The notes under the pieces: generated by a model
Database searches by the model: none
Told to the model about the DNA's origin: nothing
Seen by the model: the letters and a program-made list of their open reading frames with translations, nothing else
In this document: one piece after another, positions 1 through 64,000 of the stretch
How positions within the stretch are numbered: the stretch's first letter is position 1
How the letters are laid out: the number at the start of each line of letters is the position of its first letter
NCBI GenBank assembly: GCA_964016885.1
Contig: OZ024740.1
Coordinates: 249,798,001 to 249,862,000 of the forward strand
DNA from: Eledone cirrhosa
Lineage: Eukaryota
Direction: 5' to 3'
DNA: 64,000 nucleotides
Made by a program: the position numbers and the translations under genes

Positions 1-1
1 T

Positions 2-508
2 AATCATAATACTAGAAGTAGAAACAAAAACAACCACTCAAAATACCCCCTTAATCAGTATACTAGTAAACAAAACAATTGTAATTGTAGGCCTAACAAG
101 ACATGCCCATTAAATAAGAACTGCCTAATTAAAGACATTGTCTACTCCGGTACTGTAACCGCTAATCACATCTCGAAAGTATATATAGGCTCAACATCGA
201 ATAGCTTTAAGACCAGATATAATTCACACCTTCATTCATTCAGAAACCCTAAACTTAGCAACATAACCTCACTATCCACATACATACACTCATTAAAATC
301 AAGTAATATACCATATACCTTAAAATGGGAAGTGATAGCTAAGGCCCCTTCATATAGACCACCTAACAAATTTTGTAACCTTTGCACCCTTGAGTCTAAA
401 AATATTATTCACTCTAACCTTAGCCTCCTAAATAGGAAATCAGAGATCTTCTACATGTGTTCACATTACCATAGATTCTCGTTCCACTACTTCAAATCTA
501 GTAACTAA
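2..508 (+). mobile_element. Penelope-like element (Naiad type), C-terminal GIY-YIG endonuclease portion, runs off the window start
   Basis: Open frame from nt 2: CNCRPNKTCPLNKNCLIKDIVY..VYIGST..FKTRYNSHLHSF..CNLCTLE..LNRKSEIF; homologous to the C-terminus of ORF 61889-63235. Confidence 0.88.
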
Positions 509-525
509 TAATAATAATAATTATT

Positions 526-611
526 ATTTCTACTTTTGGCACAAGGCCAGCAATTACCCACTGCATTACTGGTACTTTATTCTATCGACTCCGGAAGGAT
601 GAAAGGCAAAA
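526..611 (-). mobile_element. tRNA-derived SINE, 3' fragment
   Basis: ttctacttttggcacaaggccagcaattaccc..ggatgaaaggcaaa, matching the family at 25350-25540, 32975, 33280 and 44223. Confidence 0.8.
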
Positions 612-710
612 ATAATAATAAAAATAAAAATAAAGACCAATGTCGGAGATAACACTAGACCACCACCTTTTAATTTATCCAACTAGACTAAAGGTTCTCA
701 ACGGGGGGGC

Positions 711-1428
711 ATTTATTTATCTATTTATTTATACTTCTCTTAGGTCAGTGTTGTTTGTTTGGGTGTTGTTGTTATTCCATTCATTTTTTCTGTTTAGCCT
801 TGGCCTTCTAAGTTCTATTTCACTGGCCTCTCTGATTTGCCTATCTGCTGGGTCATTTCTATGTTTAGATATTATTCTAATTTCTATGTTGTCTATGTTA
901 CCGTTGTGTTGTTGTCTGGCATGTTCGTATAGTACTGAACTGTTTTTTCGTCCTTTTAGTTCCCCCCAGTGTTGGTCTATTCTTTCACCTATGCTACGAG
1001 CTGTTTCGCCTATGTATGTTGTTGTCATGTTTCTGCAAGTACTCTCTGTACATCTTATGCTATAGACTACGTTTCTAGTTTTACAGTTTATCCAGGGGTT
1101 TGATACATTTCCTATTAGTACAGTGGGTTTTCTTAAAAGGGTAGGTTTTGCTGATCAGGGATTTTATGGTGGTTCCTGGCTTTTCTACCACCTTAATCTT
1201 TAAGTGGGTCTTTCTCAGGCCTTTCTACACTGGTTAGGTAATTTCCCTCCAGGGGTAGCGTCCACAAACATGACACTCTGGTATCTCTGGTTGTCGTACC
1301 ATGAGGTGGCTTTCCCTATCTTATGTCTAGCCCTATCTAAGCTATTCCATGATTTGCTCCTGTATAATGGGCAAATTCCTTTCATGTCCAGTTCTATGAG
1401 GGTCTTATACTTCTCCGTGGCTCCTTCA
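711..1428 (-). mobile_element. Penelope-like element fragment (non-Naiad GIY-YIG region)
   Basis: NCKTRNVVYSIRC..YIGETARSIGERIDQH..RQIREA..LNRKNEW; upstream LYRSKSW..MFVDATPGGKL; frameshifted. Confidence 0.85.
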
Positions 1429-1607
1429 TATACATACATATATTTATATATATATAAATCTACATACATACATATATACATACATACATTTACGTATGTA
1501 TATAGCTATGTATTTATACATTTGTATATATACATGCATTTATATTTAAGCGTGTAAGGTTATATATATATATATATGTGTGTATGTGTGTGTATAATAT
1601 ATATATT

Positions 1608-1648
<41 letters not shown>
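1428..1648. repeat. (TA)n/(CA)n microsatellite cluster
   Basis: Visible dinucleotide runs. Confidence 0.9.
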
Positions 1649-1649
<1 letters not shown>

Positions 1650-1855
1650 GCAGTGTGACAAGAAACTTGTTTCCCAACCACATATTTCCGGGTTCAGTCC
1701 CACTGCCCGAGCCGACCAAAGCCCTGTGAGTGGATTTGATAGATCGAAACTAAAAGAAGCCCGTCGTATATATGTATATATGTCTGTGTGTGTCTTTGCA
1801 TTTCTGTTTGCCCTCCCACCAATGCTTGTTGGTTTGTTGACGTCCCCATAACATA
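1650..1855 (+). mobile_element. tRNA-derived SINE (octopus-like family)
   Basis: Degenerate head with B-box-like ggttcagtccc, then gccgaccaaagcc..gtgagtggatttg..aaagaagcccgtcg and a (TG) tract; family recognised from memory. Confidence 0.7.
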
Positions 1856-2496
1856 CCAAGGTGATGTTCCAGCATGGGCGTAGTCCAGAGACAGAAAAAA
1901 AGTAAAATATATATATGTGTGTGTGTGTGTAGAAGAGGGGTCTCAAACTCAAGGACACAAAAGGGCTATTACGTCCTGGAGGAGAGGCACAGTGGACCAA
2001 GCGTGGTGGTGGGTGAAAAGTCTTCAACAGTCATCCATTATAATTGCAGCATCATTACAAGAATATCACAGTGATGCATTAAGGTAAGGGCGATAATTTG
2101 AGTAACTCTGACTAATAAGTAATGTCTTAACTTAGTATTATCGCGTCTTATCACTACGTGCTTAATTGATGAATTCCATTTCAAAATAGCACATTACTAG
2201 TCATTCTTGCATTAAGTTCTCTTGAACTCACTTGTCTCGACTTGGTTAATTAATTGTTTCTACTTTAGGCACAAGGCCAGCAATTACCCAGTGCATTACT
2301 GGTACTTTATTTTAATGACAGTATTTGTGTTTTTCATTGCAGTTGTGTTTATTATAAAGTGTTATTCCAGAACATTACTTGAAACTTTATCATACTGGAA
2401 CAGGACTCATTATAGTAAGTTCCTTATACATAATTTTATAGGCTTATATAGGCAAATCTTTGCATAACTTTACCAAACACATTCGATAAACAGAAA

Positions 2497-4246
2497 ATGG
2501 CCTCAGCAATGAAGAAAAAATACAGGCAGTACAGCGTTAATTACTTACGGTTCGGATTCATCCCATCGCCATCGAACCACCTGTCATCATGTGTTTAATT
2601 TGCAAGGAGTCCTTTTCGAATGAGGCAATGAAGCCATCGCGTTTGAGTAGACACCTGGAGGTGAGGCACCCCGATAAGAGATATAAAGATTTAGCATACT
2701 TTCAGACTGTTAGGGACCAATTTCAGAAAAACAGCACTAATTTCTTCTGCCTTTTCAAAAGTTGAAGCTTCAAATGTTGATGGACTTGTCGCATCTTACA
2801 ATATTGCCAACATAATTGCAAAGTGTGGCAAGCCCTATTCCTTGGGTGAAATATTGGTAGCTCCTGTCATCTCAGAAGTTCTTTCAACAGTACTACATCA
2901 GAACCCGTTAAAGACCTTGAAATGTATTCCGTTGAGTAACGACTCAATAAGGAGACGCATCGACGAAATGGCGGAAAATGTTGAACAACATCTTGAAATC
3001 GACACAATTTGCTTTGCAACTTGATGAAAGCACACTTTCCTGGGAATCAGTCCTTACTACTGGGATACGTGCGATTTTTCCACCAAAACGAAATGTACGA
3101 GGAGCTTCTCTTCACTCTGAATCTAGCCACAGATACTAAAGGTGCCACCATCTTTGAATCTGTCAAGGGATACCTCGAAGAAAAAGAGATACCGCTTAAC
3201 AATATTGTATCATGTGCTATGGACGGCGCAAGAGCAATGGTCGGCCAACATAAGGGTTTCGTCTCTCTTCTGAAGAGGGAAAATCCATCTGTATTTGCTG
3301 TTCATTGTGTCATTCATCGACAACACTTGGCTGCGAAGAAACTCAGCGAGCCGCTGAGCAAGTCTTTGCAGGTAGCCATTGATGTCATCAATTATATCAA
3401 ACGCCATGCCCTCAATGAACTAATTTTCCGGCAACTGTGCGAAGATAATGACAAACAATTCGTCGAGCTGCTCCTTCATACTGAAGTGAGGTGGCTTTCA
3501 AAGGGCAAGTGCCTTACTCGCTTCTTTGAACTGTTCGACTCTATCATTGAGTTTTATACAGAACTGTATAAAAAGACCCTCGATGTGAGGCAAGACTGTG
3601 CCTACCTCGCCGACATCTTCGACAAATGCAATAGCCTCATTATGGCTTTGCAGGAGGAGAAGATCACCTTGTTTAAAGCAAGGAATGGTGTGAAAATATT
3701 CCTGGCCAAATTGAAAGTCATCGAAAGGAATCTTTGTCGATGGGAATTCTATAATTTTCCTAGTGTCGCCAATGTTCAAAACATTGTGAGCGATGACCAA
3801 CTCCAAATTTATACCGCGCACGACAAGACAACATGATAGAACGGTTTGTCGACCTTTTGCAGATGGATATCCCAATGTGGATAGCAGATCCCTTCATAGC
3901 TAACGTCGACGATTTCGACGTTAAATTTCAGGAAGAATTAATTGAACGTCAGACAGATGACATTATCAAAATTAAATTTTCCAAAATAGGTAAACCCCTT
4001 TTTTGGATGCAAGAGGAAATTCAACGTCGATTTCCACTCCTACATGCAGAGGCTAAGAGATTTGCTTTGCCTTTTCCTAGCTCATACTTAGTCGAGAGGG
4101 GGTTTGGCGCTGTTTCCAGACTGCACAGTAAGGCTCGCAACCGCTACAATGTGATTGCACATGGAGATCTCCGGCTACATCTTCCAAAAATCCAGCCTGA
4201 CGTCAAAGAGTTAGCTAAACTCCATGAAGCTCAAGGGTCCCATTGA
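2497..4246 (+). pseudogene. Frameshifted hAT/Buster transposase (ZBED5/SCAND3-like)
   Basis: MASAMKKKYRQY start, BED finger CLIC..MKPSRLSRHL..H, DGARAM, HCVIHRQHL, HTEVRWLSKG, FPSSYLVERGF, end QGSH; several frameshifts. Confidence 0.92.
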
Positions 4247-4837
4247 AACGAGGTCAAAGTAAGTCGATTTATTATTTGTAGTTGCAGTCTGACTGGACTG
4301 GAAACCATCTACAATTCACTTACTCATTTGTTGTATATATTTTACCGTTTACTAATGAATATACCCTCTTACGTGGTCATGAAAACCCTCTTCCGTGGTC
4401 TCTAAGCTCACAAAGCGGAGGGGACATCAAGTTAGATATCAACATTTATTCTGCCCGTTTCATTAAAGGGAAAATTGGAAAGCTTTGAAATAATACAATT
4501 GCCACTTTCTTCCAGATAAGAGCACTCTTTGGATAGACAGAGTTGCTCTTGTATAAATGTTCAAAATAGCTGGTATCGTCTGGTGGGAATATAACAACTT
4601 CAACTGGTCCTTATTCATAAAAAAGAACATTTATGTTCCATTTTTTGAAATTTATATACTTCCTTTCAAGGAATGTATTTATACTTTCAACTGCCTGCAA
4701 TGGTATCTTTGGAATATCATTAATCAATTTTTTAGTAATTTACTGATATCAAAATCAGTAGTATATTGAAAAATGGAAAGAATGAGTAGGGGGGCGTTTC
4801 GTGATTTCGAGGGGCCGAAATGGGTTGAGAACCTTTG

Positions 4838-6490
4838 ATCTAGATCAATTCGATCTCTGATTAGCTGTGCTATAACTCTTTCTGTGACCTTCATGACCTG
4901 GTCAACTAACTTAATGCCTCTATAGTTTCCACTATCTAGAGCATTCCCTTTACCCTTGTAGCAGTTAATGATGATACTACTATGCCAGTCATTTGGTATG
5001 ACCCCCATTCTGTATTACTTGGTTTACTATCCGGGTGACCATAGTATGTCCCATTTATTCTCCCCATTTAGTAATCTCTCGTAGTGACACTTACAAGCTA
5101 CCTTCTTATCAGTGAGGGCAAGTACACTATCATCATTATGGACACACTTCTCCCCGACAATATCACGGTTTTCCTTGATACATTGTCTAGCAATCCGGAA
5201 CACCTCACGTTGTAGAACATGCTTGAACTTTCTATCCTCTGCTTCCCATTTTGCAAAGTACACTTGTCTCCTAGCTTCTCTCCTGGCCACTTGATAGTGT
5301 TCACTACTTCCCCCATCCTGCCATACTTTCCAAGCCTCCTTTTTGGCCTTGATTGACTCCTCCACCTTACTGTTCCACCACCAAGTTACTCTCCTCCTGC
5401 CAATAGATCTGCTCCAGCCACAGATTTCATCCATCGCTTTCAGCAGGTTCACTTTCAAGAATTCCCACTGTTCCTCTATATTGCACGTCTCTAATTGCTC
5501 TTCCTTATTGTCAAAAGCATCAAGTAATAAGCTTTTAAATTTGTCACTGGCTGTGGGGTCCTTCAACTTCCATATTCTTCTCCTCAAGGTAGTCCTCCTC
5601 TGTCGTCGAGTACGTCTATTTCTGACTATGAGGTCACTAACTACTAGGCTATGTTGGGAGGTGCATTCTTCATGGGGGAGGAATTTAGTGTTTACAACAG
5701 ACACTTTGTCACGTCTTCTAGTAAGGATATAATCTATCTGACTGGCGTGTTCCCCTGATCTATAGGTGATCAAGTGGTTTTCTCATTTTTTGAAGATTGT
5801 GTTACAGATTAATAGCGTCACAGAATTCCATGATTCTGAAGCCTTCCTCATTTCTATTACCAAACCCATAGCCTCCATGGATTCCATCATAGCCGTCACT
5901 ATGTTGTCCAACGTGACCATTTAGATCACCAGCAATAATTAAGTAGTCACTGTCAGTTATTTGGGAGGTAGTGTGCATTAGCGACTCATAGAACCTGTCC
6001 TTTATAACGTCAGGTAGACCAGATTGGGGTGCATAAGCGGTTATTATTGTCACAGTAGTTCTATTTAGAACTAGTCTTATTTTAATTATTCTGTCATTTA
6101 CGTCAATTACCTTATCTACCCATTTTTCAGCTAACATAATTCCTACTCCACCCAGTCCGTTCATTTCCCACCCAGAAAAATTTATAGCATCGTTTTTTAC
6201 CCACAATGAATCTAGCAGACCCCACTCTCCACCTAGTCTCTTGAACACAACAAACATCAACTTCCATACGTTCAAGCATCTCTACAACCTCATTTGAGCG
6301 GCCTTTCAATGTGCCTGCGTTCATGGTACCAACTCTGAAGTTGGGTGGGTGGAATGGATGGGTTGGAGGGACAGGGAGGGGTGTGGGAGACGGAATTATG
6401 ATGGTTATCCATGTCTGAAATAAAGCGGGGTCCTTGCATTCTTGTCCTGCAGCAGGAGGTGAATTTATCTTTGTCTGTGACATTGTCATT
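4838..6490 (-). mobile_element. RTE-clade LINE fragment (APE endonuclease and start of RT), cut by the hAT end
   Basis: VGTMNAGTL, CVQETRW, YAPQ, GDLNGHVG, YKGKG..NYRGIKL; frameshifts and an internal deletion. Confidence 0.9.
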
Positions 6491-7029
6491 GAGTATTCAG
6501 ACTTTCAACCAGGTCTAAGCTTAAGGAGTAATAACCGAGGTGTTAGCTTTGCTATACAGATTTGTAAGAGAACTTACTATAAACCGCTGAGTTATGATTG
6601 GACCAAATAGCAATGGGGGTGGGAAATAGGTAACTTTAGGAGAAGGTTAGTTTTTAGGAAGGGTCCAAACAGAATGCGGCATATTTTTAAAAACATGTAA
6701 AATATTAATTGAAAATCCGAGAGAAAAAAGGGGAGATTAGAATTCTAGACTGGCATAAATGAAAGTTTAAAACACTGGTCATCAAATGGACTACGGAAAA
6801 ATGGAAAGACAGGTGTTTTTCTTACATTTCTCAAATCAACAAATCATCCGTAAAGAGAGATTAGATAGATAAATTTTGGCCTTAGAACCCTACAGGGTTT
6901 ATTTTATACTTGCGGAGTGAAGAGGACGTGAGAAGGAGCAAGCGATAGACAAATGATAGGGAGCGAGGTGAGGAAGTTTCTAGAATAATTAATAATGATT
7001 AACAATGTTTTTAGGAAGGGTCCAAACAG

Positions 7030-7440
7030 TAATATTATTCCAAAAACCGTTTGAAGGAACACCATTTTGGCCACTTATATTCACAATTGTATGCTTTCGG
7101 TCATTCCCAAAGATTTATGACCATAAGTAAGGATTGGCACAAACACCAAATTGAAGATAGTAGATTTGGCTTTTACATCTCCCTCCTTTCTGATGACCCT
7201 GTACTGAAGCTGGCACATTACTACACCAGTTCCTACCTTTTTTACATTCAGTTCAGCTCCTATGATTTTTGTATTTAATTAAACTCCATGCTTTCCATCA
7301 CTCTTGAAATACTTGAACTTCTCCACCAACTACACTGGAACTCTACTTAGATGTAGAGTGCATTGCACAGGCTTCCTTGAGAGGACGAGTGTCTCAGTCT
7401 TCACAGCTCTGATTTTCATTTCTGCCAGGTCTGCAAATTC
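7030..7440 (-). mobile_element. Old RTE LINE fragment (second family)
   Basis: Degenerate KTETLVL..VEKFKY region, same family as 11860-12418 and 22010-23510. Confidence 0.7.
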
Positions 7441-8037
7441 CAGCAGCCAATTGATCCGACAGAAGTTGATCAACAAAACTTCATGGACCAACAAATATAA
7501 ATATAATTTCAATTGCATTATGTAACATTGTGGGACATAAAACTCACTTAGGAAAACAAAATCCTTGGTATGGACCACTGGTGGTGCACCTAACACTGAC
7601 CTTCACTGTTTTACATGACTGCTTGACCTGCTAGAAATAATGAGCAAATCTCTTAAAAAAAAAAAACATCCTACTTGCTAACAAAACAGTCATCATATTT
7701 TCCCTGCTAGCAAAGAGAGTGGATGTTAAATGGTGATGATGATGATTGCTTATCTAAATAGTAGGATGTAAGTGAGATGCAGTGTCCAAGAGAAAGATGG
7801 GTTGGCTATGGGGGAATGTTTTTGATGATACGGCTAACCTGAAGCTAAGCAGTAACAACACTGCATCCAATTCTATATGATCACCTTTACCAGTATTATT
7901 ACTTAAATATTTAACCCTTATCAAATTGTTTATAAGACTCTTAATTCTTGCTCACAAAGAGACTAAAATGTTCTGCTATTTTGAGCAAGAACAGTTTGGG
8001 AGTCAACATGACATTGATCAATATCTACTGTTTAGTT

Positions 8038-10855
8038 TCATCATCATCATCATCATCACCGTTTTACGTCCGTTCTTCCACGCTAGCATGGGTTAGACGG
8101 GTTGTCCTGTTGTGGGCAGTGTCTGGTCGGCTGACCATGCCTTGCTCATACAGGAACTGATCTGGCTTGATTTCTACAGCTGGATGCCCTTCCTAACACC
8201 AACCTCATTTACAGTGAGTGCTGGGTGCTTTTTCGTGGCGCCTACACGTCCACTTTACAGTGTGGGCTGGGTGCTTTTTTGCCGTGGCACCTCCACGGCC
8301 ACCTTGCGGTGGAGGGGGGGGGGGGCATATTGTTTATATGCTTCAGCATGTACCCATGGGAGGTCGGGTACCCTGTATTACTGCGTGACGCCAGAAGTCA
8401 CGGTCGTGTGTCATTGACTTTGAGAGGTGTAGTTGGGTAAGGTCGGCTTTTATCACCTCATCCCAAGTCATCTTGGGTCTCCCCACTCCGCGGTTTCCAT
8501 CAACTTCTAGTGCTCTGCACCTTTTTATGCAGCTGTCATCCTTCATACGCATCACATGTCCATACCAGCGTAACCGCCTCTCCTGCACGCAGCATTTGAT
8601 TCCTCTTATGCTCAGTCTCTCTCTCAATTCCTTTATGCTTTGTCGTTCACGTATATTACTGTTACACATCCATCGGAGCATGCAGGCTTCGTTTCTCTCT
8701 AATCTACGTAAGTCTTCCACCTTCAGCGCCCAGGTCTCACTACCATGCAACATCGCTGTTCGGATACACGCATCATACAGTCTGCCTTTCATTCTGAGGG
8801 AGAAGCCTTTTGCAGCTAGCAGTGGTAGTAGTTCCCTAAACTTCTTCCATCCCGTTCTTACCCTAGTTATTGTACTTTCTGAGCACCCACCTCCGTTGCT
8901 AATTCGGTCACCTAGGTAGCAGAAGCTGTCTACTGTTTCTACAGGGCCCTCCCAGAGATTGGTGGTACTTGTTTCCTGTGGCTGTTTGCTTGCTGTTTCA
9001 GCACAGCTGCTGCATGTGAATCCTACATTCTTAATTAAGCTTCCTGAGATCCCGCTACATCTCTTGTGTACCCATTGTTTGCATTTGGGGCAGAGAATGG
9101 AGTTTCTACCTACACCTTTCCTACATACTGAGCAAGGCCATTTCCCTGAGGGGATCTGGGTTCTGTTTTCTCGTCTACTTACAAGGACCTTAGTCTTTGT
9201 CATGTTGACTTTGAGGCCCTTTCTCTCTAGTCCCTGCTTCCAGGTTTGGAATTTATTCTCTAGTTCTACCATAGATTCAGCTATGAGTGCGAGGTCATCA
9301 GCATACAGGAGTTCCCATGGGCATCCGGTCTTAAACTCCTCCGTTATTGCCTGCAGGACTATGATGAACAGGAGAGGGCTAAGAACAGAGCCCTGGTGGA
9401 CCCCAACCTGTACGCTAAATTTCTCGCTATACTCATTGCCAATCCTAACTTTGCTGACTGCTCCCCTATACATGGCTTGTACCGCTTTCACAAGCCATTC
9501 ATCTACTCCTAGTTTTCTAAGAGCCCACCAGATTACTGCACGTGGAACTCTGTCAAAGGCTTTCTCAAGGTCGACAAATGCCAAGTAGAGTGGCTTACTT
9601 TTAGCTAGGTACTTTTCCTGTAATTGCCTCACAAGGAAGAGGGCATCAGTGGTGCCTTTCCCTGGTACAAACCCAAATTGCATCTCGTCTATATTCACCC
9701 GGTCCCTAATCAGCTGTGCTATAACTCTTTCTGTTACTTTCATGACCTGGTCCATCAACTTTATACCTCTATAGTTTCCTCTATCTAGTGCATCGCCTTT
9801 ACCTTTGTAGCAGTTGACAATGATGCTACTGCACCAATCTTTTGGTATGGCCTCCTCTAGTATTACCTGGTTAACGATACGTGTGGTTATAGTGTGACCT
9901 ACAGACCCAGATGCCTTCAGCATCTCGGCAGCTATACCCGATGGACCGGTTGCCTTCCCTATCTTCATATCTCTGATTGCCTTACTTACTACGCTGCCGC
10001 TGACTTGTACTGCTGGTCCCTCTATAGGGTCTACGTGGGGTAGGGTCTCTTCTTCCCATGCATTCTCCTCATTTAGTAATCTATCATAATGACTCTTCCA
10101 TGCATCTTTCTTCTCAGCACTTGTGAGGGCAAGCTCACCTTTATCATTCCGGATACACTTCTCTCCAATGACATCACAACTATCTCTGACACACTGCCTC
10201 GCAATCTTGAATACCTCCTGTTTCTGGTCCTCACGTTGTAAAACATGCTTGAATTTTCTATCCTCTGCTTCCCTCCTAGCTAAGTATACTTGTCGCCTAG
10301 CTTCCCTCTTGGTCTCTATGTAATGTACCCTGCTCCCCCCGTTCTTCCATTCTTTCCATGCCTGTCTCTTGGCCTTGACTGCTTCATCTACCTTATTGTT
10401 CCACCACCAAGTCACTCTCCTCCTGCTTGAGGTCTTACTCCAGCCACAAACCTCATCCGTCGCCTCTAGTAAGTTATTTTTTAGGAACTCCCAGTTCTCT
10501 TCTACGTTAAATGTCTCTATCTGTTCTTCTTTACTGTCGTAGGCGTTGAGTAAAATATCTTTAAATCTGTTACTGGTTGAGGGGACTTTCAGCTTCCAGA
10601 TCTTTCTTCTCCAGGTTGGCCTCTGTTTCAGGGCTCGTCTAGTTCTGACCGTGAGGTCGCTGACAACTAAGCTATGTTGGGATGTACATTCCTCACTAGG
10701 GAAGGCTTTTGTGTTTACGACCGTCCATCTGTCACGTCCTCTGATGAGGATAAAATCTAACTGACTAGAGTGCTCCCCTGATCTATAGGTGATCAGGTGG
10801 TTGTCGGGTTTTTTAAAGTTTGTGTTACATATCGACATGTCATTGGCGTCGCAGC
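8038..10855 (-). mobile_element. 5'-truncated RTE LINE with uninterrupted 831-aa ORF (8343-10838), 3' UTR and (TGA)n tail
   Basis: FVDLEKAFD, GVHQGSVLSP, YADD, PHD-like Cys cluster, RLRWYGHVMR; (tca)n at 8038-8058. Confidence 0.95.
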
Positions 10856-11859
10856 TATAACCATATCACAAACAGTGCAATGAAAAGTTTGAAACCAAGA
10901 AATAAATGGAATTTATAAAGTTAAGTTATCAGTTTTTGTGTGTTTTAAAATGACTCTTCCATGTGGCAATTGTTTGTATAGTTTCTTTACAGAATTATAT
11001 AGATTCTTGCTATAATTGGAAAGGCTGGTTTGAATATCTTAATACCAGCCACTCCAGTAGGCAGGGCAACTTCTCTAGTTCTCTGAGTTTCATGATAAAA
11101 TGCACCCAGTACATGTGAAATAATTGGTGTAAGGTAGGGCATTAGGCTATAAAAACTGCCAAAAATGAGAAGCATAAGAGCAAAATGTTGTCCTCCAATC
11201 TGTCTAGCAGAAACTCCGAATAGGAACAGACTCGGACCGACCTGGCCAGTCTATGCCAACATAGAAATTGGGCATAAAAGGGTGAAGATTGCACAATTTG
11301 ACTTTGGAGGGAATTTGGTTGCTATTTCTAATTGTTTGAACAACTACTAATGTGTTGTTGGTTCACTAACAAATTTGTTTTTCCCTTCTAAATAGAAAGA
11401 GATGTGAAAATTGTAATTTGAGAGATTTATCCACAAAGAACACCTCTATCATTTGCTTTTAGGATATTTTTCTTAAAATAGTCAGAGAAGGTTACTTTGC
11501 TCACAGAAGGGGATAATGTAGGCTATCCTAGCAGCTAGTGGTCAAAGAAGATTTAGCATGTAATGGAAATGGATGTATACAGGTCTGGCAACAGCTAGAG
11601 AGTGATTAGTCTGTTGGATCTAGTAATCAACATCTCTGCCTGCCACATATAAAGTTTCCAATACTGGGTTTCGACATAAAAATCACTGAAAAATAGGATA
11701 ATAAATGCACAAATGTGACAAAAATCATGGCAATAATTTCTTGAACAACTCAGGCTAAAGCAACAGTGTAAAATGGTCAGTGATTTGTGCTGAAAGTGTA
11801 AATAACAGTAGTAAACAGAAATGTGTGGCAGAACAGAATATTGGACTAGAGTTTCTTTT

Positions 11860-12418
11860 TCTTTGCTCATTTATTCCAGAGTCCTCAAACACTCCTTCTG
11901 TCAGAAGCAACTTTCTCCAATTGATCTGGCTGGATACCCAAGCCAGACCAGCCAAGCTCATGGATGTTATCCAACCATCTTGCTCAGTGTTTTTCCCTGG
12001 TCAGTGGTTTTGCCTGTAAAATCTGTCCATTGATTCTTTCCTGAGACACATTCCCATAGTATCGGAGCTGTGATCTCTCAATTTGGAGAAGTAGTGACTC
12101 TCTGATCTTCAAGCTACACAATCTATCAAATAACGTTACTCCGAAGACCCTTTGGAGGAACCCCATTTTGGCCGCTTGTATACTTTCGATCATTACCCAA
12201 GGTTCATGACGATATGTAAGGGTTGGCATGAATACCGAATTGAAGATAGCAAATTTGGCTTTTATGCCTATCTCACTTCTGATTACTGAATGGTGAAGCT
12301 GGCACATTATTGCACCAGCTCCATCAATTCTTGCACTTAATTCAGCCTTCCATCACTCGTGTACACGGCCCCAAGATACTTGAACTTCTCCACCTGCTTC
12401 AGTGGAACTCCATTCACA
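11860..12418 (-). mobile_element. Old RTE LINE 3' fragment
   Basis: EKFKYLG, FNSVFMPTLTY, QLRYYGNV remnants. Confidence 0.78.
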
Positions 12419-13075
12419 GCTGTTAAATGCTGCAGGCATAAGAGGATTGGTGTAGTGCCAGATGGCAGGAGGACCCCTTTGGTTCAATCAAGAAGTCAAA
12501 GTTACCATCCAAGCAAAGAAGGAGGCGTACAAAACTTGGCTTGGAAAAAGTCCTCCTTCTTGCACTTGCGGTACAAGCAGGCATAAAGAATCACAGCAGA
12601 GACAGTAAAAGCATCCAAAGTTTAGACATAGGAGGACTTTGGAGTTAAGCTGGAATCTGACCAGATTAGTAAATAAAGTATTCTGGCAGATCATCCAGTG
12701 ACTTTGTAATAAGCAGTCCTCCTCCACACCTGCTATCAGGAACATGTCTGGAGTTCTCTCTTCAGAGAGGTGGAGAGAATACTTTACTGACCTCTTAAAC
12801 CCGATCACAATAGCACCTTCTGTTGTACACAAGGTGCATCTGGGAGGGGTGACTAACCCCTTTGAGGCTGAGGTTACAAGAGCAGTGAGAGAGCTCAAAT
12901 GTGGGAAAGCCGCTGGGGAAGATGAAATCTGGCCCGAGATGTTAAAAGCCTTAAATAGGTATTCTCTGGCTGACTCATGTGTACCAGGTGGCCTGGATTT
13001 ATGGAAAGGCACCTAAGCAATGGCAATCAGGAGAGATAATGCCAATTTTCAAAAAGTAAGACAAGAGAGATAGGA
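12419..13075 (+). mobile_element. Old RTE LINE internal fragment, opposite orientation to its left neighbour
   Basis: RWREYFTDLLN, GKAAGEDEIWPEMLK, IMPIFKK. Confidence 0.78.
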
Positions 13076-13090
13076 CTAGATGGTTTAAGC

Positions 13091-13145
13091 CAGGAGTTCT
13101 CAAACTTTTGGGGCCACGGCCACGTACTGTCCTCAATGCCCCAAC
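13091..13145 (+). mobile_element. hAT-type terminal fragment
   Basis: caggagttctcaaactttt preceded by gttTAagc; no partner end found. Confidence 0.45.
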
Positions 13146-13219
13146 CATATATCCTACACACAAATCATAAATATATAATAAATAAAATCATTATATATAA
13201 CAAATAATATAATATATGT

Positions 13220-16200
13220 TAGGGTAAACGAGATACGATAGAGAAAACTATAGAAGCATTAAGTTGGTTGACCAGGTTATGAAGGTCACTGAAAGAATCA
13301 TAGCTCAGCTGATTAGAGAACAAGTTAACATAGATGAGATGCAGTTTGGATTTGTCCCAGGTAAAGGTACCACAGATGCTCTCTTCCTTGTAAGACAACT
13401 GCAGGAGAAGTACCTAGCTAAGAGTAAGCCCCTCTACATGGCTTTTGACAGACTCTTAGAAAACTAGGAGTTGAAAAATGGCTTGTGAGGGCAGTTCAAG
13501 CAATGTACAGAAGAACAGTCAGCAAGGTCTGAATTAACTTAACAATGACTGTTGTAAACACTAAATCCCTCCCCCATGAAGAATGCACCTCCCAACATAG
13601 ACTCATAGTCAGGACAAGACATACTCAACAACAGAGGAGGATTATCCTCAGGAGAAAAATATGGAAGTTAAAGGACCCCACAGCCAGTAATAAATTTAAA
13701 AGCATATTACTTGATGCTTTTGACAGTAAGGAAGAGCAATTAGAGTCGTACAATATAGAGGAACAGTGGGAATTCCTGAAAGCTAGCCTGCTGAAGTCTG
13801 TGGCTGGAGCAGGCCTATAGGCAGGAGGAGAGTAACGTAGTGGTGGAGGAGTCAATTAAGGTGAAAAAGCAGGCTTGGAAAGTATGGCGGGAGGGGGGAA
13901 GTAGAGAAGACTATCAAGTGGCCAGGAGGGAAGCTAGGAGACAAGTGTACTTCGCAAGAAGGGAAGCAGAGGAAAGAAAGTTCAAGCATGTTCTACAACG
14001 CGAGGACCAAAAACGTGAGGTGTTCAGGATTGCTAGGCAATATGTCAAGGAAAACCGTGATATTGTCGGGGAGAAGTGTGTCTTGAATGATGATGGTGTA
14101 CTTGCCATCACTGACGCTGATAAGAAGGTAGCTTGGAAGTGTCACTACGAAAGGCTACTAAATGGGGAGAATAAATGGGTGAAAGACAGTCTCCCCCACA
14201 TCGATCCAATAGAGGGACCAGCAGTGAAAGTTGAAGGTAGTATAATAAGTAAGGCAATCAAAGATATGAAGACGGGTAAGGCGGCTGGGCCTTCGGAAAT
14301 AGTTGCTGAAATGCTGAAAGCATCTGGAACGGTGGGACACACTATGGTCACCCGGATAGTAAACCAAGTCATACAGAATGGGGTTGTTCCGAAGGACTGG
14401 CGTAGCAGCATCATCATTAACTGCTACAAGGGTAAAGGAGATGCCCTAGATAGGGGTAACTATAGAGGCATTAAATTAATTGACCAGGTCATGAAGGTCA
14501 CAGAAAAAGTAATAGCGCAACTAATCAGAGAGCGAATTGATCTAGATGAAATGCAGTTCGGGTTTGTGTCAGGTAAAAGTACCACAGACACTCTTTTCAT
14601 TGTACTACAGGAGAAGTACCTAGCTAAAAGTAAACCCCTATACTTAGCTTTTGTTGACTTGGAGAAAGCCTTTAACAGAGTCCCCCGCTCCATTATCTGG
14701 TGGGCTCTTAGAAAACTAGATGTTGATGAATGGCTTGTGAGAGCTATACAAGCCATGTATAAAGAAACAGTCAGCAAGGTTAGAATTAACAAAGTGAAGA
14801 GTTTAGCGTAAAAGTTGGTGTTCATCAGGGCTCCGTTCTTAGCCCCCTACTATTTATTATTGCCCTTCAGGCTATAACAGAGGAGTTCAAGACCGGCTGC
14901 CCATGGGAACTCCTATACGCAGATGATCTAACGCTCATAGCTGAATCAATGGCCAAGCTAGAGAAGAAATTCCAAACATGGAAGCATGGCCTAGAATCAA
15001 AAGGCCTTAAAATTAACCACTCTAAGTTCTAGTTTGTAGGAAGGAAAATAGGGCACCGGTCCCATCTGGGAAATGGCCATGCTCAGTGTGTAGGAAAGGA
15101 GTAGGCAGAAACTCCATTTTATGTCCCAAATGCAAAGTATGGGTGCATAAAAGATGTAGTGGGATCACAGGTAAGCTAACTAAGAATATAGATTTTATAT
15201 GTGGCCGGTGCTCAGGTGCAATAAGTAGCAGCAAGTGCTCACAGAATACTAGCTCATTCCATTGCACAGATGGTTCTATAGAAATAGTGGACACCTTCCG
15301 TTACCTGGGTGACAAAATCAGTAGTGGTGGAGGGTGCTCTGAAAGTACAGTAGCTCGAGTCAGAACGGGATGGAAAAAGTTCAGAGAGCTTATACCACTA
15401 TTGGCCGCTAAAGGGTTCTCTCTAAAAATGAAAGGCAGGCTGTATGATGCCTGCATACAAACAGCAATGTTACATGGCAGTGAGACTTGGGCATTGTGTG
15501 CAGAGGATATACGCAGAATGGAGAGGAACGAAGCTTGCATGCTCCACTGGATGTGTAATAGTAATATACGTGAACGGCAAAGCATAAATGAACTAAGGGA
15601 GAAATTAGGAATAAGAGGGATCAGATGTTGTTTACTCGAGAGAAGACTACGTTGGTACGGTCACGTGATGCGCATGAAAGACAACAGCTGTATAAAAAAG
15701 TGCAGGGCGATAAAAATAGACGGTAGCTACGGAGTAGGCAGACCCAGAAAAACCTGGGACGACTTGATAACTTCCGACCTCACACACTTACACCTCTCCA
15801 AGACAATGTCACTGGACCGAGATCTTTGGCGCCACACAGTAATACAGAAGACCCGCCTTGCCTAAGTACAAAGCGAAACCTACAATCAGTAGGCACCTCT
15901 AACAAAAATACACCCCCGTCCCACTACCCCCACCTCATCCCTTTCAATGTAAAGTTATGTTGGAACCACAACATCCAGGCCGAAACAAATGAGGTCGTGT
16001 AGGTGTCTCGACAAAAAAAACACACAGTCCACGCTGTAATGTGGCCGTGTAGGTAACACGGTAAAATCCTCCAAGTCCACACTGTAAATGTGGTTGGTGT
16101 TAGGAAGGGCATGCAGCCATAGAAAACCTGCCAGACAGTCCTATACGAGCAAGTCAACCAATCTTGCCTCAAGTGGGAAAATTCCCGTCCAAACCCATGC

Positions 16201-16240
16201 AAGCGTGGAAGATGGATGTTAAACGATGATGATGATGATG
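13220..16240 (+). mobile_element. RTE LINE pieces: short RT fragment (13220-13540) joined to a decayed 5'-truncated copy with 3' UTR and (GAT)n tail
   Basis: ORFs 13264, 13545, 13840 and 15086 are collinear with the 8343-10838 protein; tail at 16225-16240. Confidence 0.92.
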
Positions 16241-16244
16241 AATG

Positions 16245-17619
16245 ACTATCGCGAAGAATTTAGTGTGCAGGCTGGTGTTCAAGGCTGAGTTCTTATCCCC
16301 CTCCTGTTTGTCATCGTCCTACAGGCAATAACGGAGGAGTTTAAGACTGGCTGCCCTTGGGAACTTCTATATGAAGATAACCTAACCCTTATAGCTGAAT
16401 TAGAGATGAAATTCCAAACCTGGAAGCAAGGCCTCGAATCTAAAGGTCTTAGAGAAAACAAGGCCCAGATCTCCTCAGGGAAATGGCCCTGCTCGGTGTG
16501 CAGAAAGGGAGTAGGTAGAAATTCCATTCTATGTCCCAAATGCAAGCAAGGGTACACAAAAGATGTAGTAGGATCTCATGCAGGCTAACAAAGAATGTAG
16601 GTTTTACATGTAGCTGGTGCACAGAAGATACAATCTTCAAAAGGCAAGAACCCTCAAGATACAATCACCTTCAAATGCTCAGAGGGCTCGGTAGAAGTGG
16701 TAGATAGTTTCTGTTACCTGGGTAACCAAATCAGTAGTGGGGGAGGGTGTTCTGAAAGTACAGTAACCAGACTGAGATTGGGTTGGAGAAAGTTCAGGGA
16801 GCTACTACTATTACTAACTACAAAAGGTTTTTCCCTCAAAATGAAAAGCAGACTGTATGATGCATGTATACAAACAACAATGTTGCACAGCAATGAGACC
16901 TGGGCACTGTGTGCTGAGCAGCTGCGAAGATTGGAAAGAAATGAAGCCTCCATGCTTCACTGGATGTGCAATAGCAATATATGTGAATGGCAAAGTATAA
17001 ATGTGTGAGAAATTGAGCATAAGAAGGATCAATTGTTGCGTGCAGGAGAGGAGATTGCGTTGGTATGGACATGTGATGTGTATGAAGGATGACAGCTGTA
17101 TAAAAAGGTGCAGAGCGCTCAAAGTTGATGGTAGCCGTGGAGTGGGCAGGCGTAGGAAAACTTGGGATGAGGTAATAAAAGCTGATTTGCACAATTACAC
17201 CTATCTGATGATCATGATGATGAAAGGCAATGACACAGGACTGCGACCTCTGATGCTATGCAAAATTACAGAAAACCCGCCCTCTATTATTCTTGGGCTA
17301 AAGCAGATACCTAGTAGGCAACACCTTTTTCAACCTTCCCCCCTCCCATACACATCCATTTGCGGTAACCATTCTTCTATTACCTACGTCCACAATTTCC
17401 CCAAGCTCCCTAGTTTCAAGACAAAAGTGCCCAGTTCACACTGTAATATGGTCGTGTAGGTGACATGACAAAAACCGCCCAGCACACACAGTAAATGTGG
17501 TTGGCATTAGGAAGGGCATCCAGCTGTAGAAATCAAGCCAAAATCTATCCCAGGTGAGTTAAACATGGTCCTACCCACACTAGTGAGGAAGATGGATGTT
17601 AAACGATGATGATGATGAT
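16245..17619 (+). mobile_element. Decayed RTE LINE 3' portion with tail
   Basis: GCPWELLY, GKWPCSVC, RLRWYGH; gatgttaaacgatgatgatgatga end. Confidence 0.88.
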
Positions 17620-17749
17620 TCTATGCAAGAATAAATATTATATATATTTTTATTTTACTATATTTATATATATGTATTATTTGATACACTATTATAGCAT
17701 CCTTAGCACTCCGCTGGACTTTCTCTAGCTATCTGATATTGGTTTTTGT

Positions 17750-18560
17750 TACTCTCATTTTTCTAGTCTTTCCACATCTGTCTCTAATCCTTAATGGCTA
17801 TATCCACTGTGTTATTCCACCATCAGGTCACTTTCTGTCTCACTGGTGCTTTGCTCCAGCCACAAGTTTCATCAGTGGCCTGTAGTAGGTTATCATGTAA
17901 GAACTTCCAATATGTTATATGTATCTAACTCGTCTACCTTCTCATGATATGCCTCTAAAGTTATACTTAACTGAAAGGTTGTTTAGTTTCCATACTTTCC
18001 TACATTTCAGTGTTGCAAATGGTTAGTTCATTTGCATCACATAATTCAAGGAGCCTCACTTCCTCTTCATCGTGGTACTGTCTACATGCCCATTGAAATC
18101 GCCAGCTAGGATGATGAGGTTTCTGTCATCTGTCACTGCAGTTGCCTGTAAAAGTTCCTCATAGAACCTATCCTTTTCTTCTTTACTCAGTTTTGTTAGT
18201 GGTGTATCGGCAGAGATAATGAGCTTGAAAATTCTGCCACTAACTCTAACTACCTTAATTACCTTATCTGTCCACTTCTCAGCTAGTAGGGTACTTACAC
18301 CACCAACCCCATCATCATTTCATACCCAGTAAGGTTTGTTTCTACATTGTTTGCCTGTCAGTAATCTGGTTGATGCACCTCTTGAACACAAGATACATTC
18401 AAGCTTTTCACAATTTCTCCAGATCTATCTTTCAGTGTGCCCACGTTGAGAGTGGCAGTCTGGGGGTGTGTTAATGATTATGTCCTCTGCTATTTCTTCT
18501 TAGTACCTAGGAGGAAATAAAGTTGTATGATTACTTGATGATGGTCAAGGGATGCTCACA
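17750..18560 (-). mobile_element. Highly decayed RTE LINE 5' (APE) fragments
   Basis: Remnants of TLNVGTL, DDGVGGV and LAGDFNGHVD with many deletions. Confidence 0.65.
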
Positions 18561-18619
18561 TATGGCTATGTGAGCCAGCCCACTACCATGTACAGCACTA
18601 ACATAACTCATGCATAACA

Positions 18620-19502
18620 TAGCTTATACCGCTGTTGGCCACAAAAGGTTTCTCTCTAAAAATGAAAGGCAGATTGTATGATGCCTGCATACGAACAGCA
18701 ATGTTACATGGCAGTGAGACATGGGCATTACGTGCAGAGGATCTGCGCAGACTGGAAAGGAACGAAGCATGCGTGCTCCATTGGATGTGTAATAGTAATA
18801 TATATGAACGGCAAAGCATAAATGAACTAAGTGAGAAATTAGGAATAAGAGGGATCAGATGCCGTTTACTTGAGAAAAGACTACGTTGGTATGGCCAGGT
18901 GATGCGCATGAAAGACGACAGCTGTATAAAAAAGTGCATGGCGATCAAAATTGATGGAAGTTACAGAGTAGGTAGACCCAGAAAAACATGGGACGATTTG
19001 ATAAATTCCAACCTTACACACTTGCACCTCTCTAAGAACAATGTCACTGGACCGAGATCTTTGGCGCCACGCTATAATACAGAAGACCCTCTCTCGTACA
19101 AAGCAAAACCTAGTCAGTAGGCACCTCTTAACCAAATATACACCCCAATTCACTACCCCTACTCCATCCTCCCACTCCCACCAACACCACCCTTTCTCTG
19201 TAAAGTTGGTACCACAACATCCAGTCCAAATTACTGAGATAATGAGATCGAGATCGTGAAGGTGTCACGACAAAAGCACACACAGTCCACGCTGTAATGT
19301 GGCCGTGTAAGTAACACGGTAAAAAGTTCCCAGTCCACACTGTAAATGTGGTTGGTGTTAGGAAAAGCATCCAGCCGTAGAAAACCTGCCAGATAGTCCT
19401 ATATGAGCGAGACACGGTCATCCGACTAACCTTGCCTCAAATTGGGACAACTCCCGTCTAACCCATGCTAGCATGGAAGATAGACGTTAAACGATGATGA
19501 TT
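18620..19502 (+). mobile_element. RTE LINE 3' fragment with 3' UTR and tail
   Basis: ORF 18635-19120 (KGRLYDACIRTAMLHGSETW); gacgttaaacgatgatgat end. Confidence 0.9.
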
Positions 19503-21832
19503 ACTCAATAAGGTGCATAGCTTGGAGATTATAGTTCCAATACTACAGATATGTGGTTAGAATATCTAAAGAGAGAAATGCTGGACAGATTTTACGGGCA
19601 AAGCCAACTGACAGGAAGCCTTGAGGTAGACCATGAGCAAGATGATTGGATAACATTCATGAGTTCGGCTGGTCTTGCTTAGGGATCCAGCCGGATCAAT
19701 TGGAAACGATTGCTTTTGACAGGACCTTGTGGAAGGCATGCCTGAGGACTCTTCCCCCATGACCCTCCCAGGAATACGTAGGAAAAGAAGAAGTAGTAGT
19801 ATTAGTAGTTCTGTAAAAGACATTTTGAGATTTGCTCACAGAAGTGGTAAGAGCGAATCTGAAAACACTGAACCTCAGAGTGGATGATGAAGAAATGGAG
19901 ATAAGCTGTGCTGGAAAAGAGCCATCCAACCCACGCAAGAATGAAAAAAAAACCCGATGAAGACTGTTATAGAGATTCCGTTATTGGCTTATAGTTGAAA
20001 TGTTTTTGTTGTTGTTTAGCTCCTGGTCAGCTATGTTCTAACCATGAATGACCATTGCACCCGTTCAGAAAAGGACTACATTATGCAATATGTACTTTTT
20101 TTGTAAAATAGTAAAGTGTAATTTGAGGAAGATGTGACTATTTCTAGCACATCAAGTAACCACGTAAAGATTTCTCTCATTGGTTTGTAGTAGCATTGTA
20201 TGAAGTGGTTAAGGTAGTAGCAGCAGAACTACTAACAATACAGTTTCAAAAAACATTTTAATAAGGATTTAAGTAAATTCAAATTTAAAATTTTTCTTTT
20301 AAATACACCAATTCTCAATTTTTTTTTACTGTTTTAATCAGGATCGGAAGGGCAGTCAGTAATCAGGGCTCTTTTTTAGGGCTTCAGAAACTGTTAGGAT
20401 ATAGAAAGTTATCTTTAAACAGGAGACTTAGTCCACAAGCTTGCAACTCAAGCAATAGTTAATGTCTAACACATACTTAGGCCACAGTAAGATTTGAACC
20501 CAGAACCCAAAGGGAGGAATGCATTATCTCTTTCTTCTAATGTTAGGGTTTTTCACCTTTTCCAGAAAGAAAATTTGGATATTAAATATTTGTCCAATCA
20601 ATTTTTTTAACAGTGAAAGAAAGAAAAAGAAGTGAATTAATAAAAACATCAAAACACAAATAAATAAACCAAAAAATTAACATATTTGGCTGGGTTTATA
20701 AATTTAAACACAGAAATTACAATGGCCAATGCTTACTCAGCTGCCCTGCCTATTTCTTTCTAACACTAAACATATACACAGAAAGATCAGTTATGTGTGT
20801 TAGAGTAGCTCTAAGTCTGGAGGTATTCCAAGTCTTTGGGACAGCTGTTGTTATGGCTCACATCTTTGTAAGTTTAGCAGTCCTATGAGTTTACATCTCA
20901 TAAGAGAATTTTGAGGTGTTTAATGATAGGCCCCCAGTCCTATTATTGGAGCAGTCTCTGATAGATTTCTGTTCATAATTTAGAATTTTTCAAACACCAA
21001 GAAATGATCCTGAACAAAAATGAAAATATTATAAGAGAAACTCATATATAAAAAAAAATAGTTGAAATGTCTGTTAGAATTGGAGATCAAATATGTTTTC
21101 TTTTTTCAGAAATTGCCATCAACATCAGCAGAAAATTAACAACATTAGTGTTGAGATATTGTTTTGTTCAGGTGTAACAAAATTCTGGTTAATCAAGATA
21201 ATAATTCCATTATTAAAGCAGAGAAATTTCTGGTTTTGGTTAACATTTAGAATCAACATCCTCATTGTGTAACTAGTATTGTAGTGTTCTCTATGAATAC
21301 AGGAAAGTTGATTTTTGACAGTGTTGCCATTCTGTATAACAAAAATTCTGGTTATTGAATCAAGCAATTCCATTTGAGCGCCAAGCCAAAAGTGTTTGTA
21401 TACCAAAAATGAAGTTTCATCTTTTACCCCTCTCCCACCCTCATTGCATGCTAAAGACTTACTGGTATGTTTTAGTTTAGTTTGTGAAGCAGAGACCCAG
21501 ATAAAGTGAAAAAATTGTCATATAATCCTGACCTGGGACAGTAATATACCGAAAATGGCACTGACATTCAAAATGTTAAAACAGAGACATTCTGCTTTTG
21601 GATAATGTTTAGAATTAACATTTTCGGAACTAGTTTTGTGTGTCCTTTCTGAATATAGAAAAGTTGATTTAAAAAAAAATCTAATGTGTGTGTGTGTGTA
21701 AAATGGTGCAGACTGCTGATAACAGTTACTCTGGACTGTCAAAAGCTTTCCCAGTAGTTTCAATGTAGGATGATTCTGAGAATGTTGACATTAAAACAAT
21801 TCTGATTCCAATGTTATAAATTGTGTAGTCTT

Positions 21833-21896
21833 TCATTCTTTGTATTCCAGAAATAACTTGAGGCGTCTTTGGGTTTCAAGACCAAGCCGAAAATCC
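21833..21896 (-). CDS. NDC1: Nucleoporin NDC1 (TMEM48), last coding exon
   Basis: Acceptor tctttacag|G; encodes (L)DFRLGLETQRRLKLFLEYKE-stop, resembling the vertebrate NDC1 C-terminus (..QKRLQQFLEFKE, recalled from memory); phase fits the preceding exon. Confidence 0.93.
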
Positions 21897-22009
21897 CTGT
21901 AAAGAAGAGAAATTAATGATAATTTTAAAATTAGGCACAAAGCCAACACTTTTTGAGGGGAGAAGAAACTCAATTATATCAACCCTAATAGTTGACCAGT
22001 ACTAATCAG

Positions 22010-23510
22010 TAAATAAAGTGTTCTGGCGAACTATTTGCCAATTTCATAATACATAGTCCTCATCCATGCCTGCTACCAGGAATGTGTCTGGGGTTTTCTT
22101 CTCTTCAGAGAAGTGCATCCTTGCAAGCTGGAGAGAATACTTTGCCGATCTTTTAATCCTAGTTACAACAGCATCCTCTGATGTACATAAGATGCATTTG
22201 GGAGCGATGACTAATCTCTTGGAGGTTGGGGCCACAAGAACAATTAAAGAGCTCAAAGCCACTGGGGAGGATGAAATTCAGCCTAAGATGTTAAAAGTGT
22301 GCCGGGATCTCTGGAAAGACACCTACGCAATGGCAATTAGGAGTGATAATCCTAATTTTTAAAAAGGGAGACAAAAGAGATTGCTCCAATTATAGAGGAA
22401 TCTTCTTGTTAAGCCTCCCTGGTAAAGTATATGCTAAGTGTCTGGCAAAGAGATGTAAGGATATTGTCGAGTCCAAGCTAGCTGATGAACAGTGTGGTTT
22501 TCACCCCAGATGCAGCACAGCCAGCCAAATATTCACATTGCAGCAGGTATTCAAGAACTTGTGTGAATATTGCCAAGAGGTGTATTCTTGTTTCATAAAC
22601 CTCAAAAAGGTATATGACTGTGTTCCAGGGGATCTCTTGTGCAAGGTTCTGCAGGAGTATGCTATCAATAGACAGCTTCATGTTGTCCCGTTGACTCTAT
22701 ACAAATGCCCTAGTATTGTATTTGGATAAATGGTACTAAGTCGAAACTATTCAATGTAAGAGTCAGACTCTGTCAAGGGTGCGTACTGTCACCTCTCCTG
22801 TGCATAATACGGACAGGATTGACATGTGCAGCCAGGTTGGAAGTAGTATCGAGATTGGTAGATGTAGGATCTCTGACTACACTTGATAGGTTTGCTGCCA
22901 AGTGCTGCATGGCAGGAATGAAAATCAGTGTTGCAAAGACTGAGACACTCGTCTTTTCAAGGGAGCCTGCGCAGTGTACTCTACATATGAATGGAGTTCC
23001 ACTGAAATAGATGGATAAGTTGAAGTATTTTGGGCTCATGTTTATGACTGATGGAAGGTAGGAGGCTGAATTAAAGGGATGTAAGTATAAAAATCAAACT
23101 CGCTATCTTCAATTCGGTATTCATGTCAACAACACTTGGATAATGACCGAAAGAATATGATCGTGAATACAAATTGCCAAAATGGGGTCTACCAAAGGAT
23201 CTTCAGAGTATTGTTATTCGGGCATAGCTTGGAAATTACTGAGTCGCTACCGGTAGAGCTGCTACTTCTCTGAATTGAGAGATAACAGCTCCGATATTTT
23301 GGACATGTGGTGAGACTATCTCAAGAAAGAATTGCTGGACAGATTTTACGGACAAAACCAACTGGCAGAAGACCTAGGGGTAGACCCCAAGCAAGATGGT
23401 TGGATAACATCCATAAGCTTAGCTGGATCAATTTAAGATGGTTGCTTCTGACAGGACCCATTGGAAGGCAGGCTTGAGGTCTCTGCATCCATCACTCTCC
23501 CAGGGATAAA
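22010..23510 (+). mobile_element. Old RTE LINE (second family) in the last NDC1 intron
   Basis: FKKGDKRDCSNYRGI, EQCGFHP, QGCVLSPLL, QLRYFGHV remnants. Confidence 0.85.
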
Positions 23511-24711
23511 TTGGCAAAAAAAACACTACCAATTCTAACAATTCACTGTCCTACATGACATTTTTGTCTCTCTTTATTGATTCTGCCTGTCCATCACCCT
23601 AAATAATGATTTTTAACATAAATAAGCTCCATTCCAAGAGCAGTTAAGACAACCGACTGTAGAGATAATTTTCACAGTTGTTCAATCTGCTAGAAACAGC
23701 AGCCAAATTCCACATGTGAGAGAGCTTTTTGATTAAAAAAAACCTAATATACTAATTTTTTTTTGTAATAATTTCTTTAGTTAAAAACTTATAAATGTAT
23801 ATACCATCATCAACATTTAACATGGGTTTTCTTTGCTTGTGTGGGTTAGACAGAACTGGATGTCCTTCCTAATACCAACTACTTTACAACATGTACTGGG
23901 AGCATTTTTCATGTCACCAGCATGGCAAGCTTACAGGGTAGACTGGGTGCTTTTTATTGTGACACCAACACTATTTATCTAAAAACCCTTCATCGCAATT
24001 CATGTAAGAATCCCTGTTAAGTTACGTTTCAAACAACAGTGCAATAATGAGAAAGTCACACTACCAAATCCCTCCAAACACTTGATTATTTTCAATATAT
24101 ATATGTAAGGTGGTAGTGTTGGTGCTACGAAAAAAGCACCCAGTCCACTCAAGAAGGTGGTTGGTGTTAGGAAGGGCGTCCAACCGTAAAAAAAAAAAAG
24201 AAGCTAAAAATGGTGCATGTGAGCAAGACATGGTCACCTGATCTGTCTAGCCTCATAACATAACAGTCCTTCTAACCCATGCAGCATGAAAAATAAACAT
24301 TAAATGTAATTAAGTAATCTGTTTCAGACCATTGAAACTTCTTTATTTCTATAAAGAAATTGCTTTTAAAGCCAGATGAATGCTTCTAATTTCCCTTCTC
24401 TTAATGTTTTTAATGTTTTTCGTCCCACCCTTGCAAGCAGGGAAAAGCGGACGTAAAATGATGATGATGATCTCCATGCCAAATTACTATGCTTGCCTGA
24501 CCATCAACTTTGAAAATAAAACCTGTTATTAACCAGGCTGACTAAGGCAAACTTAGTTACAAAGATGTGTAAAAATAAAATAAAATAAAAATAAAAATTT
24601 GTTGTATTAAATAATAAAAGATTTAAACTTAAGATTATGTAGTCAGCAACCTATAACCTTAATCTCACATCTATTTCATCTCTATTTTGAAAATAACTCA
24701 TGTTTACTTAC

Positions 24712-24866
24712 AAAACACATTTTCCAAAAGTGTCTACAATTTGGTATATGGCAGATTTCAAAGCAGAACGGAAGGCATGTCGAAGAGCTAAGTCATGAGA
24801 ACAGTTGACACCAGTAAGACTTCGACGTCCAAGGGTTGATGTTAGTTTGAAATGTCGTTCCACATT
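24712..24866 (-). CDS. NDC1: NDC1 internal exon
   Basis: ttcttcag|AAT...TT|gtaagt, 155 nt; NVERHFKL...LRHAFRSALKSAIYQIVDTFGKCV matches the NDC1 motif [21 protein letters not shown]. Confidence 0.95.
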
Positions 24867-25349
24867 CTGAAGAAATAAAATAAAACCCCCCAAAAAAAAC
24901 CCAGGAATATGTCAAAAATCTTTACAAGGTGGAAATTAAAGTGAAAGAGTTGAATCTGATTGTTTGTGTTGGTAAGGGCCCTGCTCAAATATCCAATCTC
25001 TCCCCCTAATTGATTAAATCTACCTTAGAAGGATGAAAAATAAAGTTAACTTCAAAATGTAAAGGGAAAAGGACAGCTAAATAAGCAAGCCAACTCACTG
25101 CTCTCCTTAGCAGTAGTAGTAGTAATAATAGTAATGATTTCTACTTTAGACACAAGGCCAGTAATTTTGGTGGAGAGGGAAAAATCAATTAAACCAATCC
25201 TATTACTTAGCTGATACTATATTTTATCAATCTCAAAAGGATGAAGGACAAAGTTGACCGTAGCAGGATTTGAATTCAGAATGTAAATACTGCTAAACAT
25301 TTGGCTGAAGCTCTAACAATTTTGCCAAACTACTGCCCTAGAGTAATAA

Positions 25350-25540
25350 TTGTTTCTACTTTTGGCACAAGGTCAACAATTAATCCAGTGCATTACTGGT
25401 ATTTTATTTTATCGACCCCGTAAGGATGAACGGCAAAGTTAACCTCGGCGGGATTTGAACCCAGACCGTAAAGGGCCGTAACTCTATGCTGCAAAGCATG
25501 GCGTCCGACGCTCTATCGATACTGCCAATTCACCACCAGT
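25350..25540 (-). mobile_element. Near full-length tRNA-derived SINE
   Basis: Minus strand ggtggtgaattggcagtatcg (A-box region)..ggttcaaatcc (B box)..tgtgccaaaagtagaaacaatt; older copies nearby at about 25140-25320. Confidence 0.82.
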
Positions 25541-26267
25541 AGTAATAATGATAATAAATTTCATGATATATTTACTATGCTATAATATAACAGATAAGTA
25601 AAAATGAAGAGGATGAGAAGGAGAAAGTAGAAAAACTTTGATATGACATAAACATAGAAAGATTATTTCAGTTGAAATGCTAAGCAAAATTCATCTAAGT
25701 TTATGGCTACAAGACCCAATTTAAATGCAACACTTGGTCTTTATCAGAATCCACTTAGTTGGACAAGGTTTCTTGTCTCAGAATAATCCATAAGTCTTGA
25801 TGTCTTCTACTCTTTCTCCATCAGAGTTGAATGCTCTGTGAAATAGTCTCAATCACAGACATCTTCATTTCACTATTTTAACTGATTGTTAGAGAAGGAA
25901 TGGCTGGTCCAAATGCTTCCAACAGAGTGGATTCTGCTAAAAGCACCAAGGCTCAGGTGATGGTGTTAAACTGGAGAATGGATTAAGTTTATCACCTAAG
26001 TAGGCCATAGCTTGATTTGAACTCAGAATGCAAAGAGGTGAAACAAATAATGCAAGGCATCTTGCTTGATGCTCTAACAATTTGACTAATCCTTTGCAAT
26101 GGACTAGTACTTTGTTTTATTGACTTCAAAACAATGAAAGGCAAAGTTGACTTTGCTAATTTCTAAAAGGTACAAATACACACATACACATATAGCTAAT
26201 TAGGATGGGTAAATGAAGTTAAAACAGATCGATAGTGAAATCTGAAATGGTAATCTCATAAATTTAC

Positions 26268-26368
26268 CTCATAGAGTGACACCAAAACATTCAGAATCTC
26301 TGGTAAGTTCTGTTGTACTATACCAAGGGAATCTTCAGAATAAGAAGCAGCTACCAGCCGGGAGAGAG
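26268..26368 (-). CDS. NDC1: NDC1 internal exon
   Basis: ctatag|CT...GAG|gtaaat, 101 nt; ALSRLVAASYSEDSLGIVQQNLPEILNVLVSLYE matches the conserved NDC1 motif LSHLVAASFTEDRFGVVQ. Confidence 0.95.
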
Positions 26369-27457
26369 CTATAGTAAACAATGAAAGTTAACACAACATA
26401 TAGAATACAGTCTCAACACAACATACCAGCATTGCAGGTTGTGTAAGGGGATGTTAACGTGTAGTGGCAAGACTATGTAGTGATTATGGTTACAGTAATG
26501 AGACTGTGTATTGGTTGTAGTTGCAGTAACTAGACAGTGACTAGGTTGTGTACAGGTTATGTAGTGGTTATAGCTAATACTGTTAATTTCTACTGTGGCC
26601 AAAGTCAGTATGATTATTCTATGGCAGCAAACAATAAGGTTACTGCTACATTGGTTGTGGTTAAACTAGCTAACCTTGATAGTGGTTGAAGGCAATACAG
26701 TTAACTTTTTTAATGAACAAGATAAATGTTATTAATTGATCTCCATAATGATCAAGGCTGACGTTAACCTCTGTAATGATCAAGCCTGATGCTATCAATC
26801 TCAGTCTGGTGAGGAAAGATTGAGTGAAGTGCTTAATGCAAAGCTTGAAAGATGTGACAAGGAATGCTGTGTTAGTTGGAGTAAAAGTAGGCAGAATATG
26901 CAGCTAGCTAATTCAGAAAAATAAAGGCCATTGTAGTAGCAGCAGAAGCAAAGAAAGGAGAACATGCATGTGTTAGTGATTGTAGTGTGTTGGTGAGCGA
27001 ATGGTCAACAATTTGTCCAATAGCCATATTTTGATCTTGGATGTGTGTGTAGCAGCACCAACATCGTCCCATAGATATTGAGTTGTTGTTACAGCTTACA
27101 CATAAATAAGGTTAGCAGGCCTCCTATTAGATTGCGTCTCATGGGGGATTTCTTGGAAGTTTTAATGATAGGGGCCTCCTTAGTCATTCGACAATCTAAC
27201 AATTCCACCAATCCACCATCTAGGACTGAAACTTTATTAACCTAGAAAGAATGAAAGACAAAGTTGACCCCAGCAAGATGTGAACTTAGATTACAGAGAG
27301 CCAGAACAAATAATGCAAATTTACCACCAGCTATCAGCGGTATGCTTATTTTGAGCCAATATTTATCAGTTGAAATTGATACTAATTAATTAATATAATG
27401 GTACTGGTTGATGTTAGTAAACATTAGAGCAAGCAAGAAAAATAAAACAGTTCTCAC

Positions 27458-27572
27458 CTTCCACTGCCCAGATATGGATTTGAACAGAGGAGAATAATTT
27501 CCGAGGAGCAGCATCTGGTAGTTCTTGTAAAAAATAACCAAACACAGGCTTCTTTTTCAATACCTCTAAAAT
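27458..27572 (-). CDS. NDC1: NDC1 internal exon
   Basis: gtttag|ATT...GAAG|gtgaga, 115 nt; ILEVLKKKPVFGYFLQELPDAAPRKLFSSVQIHIWAVE (NDC1 ..QMHIWALE); phase 1 end joins the next exon in frame. Confidence 0.93.
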
Positions 27573-27706
27573 CTAAACAGCAAGAAAATGATTTATACAA
27601 GCATGAAACCATAGCTTTTTATATTCTTTATTAATATTACAAAAAAATATCCTCTAAAAGATCATCAATCATATTCTCCAAACGTGACGGTGCATGACTA
27701 GCTTAA

Positions 27707-27927
27707 CCCTTTAGCATTCACATTATTTTATATATACTATTATATTTTCATGGTAAAGGCTTTACCTCGCATAATTATCTGACCTAATATCGAATCTATG
27801 AGATTTTGAGAGTATTTATTTTGAGAACAATACCTTAACATCAGTTTGAGCGACCAGTTACAGCCAGTTTCAACAGAAAGAGGTGAGAGAATTCTGGCCG
27901 GTTTTGGGTGGTTTGAACATTAAAGGG
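27707..27927. mobile_element. piggyBac-type MITE
   Basis: TTAA at 27703-27706 and 27928-27931; TIRs ccctttagcattca and tgaacattaaaggg (11/14 match). Confidence 0.8.
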
Positions 27928-28271
27928 TTAAGGTGTTGGACTAACTATTATATGGCCACAGATTCAATTCCTGAACTAAGCAGCACATTCCTTTGAGAAG
28001 ACTGGGGCCCATATCATTAAAACCCAAGAAACCTATGAGATATTACCTTGCAGGATGCCAGCTAAAGCTGCATAAGTGTGAGAAGTAAATTTCATTTCTT
28101 TTTCATATTCTCCTAATATATCATTAAATTAATTAATAGTAACTTTGTAGTTGTACTTGTTTGACTACTGGCTTCATTTGACTATGTATGCTGAACCTTA
28201 ACAGCACTTGAATCAAGAATGTAAAGAGCAATAACTAAATACTTCAAGGCATTTGGCCCAAAACTCTAAAG

Positions 28272-28470
28272 AAGTGAGTGAGTGAGGAAGGGAAGAGTGA
28301 GTGAGTGAGGAGGGAGGAGTGAGTGAGTGAGGAGGGAGGAGTGAGTGAGTGAGGAGGGAGGAGTGAGTGAGTGAGTGAGTGAGTGAGTGAGTGAGAAAAG
28401 GGAAGAGGGAGTGAGTGAGTGAGTGAAAGAGTGAGGAGTGAGTGAAGAGTGAGTGGAGAGAGAGAGAGAA
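28272..28470. repeat. (GAGT)n / GA-rich simple repeat
   Basis: gagtgagtgagtgaggagggag units visible. Confidence 0.9.
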
Positions 28471-28680
28471 AATTCCTCCCATAACTAGCCTGGGATTTTT
28501 TACTGCCCTCAAAAAGATGAAAGACAAAGTTGAGCTCAGTGGGATTTGAACACAAAGAGCAGGAACGAATACGGCAAATCATTCTAGCTGATGTTCTAAT
28601 GACTCTGTCAATTCATCATTAGCAATAATAATTTCTTCTAAGTGCCCCTTAGTAGTAGTAATAAAAGCACAATATCATAC

Positions 28681-28736
28681 CTTTGTCTGTAAGCTAACCT
28701 TTATGGGTCTTTCTTCACGGAGAGAAGTACCAGTTA
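28681..28736 (-). CDS. NDC1: NDC1 small internal exon (probable)
   Basis: ttttcag|TA...AAG|gtatga, 56 nt, open frame TGTSLREERPIKVSLQTK ending in phase 0 as required; poorly conserved region, so support is mainly splice signals and phase. Confidence 0.72.
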
Positions 28737-28807
28737 CTGAAAACAGGTAAAATAAAAAAAAGATGAGTGTGTATGTGTGTGTCTCTCTCTCTCTCTATAT
28801 ATATATA

Positions 28808-31732
28808 TCATCATCATCATCATCATCATTTTACGTCCGCTTTTCCCTGCTTGCAAGGGTGGGACGGGTCTTATTCAGCACAGCATCTCTCCACTCGTCA
28901 CGGTCCCTCGTCATCTCCACCGTGAGCTTCAATGATCTGAGGTCTGTTCTCACCACCTCCGCCCATGTTTTTCGTGGTCTACCTCTACTACGTCTTCCTT
29001 CAACTGGCATTTCCTGGCACTTCTTCACCCATCGGTCATCCTCCATGCGCATCACATGTCCATACCACCTCAGTCTCCTCTCCCGTACACTACATTCTAT
29101 CCCTCTCAGACACAGTTTCTCTCTCAACACATTTATGCTGGGTCGTTCACGCACATTTACACTGCACATCCAACGGAGCATGCTTGCCTCATTTCTCTCC
29201 AGCCGTCGCATATCTTCTGCGGTAGCTGCCCATGTCTCACTACCATGCAGCATCGCGCTCCTCACACAGGCATCATACAACCGGCCTTTCGTACGCAGGG
29301 AGAAACCCTTCTTCGTCAACAGAGGAAGCAGCTCCCTAAACTTCTTCCAACCCGTCCTTATTCTAGATACTATGGCCTCGGAACACCCTCCTCCCATGCT
29401 AATCTGATCTCCTAGGTACCGGAAGCTATCCACCACTTCTATAGCGCCCTCTCGCATTTGAAAAATGTGTCTATCAGTGCGACTTCTACTGTCTAATTTC
29501 CCTGTACATCTACTGCATACATATTTCTCCCTACCTGTTAGTTTGCCTGCTATCCCGCTACATCTCTTGTGTACCCAGGACCTACATTGTGTGCATTTTA
29601 TAGAATTTATGCCAGTTCCTTTTCTGCATATCGAACATGGCCATTTCCCTGACGGAATCAGGGTTTTGTCCTCTTTTCTACTCATCAACACTTTTGTCTT
29701 AGCTAGATTTACTCTCAGTCCTCTTGCTTCCAACTGCTGTTTCCATAGCCGGAATTTATTCTCTAGCTCCTCTACTGATTCTGCCATAAGAGCCAGATCG
29801 TCAGCATAGAGAAGTTCCCATGGACAGCCAGTCTTAAACTCCTCTGTTATGGCTTGGAGGACTATAATGAACAAGAGCGGGCTGAGGACCGAACCCTGAT
29901 GTACTCCTACTTGTATCTGGAATTCCTCACTAAACTCCATTCCTACCCTGACTTTACTGAGAGTACCTCTGTACAAAGTTTGCACTGTCCTTACAAGCCA
30001 TTCCTCAACACCCAGCTTCCTTAGGGACCACCAGATGACAGATCGGGGTACCCTATCAAAGGCCTTCTCTAGGTCAACAAAGGCCAAGTATAGTGGCTTA
30101 TTCTTCTCTAAGAACCTCTCTTGCATTTGTCTCACCAAGAAGAGGGCATCTGTTGTACTCTTCCCAGGCACAAAACCAAACTGCATCTCATCTAGTTTGA
30201 CCCTTTCTCTAATTAGTTGTGCTAAAATCCTTTCTGCCACTTTCATAACCTGATCTATCAGTTTTATACCCCTATAATTGCTCCTCTCCAAAGCATCCCC
30301 TTTACCTTTGTAGCAATTTATGAGAATACTGCTGCACCAGTCTTTGGGTATGACACCACCATATATAGCCTGATTGATTATGCGTGCAACCAGTTTAGTG
30401 CCTACGTCCCCTGATGCCTTCAGCATCTCAGCAACTATTCCCGATGGTCCGGCCGCCTTACCATTTTTCATTTCCCTAATCGCCTCTTGGACCCTATATT
30501 CGTCAATCTCAATAGCTGGTCCCTCTGTCGGATCTACCAAGGGTAATTTCTCTCTCTCCCATTCGTTCTCCACATTCATCAGTCTCTCATAATGGCATTT
30601 CCAGGCCTCCTTTTTCTGGTCATTCGTGACACTAAGTACACCGGCATCATCCCGGACACATTTATCACCAACAACATCCTGATTTGCATTGACACACTGC
30701 CTTGCAATGTGGAACACCGCACGCCTCTGATCTTCCCGTCGCAGAACATTGGCAAACCTCCTACTCTCTGCCTCCCTGCGTGCTAAGTACACCTGACGTC
30801 TAGCTTCTCTCTTAGTGGCTGTATATTCTTCCCTACTCCCACCCTTATTCCAAGCCTTCCATGCTAGTCTTTTGTCTCTAATAGCCTTATCTACACTGCT
30901 GTTCCACCACCAGGTCACTCTCTGTCTGGTTGGGGCTCTGCTCCAGCCACAAGTTTCATCAGTAGCCTTCAGCAAGTTGTCACGTAAGAACTTCCAGTTA
31001 TTATCTATGTCATACGTCTCTAAATCGTCTTCTTTTTCGTCATATACATCTTGAAGGGCTTTCCTAAATTTGAATTTTAGTGAAAGGTCTTTTAGCTTCC
31101 AGACCTTTCTTCTCCACACCTTCCTATATGGCTCATTCCATCTCTTGCTTACTGAGATATCACTAACAACTAACCTATGCTGTGGGGTACATTCTTCCCC
31201 AGGGTATGCCTTGGTATTAGACACTATCTGCCTGTCCCGCTGCCTAACTAGCAGGAAGTCAATCTGGCTTATGTGCTCACCAGATTTGTAGGTTATTAGG
31301 TGATTGGCAGGTTTCTGGAAGTTTGTGTTGCAAATAGTCAATGTACTTGCATCACAAAATTCAAGAAGTCTCACTCCTTCTTCATTTCTTGAACCGTAAC
31401 CATGCCCACCATGTACCCCAGTGTAACCATCCTGGAGCTGTCCAACATGACCATTGAAGTCTCCTGCTAGCATAACGATGTCTCCGTCCTCTGTCATTGT
31501 GGTTGTTTGCAAAAGTTGCTCATAAAAGCAGTCTTTCTCATCTTTGCCTAGGCCTGCTTGGGGAGCATAGACCGAGATGATTGTCAGTAGTCTCCTACCT
31601 ACAACTAATCTAAGCTTAATTATTCGATTACTAACTCGAACTACCTCTATTGTCTTATTGATCCATTTCTCAGCCAGGAAAATGCCTACTCCCCCTAACC
31701 CATCATCCTTACCTAGCCAGAATAGCTTATAT
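28808..31732 (-). mobile_element. Young RTE LINE, slightly 5'-truncated, APE-RT ORF uninterrupted (28831 to about 31730)
   Basis: About 965 stop-free codons with YAPQ, GDFNGHVG, DLEKAFD, YADD and PHD-like cluster; (tca)n tail abutting (TA)n. Confidence 0.96.
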
Positions 31733-31749
31733 AAATAAAATATTTGTAG

Positions 31750-32310
31750 ATATGGAGAGGACTCTTGAGTCCAGTAAGACAACCTCTAGTACTGGTGGCA
31801 TGAATAATGGCTGGTGATAGGAAGGGTACCTAAACAGAAAAACCCTGCCAAAATATGAGCAGTACGACAAACAAAACTCCCACAAATTGCATATACAGGG
31901 CTAACACTAGTCATGTGCGAGAACCCCTCAACTGTCATCAAGCAATCACACAACCACTTTCCCTTTCATATACATAAAACTTCTACCCAAGGAAATAACA
32001 ACTGGCAAGGTACAAAACTCAGGAATGTCTCCCTAAAAGTTAAATTGGATGCAATTGTGGAACTATTAGAGAAGAGAGAAGTAGACATTTGCTGTGTACA
32101 AGAGGTGAGATGCCTCAGCAAGATTACTGACAGGCAAACAACATAGAAACAAACTTTACTGGATAGGAAATGACGATGGAATGCACTGCTTAGCACAAGT
32201 TACTTATTAGTGACATCAAAATAAGCACAAGACACGCAGGAAAATATGGAAGCTAAAGGAGCTTTCGGTTAAATTAAGTTTAGAAAGGCTCTACAAGATG
32301 CATTTTAAGA
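31750..32310 (+). mobile_element. Decayed RTE 5' UTR and APE start
   Basis: Homologous to 33740-34200; VDICCVQEVR. Confidence 0.7.
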
Positions 32311-32599
32311 GCTGTGTGCATACAGTTCACAAAAACAAGATGGTGCAGAACAAAGGAGAGAAACATAACAAATTATTCACTGAGAAGGTCACAGAATGTG
32401 ATGAAAGAACTTTGACAATAAACAACCATCCAGTCATTAAACTAACCAACTGGAAGTTTATAATAAATTGAAGGGAAAACTAACAGGTGCGTGTGTTTTT
32501 ATTGGCAGCATGGCCCTCCCAAAGTAAAACAATATCTGTTTCAAGACACACTTCAGATAAGAAACCTTGAAAAACAAATAACAATTGAAGTATATATAT

Positions 32600-32780
32600 A
32601 CATATCATCATCATCATCACTGTTTAACATCTATTTTCCATGTTTGTATGGGTGAGACAGGTTGTCCACGTTATGAGACAAGTCTCGCAAGCTGACAGCA
32701 CCATACCTTGCTCAAATGGAATTGTATTTTGGCTGGGATTTTTACAGCTAGATGCCTTTCCTAACACCAACAACATTTAG
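32600..32780 (-). mobile_element. RTE-derived 3' end / SINE tail with (TGA)n
   Basis: (tca)n..tttaacatctattttccatg..gatgcctttcctaacaccaac. Confidence 0.7.
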
Positions 32781-32972
32781 TGTGGAACTGGGTGGTCCCA
32801 TTATCAGGGAGGACAGGCCAGTTGGCTGTGTCATGCATTGCCCATAGTGGGGCTGTGTTTGGGATGTTTGGGATATATATGCGATTGTCCCAGCGCATTG
32901 CTGGTGCCTTTTTTTGGGCCCGGAGCGTGGAGGACCGTAGCTCTATGCTGTAAAACAAACAATTATTATAAT

Positions 32973-33120
32973 AATTGTTTCTACTTTTGGCACAAGGCCA
33001 GCAATTATCCCAGTGAATTACTGGTACTTTATTTTATCGACCCTGTAAGGATGAAAGGCAAAGTAAACATCGGCAGGATTTGAACTCAGACGGCAAAGGG
33101 CCGTAACTCTATGCTGCAAT
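32973..33120 (-). mobile_element. tRNA-derived SINE
   Basis: Matches the 25350-25540 family. Confidence 0.82.
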
Positions 33121-33278
33121 AATACTGAACAGTAACACTCAGCTTCAATTATATGAGCTCCTTCTAAAGTCAACAGTTGACATGATCTTGTATCAGTAAT
33201 GACGGTAATATATGTGTGTGTGTGTGTTTGTATGCATGAGTGTTGGTGTGTGAGTGAGTGTGTGTGTGTGCTGTACGT

Positions 33279-33376
33279 GAGGTTGACTTTGCCTTTCATC
33301 CTTACGGGGTCGATAAAATAAAGTACCAGTAATGCACTGGGTAATTGCTGGCCTTGTGCCTAAAGTAGAAACAATT
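33279..33376 (+). mobile_element. tRNA-derived SINE, 3' half
   Basis: gaggttgactttgcctttcatcc..tgcctaaagtagaaacaatt. Confidence 0.82.
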
Positions 33377-33739
33377 ATTATTATTTTTTTTTCCTTTGCA
33401 CGGAGACATAGAAATAACCGGGTTAGATACCCGATCACGCAGTTAAACCACTGGGAGTGCAGGACCCCTAGCCCTTGTCAGAGAATTCTTCTAGGAAAAG
33501 GCATCTAAGGAAACTCCAACATAAAACCTGCGGCTCATGATGTTGATCTTTTCTTCTTTTCGGGTTATAGCTACTGTCGCTCAGAGAATGGGATTGGCTC
33601 AGTGCACAGTCTTTCCTCACTTTAAAAATATTCTTCACGCACAGGCATTGCACGATTGCATTAATTAATAACTATTAATAGTGTTATTGTTATTATTGTT
33701 GTGACCATGCTGTAAAATGGAGGGGTAGAGAGGGCCCAT

Positions 33740-36700
33740 TAGTCCAGTAAGACATCCTCTCTAGTGCCTGGTGGCATGAATAAAAGCACCCAGTCCATGC
33801 TGTAAAGTGATGCTGGTGTTAGGAAGGGCATCCAACCAGTGTATTAATGCCAAAACAATTATGAGCACAACAACAAATATATATCGCAATAACTGCATAA
33901 ACAGCAATAGCACTAACCATGTTAGGGCTGCGCACAGTAGTGGGGTGGCTGGTGCGGCCATGTGCGAGAACCCCCGACCGTCTTCAAGCAATCGCACTAC
34001 AGGAAAAGGAATAACAAAAATACAAAGACGTCGCATCTCAGAGTTGCAACACTTAATGTTGGCACTCTCACAGGTAGATCTGGTGAAATAGCGGAGATGC
34101 TGGAGAGAAGGCATGTGGATGTGTGCTGCATGCAAGAGGTGAGATAGAGAGGTGCCTCTGCGAGACTAATCTCAGGCAAACATCTTAGTTATAAACTTTT
34201 CTGGGTAGGTAAGGATGATGGGTTAGGGGGAGTAGGCATTTTCCTGGTTGAGAGATAGATCGATAAGACAATAGAGGTAGTTCGAGCTAATAATCGAATA
34301 ATTAAGCTTAGATTAGTTGTAGGCAGGAGACTACTGACAATCATCACTGCCTATGCTCCCCAAGCAGGCCTAGGCAAAGAAGAGAAAGACTGCTTTTATG
34401 AGCAACTTTTACAAACAACTGCAATGACAGAGGACGGAGACATCGTTATGCTAGTAGAGGACTTCAATGCTCATATTGGACAGCTCCAAGATGGTTACAC
34501 TGGGGTACATGGTGGGCACGGTTACGGCTCAAGAAATGAAGAAGGAGTGAAACTTCTTGAATTTTGTGATGCAAGTACACGGACAATTTGCAACACTAAC
34601 TTCCAGAAACCTGCCAACCACCTAATAACCCACAAATCAGGCGAGCACATAAGCCAGATTGACTTCTTACAAGTTAGGCAGCGAGACAGGCAGATGGTGT
34701 CAAATACCAAGGCATACTCTGGGGAAGAATGTACTCCACAGCATAGGTTAGTCGTTAGTGATATCTCAGCAAGTAAGAGACGGAATGAGACATACAGGAA
34801 GGTCTGGAAGCTAAAAGACCTTTCACTAAAATACAAATTTAGGAAAGCCCTTCAAGATGTGTATGACGAAAAAGAAGATGATTTAGAGTTGTATGACATA
34901 GATGATAACTGGAGCAGACCAGACAGAAAGTGACCTGATCGTGGAACAGCACAGTAAAGAGGGCCAATAGAGACAAAAGACTAGCATGGAAGGCTTGGAA
35001 AAAGGGTGGGAGTAGAGAAGGATACACAGCCGCTAAGAGAGAAGCTAGACGTCAGGTGTACTTAGCACGCAGGGAGGCTGAGAGTAGCAGGTTTGCCAAT
35101 GTTCTGCGACGGGAAGATCAGAGACGTGCGGTGTTCCACATTGCAAGGCAGTGTGTCAATGCAAATCAGGATGTTGTTGGAGAGAGATAAATGTGTCCGG
35201 AATGATGCCGGTGTACTTAGTGTCACAAATGATCAGAAAAAGGAGGCCTGGAAATGTCATTTTGAGAGACTGATGAATGTGGAGAACGAATGGGAGAGAG
35301 AGAAATTACCCTCAGTAGATCCGTCAGAGGGAGCAGCTATTGAGATTGACGAATATAGGGTCCAAGAGGCGATTAAGGAAACGAAAAATGGTAAGGCCGC
35401 TGGACCGTCGGGGATAGTTGCTGAGATGCTGAAGGCATCAGGGGACGTAGGCACTAAACTGGTTGCACGCATCATCAATCAGGCTATATATGGCGGTGTC
35501 ATACCCAAAGACTGGTGCAGCAGTATTCTCATAAATTGCTACAAAGGTAAAGGGGATGCTCTGGAGAGGAGCAATTATAGGGGTATAAAACTGATGGATC
35601 AGGTTATGGCAGAAAGGATATTAGCACAACTAATTAGAGAAAAGGTCAAACATGCCGTTTGGTTTTGTGCCTGGAAAAAGTACAACAGATGCCCTCTTCT
35701 TGGTGAGACAATTACAAGAGAGGTTCTTAGAGAAGAATAAGCCACTATACTTAGCTTTTGTTGACCTAGAGAAGGCCTTTGATAGGGTACCCAAATCTGT
35801 CATTTGGTGATCCCTAAGGAAACTAGGTGTTGAGGAATGGCTTGTGAGGACAGTGCAAACTTTGTACAGAGGTGATGTCAGTAAAGTGAGGGTAGGAATG
35901 GAGTTTAGTGAGGAATTCCAGATACAGGTAGGAGTACATCAAGGTTCGGTCCTCAGCCCGCTCTTGTTCATTATAGTCCTCCAAGCCATAACAGAGGAGT
36001 TTAAGAATGGCTGTTCATGGGAACTTCACTATGCTGACGATCTGGTTCTTATAGCAGAATCAGTAGAGGAGCTAGAGAATAAATTCTGGCTATGGAAACA
36101 GCAGTTGGAATCAAGAGGACTGAGAGTAAACCTAGCTAAGACAAAAGTGTTGACAAGTAGGAAAGAGGACAAAACTCTGATTCCATCAGGGAAATGGCCA
36201 TGTTCGATATGCAGAAAAGGAACTGGGAAAAATTCTATAAAATGCACACAATGCAGATCTTGGGTACACAAGAGATGTAGTGGGATAGCAGGCAAACTAA
36301 CAGGTAGGGAGAAATACATATGCAGTAGATGTACAGGGAAATTAGACAGAAGAAGTCGCGTTGATAGGCACATTTTTCAAATGCAGGTGGGTGCTATAGA
36401 AGTGGTTGATAGCTTCCGGTACCTAGGAGATCAGATTAGCATTGGAGGGGGTTGTTCTGAGGCCATAGTATCTAGAATAAGGACGGGTTGGAAGAAGTTT
36501 AGGGAGCTGCTTCTTCTGCTGACGAAGAAGGGTTTCTCCCTGCGTACGAAAGGCCGGTTATATGATGCAACTGCAGAGGATATGCGACGGCTGGAGAGAA
36601 ATGAGGCAAGCATGCTCCGTTGGATGTGGAATGTCAATGTGCCTGAACAACCCAGCATGGATGTGTTGAGAGGGATAGAATGTAGTGTGCGAGAGAGGAG

Positions 36701-36821
36701 ACTGAGGTGGTATGGACATGTGATGCGCATGGAGGATGACCGATGGGTGAAGTGGAGAGATGCTGAATAAGACCCATCCCACCCTTGCAAGCAGGGAAAA
36801 GCGGACGTATGATGATGATGA
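33740..36821 (+). mobile_element. Near full-length but decayed RTE LINE (same family as 28808-31732)
   Basis: 5' UTR, VATLNVGTLTG, RT motifs, (GAT)n tail; stops, frameshifts and deletions. Confidence 0.94.
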
Positions 36822-36938
36822 TATAATATATATATATAATGGAGGCACATGACTTAGTGGTTAGAGCATTGGCCTTGCAATCGAAAGGTTGTGAGTTCAA
36901 TATGCGTGTTCTTCCTGTTCCGTATAACCATTACCAGT

Positions 36939-36979
36939 CCGAGCTGAAGATCCGCATAAGGTGAAACAATTGTTCTCGG
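36939..36979 (+). ncRNA. Candidate minimal type I hammerhead ribozyme
   Basis: CCGAG-CUGAAGA-(weak stem II)-GAAA-CAAUUG-UU-CUCGG: perfect 5-bp stem I and palindromic stem III. Confidence 0.6.
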
Positions 36980-37026
36980 TATGGTGAACCTACTGTTGTG
37001 TTACTACTTACATATATATATATATA

Positions 37027-37200
37027 TGGAGGCACATGGCTTAGTAGTTAGAGCATTGGCCTTTGTATCGAAAGGTTGTGAGTTCAATTCTCAGACCAGG
37101 TGATGTGTTGTTTCCTTGAGCAAGACACTTTATTTCACATTGCTCCAGTTTACTCAGCTGTAGAAATGAGATGATAGGGACTGGGGGTCCATATCATTCC
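37027..37200 (+). mobile_element. tRNA-derived SINE (a second head lies at 36840-36902)
   Basis: A box tggcttagtag, B box gagttcaattc, body tccttgagcaagacacttt..tgctccagtttactcagctg. Confidence 0.82.
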
Positions 37201-37721
37201 ACTGCAAAGTGGGCGTGGAGGTGCCACGGCAAAAAAGCACCCAGCACTCACTGTAAATGAGGTTGGTGTTAGGAAGGGCATCCAGCTGTAGAAATCAAGC
37301 CAAAATCAGTTCCCGTCCCACCCTTGCAAGCAAGGAAAAAGCGGACGTAAAATATGATGATGATGATATATAAATATAGTTAAAACTTAGACGGGAACAA
37401 AAACATAGAGGCAGTACAAATAAGAGTTTATTAGGTTCACGCTTTTGAGAGCGGGGGTATACATATATATATATATATACATACATATATATATATATAT
37501 TGTTATACTTGGGGAGGGTCATATTGTAATAATATTGCCAGAAATAACAACAGAACACACTCACTGTTTGGTTGGTTTTCGCTTCTGCATCTTTTATATC
37601 TCCATAGTTAATTCATTTGACCATCAATATTTATCATTGACTGACCAATGGTCAAAAATACAGATATAAATATATATATAGTCTAACAAAGTTCTTTCGT
37701 TGCACATCTGCAACATCATCA

Positions 37722-40385
37722 TCATCATCATCATTTTACGCCCGCTTTTCCCTGCTTGCAAGGGTGGGACGGGTCTTATTCAGCACAGCATCTCTCCACT
37801 CGTCACGGTCCCTCGTCATCTCCATTGTGAGCTTCAATGATCTGAGGTCTGTTCTCACCACCTCCGCCCATGTTTTTTGTGGTCTACCTCTACCACGTCT
37901 TCCTTCAACTGGCAATTCCTGGCACTTCTTCACCCAACGGTCATCCTCCATGCGCATCACATGTCCATACCACCTCAGTCTCCTCTCCCGTACACTACAT
38001 TCTATCCCTCTCAGACACAGTTTCTCTCTCAACACATTTATGCTGGGTCGTTCACGCACATTTACACTGCACATCCAACGGAGGATGCTTGCCTCATTTC
38101 TCTCCAGCCGTCGCATATCCTCTGCAGTTGCTGCCCATGTCTCACTACCATGCAGCATCGCGCTCCTCACACAGGCATCATACAACCGGCCTTTCATACG
38201 CAGGGAGAAACCCTTCTTCGTCAACAGAAGAAGCAGCTCCCTAAACTTCTTCCAACCCGTCCTTATTCTAGATACTATGACCTCGGAACACCCTCCTCCC
38301 ATGCTAATCTGATCTCCTAGGTACCGGAAGCTATCCACCACTTCTATAGCGCCCTCCTGCATTTGAAAAATGTGTCTATCAATGCGACTTCTACTGTCTA
38401 ATTTCCCTGTACATCTACTGCATACATATTTCTCCCTACCTGTTAGTTTACCTGCTATCCTGCTACATCTCCTGTGTTCCCAGGATCTGCATTGTGTGCA
38501 TTTTATATAATTTATGCCAGTTCCTTTTCTGTATATCGAACATGGCCATTTCCCTGACAGAATCAGGGTTTTGTCCTCTTTTCTACTCATCAACACTTTT
38601 GTCTTAGCTAGATTCACTCTCAGTCCTCTTGCTTCCAACTGCTGTTTCCATAGCCAGAATTTATTCTCTAGCTCCTCTACTGATTCTGCTATAAGAACCA
38701 GATCGTCAGCATAGAGAAGTTCCCATGGACAGCCAGTCTTAAACTCCTCTGTTATGGCTTGGAGGACTATAATGAACAAGAGCGGGCTGAGGACCGAACC
38801 CTGATGTACTCCTACTTGTATCTGGAATTCCTCACTAAACTCCATTCCTACCCTGACTTTACTGAGAGTACCTCTGTACAAAGTTTGCACTGTCCTCACA
38901 AGCCATTCCTCAACACCTAGCTTCCTTAGGGAGCACCAGATGACAGATCGGGGTACCCTATCAAAGGCCTTCTCTAGGTCAACAAAGGCTAGGTATAGTG
39001 GTTTATTCTTCTCTAAGAACCTCTCTTGCAATTGTCTCACTAAGAAGAGGGCATCTGTTGTACTCTTCCCAAGCACAAAACCAAACTGCATCTCATCTAG
39101 TTCGACCCTTTCTCTAATTAGTTGTGCTAAAATCCTTTCTGCCACTTTCATAACCCGATCTATCAGTTTTATACCCCTATAATTGCTCCTCTCCAAAGCA
39201 TCCCCTTTACCTTTGTAGCAATTTATGAGAATACTGCTGCACCAGTCTTTGGGTATGACACCACCATATATAGCTTGATTGATGATGCGTGCAACCAGTT
39301 TAGTGCCTACGTCCCCTGATGCCTTCAGCATCTCAGCAACTATTCCCGATGGTCCGGCAGCCTTACCATTTTTCATTTCCCTAATCGCCTCTTGGACCCT
39401 ATATTCGTCAATCTCAATAGCTGGTCCCTCTGTTGGATCTACCAAGGGTAATTTCTCTCTCTCCCATTTGTTCTCCACATTCATCAGTCTCTCATAATGA
39501 CATTTCCAGGCCTCCTTTTTCTGATCATTCGTGACACTAAGTACACCGGCATCATACCGGACACATTTATCTCCAACAATATCCTGATTTGCATTGACAC
39601 ACTGCCTTGCAATGTGGAACACCGCACGCCTCTGATCTTCTCGTCGCAGAACATTGGCAAAACTCCTACTCTCTGCCTCCCTGCGTGCTAAGTACACCTG
39701 ACGTCTAGCTTCTCTCTTAGTGGCTGTATATTCTTCCCTACTCTCACCCTTTTTCCAAGCCTTCCATGCTAGTCTTTTGTCTCTAATGGCCTTATCTACT
39801 GTGCTGTTCCACCACCAGGTCACTCTCTGTCTGGTTGGAGCTCTGCTCCAGCCACAAGTTTCATCAGTAGCCTGCAGCAAGTTGTCACGTAAGAAATTCC
39901 AGTTATTATCTATGTCATACGTCTCTAAATCGTCTTCTTTTTCATCATATACATCTTGAAGGGCTTTCCTAAATTTGTATTTTAGTGAAAGGTCTTTTAG
40001 CTTCCAGACCTTTCTTCTCCACACCTTCCTATATGTCTCATTCCATCTCTTGTTTACTGAGATATCACTAACAACTAACCTATGCTGTGGGGTACATTCT
40101 TCCCCAGGGTATGCCTTGGTATTAGACACTAACTGCCTGTGCCGCTGCCTAACTAGTAAGAAGTCAATCTGGCGTATGTGCTCACCAGATTTGTAGGTTA
40201 TTAGGTGATTGGCAGGTTTCTGGAAGTTTGTGTTGCAAATAGTCAATGTACCTGCATCACAAAATTCAAGAAGTCTCACTCCTTCTTCATTTCTTGAACC
40301 GTAACCGTGCCCACCATGTACCCCAGTGTAACCATCCTGGAGCTGTCCAACATGATCATTGAAGTCTCCTGCTAGCATAACGATG
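37722..40385 (-). mobile_element. Young 5'-truncated RTE LINE, ORF uninterrupted
   Basis: Near-identical to 28808-31480; homology ends at ..cataacgatg (40385). Confidence 0.96.
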
Positions 40386-40514
40386 GTGGTACTATTATCA
40401 TGTTTGAACACACATGCAAACGCATGCACAGAGACGGAGACAAAAATAAATAAATAAATAAATAGATAAAATAAAAATGTTGTGAACACGACACAATAGG
40501 AGGAAACATGATAA

Positions 40515-40566
40515 TAGTACCACTGATGATGTTGCAGATGTGCAATGAAAGAACTTTGTTAGACTA
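40515..40566 (+). ncRNA. Candidate minimal hammerhead ribozyme
   Basis: CUGAUGA-U-GUUGCA(GAUG)UGCAAU-GAAA-GAAC-UU; interrupted stem I (UAGU..CA / UG..ACUA). Confidence 0.55.
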
Positions 40567-40811
40567 TATATATATATATTTATACCTGTATTTTTGACTG
40601 TTGGTCAGTCAATGATAAACATTGATGGCCAAATGAATTAACTATGGAGATATAAAAGATGCAGAAGCAAAAACCAACCAAACAGTGAGTGTGTTCTGTT
40701 GTTATTTCTGGCAATATTATTACAACAATATGACCCTCCCCAAGTATAACAATATTTGCTTCGACACGATTTCATATCAAAAACCTCGCAAAACAAACAT
40801 ATATATACAGA

Positions 40812-40864
40812 TATATATATTTCAAGGGCACCAAAACTTTGGTACGCTCTCATCAGATAAAATA
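40812..40864 (-). ncRNA. Hammerhead ribozyme remnant lacking the 3' strand of stem I
   Basis: CUGAUGA-GAGCGUACCAAAGUUUUGGUGCCCUU-GAAA-UAUAUAUA; homology to the 41501 copy stops at the predicted cleavage site. Confidence 0.7.
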
Positions 40865-41500
40865 CAGAGCTTGATTTATAAATATTGACATATCCAGGAA
40901 TTTGAACTACGTCTTCTTAAATATATATGTAAAATGTAAAATCAACATCCTTTGGAACTCATATTAGAAATGTAAACAAATTAATAAGTGTGTTTTATAT
41001 CTATATAAGCACCAATAATATTTATATTTATACACTTATTAATCTATATAGATATTTATATACTTACAACCTGTTGTAATATAATAAGATAAAATGTACT
41101 TACAACCATAATTCTTCATATAATCTAATTGATTATATATATAATATTATAACTCATAATTTAGCTAAATATTTTTTAAATTCTGGAATCATATTCCACC
41201 ATTCCTACAAACTTTTAATTTTTAACATTTCAATCTTTTAAAATTCACGTAAATACAAGCTTTTCTTTTTTCTTCCTATACATACATATATATATCCTAA
41301 TAATTATTTTAATCTACCTAACGTCTAAAAATAACGTTTTTTCCAGCCCTATGCCTCAAACTCATTTGCATATTCATCTTAATAATTTGAAATATTTGTT
41401 TTTTCCTCTCTTTCCCCCTCTTTCCTTTTACTATCCAGGTAAAACTTGAACCATTAAGGTCTCATTCCTGGATATGTCAATATTTATAAAACAAGCTCTG

Positions 41501-41560
41501 TATTTTATCTGATGAGAGCGTACCAAAGTTTTGGTACCATTGAAATATATATAATAGAAA
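41501..41560 (+). ncRNA. Minimal type I hammerhead ribozyme (PLE pLTR type)
   Basis: UUUUAU-CUGAUGA-(GUACCAAA/UUUGGUAC stem II)-GAAA-UAUAUA-UA^-AUAGAA. Confidence 0.75.
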
Positions 41561-41694
41561 AAATATGGTTTTATAAATATAGTTTCCATTTATTAATATC
41601 ATTGATATTATACTTCAGAAAACCCGTCGAGTGCTTTGAATCAGTTATAAAAATATATATTTGTTGAATTACCAACAAATTAAATATCTCTTTG

Positions 41695-41752
<58 letters not shown>

Positions 41753-41794
41753 AATATATATACATACATATATACATATAAATATATATACATA

Positions 41795-42022
41795 CATCAT
41801 CATCATCGTTTAACGTCCATTTTCCACGCTAGCATGGGTCTGAACAGGAATTGTCCCACTTGAGGCAAGATTGGTTGTCTTGCTCAGGACTGTCTGGGGG
41901 GTTTTCTACGGCTGGGTGCCCTTCCCAACACCAACCACGTTTACAGTGTGTACTGGGAGGTTTTTACCGTGTGACCTACACGGCCACATTACACAGTGGA
42001 CTGTATGTTTTTTTGTCGTGAC
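41795..42022 (-). mobile_element. RTE 3' UTR fragment with (TGA)n tail
   Basis: Matches 16000-16240 in reverse; flanked by (TA)n. Confidence 0.85.
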
Positions 42023-42042
42023 ATATATACATATATATATAC

Positions 42043-44494
42043 ATCATCATCATTTTACATCTGCTCTTCCCTGCTTGCAAGGGTGGGACGGGTCTTATTC
42101 AGCAGATAATCTCTCCACTTGTCAAGGTCCTTCGTCATCTCCACCATGAGCTTCAGCGATCTGAGGTCTGTTCTCACCATCTCCGCCTATGTTTTTCGTG
42201 GTCTACCTCTACCACGTCTTCCTTCAACTGGCATTTCTTCACCCATCGGTCATCCTCCATGCACATCACATGTCCATACCACCTCAGTCTCCTCTCCCGT
42301 ACACTACATTCTATCTCTCTCAGACAGTTTCTCTCTCAACACATTCATGCTGGGTTGTTCACGCACATCGTCACTGCACATCCAACGGAGCATGTTGGCT
42401 TCATTTCTCTCCAGCCGTCGCATATCCTGTGCAGTTGCTGCCCATGTCTCACTACCATGCAGCATCGCGCTCCTCACACAGACATCATATAACCGGCATT
42501 CCGTATGCAGGGAGAAACCCTTCTTCGTCAGCAGAGGAAGCAGCTCCCTAAACTTCTTGCAACCCATCCTTATTCTAGATACTATGGCCTCGGAACAACT
42601 CCCTCCTCCCATGCTAATCTGATCTCCTAGGTACCGGAAGCTATCCACCACTTCTATAGCGCCCACCTGCATTTGAAAAATGTGTCTATCAATGCGACTT
42701 CTAATGTCTAATTTCCCTGTACATCTACTGCATACATATTTCTCCCTACCTGTTAGTTTACCTGCTATCCCGCTACATCTCCTGTGTACCCAGGATCTGC
42801 ATTGTGTGCATTTTATATAATTTATGCTAGTTCCTTTTCTGCATATCGAACATGGCCATTTCCCTGACGGAATCAGAGGTTTGTCCTCTTTTCTACTCAT
42901 CAACACTTTTGTCTTAGCTAGGTTCACTCTCAGTCCTCTTGCTTCCAACTGCTGTTTCCATAGCCAGAATTTATTCTCTAGTTCCTCTACTGATTCTGCT
43001 ATAAGAACCAGCTCGTCAGCATAATGAAGTTCCCATGGACAGCCAGTCTTAAACTCCTCTGTTATGGCTTGGAGGACTATAATGAACAAGAGCGGGCTGA
43101 GGACCGAACCTGGATGTACTCCTACCTGTATCTGGAATTCCTCACTAAACTCCATTCCTACCCTGAATTTACTGACAGTACCTCTGTACAAAGTTTGCAC
43201 TGTCCTCACAAGCCATTCCTCAACACCTAGTTTCCTTAGGGACCACCAGATGACACGATCGAGGTACCCTATCAAAGGCCTTCTCTAGGTCAACAAAGGC
43301 TAAGTATAGTGGCTTATTTTTCCCTAAGAACCTCTCTTGCAATTGTCTCACCAAGAAGAGGGCATCTGTTGCACTCTTCCCAGGCACAAAACCAAACTGC
43401 ATGTCATCTCGTTTGACCCTTTCTCTAATTAGTTGGGCTAATATCCTTTCTGCCACTTTCATAACCCGATCCATCAGTTTTATACCCCTATAATTTCTCC
43501 TCTCCAGAGCATCCCCTTTACCTTTGTAGCAATTTATGAGAATACTGCTGCACCAGTCTTTGGGTATGACACCGCCATAAATAGCCTGATTGATGATGCG
43601 TGCAACCAGTTTAGTGCCTACGTCCCCTGATGCCTTCAGCATCTCAGCAACTATCCCTGACGGTCCAGCGGCCTTACCATTTTTAATTTCCTTAATTGCC
43701 TCTTGGACCCTATATTCGTCAATCTCAATAGCTGCTCCCTGTCGGATCTACTGAGGGTAATTTCTCTTTCTCCCATTCGTTCTCCACATTCATCAGTCTC
43801 TCATAATGACATTTCCAGGCCTCCTTTTTCTGATCATTCGTGACACTAAGTACACCGGCATCATTCCGGACACATTTATCTCCAACAACATCCTGATTTG
43901 CATTGATACACTGCCTTGCAATGTGGAACACCGCACACCTCTGATCTTCCCATCGCAGAACATTGGCAAACCTCCTACTCTCAGCCTCCCTGCGTGCTAA
44001 GTACACCTGATGTCTAGCTTCTCTCTTAGCGGCTGTATATTCTTCCCTACTCTCACCCTTTTTCCAAGACTTCCATGCTAGTCTTTTGTCTCTAATGGCC
44101 TTATCTACTGTGCTGTTCCACTACCAGGTTATTCTCTGTCTGGTTAGAGCTCTGCTCCAGCCACAAGTTTCATCAGTAGCCTGCAGTAAGTTGTCACGTA
44201 AGAAGTTATTATCTATGTCATAAGTCAATCCCGCCGAGGTTGACTTTGCCTTTCATCCTTACGGGGTCGATAAAATAAAGTACCAGTAATACACTGGATA
44301 ATTGCTGGCCTTATGCCTAAAGTAGAAACAATTATCTATGTCATACGTCTCTAAATCGACTTCTTTTTCGTCATACACATCTTGAAGGGCTTTCCTAAAT
44401 TTGTATTTTAGTGAAAGGTCTTTTAGCTTCCAGACCTTTCTTCTCCACACCTTCCTGTATGTCTCATTCCATCTCTTGCTTACTGAGATATCAC
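42043..44494 (-). mobile_element. 5'-truncated, decayed RTE LINE with a nested SINE
   Basis: ORFs 42304-43275, 43220-43642 and 43725-44006 are collinear with the 28831 protein. Confidence 0.94.
44223..44330 (+). mobile_element. 5'-truncated SINE with 15-bp TSD
   Basis: attatctatgtcata at 44208-44222 and 44331-44345. Confidence 0.9.
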
Positions 44495-44496
44495 AA

Positions 44497-44525
44497 ACAT
44501 ATATATATATATACATACATATATA

Positions 44526-44557
<32 letters not shown>

Positions 44558-45000
44558 CTTATACATACATACACATATACATACATATACATACATACAT
44601 ATATATACATACATACATATATATATATATACATACATATACATACATACATATATATACATACATACATATATATATATATACATACATACATACATAT
44701 ATATACATACATACATATATATACATACATACATATACATACATATATATATATACATACATACATACATACATATATATATATACATATATACATACAT
44801 ATATATATATATATACATACATATATACATACATACATATATACATACATACATATATATATATATACATACATATATATATATATATATACATACATAT
44901 ATACATATATATATACATACATATATACATACATACATATATACATACATATATACATACATATATATATATATATATACATACATATATACATATATAT
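44497..45000. repeat. (TA)n/(TACA)n array
   Basis: Visible. Confidence 0.97.
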
Positions 45001-45084
45001 GATGGCTGCCCCCTCGTTATCGAGTATGGCCATTGCACAATAAAAAAAAAAAAAAAAAAAAAAAAAATAAATAAATAAAAAAAA

Positions 45085-45151
<67 letters not shown>

Positions 45152-45159
45152 GGGAAAAG

Positions 45160-45190
<31 letters not shown>

Positions 45191-45300
45191 TATACATACA
45201 TATATATATACACACACACATACATACACATACATACATATATACACACACACATACATACACATACACTCACACATATATACACACATACATTAATAAC

Positions 45301-45337
<37 letters not shown>

Positions 45338-45416
45338 GCAATAATAATAATAACGACAACAACAATAATAATATACATATTCATATATATATACACACAC
45401 ACGCACGCACATAAGC

Positions 45417-45460
<44 letters not shown>

Positions 45461-48400
45461 GATAGCAACTAACAGTGCTGCGATCGAATGTGGCTTTTTA
45501 GCCCAGCCAATGATCTAAAATGTCTTGCACAGAGTCGGCAACCAAAACATTTACTGGGAATAGTCGGCTGTGGTTGGAGTTCGTGTACTTTTGCATGTCG
45601 CTTGAGTCCTCCTGCTGATTTACATTCTCTACCACATGTTTGGCAAGCATGATGAGTAGCATCTCCAACAGCAGCCTGGTAGTCAACCACTGGTCTTACT
45701 TTATGACTGCGAAGATGACTTTCGAGTCCAGCTTTGCTTAGGCAGAGTCTCGCACAGACGCTGCATGTCAGAAACATAGGAGGACCCTCGCCGTCTGGAA
45801 GTGCAACAGCAATACCCTTCCTCACGTCCCGCTTTACTTTCTCGTGTGCGATTCGAGATGCCTCAAAGGCAACTTTTCCCTCATATACAGTCTTTCTCCA
45901 TTTATTACGATCAGCAGCAATATTTTCCCATGTATCAGCAGAGATGTTAGCGTCTTTCAGAGAGGCCTTCAAGGAATCCTTATACCTCTTTTTTGGTTTA
46001 TGTGGCGGTCGTTTTCCTTTAACCAACTCTCCATAGAAGAGTTGTTTTGGTATTCTAGAATCCTTCATCCTGGCAAGGTGACCACTCCAACGGAGTCGCT
46101 GCTTAAGCACAAGAGCTTCTATACTGTCACACATAGAGCTCTCCAAAATCTCGACATCACTGATGTGGTCCCTCCAGCGAACGCCATGTATCCGTCTGAG
46201 ACACATCTGATGGAAACGCTCCAATTGCTTAAGGTGGCGTCGATATGTGACCCAGGTCTCGCAGGCATAAAGAAGACAAGAGAGTACACATGCCCTGTAC
46301 ACCTTTACCTTTGTCCTCCTGCATATGTCTCGCCGACCCCAGAGTCGCCTTTCTAGCTTTCCGAAAGCATCACTTGCTTTCCTAATCCTAAGTGAGATCT
46401 CACTGTCAAGGTTGCCGTATCGATTGACAGTGCTTCCCAGGTAGACAAACTGATCAACCACTCCAAGTCGTTTGCCATACACATAGATGTTTGGTTCAGT
46501 GTACTGCCTACCAGGTGCAGGTTGGTACATGACGACGGTTTTCTTGAGACTGACAGTCAAACCCAGGGCAGTGCAAGCGTCAGAAAATACATTCAAAATG
46601 TGCTGCATATCACTCTCTGTGTGCGCTACAAGATCGCAATCATCTGCATACAAGAGGTCTCTTATGACTGATGTAAATACTTTTGTCTTCGCAGCAAAGC
46701 GCCTGATGTTAAATATGCTGCCTGAGGTTCGATATCGGATGTAAACACCATGCTCGCAATTCCTGAATGCAATACAGAAAACCATTGCAAAGTATATGGC
46801 AAACAGGGTCGGTGCTGGAATATCCCCCTGTTTCACTCCATTTTTTACTGAGATAGGCTCCGACATGTTACCTCCGACATTAACCCAAGCCTTCATGTCG
46901 TCATGGAAAGACCTAACTAAAGCAAGGAACTTATCAGGGCAACCAAGCTTCTGGAGAACCTTCCATAATGCATCTCTGTTGACAGTATCGAAAGCCTTTG
47001 TCAGATCGACAAAAACCTGATACAGATCCAAGCCCTGTTCAATGCACTTCTCCTGGAGCTGTCTAGCTGAGAAGATCATATCAGTAGTGCCGCGTCCAAC
47101 ACGAAAACCAGATTGACTTTCAGGAAGGACACAATCTGCAATGTGTGTCAGCAGACGGTCCAGAAGCACCCTACATAAAACTTTCCCCACGACAGAAAGC
47201 AATGATATACCTCTGTAGTTCCCACAATCATTCCTGTTACCCTTTCCCTTGTACAAGACCACCATTACTGCATCTCTCCAGTCCTCAGGCACGGATTCAT
47301 TAGCCCATATCCTTCCAAACAGAGAGTGAAGATGTTGCAGGAGTCTCTCACCACCATATTGTAGGAGCTCAGCATGTATGCCATCCATACCTGGAGATCT
47401 TCCACTGTTCAGCTTCGAAACAGCCACTGCAACCTCCACAAGTGTCGGAGGTTCTGCGAGAGCTACTTTCACAGGACTTTCCGGAATGAGATTGAGGAAA
47501 TCTTCACTGACGACAGACGGCTGATTCAAAAGATCATCAAAGTGCTCTCGCCACCTTCGTAGAATTCCCTGTGAGTCACGAAGAAGTTCTTTGCCATCCT
47601 TGCTGCGAATCGGTGTCACCAGAGAAGAAGACGGTCCATAAACCTCACGCAAGAGACTGTACAACAGCTTTGTGTTATTGCAATCAGACGCAGTTTGTAT
47701 CTCACCAGCCTTCTCACTCCACCACTGATCCTTCATCTGAGAAAGACTCCGCCTAACACGTGATTTTACATCCCTGAGCTCCTCATGCAACGTATTCCTC
47801 TCCTGTGGTCTTGCCGTCAAGTAGCGTGACAGAGCGCGCCTCTTATCAGCCAACAAGTCATCTATATGCACATCCTTCTCATCAAACCAGTCCTGATGTT
47901 TTCTCTGCACCAATCCCAGAACACGTCTGCCTACATCATAAACCGACTTTTTAAGGGTCGGCCAATCCTCACCAAGATCTGCAGCCTGCATCTCTTCTTC
48001 CAATGTCCTCTTCACATTTTTATCCTTAAGACGAGCAGCATTCAATCTTTTGGGCAGGGCAACACCAGGAGCCCGGATTTTACGTTTGGTGATTAGATTC
48101 ACTTTTGCGCGTACCAGGCGGTGGTCCGTCCAGCACTCAGCTCCACGAAGAACACGAACACACTGCACATCCTGTCTGTCACGCATCCTGACTAGGACGT
48201 AGTCCAAAAGATGCCATTCCTTAGATGCAGGATGCATCCATGTGGTCTTGAATTTGTTCCTTTGTTGGAACATGGTGCTGGTAACACACAGATCCAGCTC
48301 CTCACACATCTGCAGCAAGAGCATACCATTGCTGTTACACTTTCCCACCCCATGCCTTCCGATTACATTCCATGTGTTAAAATCCCTACCCACTCTAGCA

Positions 48401-48505
48401 TTAAAGTCACCAAGCACGATGACTTTGTCTGCCTGAGGGATATTTCTATGAATTCTGTCGATGAAGAAAAACTGTCCTTTTACCATGCCTTGAAAGGTGT
48501 TTTAA
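45001..48505 (-). mobile_element. 5'-truncated RTE (BovB-like) LINE with about 1000-aa open ORF and three C-terminal C2H2 fingers
   Basis: [45 protein letters not shown]; terminal hairpin at 45001-45040. Confidence 0.93.
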
Positions 48506-48511
48506 GAAAAA

Positions 48512-48529
48512 ATACATATATATATATAC

Positions 48530-48562
<33 letters not shown>

Positions 48563-48652
48563 CATACATATATATATATATATATATACATACATATATA
48601 CATACATATATATATATATATATATACATACATATATACATACACATATATA

Positions 48653-48698
<46 letters not shown>

Positions 48699-48736
48699 CA
48701 TATATATATATATATACATACATATATATATATATA

Positions 48737-48796
<60 letters not shown>

Positions 48797-48853
48797 CATA
48801 TATACATATAGATATATACATACATATATATATATATATATATACATACATAT

Positions 48854-48902
<49 letters not shown>

Positions 48903-48911
48903 CATACATAT

Positions 48912-49000
<89 letters not shown>

Positions 49001-49089
49001 CATATAGGTATATACATATATATATATATATACATACATATATACATACATACATATATATACATACATACATATATATATATACATAC

Positions 49090-49124
<35 letters not shown>

Positions 49125-49187
49125 CATACATATATACATACATATATATATATATACATATATATATACATACATATACATATATAC

Positions 49188-49218
<31 letters not shown>

Positions 49219-49219
49219 C

Positions 49220-49312
<93 letters not shown>

Positions 49313-49410
49313 CATATATATACATACATACATATATATATATACATACATATATATATATACATACATATATATATATACATACATATATATATATATA
49401 CATACATATA

Positions 49411-49442
<32 letters not shown>

Positions 49443-49482
49443 CATATATATACATACATACATATATATACATACATACATA

Positions 49483-49514
<32 letters not shown>

Positions 49515-49600
49515 CATATATATACATACATACATATATATATATACATACATATATATATATACATACATACATATATATATATATACATACATATATA
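48512..49600. repeat. About 1.1-kb (TA)n/(TACA)n array
   Basis: Visible. Confidence 0.98.
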
Positions 49601-52188
49601 ACTTTGAATAACTTTGAAATGTTTTGGCCAGTATTGGCCCAGGCCATGTCTAACTTAATAGCACCACCTGGCGAAGTCTTTCAATTCAGGATTTGGGCAC
49701 CATGGCCCATTCGAGAAGAGAATTACTGTTTGCGGAGACATATCCGGGTGTGGGTGGTTTGTCCGGGATTACTTGGAGGAATTTGTCCAAAGACTTCTTG
49801 AATTTTGTGTGGTCAGTTTCTGTTTTGACGTGTCCTGGTGTGATGTTGAAGAGAGCAGGGCCGATTGAGGTGAAATAATTGTGCCGTATTGTTGTTATGA
49901 GTTGCGATTTAGATTTTTGAATGGGACGGATAGCACGGGGCCCAAGCCTTGGGTGTATCTTGAAGGCGATGCCAACATCATTTGGGCAGTGATGATGGAA
50001 CATTTTCCACATCATGCAGATAATATAACGCTCACGGCGACGTTGGAGTGAGTAAAGTTTCAGGTTTTCCAATCGACCCCAGTAGTCAAGGTCTGACATG
50101 CCATCTATCTTTTTCGTGATTGCCCTTTGAGGAGCTTCAAGTTTCATGATACTTTGTTTCGTGTGGGGAGACCACAGTGGACAACAGTATTCAAGGTGTG
50201 GTCGGGCGAAAGTAGAGAAGAGAAGGATAATGGTGCGGGAATCTCTCGACTGGAAGGTTCTGAGGATCCAGGAACACATTCTGCGGGCCATGTCAACTTT
50301 GCTGCTTATATGCGTGGTCCAGCTTATGTTGCTGTCCACGGTTACTCCCAAGTCTCTGATGTTGTTAGATGCCACGAGAGTTTCCCCGGAGGGAAGGGAG
50401 TACGGGAGTTTCAGAGCATCCTCTTTTCCAAAGTGGATCAGTTCGAATTTGTCTTCGTTCAGTAACATGTTGTTCTTTTCTGCCCATTGGGTAACAGCCA
50501 GTAGGTCTGACTGAAGGCTTATCCGGTCATCCACGCCATTGATGACCTTTTGGAGCTTGGAATCATCAGCGAAAATTTTAATGTTGCTGTGTTTGATGAT
50601 GTCAGTGATGTCATTAATATAGATGATAAAGAGAAGTGGGCCCAACACAGTGCCTTGTGTCACCCCACTACTGACTTTGGCTGGGCTTGATTTGACTCCC
50701 TCAACTACAACATGTTGGGTTCTGTTTGACAGGAAGCTCTTGATCCACTGCAGCAGCTTTCCAGTGACACCAATATTGGACAGCTTTCTCAGTAGAATGT
50801 TATGATCAACCCTGTCAAAGGCCTTGCTGAAATCAAGGTAGATAACATCAGTGTTGGAACCCTCTCCCAAGGCTCTCAAAATGTCATCAAAGTGATGCAG
50901 TAGTTGCGTCAGGCAATCCCTTCCATTACGGAATCCATGCTGGTTGGAGTTCAGCATATTGTTACTCTCAAGGAAGTGGGTCATTCGCGATCTCACAACT
51001 CGCTCAAATACCTTAATGATATGAGAGGTGAGTGAGATTGGACGGTAATTCACGGCAAGGGATTTGTTTCCCTTTTTGAAAACTGGGACAACAGACTGGG
51101 ATAGAAGGTTTTCTGGCACATATCCAGCATCCAGTGAGTTCCGCCACAGATTGGCAAGAGGAGAAGCAAGTTGGTGTTGACACGCCTTCAAGACACAAGC
51201 AGGGAACCTATCGGGACCTACTGCTGAATTATGCTTGATTTCCTTTATTGCCGCCAAGACATCAGGGGCGCCAAACGTTATGTCCGATAAGGTGTAATGG
51301 GGAGTAACATCGCCGATACAGCCCAGATCGGCCATATCAGGATTGCTGAAAACAGAGCAGTATTGTTTCTGCAGTATCTCACCCATGGTTTTAGCATTGT
51401 CTTGAAGAGTGCCATTTTCATCAATTAGAGGGCCAACAGTAGAGCCAGTGATTTTGTGTTTTTTTGCAAATGAAAAGAACACTTTGGGATTGAGTTTGAT
51501 CTTCTCAATGGCCCAGGCCTCTTCAGCTCTTCTCTGATTGTTGATGAGGGACATTATCTTGTTTTGGAGGTTATGTTTTTTAATCTCTAGTGATGAAATG
51601 GCAGTCAAGTTGATGTGTTGCTGCTGACAGTATTTCAGCTTGTTGATTTTTTTGTTCGTTCTCTTAATTTTTCTGATGAGCGTTTTTCTATTTCTAGGGA
51701 TTCTGCTCTTAGATTTGTTTATAGTTCTTAATGGGGTGTGTTTAGCACATATGTTTGTAACAGTGTCCACAAATGTCTGCCAGGACTTTTTGATGTTAGT
51801 GGGTGTATGAGTGTGCGTGAAGGACCAGTCGACATGTGCAAGATCATGACTGATCGCTTCCCAGTTTGCATTGTGGAAATCCATAGCGTCAAACGGATGG
51901 ACAGGAGAGATGACATTGGGTTTGTATATTGGACGGTGGAATCTCAGATCACAGAGAACCATGTCATGATCAGAGAGTAGAGTTTTCTCCACTGCAATAT
52001 TGTGGATATTGTCAGTGTGATTGCTGAAAATTAAGTCTAGGACGTTTTTGTGGCACCTCGTTGGTTCGAGCACTAGTTGGGATAGGAAGAAATCATCCAT
52101 GAAGTCAAGAAGCGATTCCACAGCTTCCCTGTCAGAGGTTGAGGCAGAAGAACCTGGTGGCAGGGTGTTTGTGGACCAGTCAACTCCG
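49599..52188 (-). mobile_element. 5'-truncated CR1-group LINE
   Basis: LSDHDMV, NYRPISLTS, YLDFSKAFD, FADD, RPHLEYC, LQRRRER; near-identical to 57642-60218. Confidence 0.95.
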
Positions 52189-53815
52189 AATGGCTTGTGA
52201 GAGCTATACAAGCCATGTATAAAGAAACAGTCAGTAAGGTTAGAATTAACAACGAATACAGTAAAGAGTTTAGCGTAAAAGTTGGTGTCCATCAGGGCTC
52301 TGTTCTTAGCCCCCTACTATTTATTATTGCCCTTCAGGCTATAACAGAGGAGTTCAAGACCGGCTGCCCATGGGAACTCCTATACGCAGATGATCTAACG
52401 CTCATAGCTGAATCAATGACCGAACTAGAGAAGAAATTCCAAACATGGAAGCACGGCCTAGAATCAAAAGGCCTTAAAATTAACCTGGCTAAGACTAAAG
52501 TTCTAGTTTGTAGGAAAGAAAATAAGGCGGCAGTCCCATCTGGGAAATGGCCATGCTCAGTGTGTAGGAAAGGCGTAGGTAGAAACTCCATTTTATGCCC
52601 CAAATGCAAAGTATGGGTGCATAAAAGATGTAGTGGGATCACAGGTAAGCTAACTAAGAACATAGATTTTACATGGGGCCGGCACTCTGGTGCAATAAGT
52701 AGCAGCAAGTGCCCACAAAATACTAGTTCCTTCAACTGCGCAGAGGGTTCTATAGAAATAGTGGACACCTTCCGTTACCTGGGTGACAAAATCAGTAGTG
52801 GGGGAGGGTGCTCTGAAAGTACAGTAGCTAGAGTCAGAACTGGATGGAAAAAGTTCAGAGAGCTTATACCACTATTAGCCGCTAGAGGGTTCTCCCTAAA
52901 AATGAAAGGCAGGTTATACGATGCCTGCATACGAACAGCAATGCTGCATGGCAGTGAGACCTGGGCATTGTGTGCAGAGGATATACGCAGACTAGAGAGG
53001 AACGAAGCTTGCATGCTCCGCTGGATGTACAATAGTAATATACGTGAACGGCAAAGCATAAACGAACTAAGGAAAAAATTAGAAATAAGAGGGATCAGAT
53101 GTTGTTTACTCGAGAGAAGGCTACGTTGGTACGGTCACGTGATGCGCATGAAAGACGACAGCTGTATAACAAAGTGCAGGGCAATAAAGATAGACGGTAG
53201 CCACGGAGTAGGCAGACCCAGAAAAACATGGGACGAGCTGATAAATTCCGACCTCACACGCTTACACCTCTCCAAGACAATATCACTGGACCGAGACCTT
53301 TGGCGGTACTCAGTAATAGAGAAGACCCGCCTTACCTAAATGCAGTAGGCATCTCTATCAAAACACCCCCCACGTCCCACCACCTCCACCCCATCCACAC
53401 CGCCCCTTTCAATGTAAAGTTATGTTGGTCCCACAACATCCAGGCCGAAACAAATGAGATCGTGTAGGTGTCACGATAAAAAAACACACAGTCCACGCTG
53501 TAAATGTGGCCGTGTAGGCAACACGGTAAAAACCTCCCAGACCCACACTGTAAATGTGGTTGGTGTTAGGAAGGGCATCCAGCTGTAGAAAACTCGACAG
53601 ACAGTCCACGTTGTATTGTGGCCGTGTAGGCAACACGGTAAAAACCTCCCAGACACACACTGTAAATGTGGTTGGTGTTAGGAAGGGCATCCAACTGTAG
53701 AAAACCCGCCAGACAGTCCTATGCGAGCAAGACAACCACTCTTGCCTCAAGTGGGAAAACCACCGTCCAAACCCATGCAAGCGTGGAACACGGACGCTAA
53801 ACCTGATGATGATGA
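52188..53815 (+). mobile_element. 5'-truncated RTE LINE; 3' UTR has a ~115-bp tandem duplication; (GAT)n tail
   Basis: ORF 52197-53339; the acagtccacg..gggcatccagctgtagaaaac unit occurs twice in 53488-53717. Confidence 0.94.
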
Positions 53816-53968
53816 TATATATATATATATATACATACATATATATATATATATACATACATATATATATATATACATACATATATATATATACATACAT
53901 ATATATATATATATATACATACATATATATATATATACATACATATATATATATATATACATACATAC

Positions 53969-54025
<57 letters not shown>

Positions 54026-54026
54026 C

Positions 54027-54059
<33 letters not shown>

Positions 54060-54140
54060 CATACATACATACATACATATATATATATATATACATACAT
54101 ACATACATATATATATATACATACATATATATATATATAC

Positions 54141-54173
<33 letters not shown>

Positions 54174-54349
54174 CATACATACATATATATATATACATAC
54201 ATATACATACATACATACATATATATATATACATACATATATATATATATACATACATACATATATATATATATATACATACATATATATATATATATAC
54301 ATACATATATATATATATACATACATATATATATATATATATACATACA

Positions 54350-54387
<38 letters not shown>

Positions 54388-54718
54388 CATACATACATAT
54401 ACATACATATATATATATATATATACATACATACATACATATATATATACATACATATATATATATATACATACATATATATATATATACATACATATAT
54501 ATATATATACATACATATATATATATATATATATACATACATATATATATATATATATATACATACATATATATATATATATATATACATACATATATAT
54601 ATATATATATATACATACATACATATATATATATATATACATACATACATATATATATATATATACATACATACATATATATATATATATACATACATAC
54701 ATATATATATATACATAC

Positions 54719-54757
<39 letters not shown>

Positions 54758-54814
54758 CATATATATACATACATACATATACATACATATACATACATAC
54801 ATACATACATACAT
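53816..54814. repeat. About 1-kb (TA)n/(TACA)n array
   Basis: Visible. Confidence 0.98.
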
Positions 54815-55422
54815 GGTGGCTGCCAACTCGTTTTCGAGTACGGCCACTACTTTATATCCATGTAGGAGAACCCCTACCGATGCGCTGAACGAATGTGACT
54901 TTTTAGTCCAGCCAGCGACTTGAAAACTCTGGTACAAAGACTACACTTGTGACCATTATTGACACATAGTGCAGGGCCCATGGTACCATGTGATGACAAG
55001 TGCAGAGAGATCTCCAGATATAAAGCAATGCCTGTGCTGTGAAGCTTTTATAGTGAGCAAAGGCACTGCACAAAGCCAGTCCCACTCTCTTAACCAAGAT
55101 GATATTTACCAAAAAGAAGAACAAGTCAACATCATTGGATACCATCAGGGTTGCAGGTGTTATATCAGAGTTTTCCTTCTCCTAGAATTCTGCCTTGACA
55201 AAGGCTAAGGGGTCATCTCTCCCAGTGATTTTGGATGGCTATTGACTCTTAAGAGCTCCCTTGCCCTTTGACAGGTTTTGTTTTTAGTCCTGCAGGATGT
55301 CCAAAGTCACCCTCCTCACCAAGAAACCTTGGTGGGGTTGCCAGTTTAGTCGCCAACGACCCGACCATGAGACAGGTTGTACTGGGATACATGTTACCAG
55401 TAGCACCAACTGGTGACCTGAC
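54815..55422 (-). mobile_element. Non-autonomous bipartite RTE derivative (5' UTR joined to last zinc finger and 3' end)
   Basis: RTE 5'-UTR-type motif ctaggagaaggaaaactctg; [23 protein letters not shown]-stop; terminal hairpin homologous to 45001-45040. Confidence 0.8.
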
Positions 55423-55443
55423 ATATATACATACATACATATA

Positions 55444-55511
<68 letters not shown>

Positions 55512-55967
55512 ACAGTTGAGCAGTTAAAGTATAAGGACGTGTTTTTACTTCTCTCCCCGAGTAAGCAGCAAGTCACACAGCCACAAAACAAAACCAAACA
55601 AACAAAAATTGACCGGTTAATACATTTACATACATCTATATTATTATATATTTGAAAATTGACCGGTTAATACATTTACATACATCTATAATATATTATT
55701 ATATATTTGAAACCACGTGTTTTCGAACTTGTGAGTACATTTTCCTTTAACTACAAATTATTATTATATACTTTCGTCTTTTCATTAACTTAATTAATTT
55801 CAAATAACCAGAATATACATATATATATATATACTCATATTTATATATATACTCTTCTCACTCACACACAAGAAAAACAAAAATAAATAAATAAATCAAA
55901 AATAAATTTCAAAAAAAATATATATATATTGAAATACTTAACTAAAACACACACACTCAAAACTAGA

Positions 55968-57149
<1,182 letters not shown>

Positions 57150-60100
57150 CAAACAAACAAATTAACAACACACCAAAACAATTAAAACCATCCACTCTCG
57201 CCTCTACATTTTTGCTTAACGCCCAAGGCATCAGCCCTTCCACCAATACTCAAAAATGGAAGATCAAATTCCTGGAGGACTGGATTGATGTCCATCCAAA
57301 CCACATCCCTTTCTTCGTCCTCACTGAAACCCATCTCAGTAACCTCCACTTGGAAGCCGAGGTGAAAGTGAAAAATTTCAAAGCCATCCGTGCTGATCGC
57401 GCTGACAGAAGAAAGGGCGGAACTGCCATTTATGTCCATAATTCTTTCTCAACAGAGGCTATGAACATATTCACTAATGGATACTGTGAGGCAGTCAAAC
57501 CAACAACCTATTAGTAGTTGGGCTCTATAGGCCACCCCAAACGCCTGTACCATGCTTCAAGGAATGCCTCAACAGCATAAAGTGTTTCATCCAAGAGTGT
57601 CACCCTGACAACATCTTAATGATGGGGGACTTCAACCTCCCCGGAGTTGACTGGTCCACAAACAGCCTGCCACCAGGTTCTTCTGCCTCAACCTCTGACA
57701 GGGAAGCTGTGGAATCGCTTCTTGACTTCATGGATGATTTCTTCCTATCCCAACTGGTGCTCGAACCAACGAGGTGCCACAAAAACGTCCTAGACTTAAT
57801 TTTCAGCAATCACACTGACAATATCCACAATATTGCAGTGGAGAAAACTCTACTCTCTGATCATGACATGGTTCTCTGTGATCTGAGATTCCACCGTCCA
57901 ATATACAAACCCAATGTCATCTCTCCTGTCCATCCGTTTGACGCTATGGATTTCCACAATGCAAACTGGGAAGCGATCAGTCATGATCTTGCACATGTCG
58001 ACTGGTCCTTCACGCACACTCATACACCCACTAACATCAAAAAGTTCTGGCAGACATTTGTGGACACTGTTACAAACATATGTGCTAAACACACCCCATT
58101 AAGAACTATAAACAAATCTAAGAGCAGAATCCCTAGAAATAGAAAAACGCTCATCAGAAAAATTAAGAGAACGAACAAAAAAATCAACAAGCTGAAATAC
58201 TGTCAGCAGCAACACATCAACTTGACTGCCATTTCATCACTAGAGATTAAAAAACATAACCTCCAAAACAACATAATGTCCCTCATCAACAATCAGAGAA
58301 GAGCTGAAGAGGCCTGGGCCATTGAGAAGATCAAACTCAATCCCAAAGTGTTCTTTTCATTTGCAAAAAAACACAAAATCACTGGCTCTACTGTTGGCCC
58401 TCTAATTGATGAAAATGGCACTCTTCAAGACAATGCTAAAACCATGGGTGAGATACTGCAGAAACAATACTGCTCTGTTTTCAGCAATCCTGATATGGCC
58501 GATCTGGGCTGTATCGGCGATGTTACTCCCCATTACACCTTATCGGACATAACGTTTGGCGCCCCTGATGTCTTGGCGGCAATAAAGGAAATCAAGCATA
58601 ATTCAGCAGTAGGTCCCGATAGGTTCCCTGCTTGTGTCTTGAAGGCGTGTCAACACCAACTTGCACCTCCTCTTGCCAATCTGTGGCGGAACTCACTGGA
58701 TGCTGGATATGTGCCAGAAAACCTATCCCAGTCTGTTGTCCCAGTTTTCAAAAAGGGAAACAAATCCCTTGCCGTGAATTACCGTCCAATCTCACTCACC
58801 TCTCATATCATTAAGGTATTTGAGAGAGTGGTGAGATCGCGAATGACCCACTTCCTTGAGAGTAACAATATGCTGAACTCCAACCAGCATGGATTCCGTA
58901 ATGGAAGGGATTGCCTGACGCAGCTACTGCATCACTTTGATGACATTTTGAGAGCCTTGGGAGAGGGTTCCAACACTGATGTTATCTACCTTGATTTCAG
59001 CAAGGCCTTTGACAGGGTTGATCATAACATTCTACTGAGAAAGCTGTCCAATATTGGTGTCACTGGAAAGCTGCTGCAGTGGATCAAGAGCTTCCTGTCA
59101 AACAGAACCCAACATGTTGTAGTTGAGGGAGTCAAATCCAGCCCAGCCAAAGTCAGAAGTGGGGTCCCACAGGGCACTGTGTTGGGCCCACTTCTCTTCC
59201 TCATCTATATTAATGACATCACTGACATCATCAAACACAGCAACATTAAAATTTTCGCTGATGATTCCAAGCTCCAAAAGGTCATCAATGGCGTGGATGA
59301 CCGGATAAGCCTTCAGTCAGACCTACTGGCTGTTACCCAATGGGCGGAAAAGAACAACATGTTACTGAACGAAGACAAATTCGAACTGATCCACTTTGGA
59401 AAAGAGGATGCTCTGAAACTCCCGTACTCCCTTCCCTCCGGGGAAACTCTCGTGGCATCTAACAACATCAGAGACTTGGGAGTAACCGTGGACAGCAACA
59501 TAAGCTGGACCACGCATATAAGCAGCAAAGTTGACATGGCCCGCAGAATGTGTTCCTGGATCCTCAGAACCTTCCAGTCGAGAGATTCCCGCACCATTAT
59601 CCTTCTCTTCTCTATTTTTGCCCGCCCACACCTTGAATACTGTTGTCCACTGTGGTCTCCCCACACGAAACAAAGTATCATGAAACTTGAAGCTCCTCAA
59701 AGGGCAATCACGAAAAAGATAGATGGCATGTCAGACCTTGACTACTGGGGTCGATTAGAAAACCTGAAACTTTACTCACTCCAACGTCGCCGTGAGCGTT
59801 ATATTATCTGCATGATGTGGAAAATGTTCCATCATCACTGCCCAAATGATGTTGGCATCGCCTTCAAGATACACCCAAGGCTTGGGCCCCGTGCTATCCG
59901 TCCCATTCAAAAATCTAAATCGCAACTCATAACAACAATACGGCACAATTATTTCACCTCAATCGGCCCTGCTCTCTTCAACATCACACCAGGACACGTC
60001 AAAACAGAAACTGACCACACAAAATTCAAGAAGTCTTTGGACAAATTCCTCCAAGTAATCCCGGACAAGCTACCCACACCCGGATATGTCTCCGCAAACA

Positions 60101-60233
60101 GTAATTCTCTTCTCGAATGGGCCATGGTGCCCAAATCCTGAATTGAAAGACTTCGCCAGGTGGTGCTATTAAGTTAGACATGGCCTGGGCCAATACTGGC
60201 CAAAACATTTCAAAGTTATATATATACATATAT

Positions 60234-60282
<49 letters not shown>

Positions 60283-60284
<2 letters not shown>

Positions 60285-63200
60285 ATTAAATAAATGGAAA
60301 ACTATATTTATAAAACCATATTTATTTCATTATATATATTTCGGGGATATCATATTAACAATATGCTATGCCTTCATCAGACAAAATACAATATAAACAG
60401 TTTTATAGATAAATATATTCGACATACCGTAATAAACATCGACTTCATTTGAAGAGGTTTACGCTAGCAGTGAAAATTTTATACAGAGAGAAAGAAAGAG
60501 AAAAAGAAAGAAAGACAAAACGAAGAAAAGGAAGAAAAAGAAGAAAAAGAAAAAGAAGAAATGCAGAAATGCATGGAACAAAATAGAGAGATGGAAAAAT
60601 AGATAAAGCGAAGAGCTTCATGTAAAGAAACAGAAAGATATATATATATATATAGAGAGAGGAAATAGAGATAGATACATATATATATATAGAAAATTAG
60701 GTAGTGTGAGGTCATTTTGAGTAAGTGTATCAATGATACATTTATTTATTTATTTATTTAGCGCAAGTATTAATGTAAGGGAGATATATATAGAGAGAGA
60801 AAAAAAATTTAAAAATAGCCAGACATATTCGAGGCGTATAAAATCCTATGTTTTAATGTATTAGTATTTATAAAACTTACACTATATTGTAAATATCAGT
60901 ATTCCTGAATGAAACAAGTATCTATAATGTGTGAAAATTCATTATCTTATGTTTAGTTTTATAAAATTCATATGTTTATATGACAGTTACAAATATCCAT
61001 GTGAATCTAACTGATTCACTCTGCAAACTCTAAGTTACCGGAAAACATTCTCAATGTGGTATAAAAATTTGAGCGTATTATTATTCCTGCGATTACTCTA
61101 CAAGATTATCTATCAAGCAGAAATAGAGAGCAGATTTCAATATACTAATAAAAATATATATTATATTATAAACAGAACTAAAAATAGAAAGATAACAATA
61201 ATAATAATAATAAGTAAAAATATAGAATAGAAAACTAAAAAAAATAAAAAATAAAAAAATATTAAAATATTATTATTATTAAATATTAAAAAAACAATAA
61301 TAATATTAAACTAAAAAATATTACGAAAGAATATTACATAATAAAAATATTGCATACTAAAAATACTACGTATTAAAAAATATTACGTATTAAAAATATT
61401 AAAAATGAAAATAAAAAATAAAAAATATTATAGAATACTACAATACTAAAAAAAAAAATATTATAGAATACTACAATACTAAAAAAAATAAAAATAAAAA
61501 TAAAATAAAAATAAAAATAAACCACAAAGAACAACCCTTCAAAGTTAATTGGCAATATATTGCCAAGTTCATTACAAGACAAAGCCAAAAAATTATCTAT
61601 CAAATCACATCTAGCAAAGAACATTTCAAAAAGATTATGATGTCCAATTATGTCTATATATGTTCTTATATTTAATATAGAAATTTATCTAGTGTAAGGT
61701 TAATTCAAAAAATTTGGAGCATCGGCTTTTAGGGTAGCTTAATTTTTCATGAGGAATGTTTAGATAGAAATAAAAATAAATAAAATAAAAATAAACAATA
61801 AAAAAAGAGTAAAAAGAGGGAATCAAAGATTTAGGAATCAAAAAATTATCGGCTAGTTCTCATATAAATATAAATCAAACTAAATATACTACATTTTAAA
61901 TTTAAATTTATATTTAAACGTTGAGTTTAATCTATGTTTGCAACAACTGAATAAATTTGTCCGTAGGTTAAGGGAATTTTTAGATTTTAGTATAAAGAAT
62001 ATCTCCTCTGCGCAGAGGTCACATGTCTCAGAGGATGAATTAAAAGGAATCCCTCTTGAGACTATATTCCAAGCCATTGAATATCTAACGTTATCTAGCT
62101 TAAGTTGCCAGAGTACGCCTGATAGTGCCGTTGAAGATTTTTTACTTGGATCTGTGAAAGAATTCTTGTGGTTATTATAGCGAAGTTTAAATTCCGTCGA
62201 TGTGGAACCGACGTAGTTAAAAGAATTAGAGTCAGTATTAACATTACAATTGTATACTATATTTTTAACTAAGCAGTTGTTATTTAACGGACATTTAGAT
62301 CTATCTCTACAGTTACATTTGTTAACTTGTATATTATTTATGCTATTATCAGTAGGTTTTAAGTTCCTATTATTTATTCTATTAATATTTTGTGCTAAAT
62401 TTTTGGTGGATGAGTAGGTTAATTTAATTGTATGCCTATTGAAGATTGAGTGATACCTATGTGTTCTAGGGAAGCGATTATCAAGAGCTTTGAAAAATAA
62501 TTTAGCGATGTGGGTTTTAATGTTTAGTGAGAAAGGGGGGGTAAACCAAATTATGTTCCTAGTTCTATTTCTTTTTTGTCCTTTGGAATTATTGTAATGC
62601 TTTCTATTATAGTTGTTAAAGTTGTTGCCGTAATTAAAAAAGTTGTTACTTTGTTTAGTTTGTCTATCATTATCTATGTATACAATCTTATCAGTATACC
62701 CTGCCCTAGCTAGTGCATCATTATAGTACTGGGCCTTTTCGTCAAAAATCTTTCTATTCGACGAGATCCTAGAGATACGTTTTTGGACTGAGTTTACTAT
62801 AGTGTTTTTGACAGATCTGGGGTGGTTAGAGTTAAAGTTGACATAGTTTAAGTTTTCATTCAACTTGTGAAAAGGATAGTGGAGACATGTGTTGAGATTT
62901 AATGTTATATCTAGGAAATTGACTATTCTATGGTTGTTCTCAATTTCTATTTTAAGGTTAAAGTAATTAAAAAATTTTGTAATTTGTTTACATTTTCTAT
63001 TTAGTTCAGGGTTATTATTATTAATAAGTAAAAGCATGTCATCCCTATATAAACCTCCGGTAGTACCAGGTATTTTCCTATGTAGCGAATTGATTAAAAA
63101 TAAGCCCACAAGGTCAGTTACCTGAACTGAGTCGGAAGATCCCATAGTTATGTCAAAATTGTTATCTCTATCTGCTCTGGTCCATAATTTGTCATTAAAT

Positions 63201-63362
63201 TCTATCAAAGTTTTCCTAGCCGATATAATATGCATTTCTTTGCTAGTTAGGTCCGTATGTTTGAATGCGTAATTTAGTGCCTTATTTAGTAGACTAGGAG
63301 TAATAGAAGAATAATAGTTAGCTATATCACTTTACATGTATCTTGCTCCAATACTGTTGAGC
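60283..63362 (-). mobile_element. Naiad-type Penelope-like element: RT C-terminal half, GIY-YIG, AT-rich 3' region and pLTR
   Basis: DIANYYSSI (after an in-frame TAA), FDITMGSSD, GLYRDD, VNFLDITLNL, SNHP, IIWFTPPFS, CNCRDRSKCPLNNNC, YVGST, CDLC; ORF 61889-63235. Confidence 0.9.
60323..60388 (-). ncRNA. Minimal hammerhead ribozyme motif in the putative Naiad pLTR
   Basis: UAUUUUGU-CUGAUGA-(CAUAUU/AAUAUG hairpin, imperfect base)-GAAA-UAUAUA-UA-AUGAAAUA. Confidence 0.68.
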
Positions 63363-63384
63363 GCTTTATATTATAACTGGAAAA

Positions 63385-64000
63385 ATGGAATTCTTTAAGA
63401 TTACTTCCTCTCTAAAAGACATACCTCTACCTAGAAACAAAGACTTTGTAAAACAACTAATAGATAAATCTGACTCTTTTATAAGGAGAATCAGGTGGCG
63501 TGCATTCCACTTTGATAAATCTAATGCAGACGAAAATATCTCGGACTTAAACAAAGTTTTCAAATCTAAAAGAAATCCACCCCCTAACAAACTTTTATCT
63601 GACTTTGAAAACGATATAATTTCTATCATACAAGGGGTCAAATTCAAGAGAAACTTTAAAGGCCAGGAATATCTGAAAGGCATTAAGGATAACATTGAGA
63701 GCTTAGAGAAAACTGAGAAGATCTTGGTGAAATCTGACAAGACCAACAACCTCTATGGAGTGCGGAAAGACATGTATAATGGCCTCATACTGAAAGAGCT
63801 GAGGAAAAAGTACAAGGTAGCAGATAAGGCCGAACTTGAGAAAATGAATGTTGAAGCATCTTGTATAATGCATGAGTTGGAAATTGAGAACAGAACACAA
63901 CCTTTCGTGCCCAGGAAACCGAAGATCAATATGAAGGACCACAAGAAGAATTTTGAAAATGACCTGCCAGTGAGATTGATCGCACCTTCAAAATCGGACC
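63385..64000 (+). CDS. Naiad-type PLE ORF N-terminal portion, open to the window end (absent from the ORF track)
   Basis: MEFFKITSSLKDIPLP..FIRRIRWRAFHF..KSDKTNNLY..MKDHKKNF..VRLIAPSKSD, no stop codon. Confidence 0.88.
   Translation, partial: MEFFKITSSLKDIPLPRNKDFVKQLIDKSDSFIRRIRWRAFHFDKSNADENISDLNKVFKSKRNPPPNKLLSDFENDIISIIQGVKFKRNFKGQEYLKGIKDNIESLEKTEKILVKSDKTNNLYGVRKDMYNGLILKELRKKYKVADKAELEKMNVEASCIMHELEIENRTQPFVPRKPKINMKDHKKNFENDLPVRLIAPSKSD

What the first reader, a model, noticed from the sequence alone, without database searches (positions are those of the whole stretch)
37700..40410. RTE LINE inserted into the CUGAUGA core of a hammerhead via its (TGA)n tail
Seen: removing 37722-40385 restores ..tgcaacatcatca|gtggtactattatcatgttt, the reverse complement of the right arm at 40504-40536. 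The RTE therefore sits between C3 and U4 of CUGAUGA, its (TGA)n tail merges with the UGAUGAUG of the motif, and there is no TSD. Inference: tail-to-target microhomology could make PLE hammerhead cores preferred targets of this RTE family, so one retroelement would disable another. The split copy is the one in NDC1 pre-mRNA sense.
Basis: partly seen in the sequence, partly recalled or inferred. Interest (0 to 1): 0.7.

Follow-up and report, generated by a model that had tools for sequence, protein, structure and literature searches.

The report
One-off LINE insertion splitting a hammerhead
A truncated jumping gene sits exactly inside the hammerhead ribozyme motif of a dead piece of another jumping gene, but it is the only such case among about 1,900 copies of that motif in this genome, so it is likely a chance landing helped by matching repeat letters and not a targeted attack.

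Summary
A 5'-truncated, 2,664-bp RTE-type LINE (37722-40385, minus strand) sits between C3 and U4 of a CUGAUGA hammerhead core. There is no target-site duplication, and its (TGA)n tail merges with the target. The host is the inverted, 5'-truncated end of a Neptune-like Penelope element in an NDC1 intron, on the NDC1 sense strand.

The targeting idea fails its own test. The genome holds 1,943 copies of this core and at least 11,507 exact tails of this LINE or its partner SINE, yet three independent pattern searches find only this one junction. Over about 23,400 cores of this pattern type I find 1 clean case and 2 ambiguous ones, against roughly 0.9-1.3 expected from ordinary short microhomology. 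Lack of a duplication is normal for this family (42 of 48 copies). The split copy is a 250-bp fragment with no reading frame, so nothing mobile was disabled.

A several-fold preference for long TGA matches is not excluded. Self-cleavage is untested, and no empty allele was seen. Earlier notes of this scan describe the same head-to-head Penelope scars in other genomes; none that I retrieved describes the LINE insertion.

The parts
37497..37721 (-). 3' part of the inverted, 5'-truncated Penelope-like end copy (left arm), ending in a (TA)n run
37678..37721 (-). 3' part of the split hammerhead: U4-A9 (37721-37716), unpaired U (37715), helix II (37714-37699), GAAA (37698-37695), 2-bp helix III, predicted cleavage residue U17 (37689), 3' strand of helix I
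   Evidence: sequence; covariation with sister motifs; cleavage not tested
37722..37733 (-). (TGA)4 tail of the LINE, merged with the target's TGATGATG; boundary ambiguous by up to 8 nt
37734..40385 (-). RTE-type LINE body, 5'-truncated inside the endonuclease; 882-aa open frame with RT and PHD-like finger; 97.3% identical to the copy at 28817-31480
40386..40410 (-). 5' part of the split copy: 5' strand of helix I and C3 (40386); ends at the head-to-head inversion point
40408..40800 (+). Longer Penelope-like end copy (right arm) with its roughly 45-bp tail extension, followed by (TA)n
   Evidence: 86-92% identical to long copies L002, L009, L016
40514..40566 (+). Unsplit hammerhead of the right arm (C3 = 40523; C11.1 changed to U); antisense to NDC1
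28678..28740 (-). NDC1 exon downstream of the host intron (residues 409-429 of P0001)

Best explanation
A 5'-truncated RTE-type LINE lies between C3 and U4 of a hammerhead motif in a dead Penelope-like fragment, and it likely got there by ordinary target-primed reverse transcription, as a chance single event. Shown: a Neptune-like Penelope element left a head-to-head pair of truncated ends in an NDC1 intron; the LINE lies in one arm; there is no duplication; no second clean case exists in this family. Inferred: the LINE endonuclease nicked the strand opposite C3|U4 (or 3 or 6 bases further in), the freed CATCATCA-3' end paired with the (UGA)n RNA tail and primed copying, copying stopped after 2.66 kb, and the 5' end was joined blunt or with a loss of at most 8 bases. 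The match to CUGAUGA is a coincidence of a (TGA)n tail meeting a common motif; the family mostly lands at AT and (TA)n. The predicted effect on NDC1 is small: a lone minimal hammerhead is not expected to cut, and before the insertion it would have been paired with the opposite arm.
For: Junctions. Single case: tail plus family core 1 match in the genome; three or more TGA-type units before the core, 10 matches, of which 2 are family cores, the focal one and L096, which has a (TA)n flank and no LINE; left half broken after C3, 2 matches, the focal one and a point-mutated core. Denominators: 1,838 intact plus 105 non-C3 cores; 11,507 exact tails, about 31,000-44,000 with a shorter prefix (from 11 of 30 and 5 of 19); 23,866 generic cores against 510 for the reversed control. 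Tail plus generic core: 37 rows, 1 clean, 2 with the core's left half missing; expected 0.90-1.26, and P(at least 2) outside this family is 0.21-0.33. Usual targets: 24 of 30 tails end in GAT and 14 of 30 run into ATAT or ACAT. A partner SINE hit the same Penelope family at a non-core GAT site (L150). No duplication of 7 nt or more in 42 of 48 copies with a resolved 5' end. Tail-target overlap and blunt or truncating joins are published LINE behaviour (PMC6007223 section 18; PMC4245944 passages).
Against: Within this family alone the chance of one hit under a 3-nt background is only 6-9%, so the 8-nt match may have raised the odds. Counting both ambiguous cases gives 3 against 0.90-1.26, P 0.06-0.13. 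The neighbouring TA run of the same element shows 0 sense-strand hits, so in-element controls (0 and 1) do not exceed the core (1). The background rests on 3 of 30 tails per class (95% interval 2-27%) and on motif densities from 144 kb; the rate at generic TGATGA sites could not be measured directly. Exact patterns miss diverged copies and tails longer than about 12 units, and other (TGA)n-tailed families were covered only for this one core family.
Confidence: 0.85

Rival explanations
1. Long tail-target pairing raises the insertion rate several-fold at any TGATGA(TG) site, so hammerhead cores are mildly over-hit as a side effect, with no recognition of the ribozyme.
For: One hit where 0.06-0.09 is expected on a 3-nt background in this family, but 0.95-1.3 if priming needed a 5-nt TGATG match. 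L131 and L145 have tails joined at or beside a core. The upper bound from 2 cases is 5-7-fold.
Against: Most tails join with only AT or GAT overlap. The two extra cases have (TA)n 5' flanks and no clear left half, and Penelope copies that simply start inside the core are common (L050, L056, L057, L060, L096). PMC6007223 reports animal 3' microhomology of one or two bases.
Confidence: 0.11
2. The LINE specifically targets Penelope hammerhead cores and so inactivates Penelope elements.
For: Exact position in the catalytic core and an 8-nt tail match.
Against: 1 of 1,943 family cores and 1 clean case in about 23,400 cores; at most about 0.04% of exact tails; the target is a non-coding fragment.
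Confidence: 0.02
3. The structure is an assembly error or a recombination product between repeats, not an insertion.
For: Both partners are high-copy repeats and there is no duplication to mark an insertion.
Against: Both halves of the core flank the LINE in register with no base missing. In run X23, from another sample and study than the best holders, 8 reads cross the LINE 5' junction into the Penelope arm and carry this copy's private base at 40356.
Confidence: 0.02

Closest known systems
Minimal type I hammerheads (min-HHR) in the pLTRs of metazoan Penelope-like elements (Cervera and de la Pena 2014, PMC4209133; parts 1-2 of 4 of the text read, supplements not seen)
   Same: CUGAUGA and GAAA boxes, an unpaired base between 9 and 10.1, G10.1-C11.1, 6-bp helix II, short helix I, tiny helix III, thousands of dispersed copies, pairs on opposite strands 100-700 bp apart.
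   Different: Loop 3 is not palindromic in most copies (GAAC in 48 of 58), residue 17 is U, helix I carries a mismatch; this copy is split by a LINE.
Neptune-type endonuclease-bearing Penelope-like elements and their inverted 5'-truncated insertions (Craig et al. 2021, PMC8557442, passages)
   Same: RT followed by a CX4CxxC linker and a GIY-YIG-like domain with two inner cysteines and two histidines in long copies; inverted truncated copy next to the 5' end; tail extension on one end; (TA)n flanks.
   Different: Only 250 and 390 bp of the 3' end are present here; clade was read from motifs, not from a tree.
RTE-clade LINEs with microsatellite tails and 3' tail-target microhomology (Nishiyama and Ohshima 2018, PMC6007223, passages and section 18; Ichiyanagi and Okada 2008 seen only as cited there and in PMC4245944)
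   Same: Endonuclease plus RT in one frame, short tandem-repeat tail, tail overlapping the target, a SINE sharing the 3' end.
   Different: Vertebrate RTEs mostly make 7-15-bp duplications; this family mostly makes none (42 of 48). It has a PHD-like finger after the RT, whereas the octopus RTE-2_OV has a C2H2 finger (PMC9115989, passages). The overlap here can be 8 nt, against one to several reported.

Membership tests
PLE minimal hammerhead (type I) | CUGANGA and GAAA boxes flanking helix II | tested here: met
   Right arm and restored left arm; family tally
PLE minimal hammerhead (type I) | Helix II with covariation, G10.1-C11.1 and an unpaired base after A9 | tested here: met
   100% of cells paired, 2 of 6 pairs change on both sides between sister families, 12 hand-picked motifs; few independent events; the right arm has G-U at 10.1-11.1
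PLE minimal hammerhead (type I) | U16.1-H17 after A15.1, then helix I | tested here: met
   GAAAGAACU-H with H = U, C or A in sister motifs; helix I 85% paired with 1 compensatory pair, but a C-U mismatch in this family
PLE minimal hammerhead (type I) | Palindromic 15.2-16.2 and loop 3 that allow the dimeric fold | tested here: not met
   GAAC in 48 of 58 motifs; palindromic GATC or GAGC-T in 3
PLE minimal hammerhead (type I) | Self-cleavage | not testable with these tools
   Needs an in vitro assay; the lowest-energy fold of the monomer is not the hammerhead fold
Rfam hammerhead families | Score above gathering threshold | tested here: not met
   No match
EN+ Penelope-like element (Neptune type) | RT then C-terminal GIY-YIG with CCHH and CX2-5CxxC linker upstream of the motif | tested here: met
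   Read by eye in L002, L009, L043, L102 across frameshifts. Pfam gave no RT or GIY-YIG match; the PDB search gave only weak RT matches, E 0.37-0.63
EN+ Penelope-like element (Neptune type) | Inverted 5'-truncated partner, one-sided tail extension, (TA)n target | tested here: met
EN+ Penelope-like element (Neptune type) | RT phylogeny | not tested
RTE-clade LINE | AP endonuclease and RT in one reading frame | tested here: met
   RVT_1 E 4e-29 in the insert; Exo_endo_phos_2 E 2e-5, below Pfam's cut-off, in the longer sister copy
RTE-clade LINE | Short tandem-repeat 3' tail shared with a SINE | tested here: met
   (TGA)n tail on LINE and tRNA-like SINE copies
RTE-clade LINE | 7-15-bp target-site duplication as in vertebrate RTEs | tested here: not met
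   None here; under 7 nt in 42 of 48 relatives
RTE-clade LINE | RT phylogeny within the RTE clade | not tested
   The label 'RTE-type' rests on architecture and on recalled sequence motifs, not on a tree
Target-specific non-LTR retrotransposon | Most copies at one target sequence | tested here: not met
   0 of 30 sampled tails at a hammerhead; 1 clean case in the genome

The most novel reading that the evidence does not exclude
Because the hammerhead's catalytic box spells UGAUGA, LINEs and SINEs with a (TGA)n tail hit Penelope hammerhead cores several times more often than matched background sites, so a ribozyme's conserved core is a measurable landing pad for a rival retroelement (focal case, L131 and perhaps L145).
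Probability: 0.1. Interest if true: 0.4.

Novelty: new member of a known kind. Interest (0 to 1): 0.12.

Why it matters
As it stands it matters little: it is one nested insertion in a repeat-rich intron. It is a clean example of tail-target overlap with a reconstructible empty site, and a possible presence/absence marker. If cores were over-hit, it would link a catalytic RNA constraint to element-versus-element interference, but even the upper bound (under 0.3% of this family's cores) is too small to curb Penelope activity.

Tried and rejected
Rfam found no hammerhead, so the label was tested by covariation instead.

Empty allele: laying runs on 37360-40900 was swamped by other repeat copies, and the joints table was cut (153 rows not shown). 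In X21 and X22, 72 and 74 molecules begin at 40426 but only about 16 and 18 minus-strand reads carry this copy's base at 40356; I could not tell whether the rest are an empty allele, another haplotype or other copies. On 40345-40428, X23 showed 8 of 8 junction reads filled; contigs of X1, X2 and X4 did not cross the junction. The small-share runs were not used.

Candidates rejected as clean core insertions: L113 (point changes only), L096 (no LINE), L121/L145 ((TA)n flank, extra T, no left half), and L133, L135, L136 (no core next to the helix). L131 is kept as ambiguous.

One search listed only 100 of 200 rows; I screened those by eye and fetched 9 of them plus 3 further candidates from the same list. 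Seven of the 37 rows were judged from the printed match only. For the TSD count, 26 of 74 tails were dropped because the 5' end was not resolved.

The protein-atlas look-up gave no result, and Pfam did not recognise the Penelope protein. Paper searches for a LINE inserted in a hammerhead and for the clade of PHD-bearing RTEs returned nothing on point; the library lacks most subscription papers.

Full report
Observation. The 2,664 bases at 37722-40385 are a LINE fragment on the minus strand, 97.3% identical to the copy at 28817-31480. It has one open frame of 882 residues with an RT domain and a weak PHD-like match; the longer sister copy also shows the endonuclease domain. The fragment starts inside the endonuclease, so it lacks promoter and start. 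At its 5' end the flank reads ...GTACCAC and the LINE begins CATCG; sister copies have different bases before that word, so the join is direct. At its 3' end six TGA units and TG run into TTGCAG. Cutting the fragment out gives a sequence that aligns to the right arm with 7 substitutions and 2 short indels and none at the core. No duplication is present; a loss of up to 8 target bases would be invisible under the tail.

What the target is. The arm belongs to a large repeat family (3,884 first-look candidates). Long copies (L002, L009, L043, L102) continue upstream into a decayed reading frame with an RT YVDD motif, a CX4CxxC linker and a GIY-YIG-like domain with two inner cysteines and two histidines. 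These are the features given for Neptune-type Penelope-like elements (PMC8557442, passages). Pfam did not recognise this protein, so the assignment is by motif. The window holds a head-to-head pair: about 390 bp on the plus strand with the tail extension, and about 250 bp inverted without it, both ending in (TA)n. That is the published inverted-truncation pattern.

Is it a hammerhead? Rfam does not match it. It does fit the minimal PLE hammerheads of PMC4209133 (parts 1-2 of 4 read): both boxes, an unpaired base after A9, G10.1-C11.1 and a 6-bp helix II. Sister families keep GAAAGAACU-H while changing helix II on both sides. On 12 hand-picked motifs 95% of cells pair, 3 pairs change on both sides, and slid controls give 21-45%; these are few independent events. 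Against activity: loop 3 is not palindromic in 48 of 58 motifs, helix I has a mismatch, residue 17 is U (recalled as the weakest choice), and the paper reports no cleavage for a single minimal motif. I treat it as a hammerhead by structure, with activity unknown.

Gene context. An NDC1 exon lies at 26268-26375 on the minus strand. An octopus NDC1 protein (P0001) maps as an exon ladder across the window and the next 70 kb, placing the locus in an intron of about 49 kb. The split copy is therefore in the pre-mRNA sense. The two arms are predicted to pair strongly in that RNA (-356 kcal/mol), which would have sequestered the motif before the insertion, when the arms lay under 100 bases apart.

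Test of targeting, this family. Intact cores number 1,838 and cores with another base at position 3 number 105 (30 inspected, only the focal one has a LINE tail). Exact tails of this LINE and its partner SINE number 11,507. Tail plus core occurs once. Three or more TGA-type units before the core give 10 matches, of which 2 are family cores, and only the focal one has a LINE. The left half broken directly after C3 gives 2 matches, the focal one and a point-mutated copy. So there is no replicate. As in-element controls, the TA run just downstream has 0 sense-strand hits, and a non-core GAT site has 1 SINE hit, with 23-31 target bases lost (L150).

Test of targeting, all cores of this pattern. 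A generic core pattern gives 23,866 matches against 510 for the reversed control; the listed rows fall into a few repeat families. Tail plus generic core gives 37 rows (30 inspected as loci, 7 by the printed match). One is the focal case. L131 is a well-formed hammerhead whose TGATGA is merged with a short tail; its 5' flank is (TA)n plus five ambiguous bases. L145 has a tail beside a core with a (TA)n flank and no left half. Penelope copies that begin inside the core are common without any LINE, so those two need not be core insertions. With 31,000-44,000 tails, 3 of 30 tails ending in TGA and 3 of 30 in ATG, and local motif densities, the expected number is 0.84-1.17 outside this family and 0.06-0.09 inside it. 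Two cases outside have P 0.21-0.33; three in all have P 0.06-0.13; the upper bound is 5-7-fold. These inputs are rough, and the focal case was chosen because it was seen.

What the family does target. Of 30 sampled tails, 24 end in GAT and 14 run into ATAT or ACAT; none is at a hammerhead. Of 74 tails examined, 48 had a resolved 5' end, and 42 of these have no repeat of 7 nt or more; 3 have only TA runs and 3 have a complex match, against 9 of 400 in mismatched pairs. Lack of a duplication is thus the family's habit. It differs from the 10-12-bp peak reported for vertebrate RTEs (PMC4245944, passages).

Other individuals. In run X23, 8 reads cross the 5' junction and all are filled, which supports the assembly. 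No empty allele was seen, and X21 and X22 were unresolved.

Mechanism. Shown: the order of events (Penelope pair first, LINE inside one arm), both junctions and the counts. Inferred from established LINE biology: a nick opposite C3|U4, pairing of the freed CATCATCA end with the (UGA)n RNA tail, truncated copying, and a blunt or slightly truncating 5' join. Overlap between tail and target is described for RTE, CR1 and L2 elements (PMC6007223 section 18), and blunt or truncating joins are named outcomes.

Verdict. The feature is real and accurately described, and it is an ordinary nested insertion. My paper searches found no report of a LINE in a hammerhead core, but the parts and the mechanism are known. 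Preferred targeting is not supported; a mild bias towards long TGA matches remains possible at about 10%. Interest 0.12.

Noticed in passing
L062-L091, L116-L156; window 37024-37367: This (TGA)n-tailed LINE and its tRNA-like partner SINE mostly lack target-site duplications (42 of 48) and join at AT or GAT, unlike vertebrate RTEs; 13 of the 30 sampled tails were SINE copies.
   Followed up: partly
window 28834-31785 and 37739-40384: The LINE protein carries a PHD-like finger directly after the RT domain (Pfam PHD E 1.6e-5 in the sister copy); one paper search found nothing on it in RTEs.
   Followed up: partly
G000 genome-wide; L157-L186: About 23,400 CUGAUGA-N-G...CGAAA hammerhead-like cores in a handful of repeat families; one family with a 4-bp helix II dominates the listed rows.
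   Followed up: partly
window 40795-40908 and 41457-41570: A second head-to-head pair with hammerhead-like cores at 40856 (-) and 41509 (+) and an ATATAT helix III lies right beside the finding.
   Followed up: no
window 61889-63331 (-) and 60380 (-): A 480-aa frame with a GIY-YIG-like end, likely another Penelope-like element, with a hammerhead-like core about 1.5 kb downstream.
   Followed up: no
L131 (G000:C5:120901724-120901774): A short SINE/LINE tail merged with the TGATGA of a well-formed hammerhead (palindromic helix III, GUC site); possibly a second true core insertion with C3 lost.
   Followed up: partly
L146 and L154: SINE tails join at TGA near the start of one repeat family with a hairpin, GAAA and no standard UH; it may be one of the scrambled hammerheads that earlier notes report in this genome.
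   Followed up: no
L050, L056, L057, L060, L096: Copies of this Penelope family often begin inside the CUGAUGA box with a foreign flank, so 5' ends cluster at the motif.
   Followed up: partly
window 28678-28830: The sister LINE copy ends about 75 bases upstream of an NDC1 exon, in the same sense.
   Followed up: no

What the first reader, a model, noticed from the sequence alone, without database searches (positions are those of the whole stretch)
40812..41553. Inverted hammerhead pair in which one copy ends exactly at the predicted self-cleavage site
Seen: 40812-40901 and 41464-41553 are 90-bp inverted repeats (3 mismatches), each containing CUGAUGA, a stem II, GAAA and UAUAUAUA. The plus copy continues AUAGAA and closes stem I with UUUUAU. 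The minus copy diverges right after ..GAAAUAUAUAUA, the H17 position, and cannot form stem I. Known: PLE pLTRs carry minimal type I hammerheads with palindromic stem III, proposed to act as dimers. Inference: this is a footprint of cDNA copied from a ribozyme-cleaved RNA end, in a small non-coding PLE derivative (retrozyme-like). The AT-dinucleotide context makes the exact breakpoint somewhat ambiguous.
Basis: partly seen in the sequence, partly recalled or inferred. Interest (0 to 1): 0.75.

Follow-up and report, generated by a model that had tools for sequence, protein, structure and literature searches.

The report
Truncated Penelope copy with mirror arm
This is a shortened copy of a very common Penelope-type jumping gene with its usual mirror-image end piece; the mirror piece stops at the predicted ribozyme cut, but copies stop there no more often than at a nearby control spot, so the break likely comes from a TA repeat rather than from RNA cutting.

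Summary
The 90-nt inverted repeat and both hammerhead motifs are real. They belong to a 5'-truncated Hydra-clade Penelope-like element (PLE): main copy 40899-41696 (+) with the usual inverted arm 40812-40901 (-), both ends in (TA)n. The stretch between them is 3' UTR of an ORF-bearing family, not a retrozyme. Genome-wide, 5,563 copies read through the predicted cut and 235 differ there; of 90 of those 235 examined, 8 truly end there, about 0.4% of copies. Ends running into (TA)n number 10 at the cut, 13 at a control site 28 nt downstream, and 3,384 at the normal +51 end. The break falls in the hammerhead's own TA run, which merges with the target repeat. One weak lead remains: 5' boundaries of copies at the cut are about 1.8-fold (95% 0.9-3.5) above two control positions. 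The scan noted similar cases in other genomes.

The parts
40812..40901 (-). Inverted, 5'-truncated pLTR arm with hammerhead core (CUGAUGA 40856-40850); lacks the ~51 nt normally found after the predicted cut
40899..40901 (.). Inversion junction with 3-nt microhomology shared by arm and body
   Evidence: other copies carry the same three bases and continue upstream
40899..41696 (+). Main copy: distal 3' UTR, pLTR and tail of a Hydra-clade PLE; 5'-truncated about 610 nt downstream of the ORF stop, so no ORF here
   Evidence: window 40899 = L111 6221; last ORF piece ends L111 5610
41501..41561 (+). Minimal type I hammerhead: stem I 5' strand to 41508, core 41509-41515, stem II 41516-41541, GAAA 41542-41545, palindrome 41546-41551, predicted cut after A41553, stem I 3' strand from 41554
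   Evidence: activity untested
41605..41696 (+). Tail of about 92 nt between the two fixed 3' ends of the family (short end 41604 = +51, long end 41696 = +143 from the cut); in full copies it leads on into the ORF start
40798..40819 (.). Degenerate (TA)n target island, left side; overlaps the arm's own TA run
41697..41744 (.). (TA)n target island, right side
40460..40797 (+). Neighbour: 3' end of a second TA-targeting repeat family, likely another PLE; left limit approximate; its inverted arm lies at 37497-37721

Best explanation
This is a 5'-truncated insertion of a Hydra-clade Penelope-like retrotransposon into a (TA)n repeat, with the usual inverted arm, and that arm likely lost its last ~51 bases through TA microhomology rather than through ribozyme cutting. 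Shown: family identity, two fixed 3' ends at +51 and +143, one end of each kind in most mirror pairs, and rarity of ends at the cut. Inferred, by analogy with the Anolis Poseidon element: the RT starts at two internal RNA sites downstream of the hammerhead and copies across an uncut (or re-ligated) hammerhead, giving a long arm and a short inverted arm. Inferred: here the UA repeat of helix III stood in for the normal short end, either by pairing with the nicked (TA)n target during insertion or by a later deletion between the two TA runs (possibly when the neighbouring element inserted). These routes cannot be told apart from this locus.
For: Read-through 5,563 vs 235 differing. Of 90 of the 235 examined: 78 are TA slippage or point variants that continue, 3 are other elements inserted in the TA run with the remainder resuming downstream, 1 is a short internal deletion, 8 (the window copy included) end there; estimate 21 (10-38) of 5,798 = 0.37%. 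Matched patterns with four extra TA units: 10 at the cut, 13 at +28 (10 of the 12 viewed are true ends), contexts equally common (11 vs 13 of 40 unbiased copies); 3,384 at +51. Of 30 read-through copies, 16 long, 13 short, 1 other by eye (the regex miscalled L106 and gave 15/14/1). 32 of the first 100 listed matches form 16 head-to-head pairs within 1 kb; 5 of 6 pairs viewed have one long and one short end. 38 of 40 unbiased short-end copies extend upstream across the cut position and none starts at it. The lost 55 nt are not elsewhere in the window. Anolis data: RT starts at two internal sites, hammerhead mutants insert normally, no RNA-seq reads begin or end at the cut (PMC11167929).
Against: The single event at this locus cannot be assigned: priming on a cut RNA ending in a UA repeat would leave the same junction. 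Only one control position was counted for 3' ends; 7 of the 10 matches were not viewed; the remainder was sought only 1.5-2 kb downstream. 5' boundaries at the cut are somewhat raised (24 of 70 vs 9 of 40 and 8 of 40; ratio 1.8, 95% 0.9-3.5; 2.6, 95% 1.1-6.9, for those joined to an inverted arm), so cut RNA may sometimes serve as template.
Confidence: 0.86

Rival explanations
1. The inverted arm was primed on the 3' end of the 5' cleavage product of the hammerhead, whose UA-repeat end would pair with the (TA)n target: a true cleavage footprint, but of a rare pathway.
For: The arm ends within the 9-nt window that includes position 17; 8 of 90 examined variant copies end there; the fold covaries between families, so it is likely under selection.
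Against: Same frequency at the +28 control, which has less microhomology and no ribozyme site; about 300-fold rarer than the +51 end. A cut leaves a 2',3'-cyclic phosphate end lacking the downstream RNA that the Anolis protein needs (established chemistry; PMC11167929). Monomer fold is weak, -2.0 vs -9.0 kcal/mol for the best fold.
Confidence: 0.09
2. The unit is a small non-coding retrozyme-like family with fixed inverted hammerheads.
For: The window copy has no ORF and two hammerheads; most copies in the genome are short.
Against: The spacer is PLE 3' UTR contiguous with the ORF in L063, L068, L069, L070, L074 and L080; 5' ends and junctions vary from copy to copy; hammerheads lie on opposite strands, not in tandem.
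Confidence: 0.02

Closest known systems
Hydra clade of C-terminal EN+ Penelope-like elements (Craig et al. 2021, PMC8557442; passages, section 11 and supplement file 1 part 2 of 59 read)
   Same: Single ORF of 743-750 aa in sister families, RW[K/R] and DKT motifs, CxCx5C linker, CxxC before E and CxH after N, hammerhead in the pLTR, (TA)n target, inverted 5' copy.
   Different: Unit about 3.8 kb (hammerhead to hammerhead 3,839 bp in L225) because of a ~1.2-kb 3' UTR, against generally <3 kb; RWR rather than RWK; tail about 92 nt against 30-40; hammerhead matches none of those listed in the supplement part read.
PLE insertion unit with pLTR, inverted pLTR and optional tail (PMC3846280, passages; PMC11167929, parts 1-2 of 4)
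   Same: Head-to-head inverted arm, microhomology junction, two fixed outer ends downstream of the hammerhead.
   Different: The short arm here stops ~51 nt early, in the helix III TA run.
Minimal hammerheads of metazoan PLEs (Cervera and de la Pena 2014, PMC4209133; parts 1-2 of 4)
   Same: Type I, palindromic helix III, long helix II; the paper already notes dual motifs 100-700 bp apart on opposite strands.
   Different: Base of helix II is G-U or A-U, not G-C; conserved pyrimidine mismatch at pair 4; helix I up to 8 bp.
Non-LTR retrozymes (PMC7229834, abstract; bioRxiv 10.64898/2026.07.22.740005, part 1 of 5)
   Same: Non-coding, type I hammerhead, PLE-related.
   Different: Not a tandem array of 170-400-nt monomers; hammerheads are inverted; the body is PLE 3' UTR.

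Membership tests
Hydra-clade PLE | Single ORF, RT with C-terminal GIY-YIG endonuclease | tested here: met
   Open frames of 743-750 aa in L222, L225, L226 with YRDD-type motif; broken ORF contiguous with the window's UTR in L111. Pfam hit none of the three directly; homologue P0013 gives weak RVT_1 (E 0.019) and GIY-YIG (E 0.002) hits below cut-off.
Hydra-clade PLE | RWK motif and DKT in place of DKG | tested here: met
   RWR/RWC here and RWK in homologues in the same column; DKT in 7 of 7 aligned rows.
Hydra-clade PLE | CxCx5C linker; CxxC before E and CxH after N; CCHH absent | tested here: met
   Read by eye; L222 lacks part of the linker and L223 is cut short.
Hydra-clade PLE | Hammerhead in pLTR and insertion into (TA)n | tested here: met
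   Hammerheads flank the ORF in L225 at 1128 and 4967; ends in (TA)n.
Hydra-clade PLE | Length generally under 3 kb | tested here: not met
   About 3.8 kb; the paper says 'generally' and lists 1.1-3.0 kb consensuses, many incomplete.
Hydra-clade PLE | RT phylogeny with reference Hydra families | not tested
Minimal type I hammerhead | Core CUGANGA / GAAA / UH with helices I and II and palindromic helix III, with covariation | tested here: met
   Across 4 related families (262, 13, 11 and 14 motifs; overlapping loci not all removed) stem II pairs switch A-U to G-C (pair 2), G-C to A-U (pairs 3, 5), U-A to C-G (pair 6); the hexamer palindrome differs in one family; stem I changes are one-sided only. 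Motifs were selected for a palindrome, so that feature is not independent.
Minimal type I hammerhead | Self-cleavage as monomer, dimer or with protein | not testable with these tools
   Needs an assay.
Non-LTR retrozyme | Tandem monomers of 170-400 nt, each with a hammerhead | tested here: not met
   0 same-strand pairs within 1 kb vs 16 inverted pairs among the first 100 of 5,563 matches.
Non-LTR retrozyme | Expression as linear and circular RNA | not testable with these tools
   No RNA run was available for this stretch.

The most novel reading that the evidence does not exclude
In this Hydra-clade family a small share of insertions (under 1%) are copied from hammerhead-cut RNA: the RT runs off the 5' end of the 3' cleavage product and folds back, leaving copies that begin at the cut and join an inverted arm; the window's arm might be the rarer mirror case, primed on the 5' product. 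That would be genomic evidence of PLE ribozyme cleavage in vivo.
Probability: 0.2. Interest if true: 0.45.

Novelty: new member of a known kind. Interest (0 to 1): 0.13.

Why it matters
Whether PLE hammerheads cut in vivo is open (PMC8557442, PMC11167929), so a real footprint would matter. This locus does not supply it: the family statistics show templates almost always copied across the cut site. The useful residue is a large (>5,800 copies) Hydra-clade family with sharp ends at +51 and +143 that predict its RT start sites, and a weak 5'-boundary signal that a full-genome count could settle.

Tried and rejected
Rfam scan: no hammerhead family hit, only microsatellite noise. Unconstrained folding does not give the hammerhead. 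Idea that the neighbouring element split the arm and displaced its end: the missing 55 nt are not beyond the neighbour's far arm or elsewhere in the window. Idea of a sharp 5' cluster at 41426-41443 marking a start site or splice acceptor (19 of 40): not upheld, since several are subfamily divergence points and multi-reference mapping spread them out and was itself confounded by shared inverted arms. Pfam and PDB searches of the ORF found nothing significant; the Atlas could not read the protein. Earlier findings by sequence: none. Four literature searches listed no paper on copy ends at the cut in Hydra-clade PLEs; the library is partial, and supplements of the preprint and most of PMC8557442's were not seen.

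Full report
Observation. The two 90-nt arms exist at the stated coordinates with 3 mismatches, and each carries the hammerhead core, stem II, GAAA and a UA repeat. The plus copy forms stem I; the minus copy diverges after position 17. Its TA run merges with a degenerate (TA)n island at 40798-40819, so the breakpoint is uncertain over about 9 nt. Rfam has no matching family.

What it is. The plus copy has over a thousand candidate relatives in the genome, and so has the spacer. In 6 of 19 other spacer copies similarity runs more than 1.2 kb upstream, into an endonuclease-like ORF end. L111 holds a broken full ORF contiguous with this UTR. Sister families have open frames of 743-750 aa flanked by related hammerheads. 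Their motifs (RW[K/R], DKT, CxCx5C, CxxC-E, N-CxH, no CCHH) and the (TA)n target fit the Hydra clade as defined in PMC8557442 section 11. The unit is longer than usual (3.8 kb), and no tree with reference families was built. The window copy starts about 610 nt after the stop codon, joins its inverted arm through a 3-nt microhomology and ends at 41696 in (TA)n. Such inverted units are described as typical (PMC8557442; PMC3846280), and hammerhead pairs 100-700 bp apart on opposite strands were noted in PMC4209133. Here 32 of the first 100 listed matches form 16 such pairs.

The hammerhead. Four related families keep the same stem II register with compensatory changes and a fixed mismatch at pair 4, and one has a different hexamer palindrome. 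The fold is therefore likely selected. It is weak as a monomer, lacks the G-C pair at the base of helix II, and its activity is untested.

Where copies end. 5,563 copies read on past the cut with the expected base and 235 do not. I examined the first 90 of the 235: 78 continue (slippage or point change), 3 carry another element inserted in the TA run with the rest resuming 0.2-1.5 kb on, 1 has a short internal deletion, and 8, this one included, end there with no remainder within 1.5-2 kb. That is about 21 (10-38) copies, 0.37%. With matched patterns, ends into four further TA units number 10 at the cut and 13 at +28, a 5-nt TA-like spot with no ribozyme role (10 of 12 viewed are true ends); the two contexts are equally common (11 and 13 of 40). 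The normal short end at +51 has 3,384. Among 30 read-through copies, 16 end at +143, 13 at +51 and 1 elsewhere, and 5 of 6 mirror pairs have one of each. In the window the plus copy has the long end, so the arm should have had the short end.

Mechanism. In the Anolis Poseidon element RT starts at two internal sites that define the tail, hammerhead mutants insert normally, and no RNA reads end at the cut (PMC11167929). By analogy (inferred) +51 and +143 are this family's start sites. 38 of 40 unbiased short-end copies run upstream across the cut position, so the template is nearly always uncut or re-ligated. The arm most likely lost its end because the helix III UA repeat matches the target repeat, either at priming or by later deletion. 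A second TA-targeting family abuts the same island; the missing stretch is not on its far side.

Result against this reading. Cutting could also show as copies that begin at the cut. Pattern counts were 133 at the cut, 213 at +7 and 107 at -13; true 5' boundaries were 24 of 70, 9 of 40 and 8 of 40 examined. Normalised by context frequency in 70 copies, the ratio to the control mean is 1.8 (95% 0.9-3.5), and 2.6 (1.1-6.9) for boundaries joined to an inverted arm (15, 3, 4). No rows were dropped: two loci at the cut are counted twice (L257/L258, L375/L376), at least one is the remainder after an insertion (L368), and some control calls are partial hammerheads or local duplications. The region is AT-rich and self-complementary, so the excess may be local sequence bias. 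It is a lead only.

Comparison and verdict. A new family of a known clade in its standard insertion form; not a retrozyme (PMC7229834 abstract; preprint part 1 of 5). Earlier scan notes on other genomes reached similar verdicts and mention similar weak signals; I saw them after these tests and did not check them. Interest 0.13.

Noticed in passing
window 37497-37721 (-) and about 40460-40797 (+): A second TA-targeting family forms its own mirror unit, split by later LINE-like insertions, with a short end and a 41-nt longer end. It has a hammerhead-like core at 40523 with a clear stem II but no obvious helix I/III fit. In 2 of 19 other copies (L192, L193) an endonuclease-like ORF end with a CxxC linker lies upstream, so likely another PLE clade.
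   Followed up: partly
window 60283-60390 (-): Hammerhead of a sister Hydra family; this family has open 750-aa frames (L225, L226) and many such frames were listed, so it may be young.
   Followed up: partly
window 41605-41696: The tail between the two fixed ends is about 92 nt, against 30-40 bp in the papers read.
   Followed up: partly
L257/L258 (G000:C3:200542509-200542610), L375/L376, L248: Fold-back copies whose two arms both begin at or next to the predicted cut; in L257/L258 a ~30-nt piece resembling the ORF start lies between them.
   Followed up: partly
L038, L053, L156, L058: Other mobile elements insert into the hammerhead's own TA run; the remainder of the element resumes downstream in three of the four.
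   Followed up: yes
window 41405-41439: Pyrimidine tract ending in CAG about 60 nt upstream of helix I, like a 3' splice site; PLE pLTR introns are known (PMC4209133), but no spliced copy was looked for.
   Followed up: no
many loci, e.g. L034, L081, L132, L327, L392: At least five further hammerhead families with other palindromes (CTAG, CGCG, GTAC, TGATCA, TGTACA) turn up by chance in the flanks.
   Followed up: no
window 38008-40073 and 42315-44499: Direct repeats of 91-97% identity about 4.3 kb apart, LINE-like by recalled resemblance.
   Followed up: no
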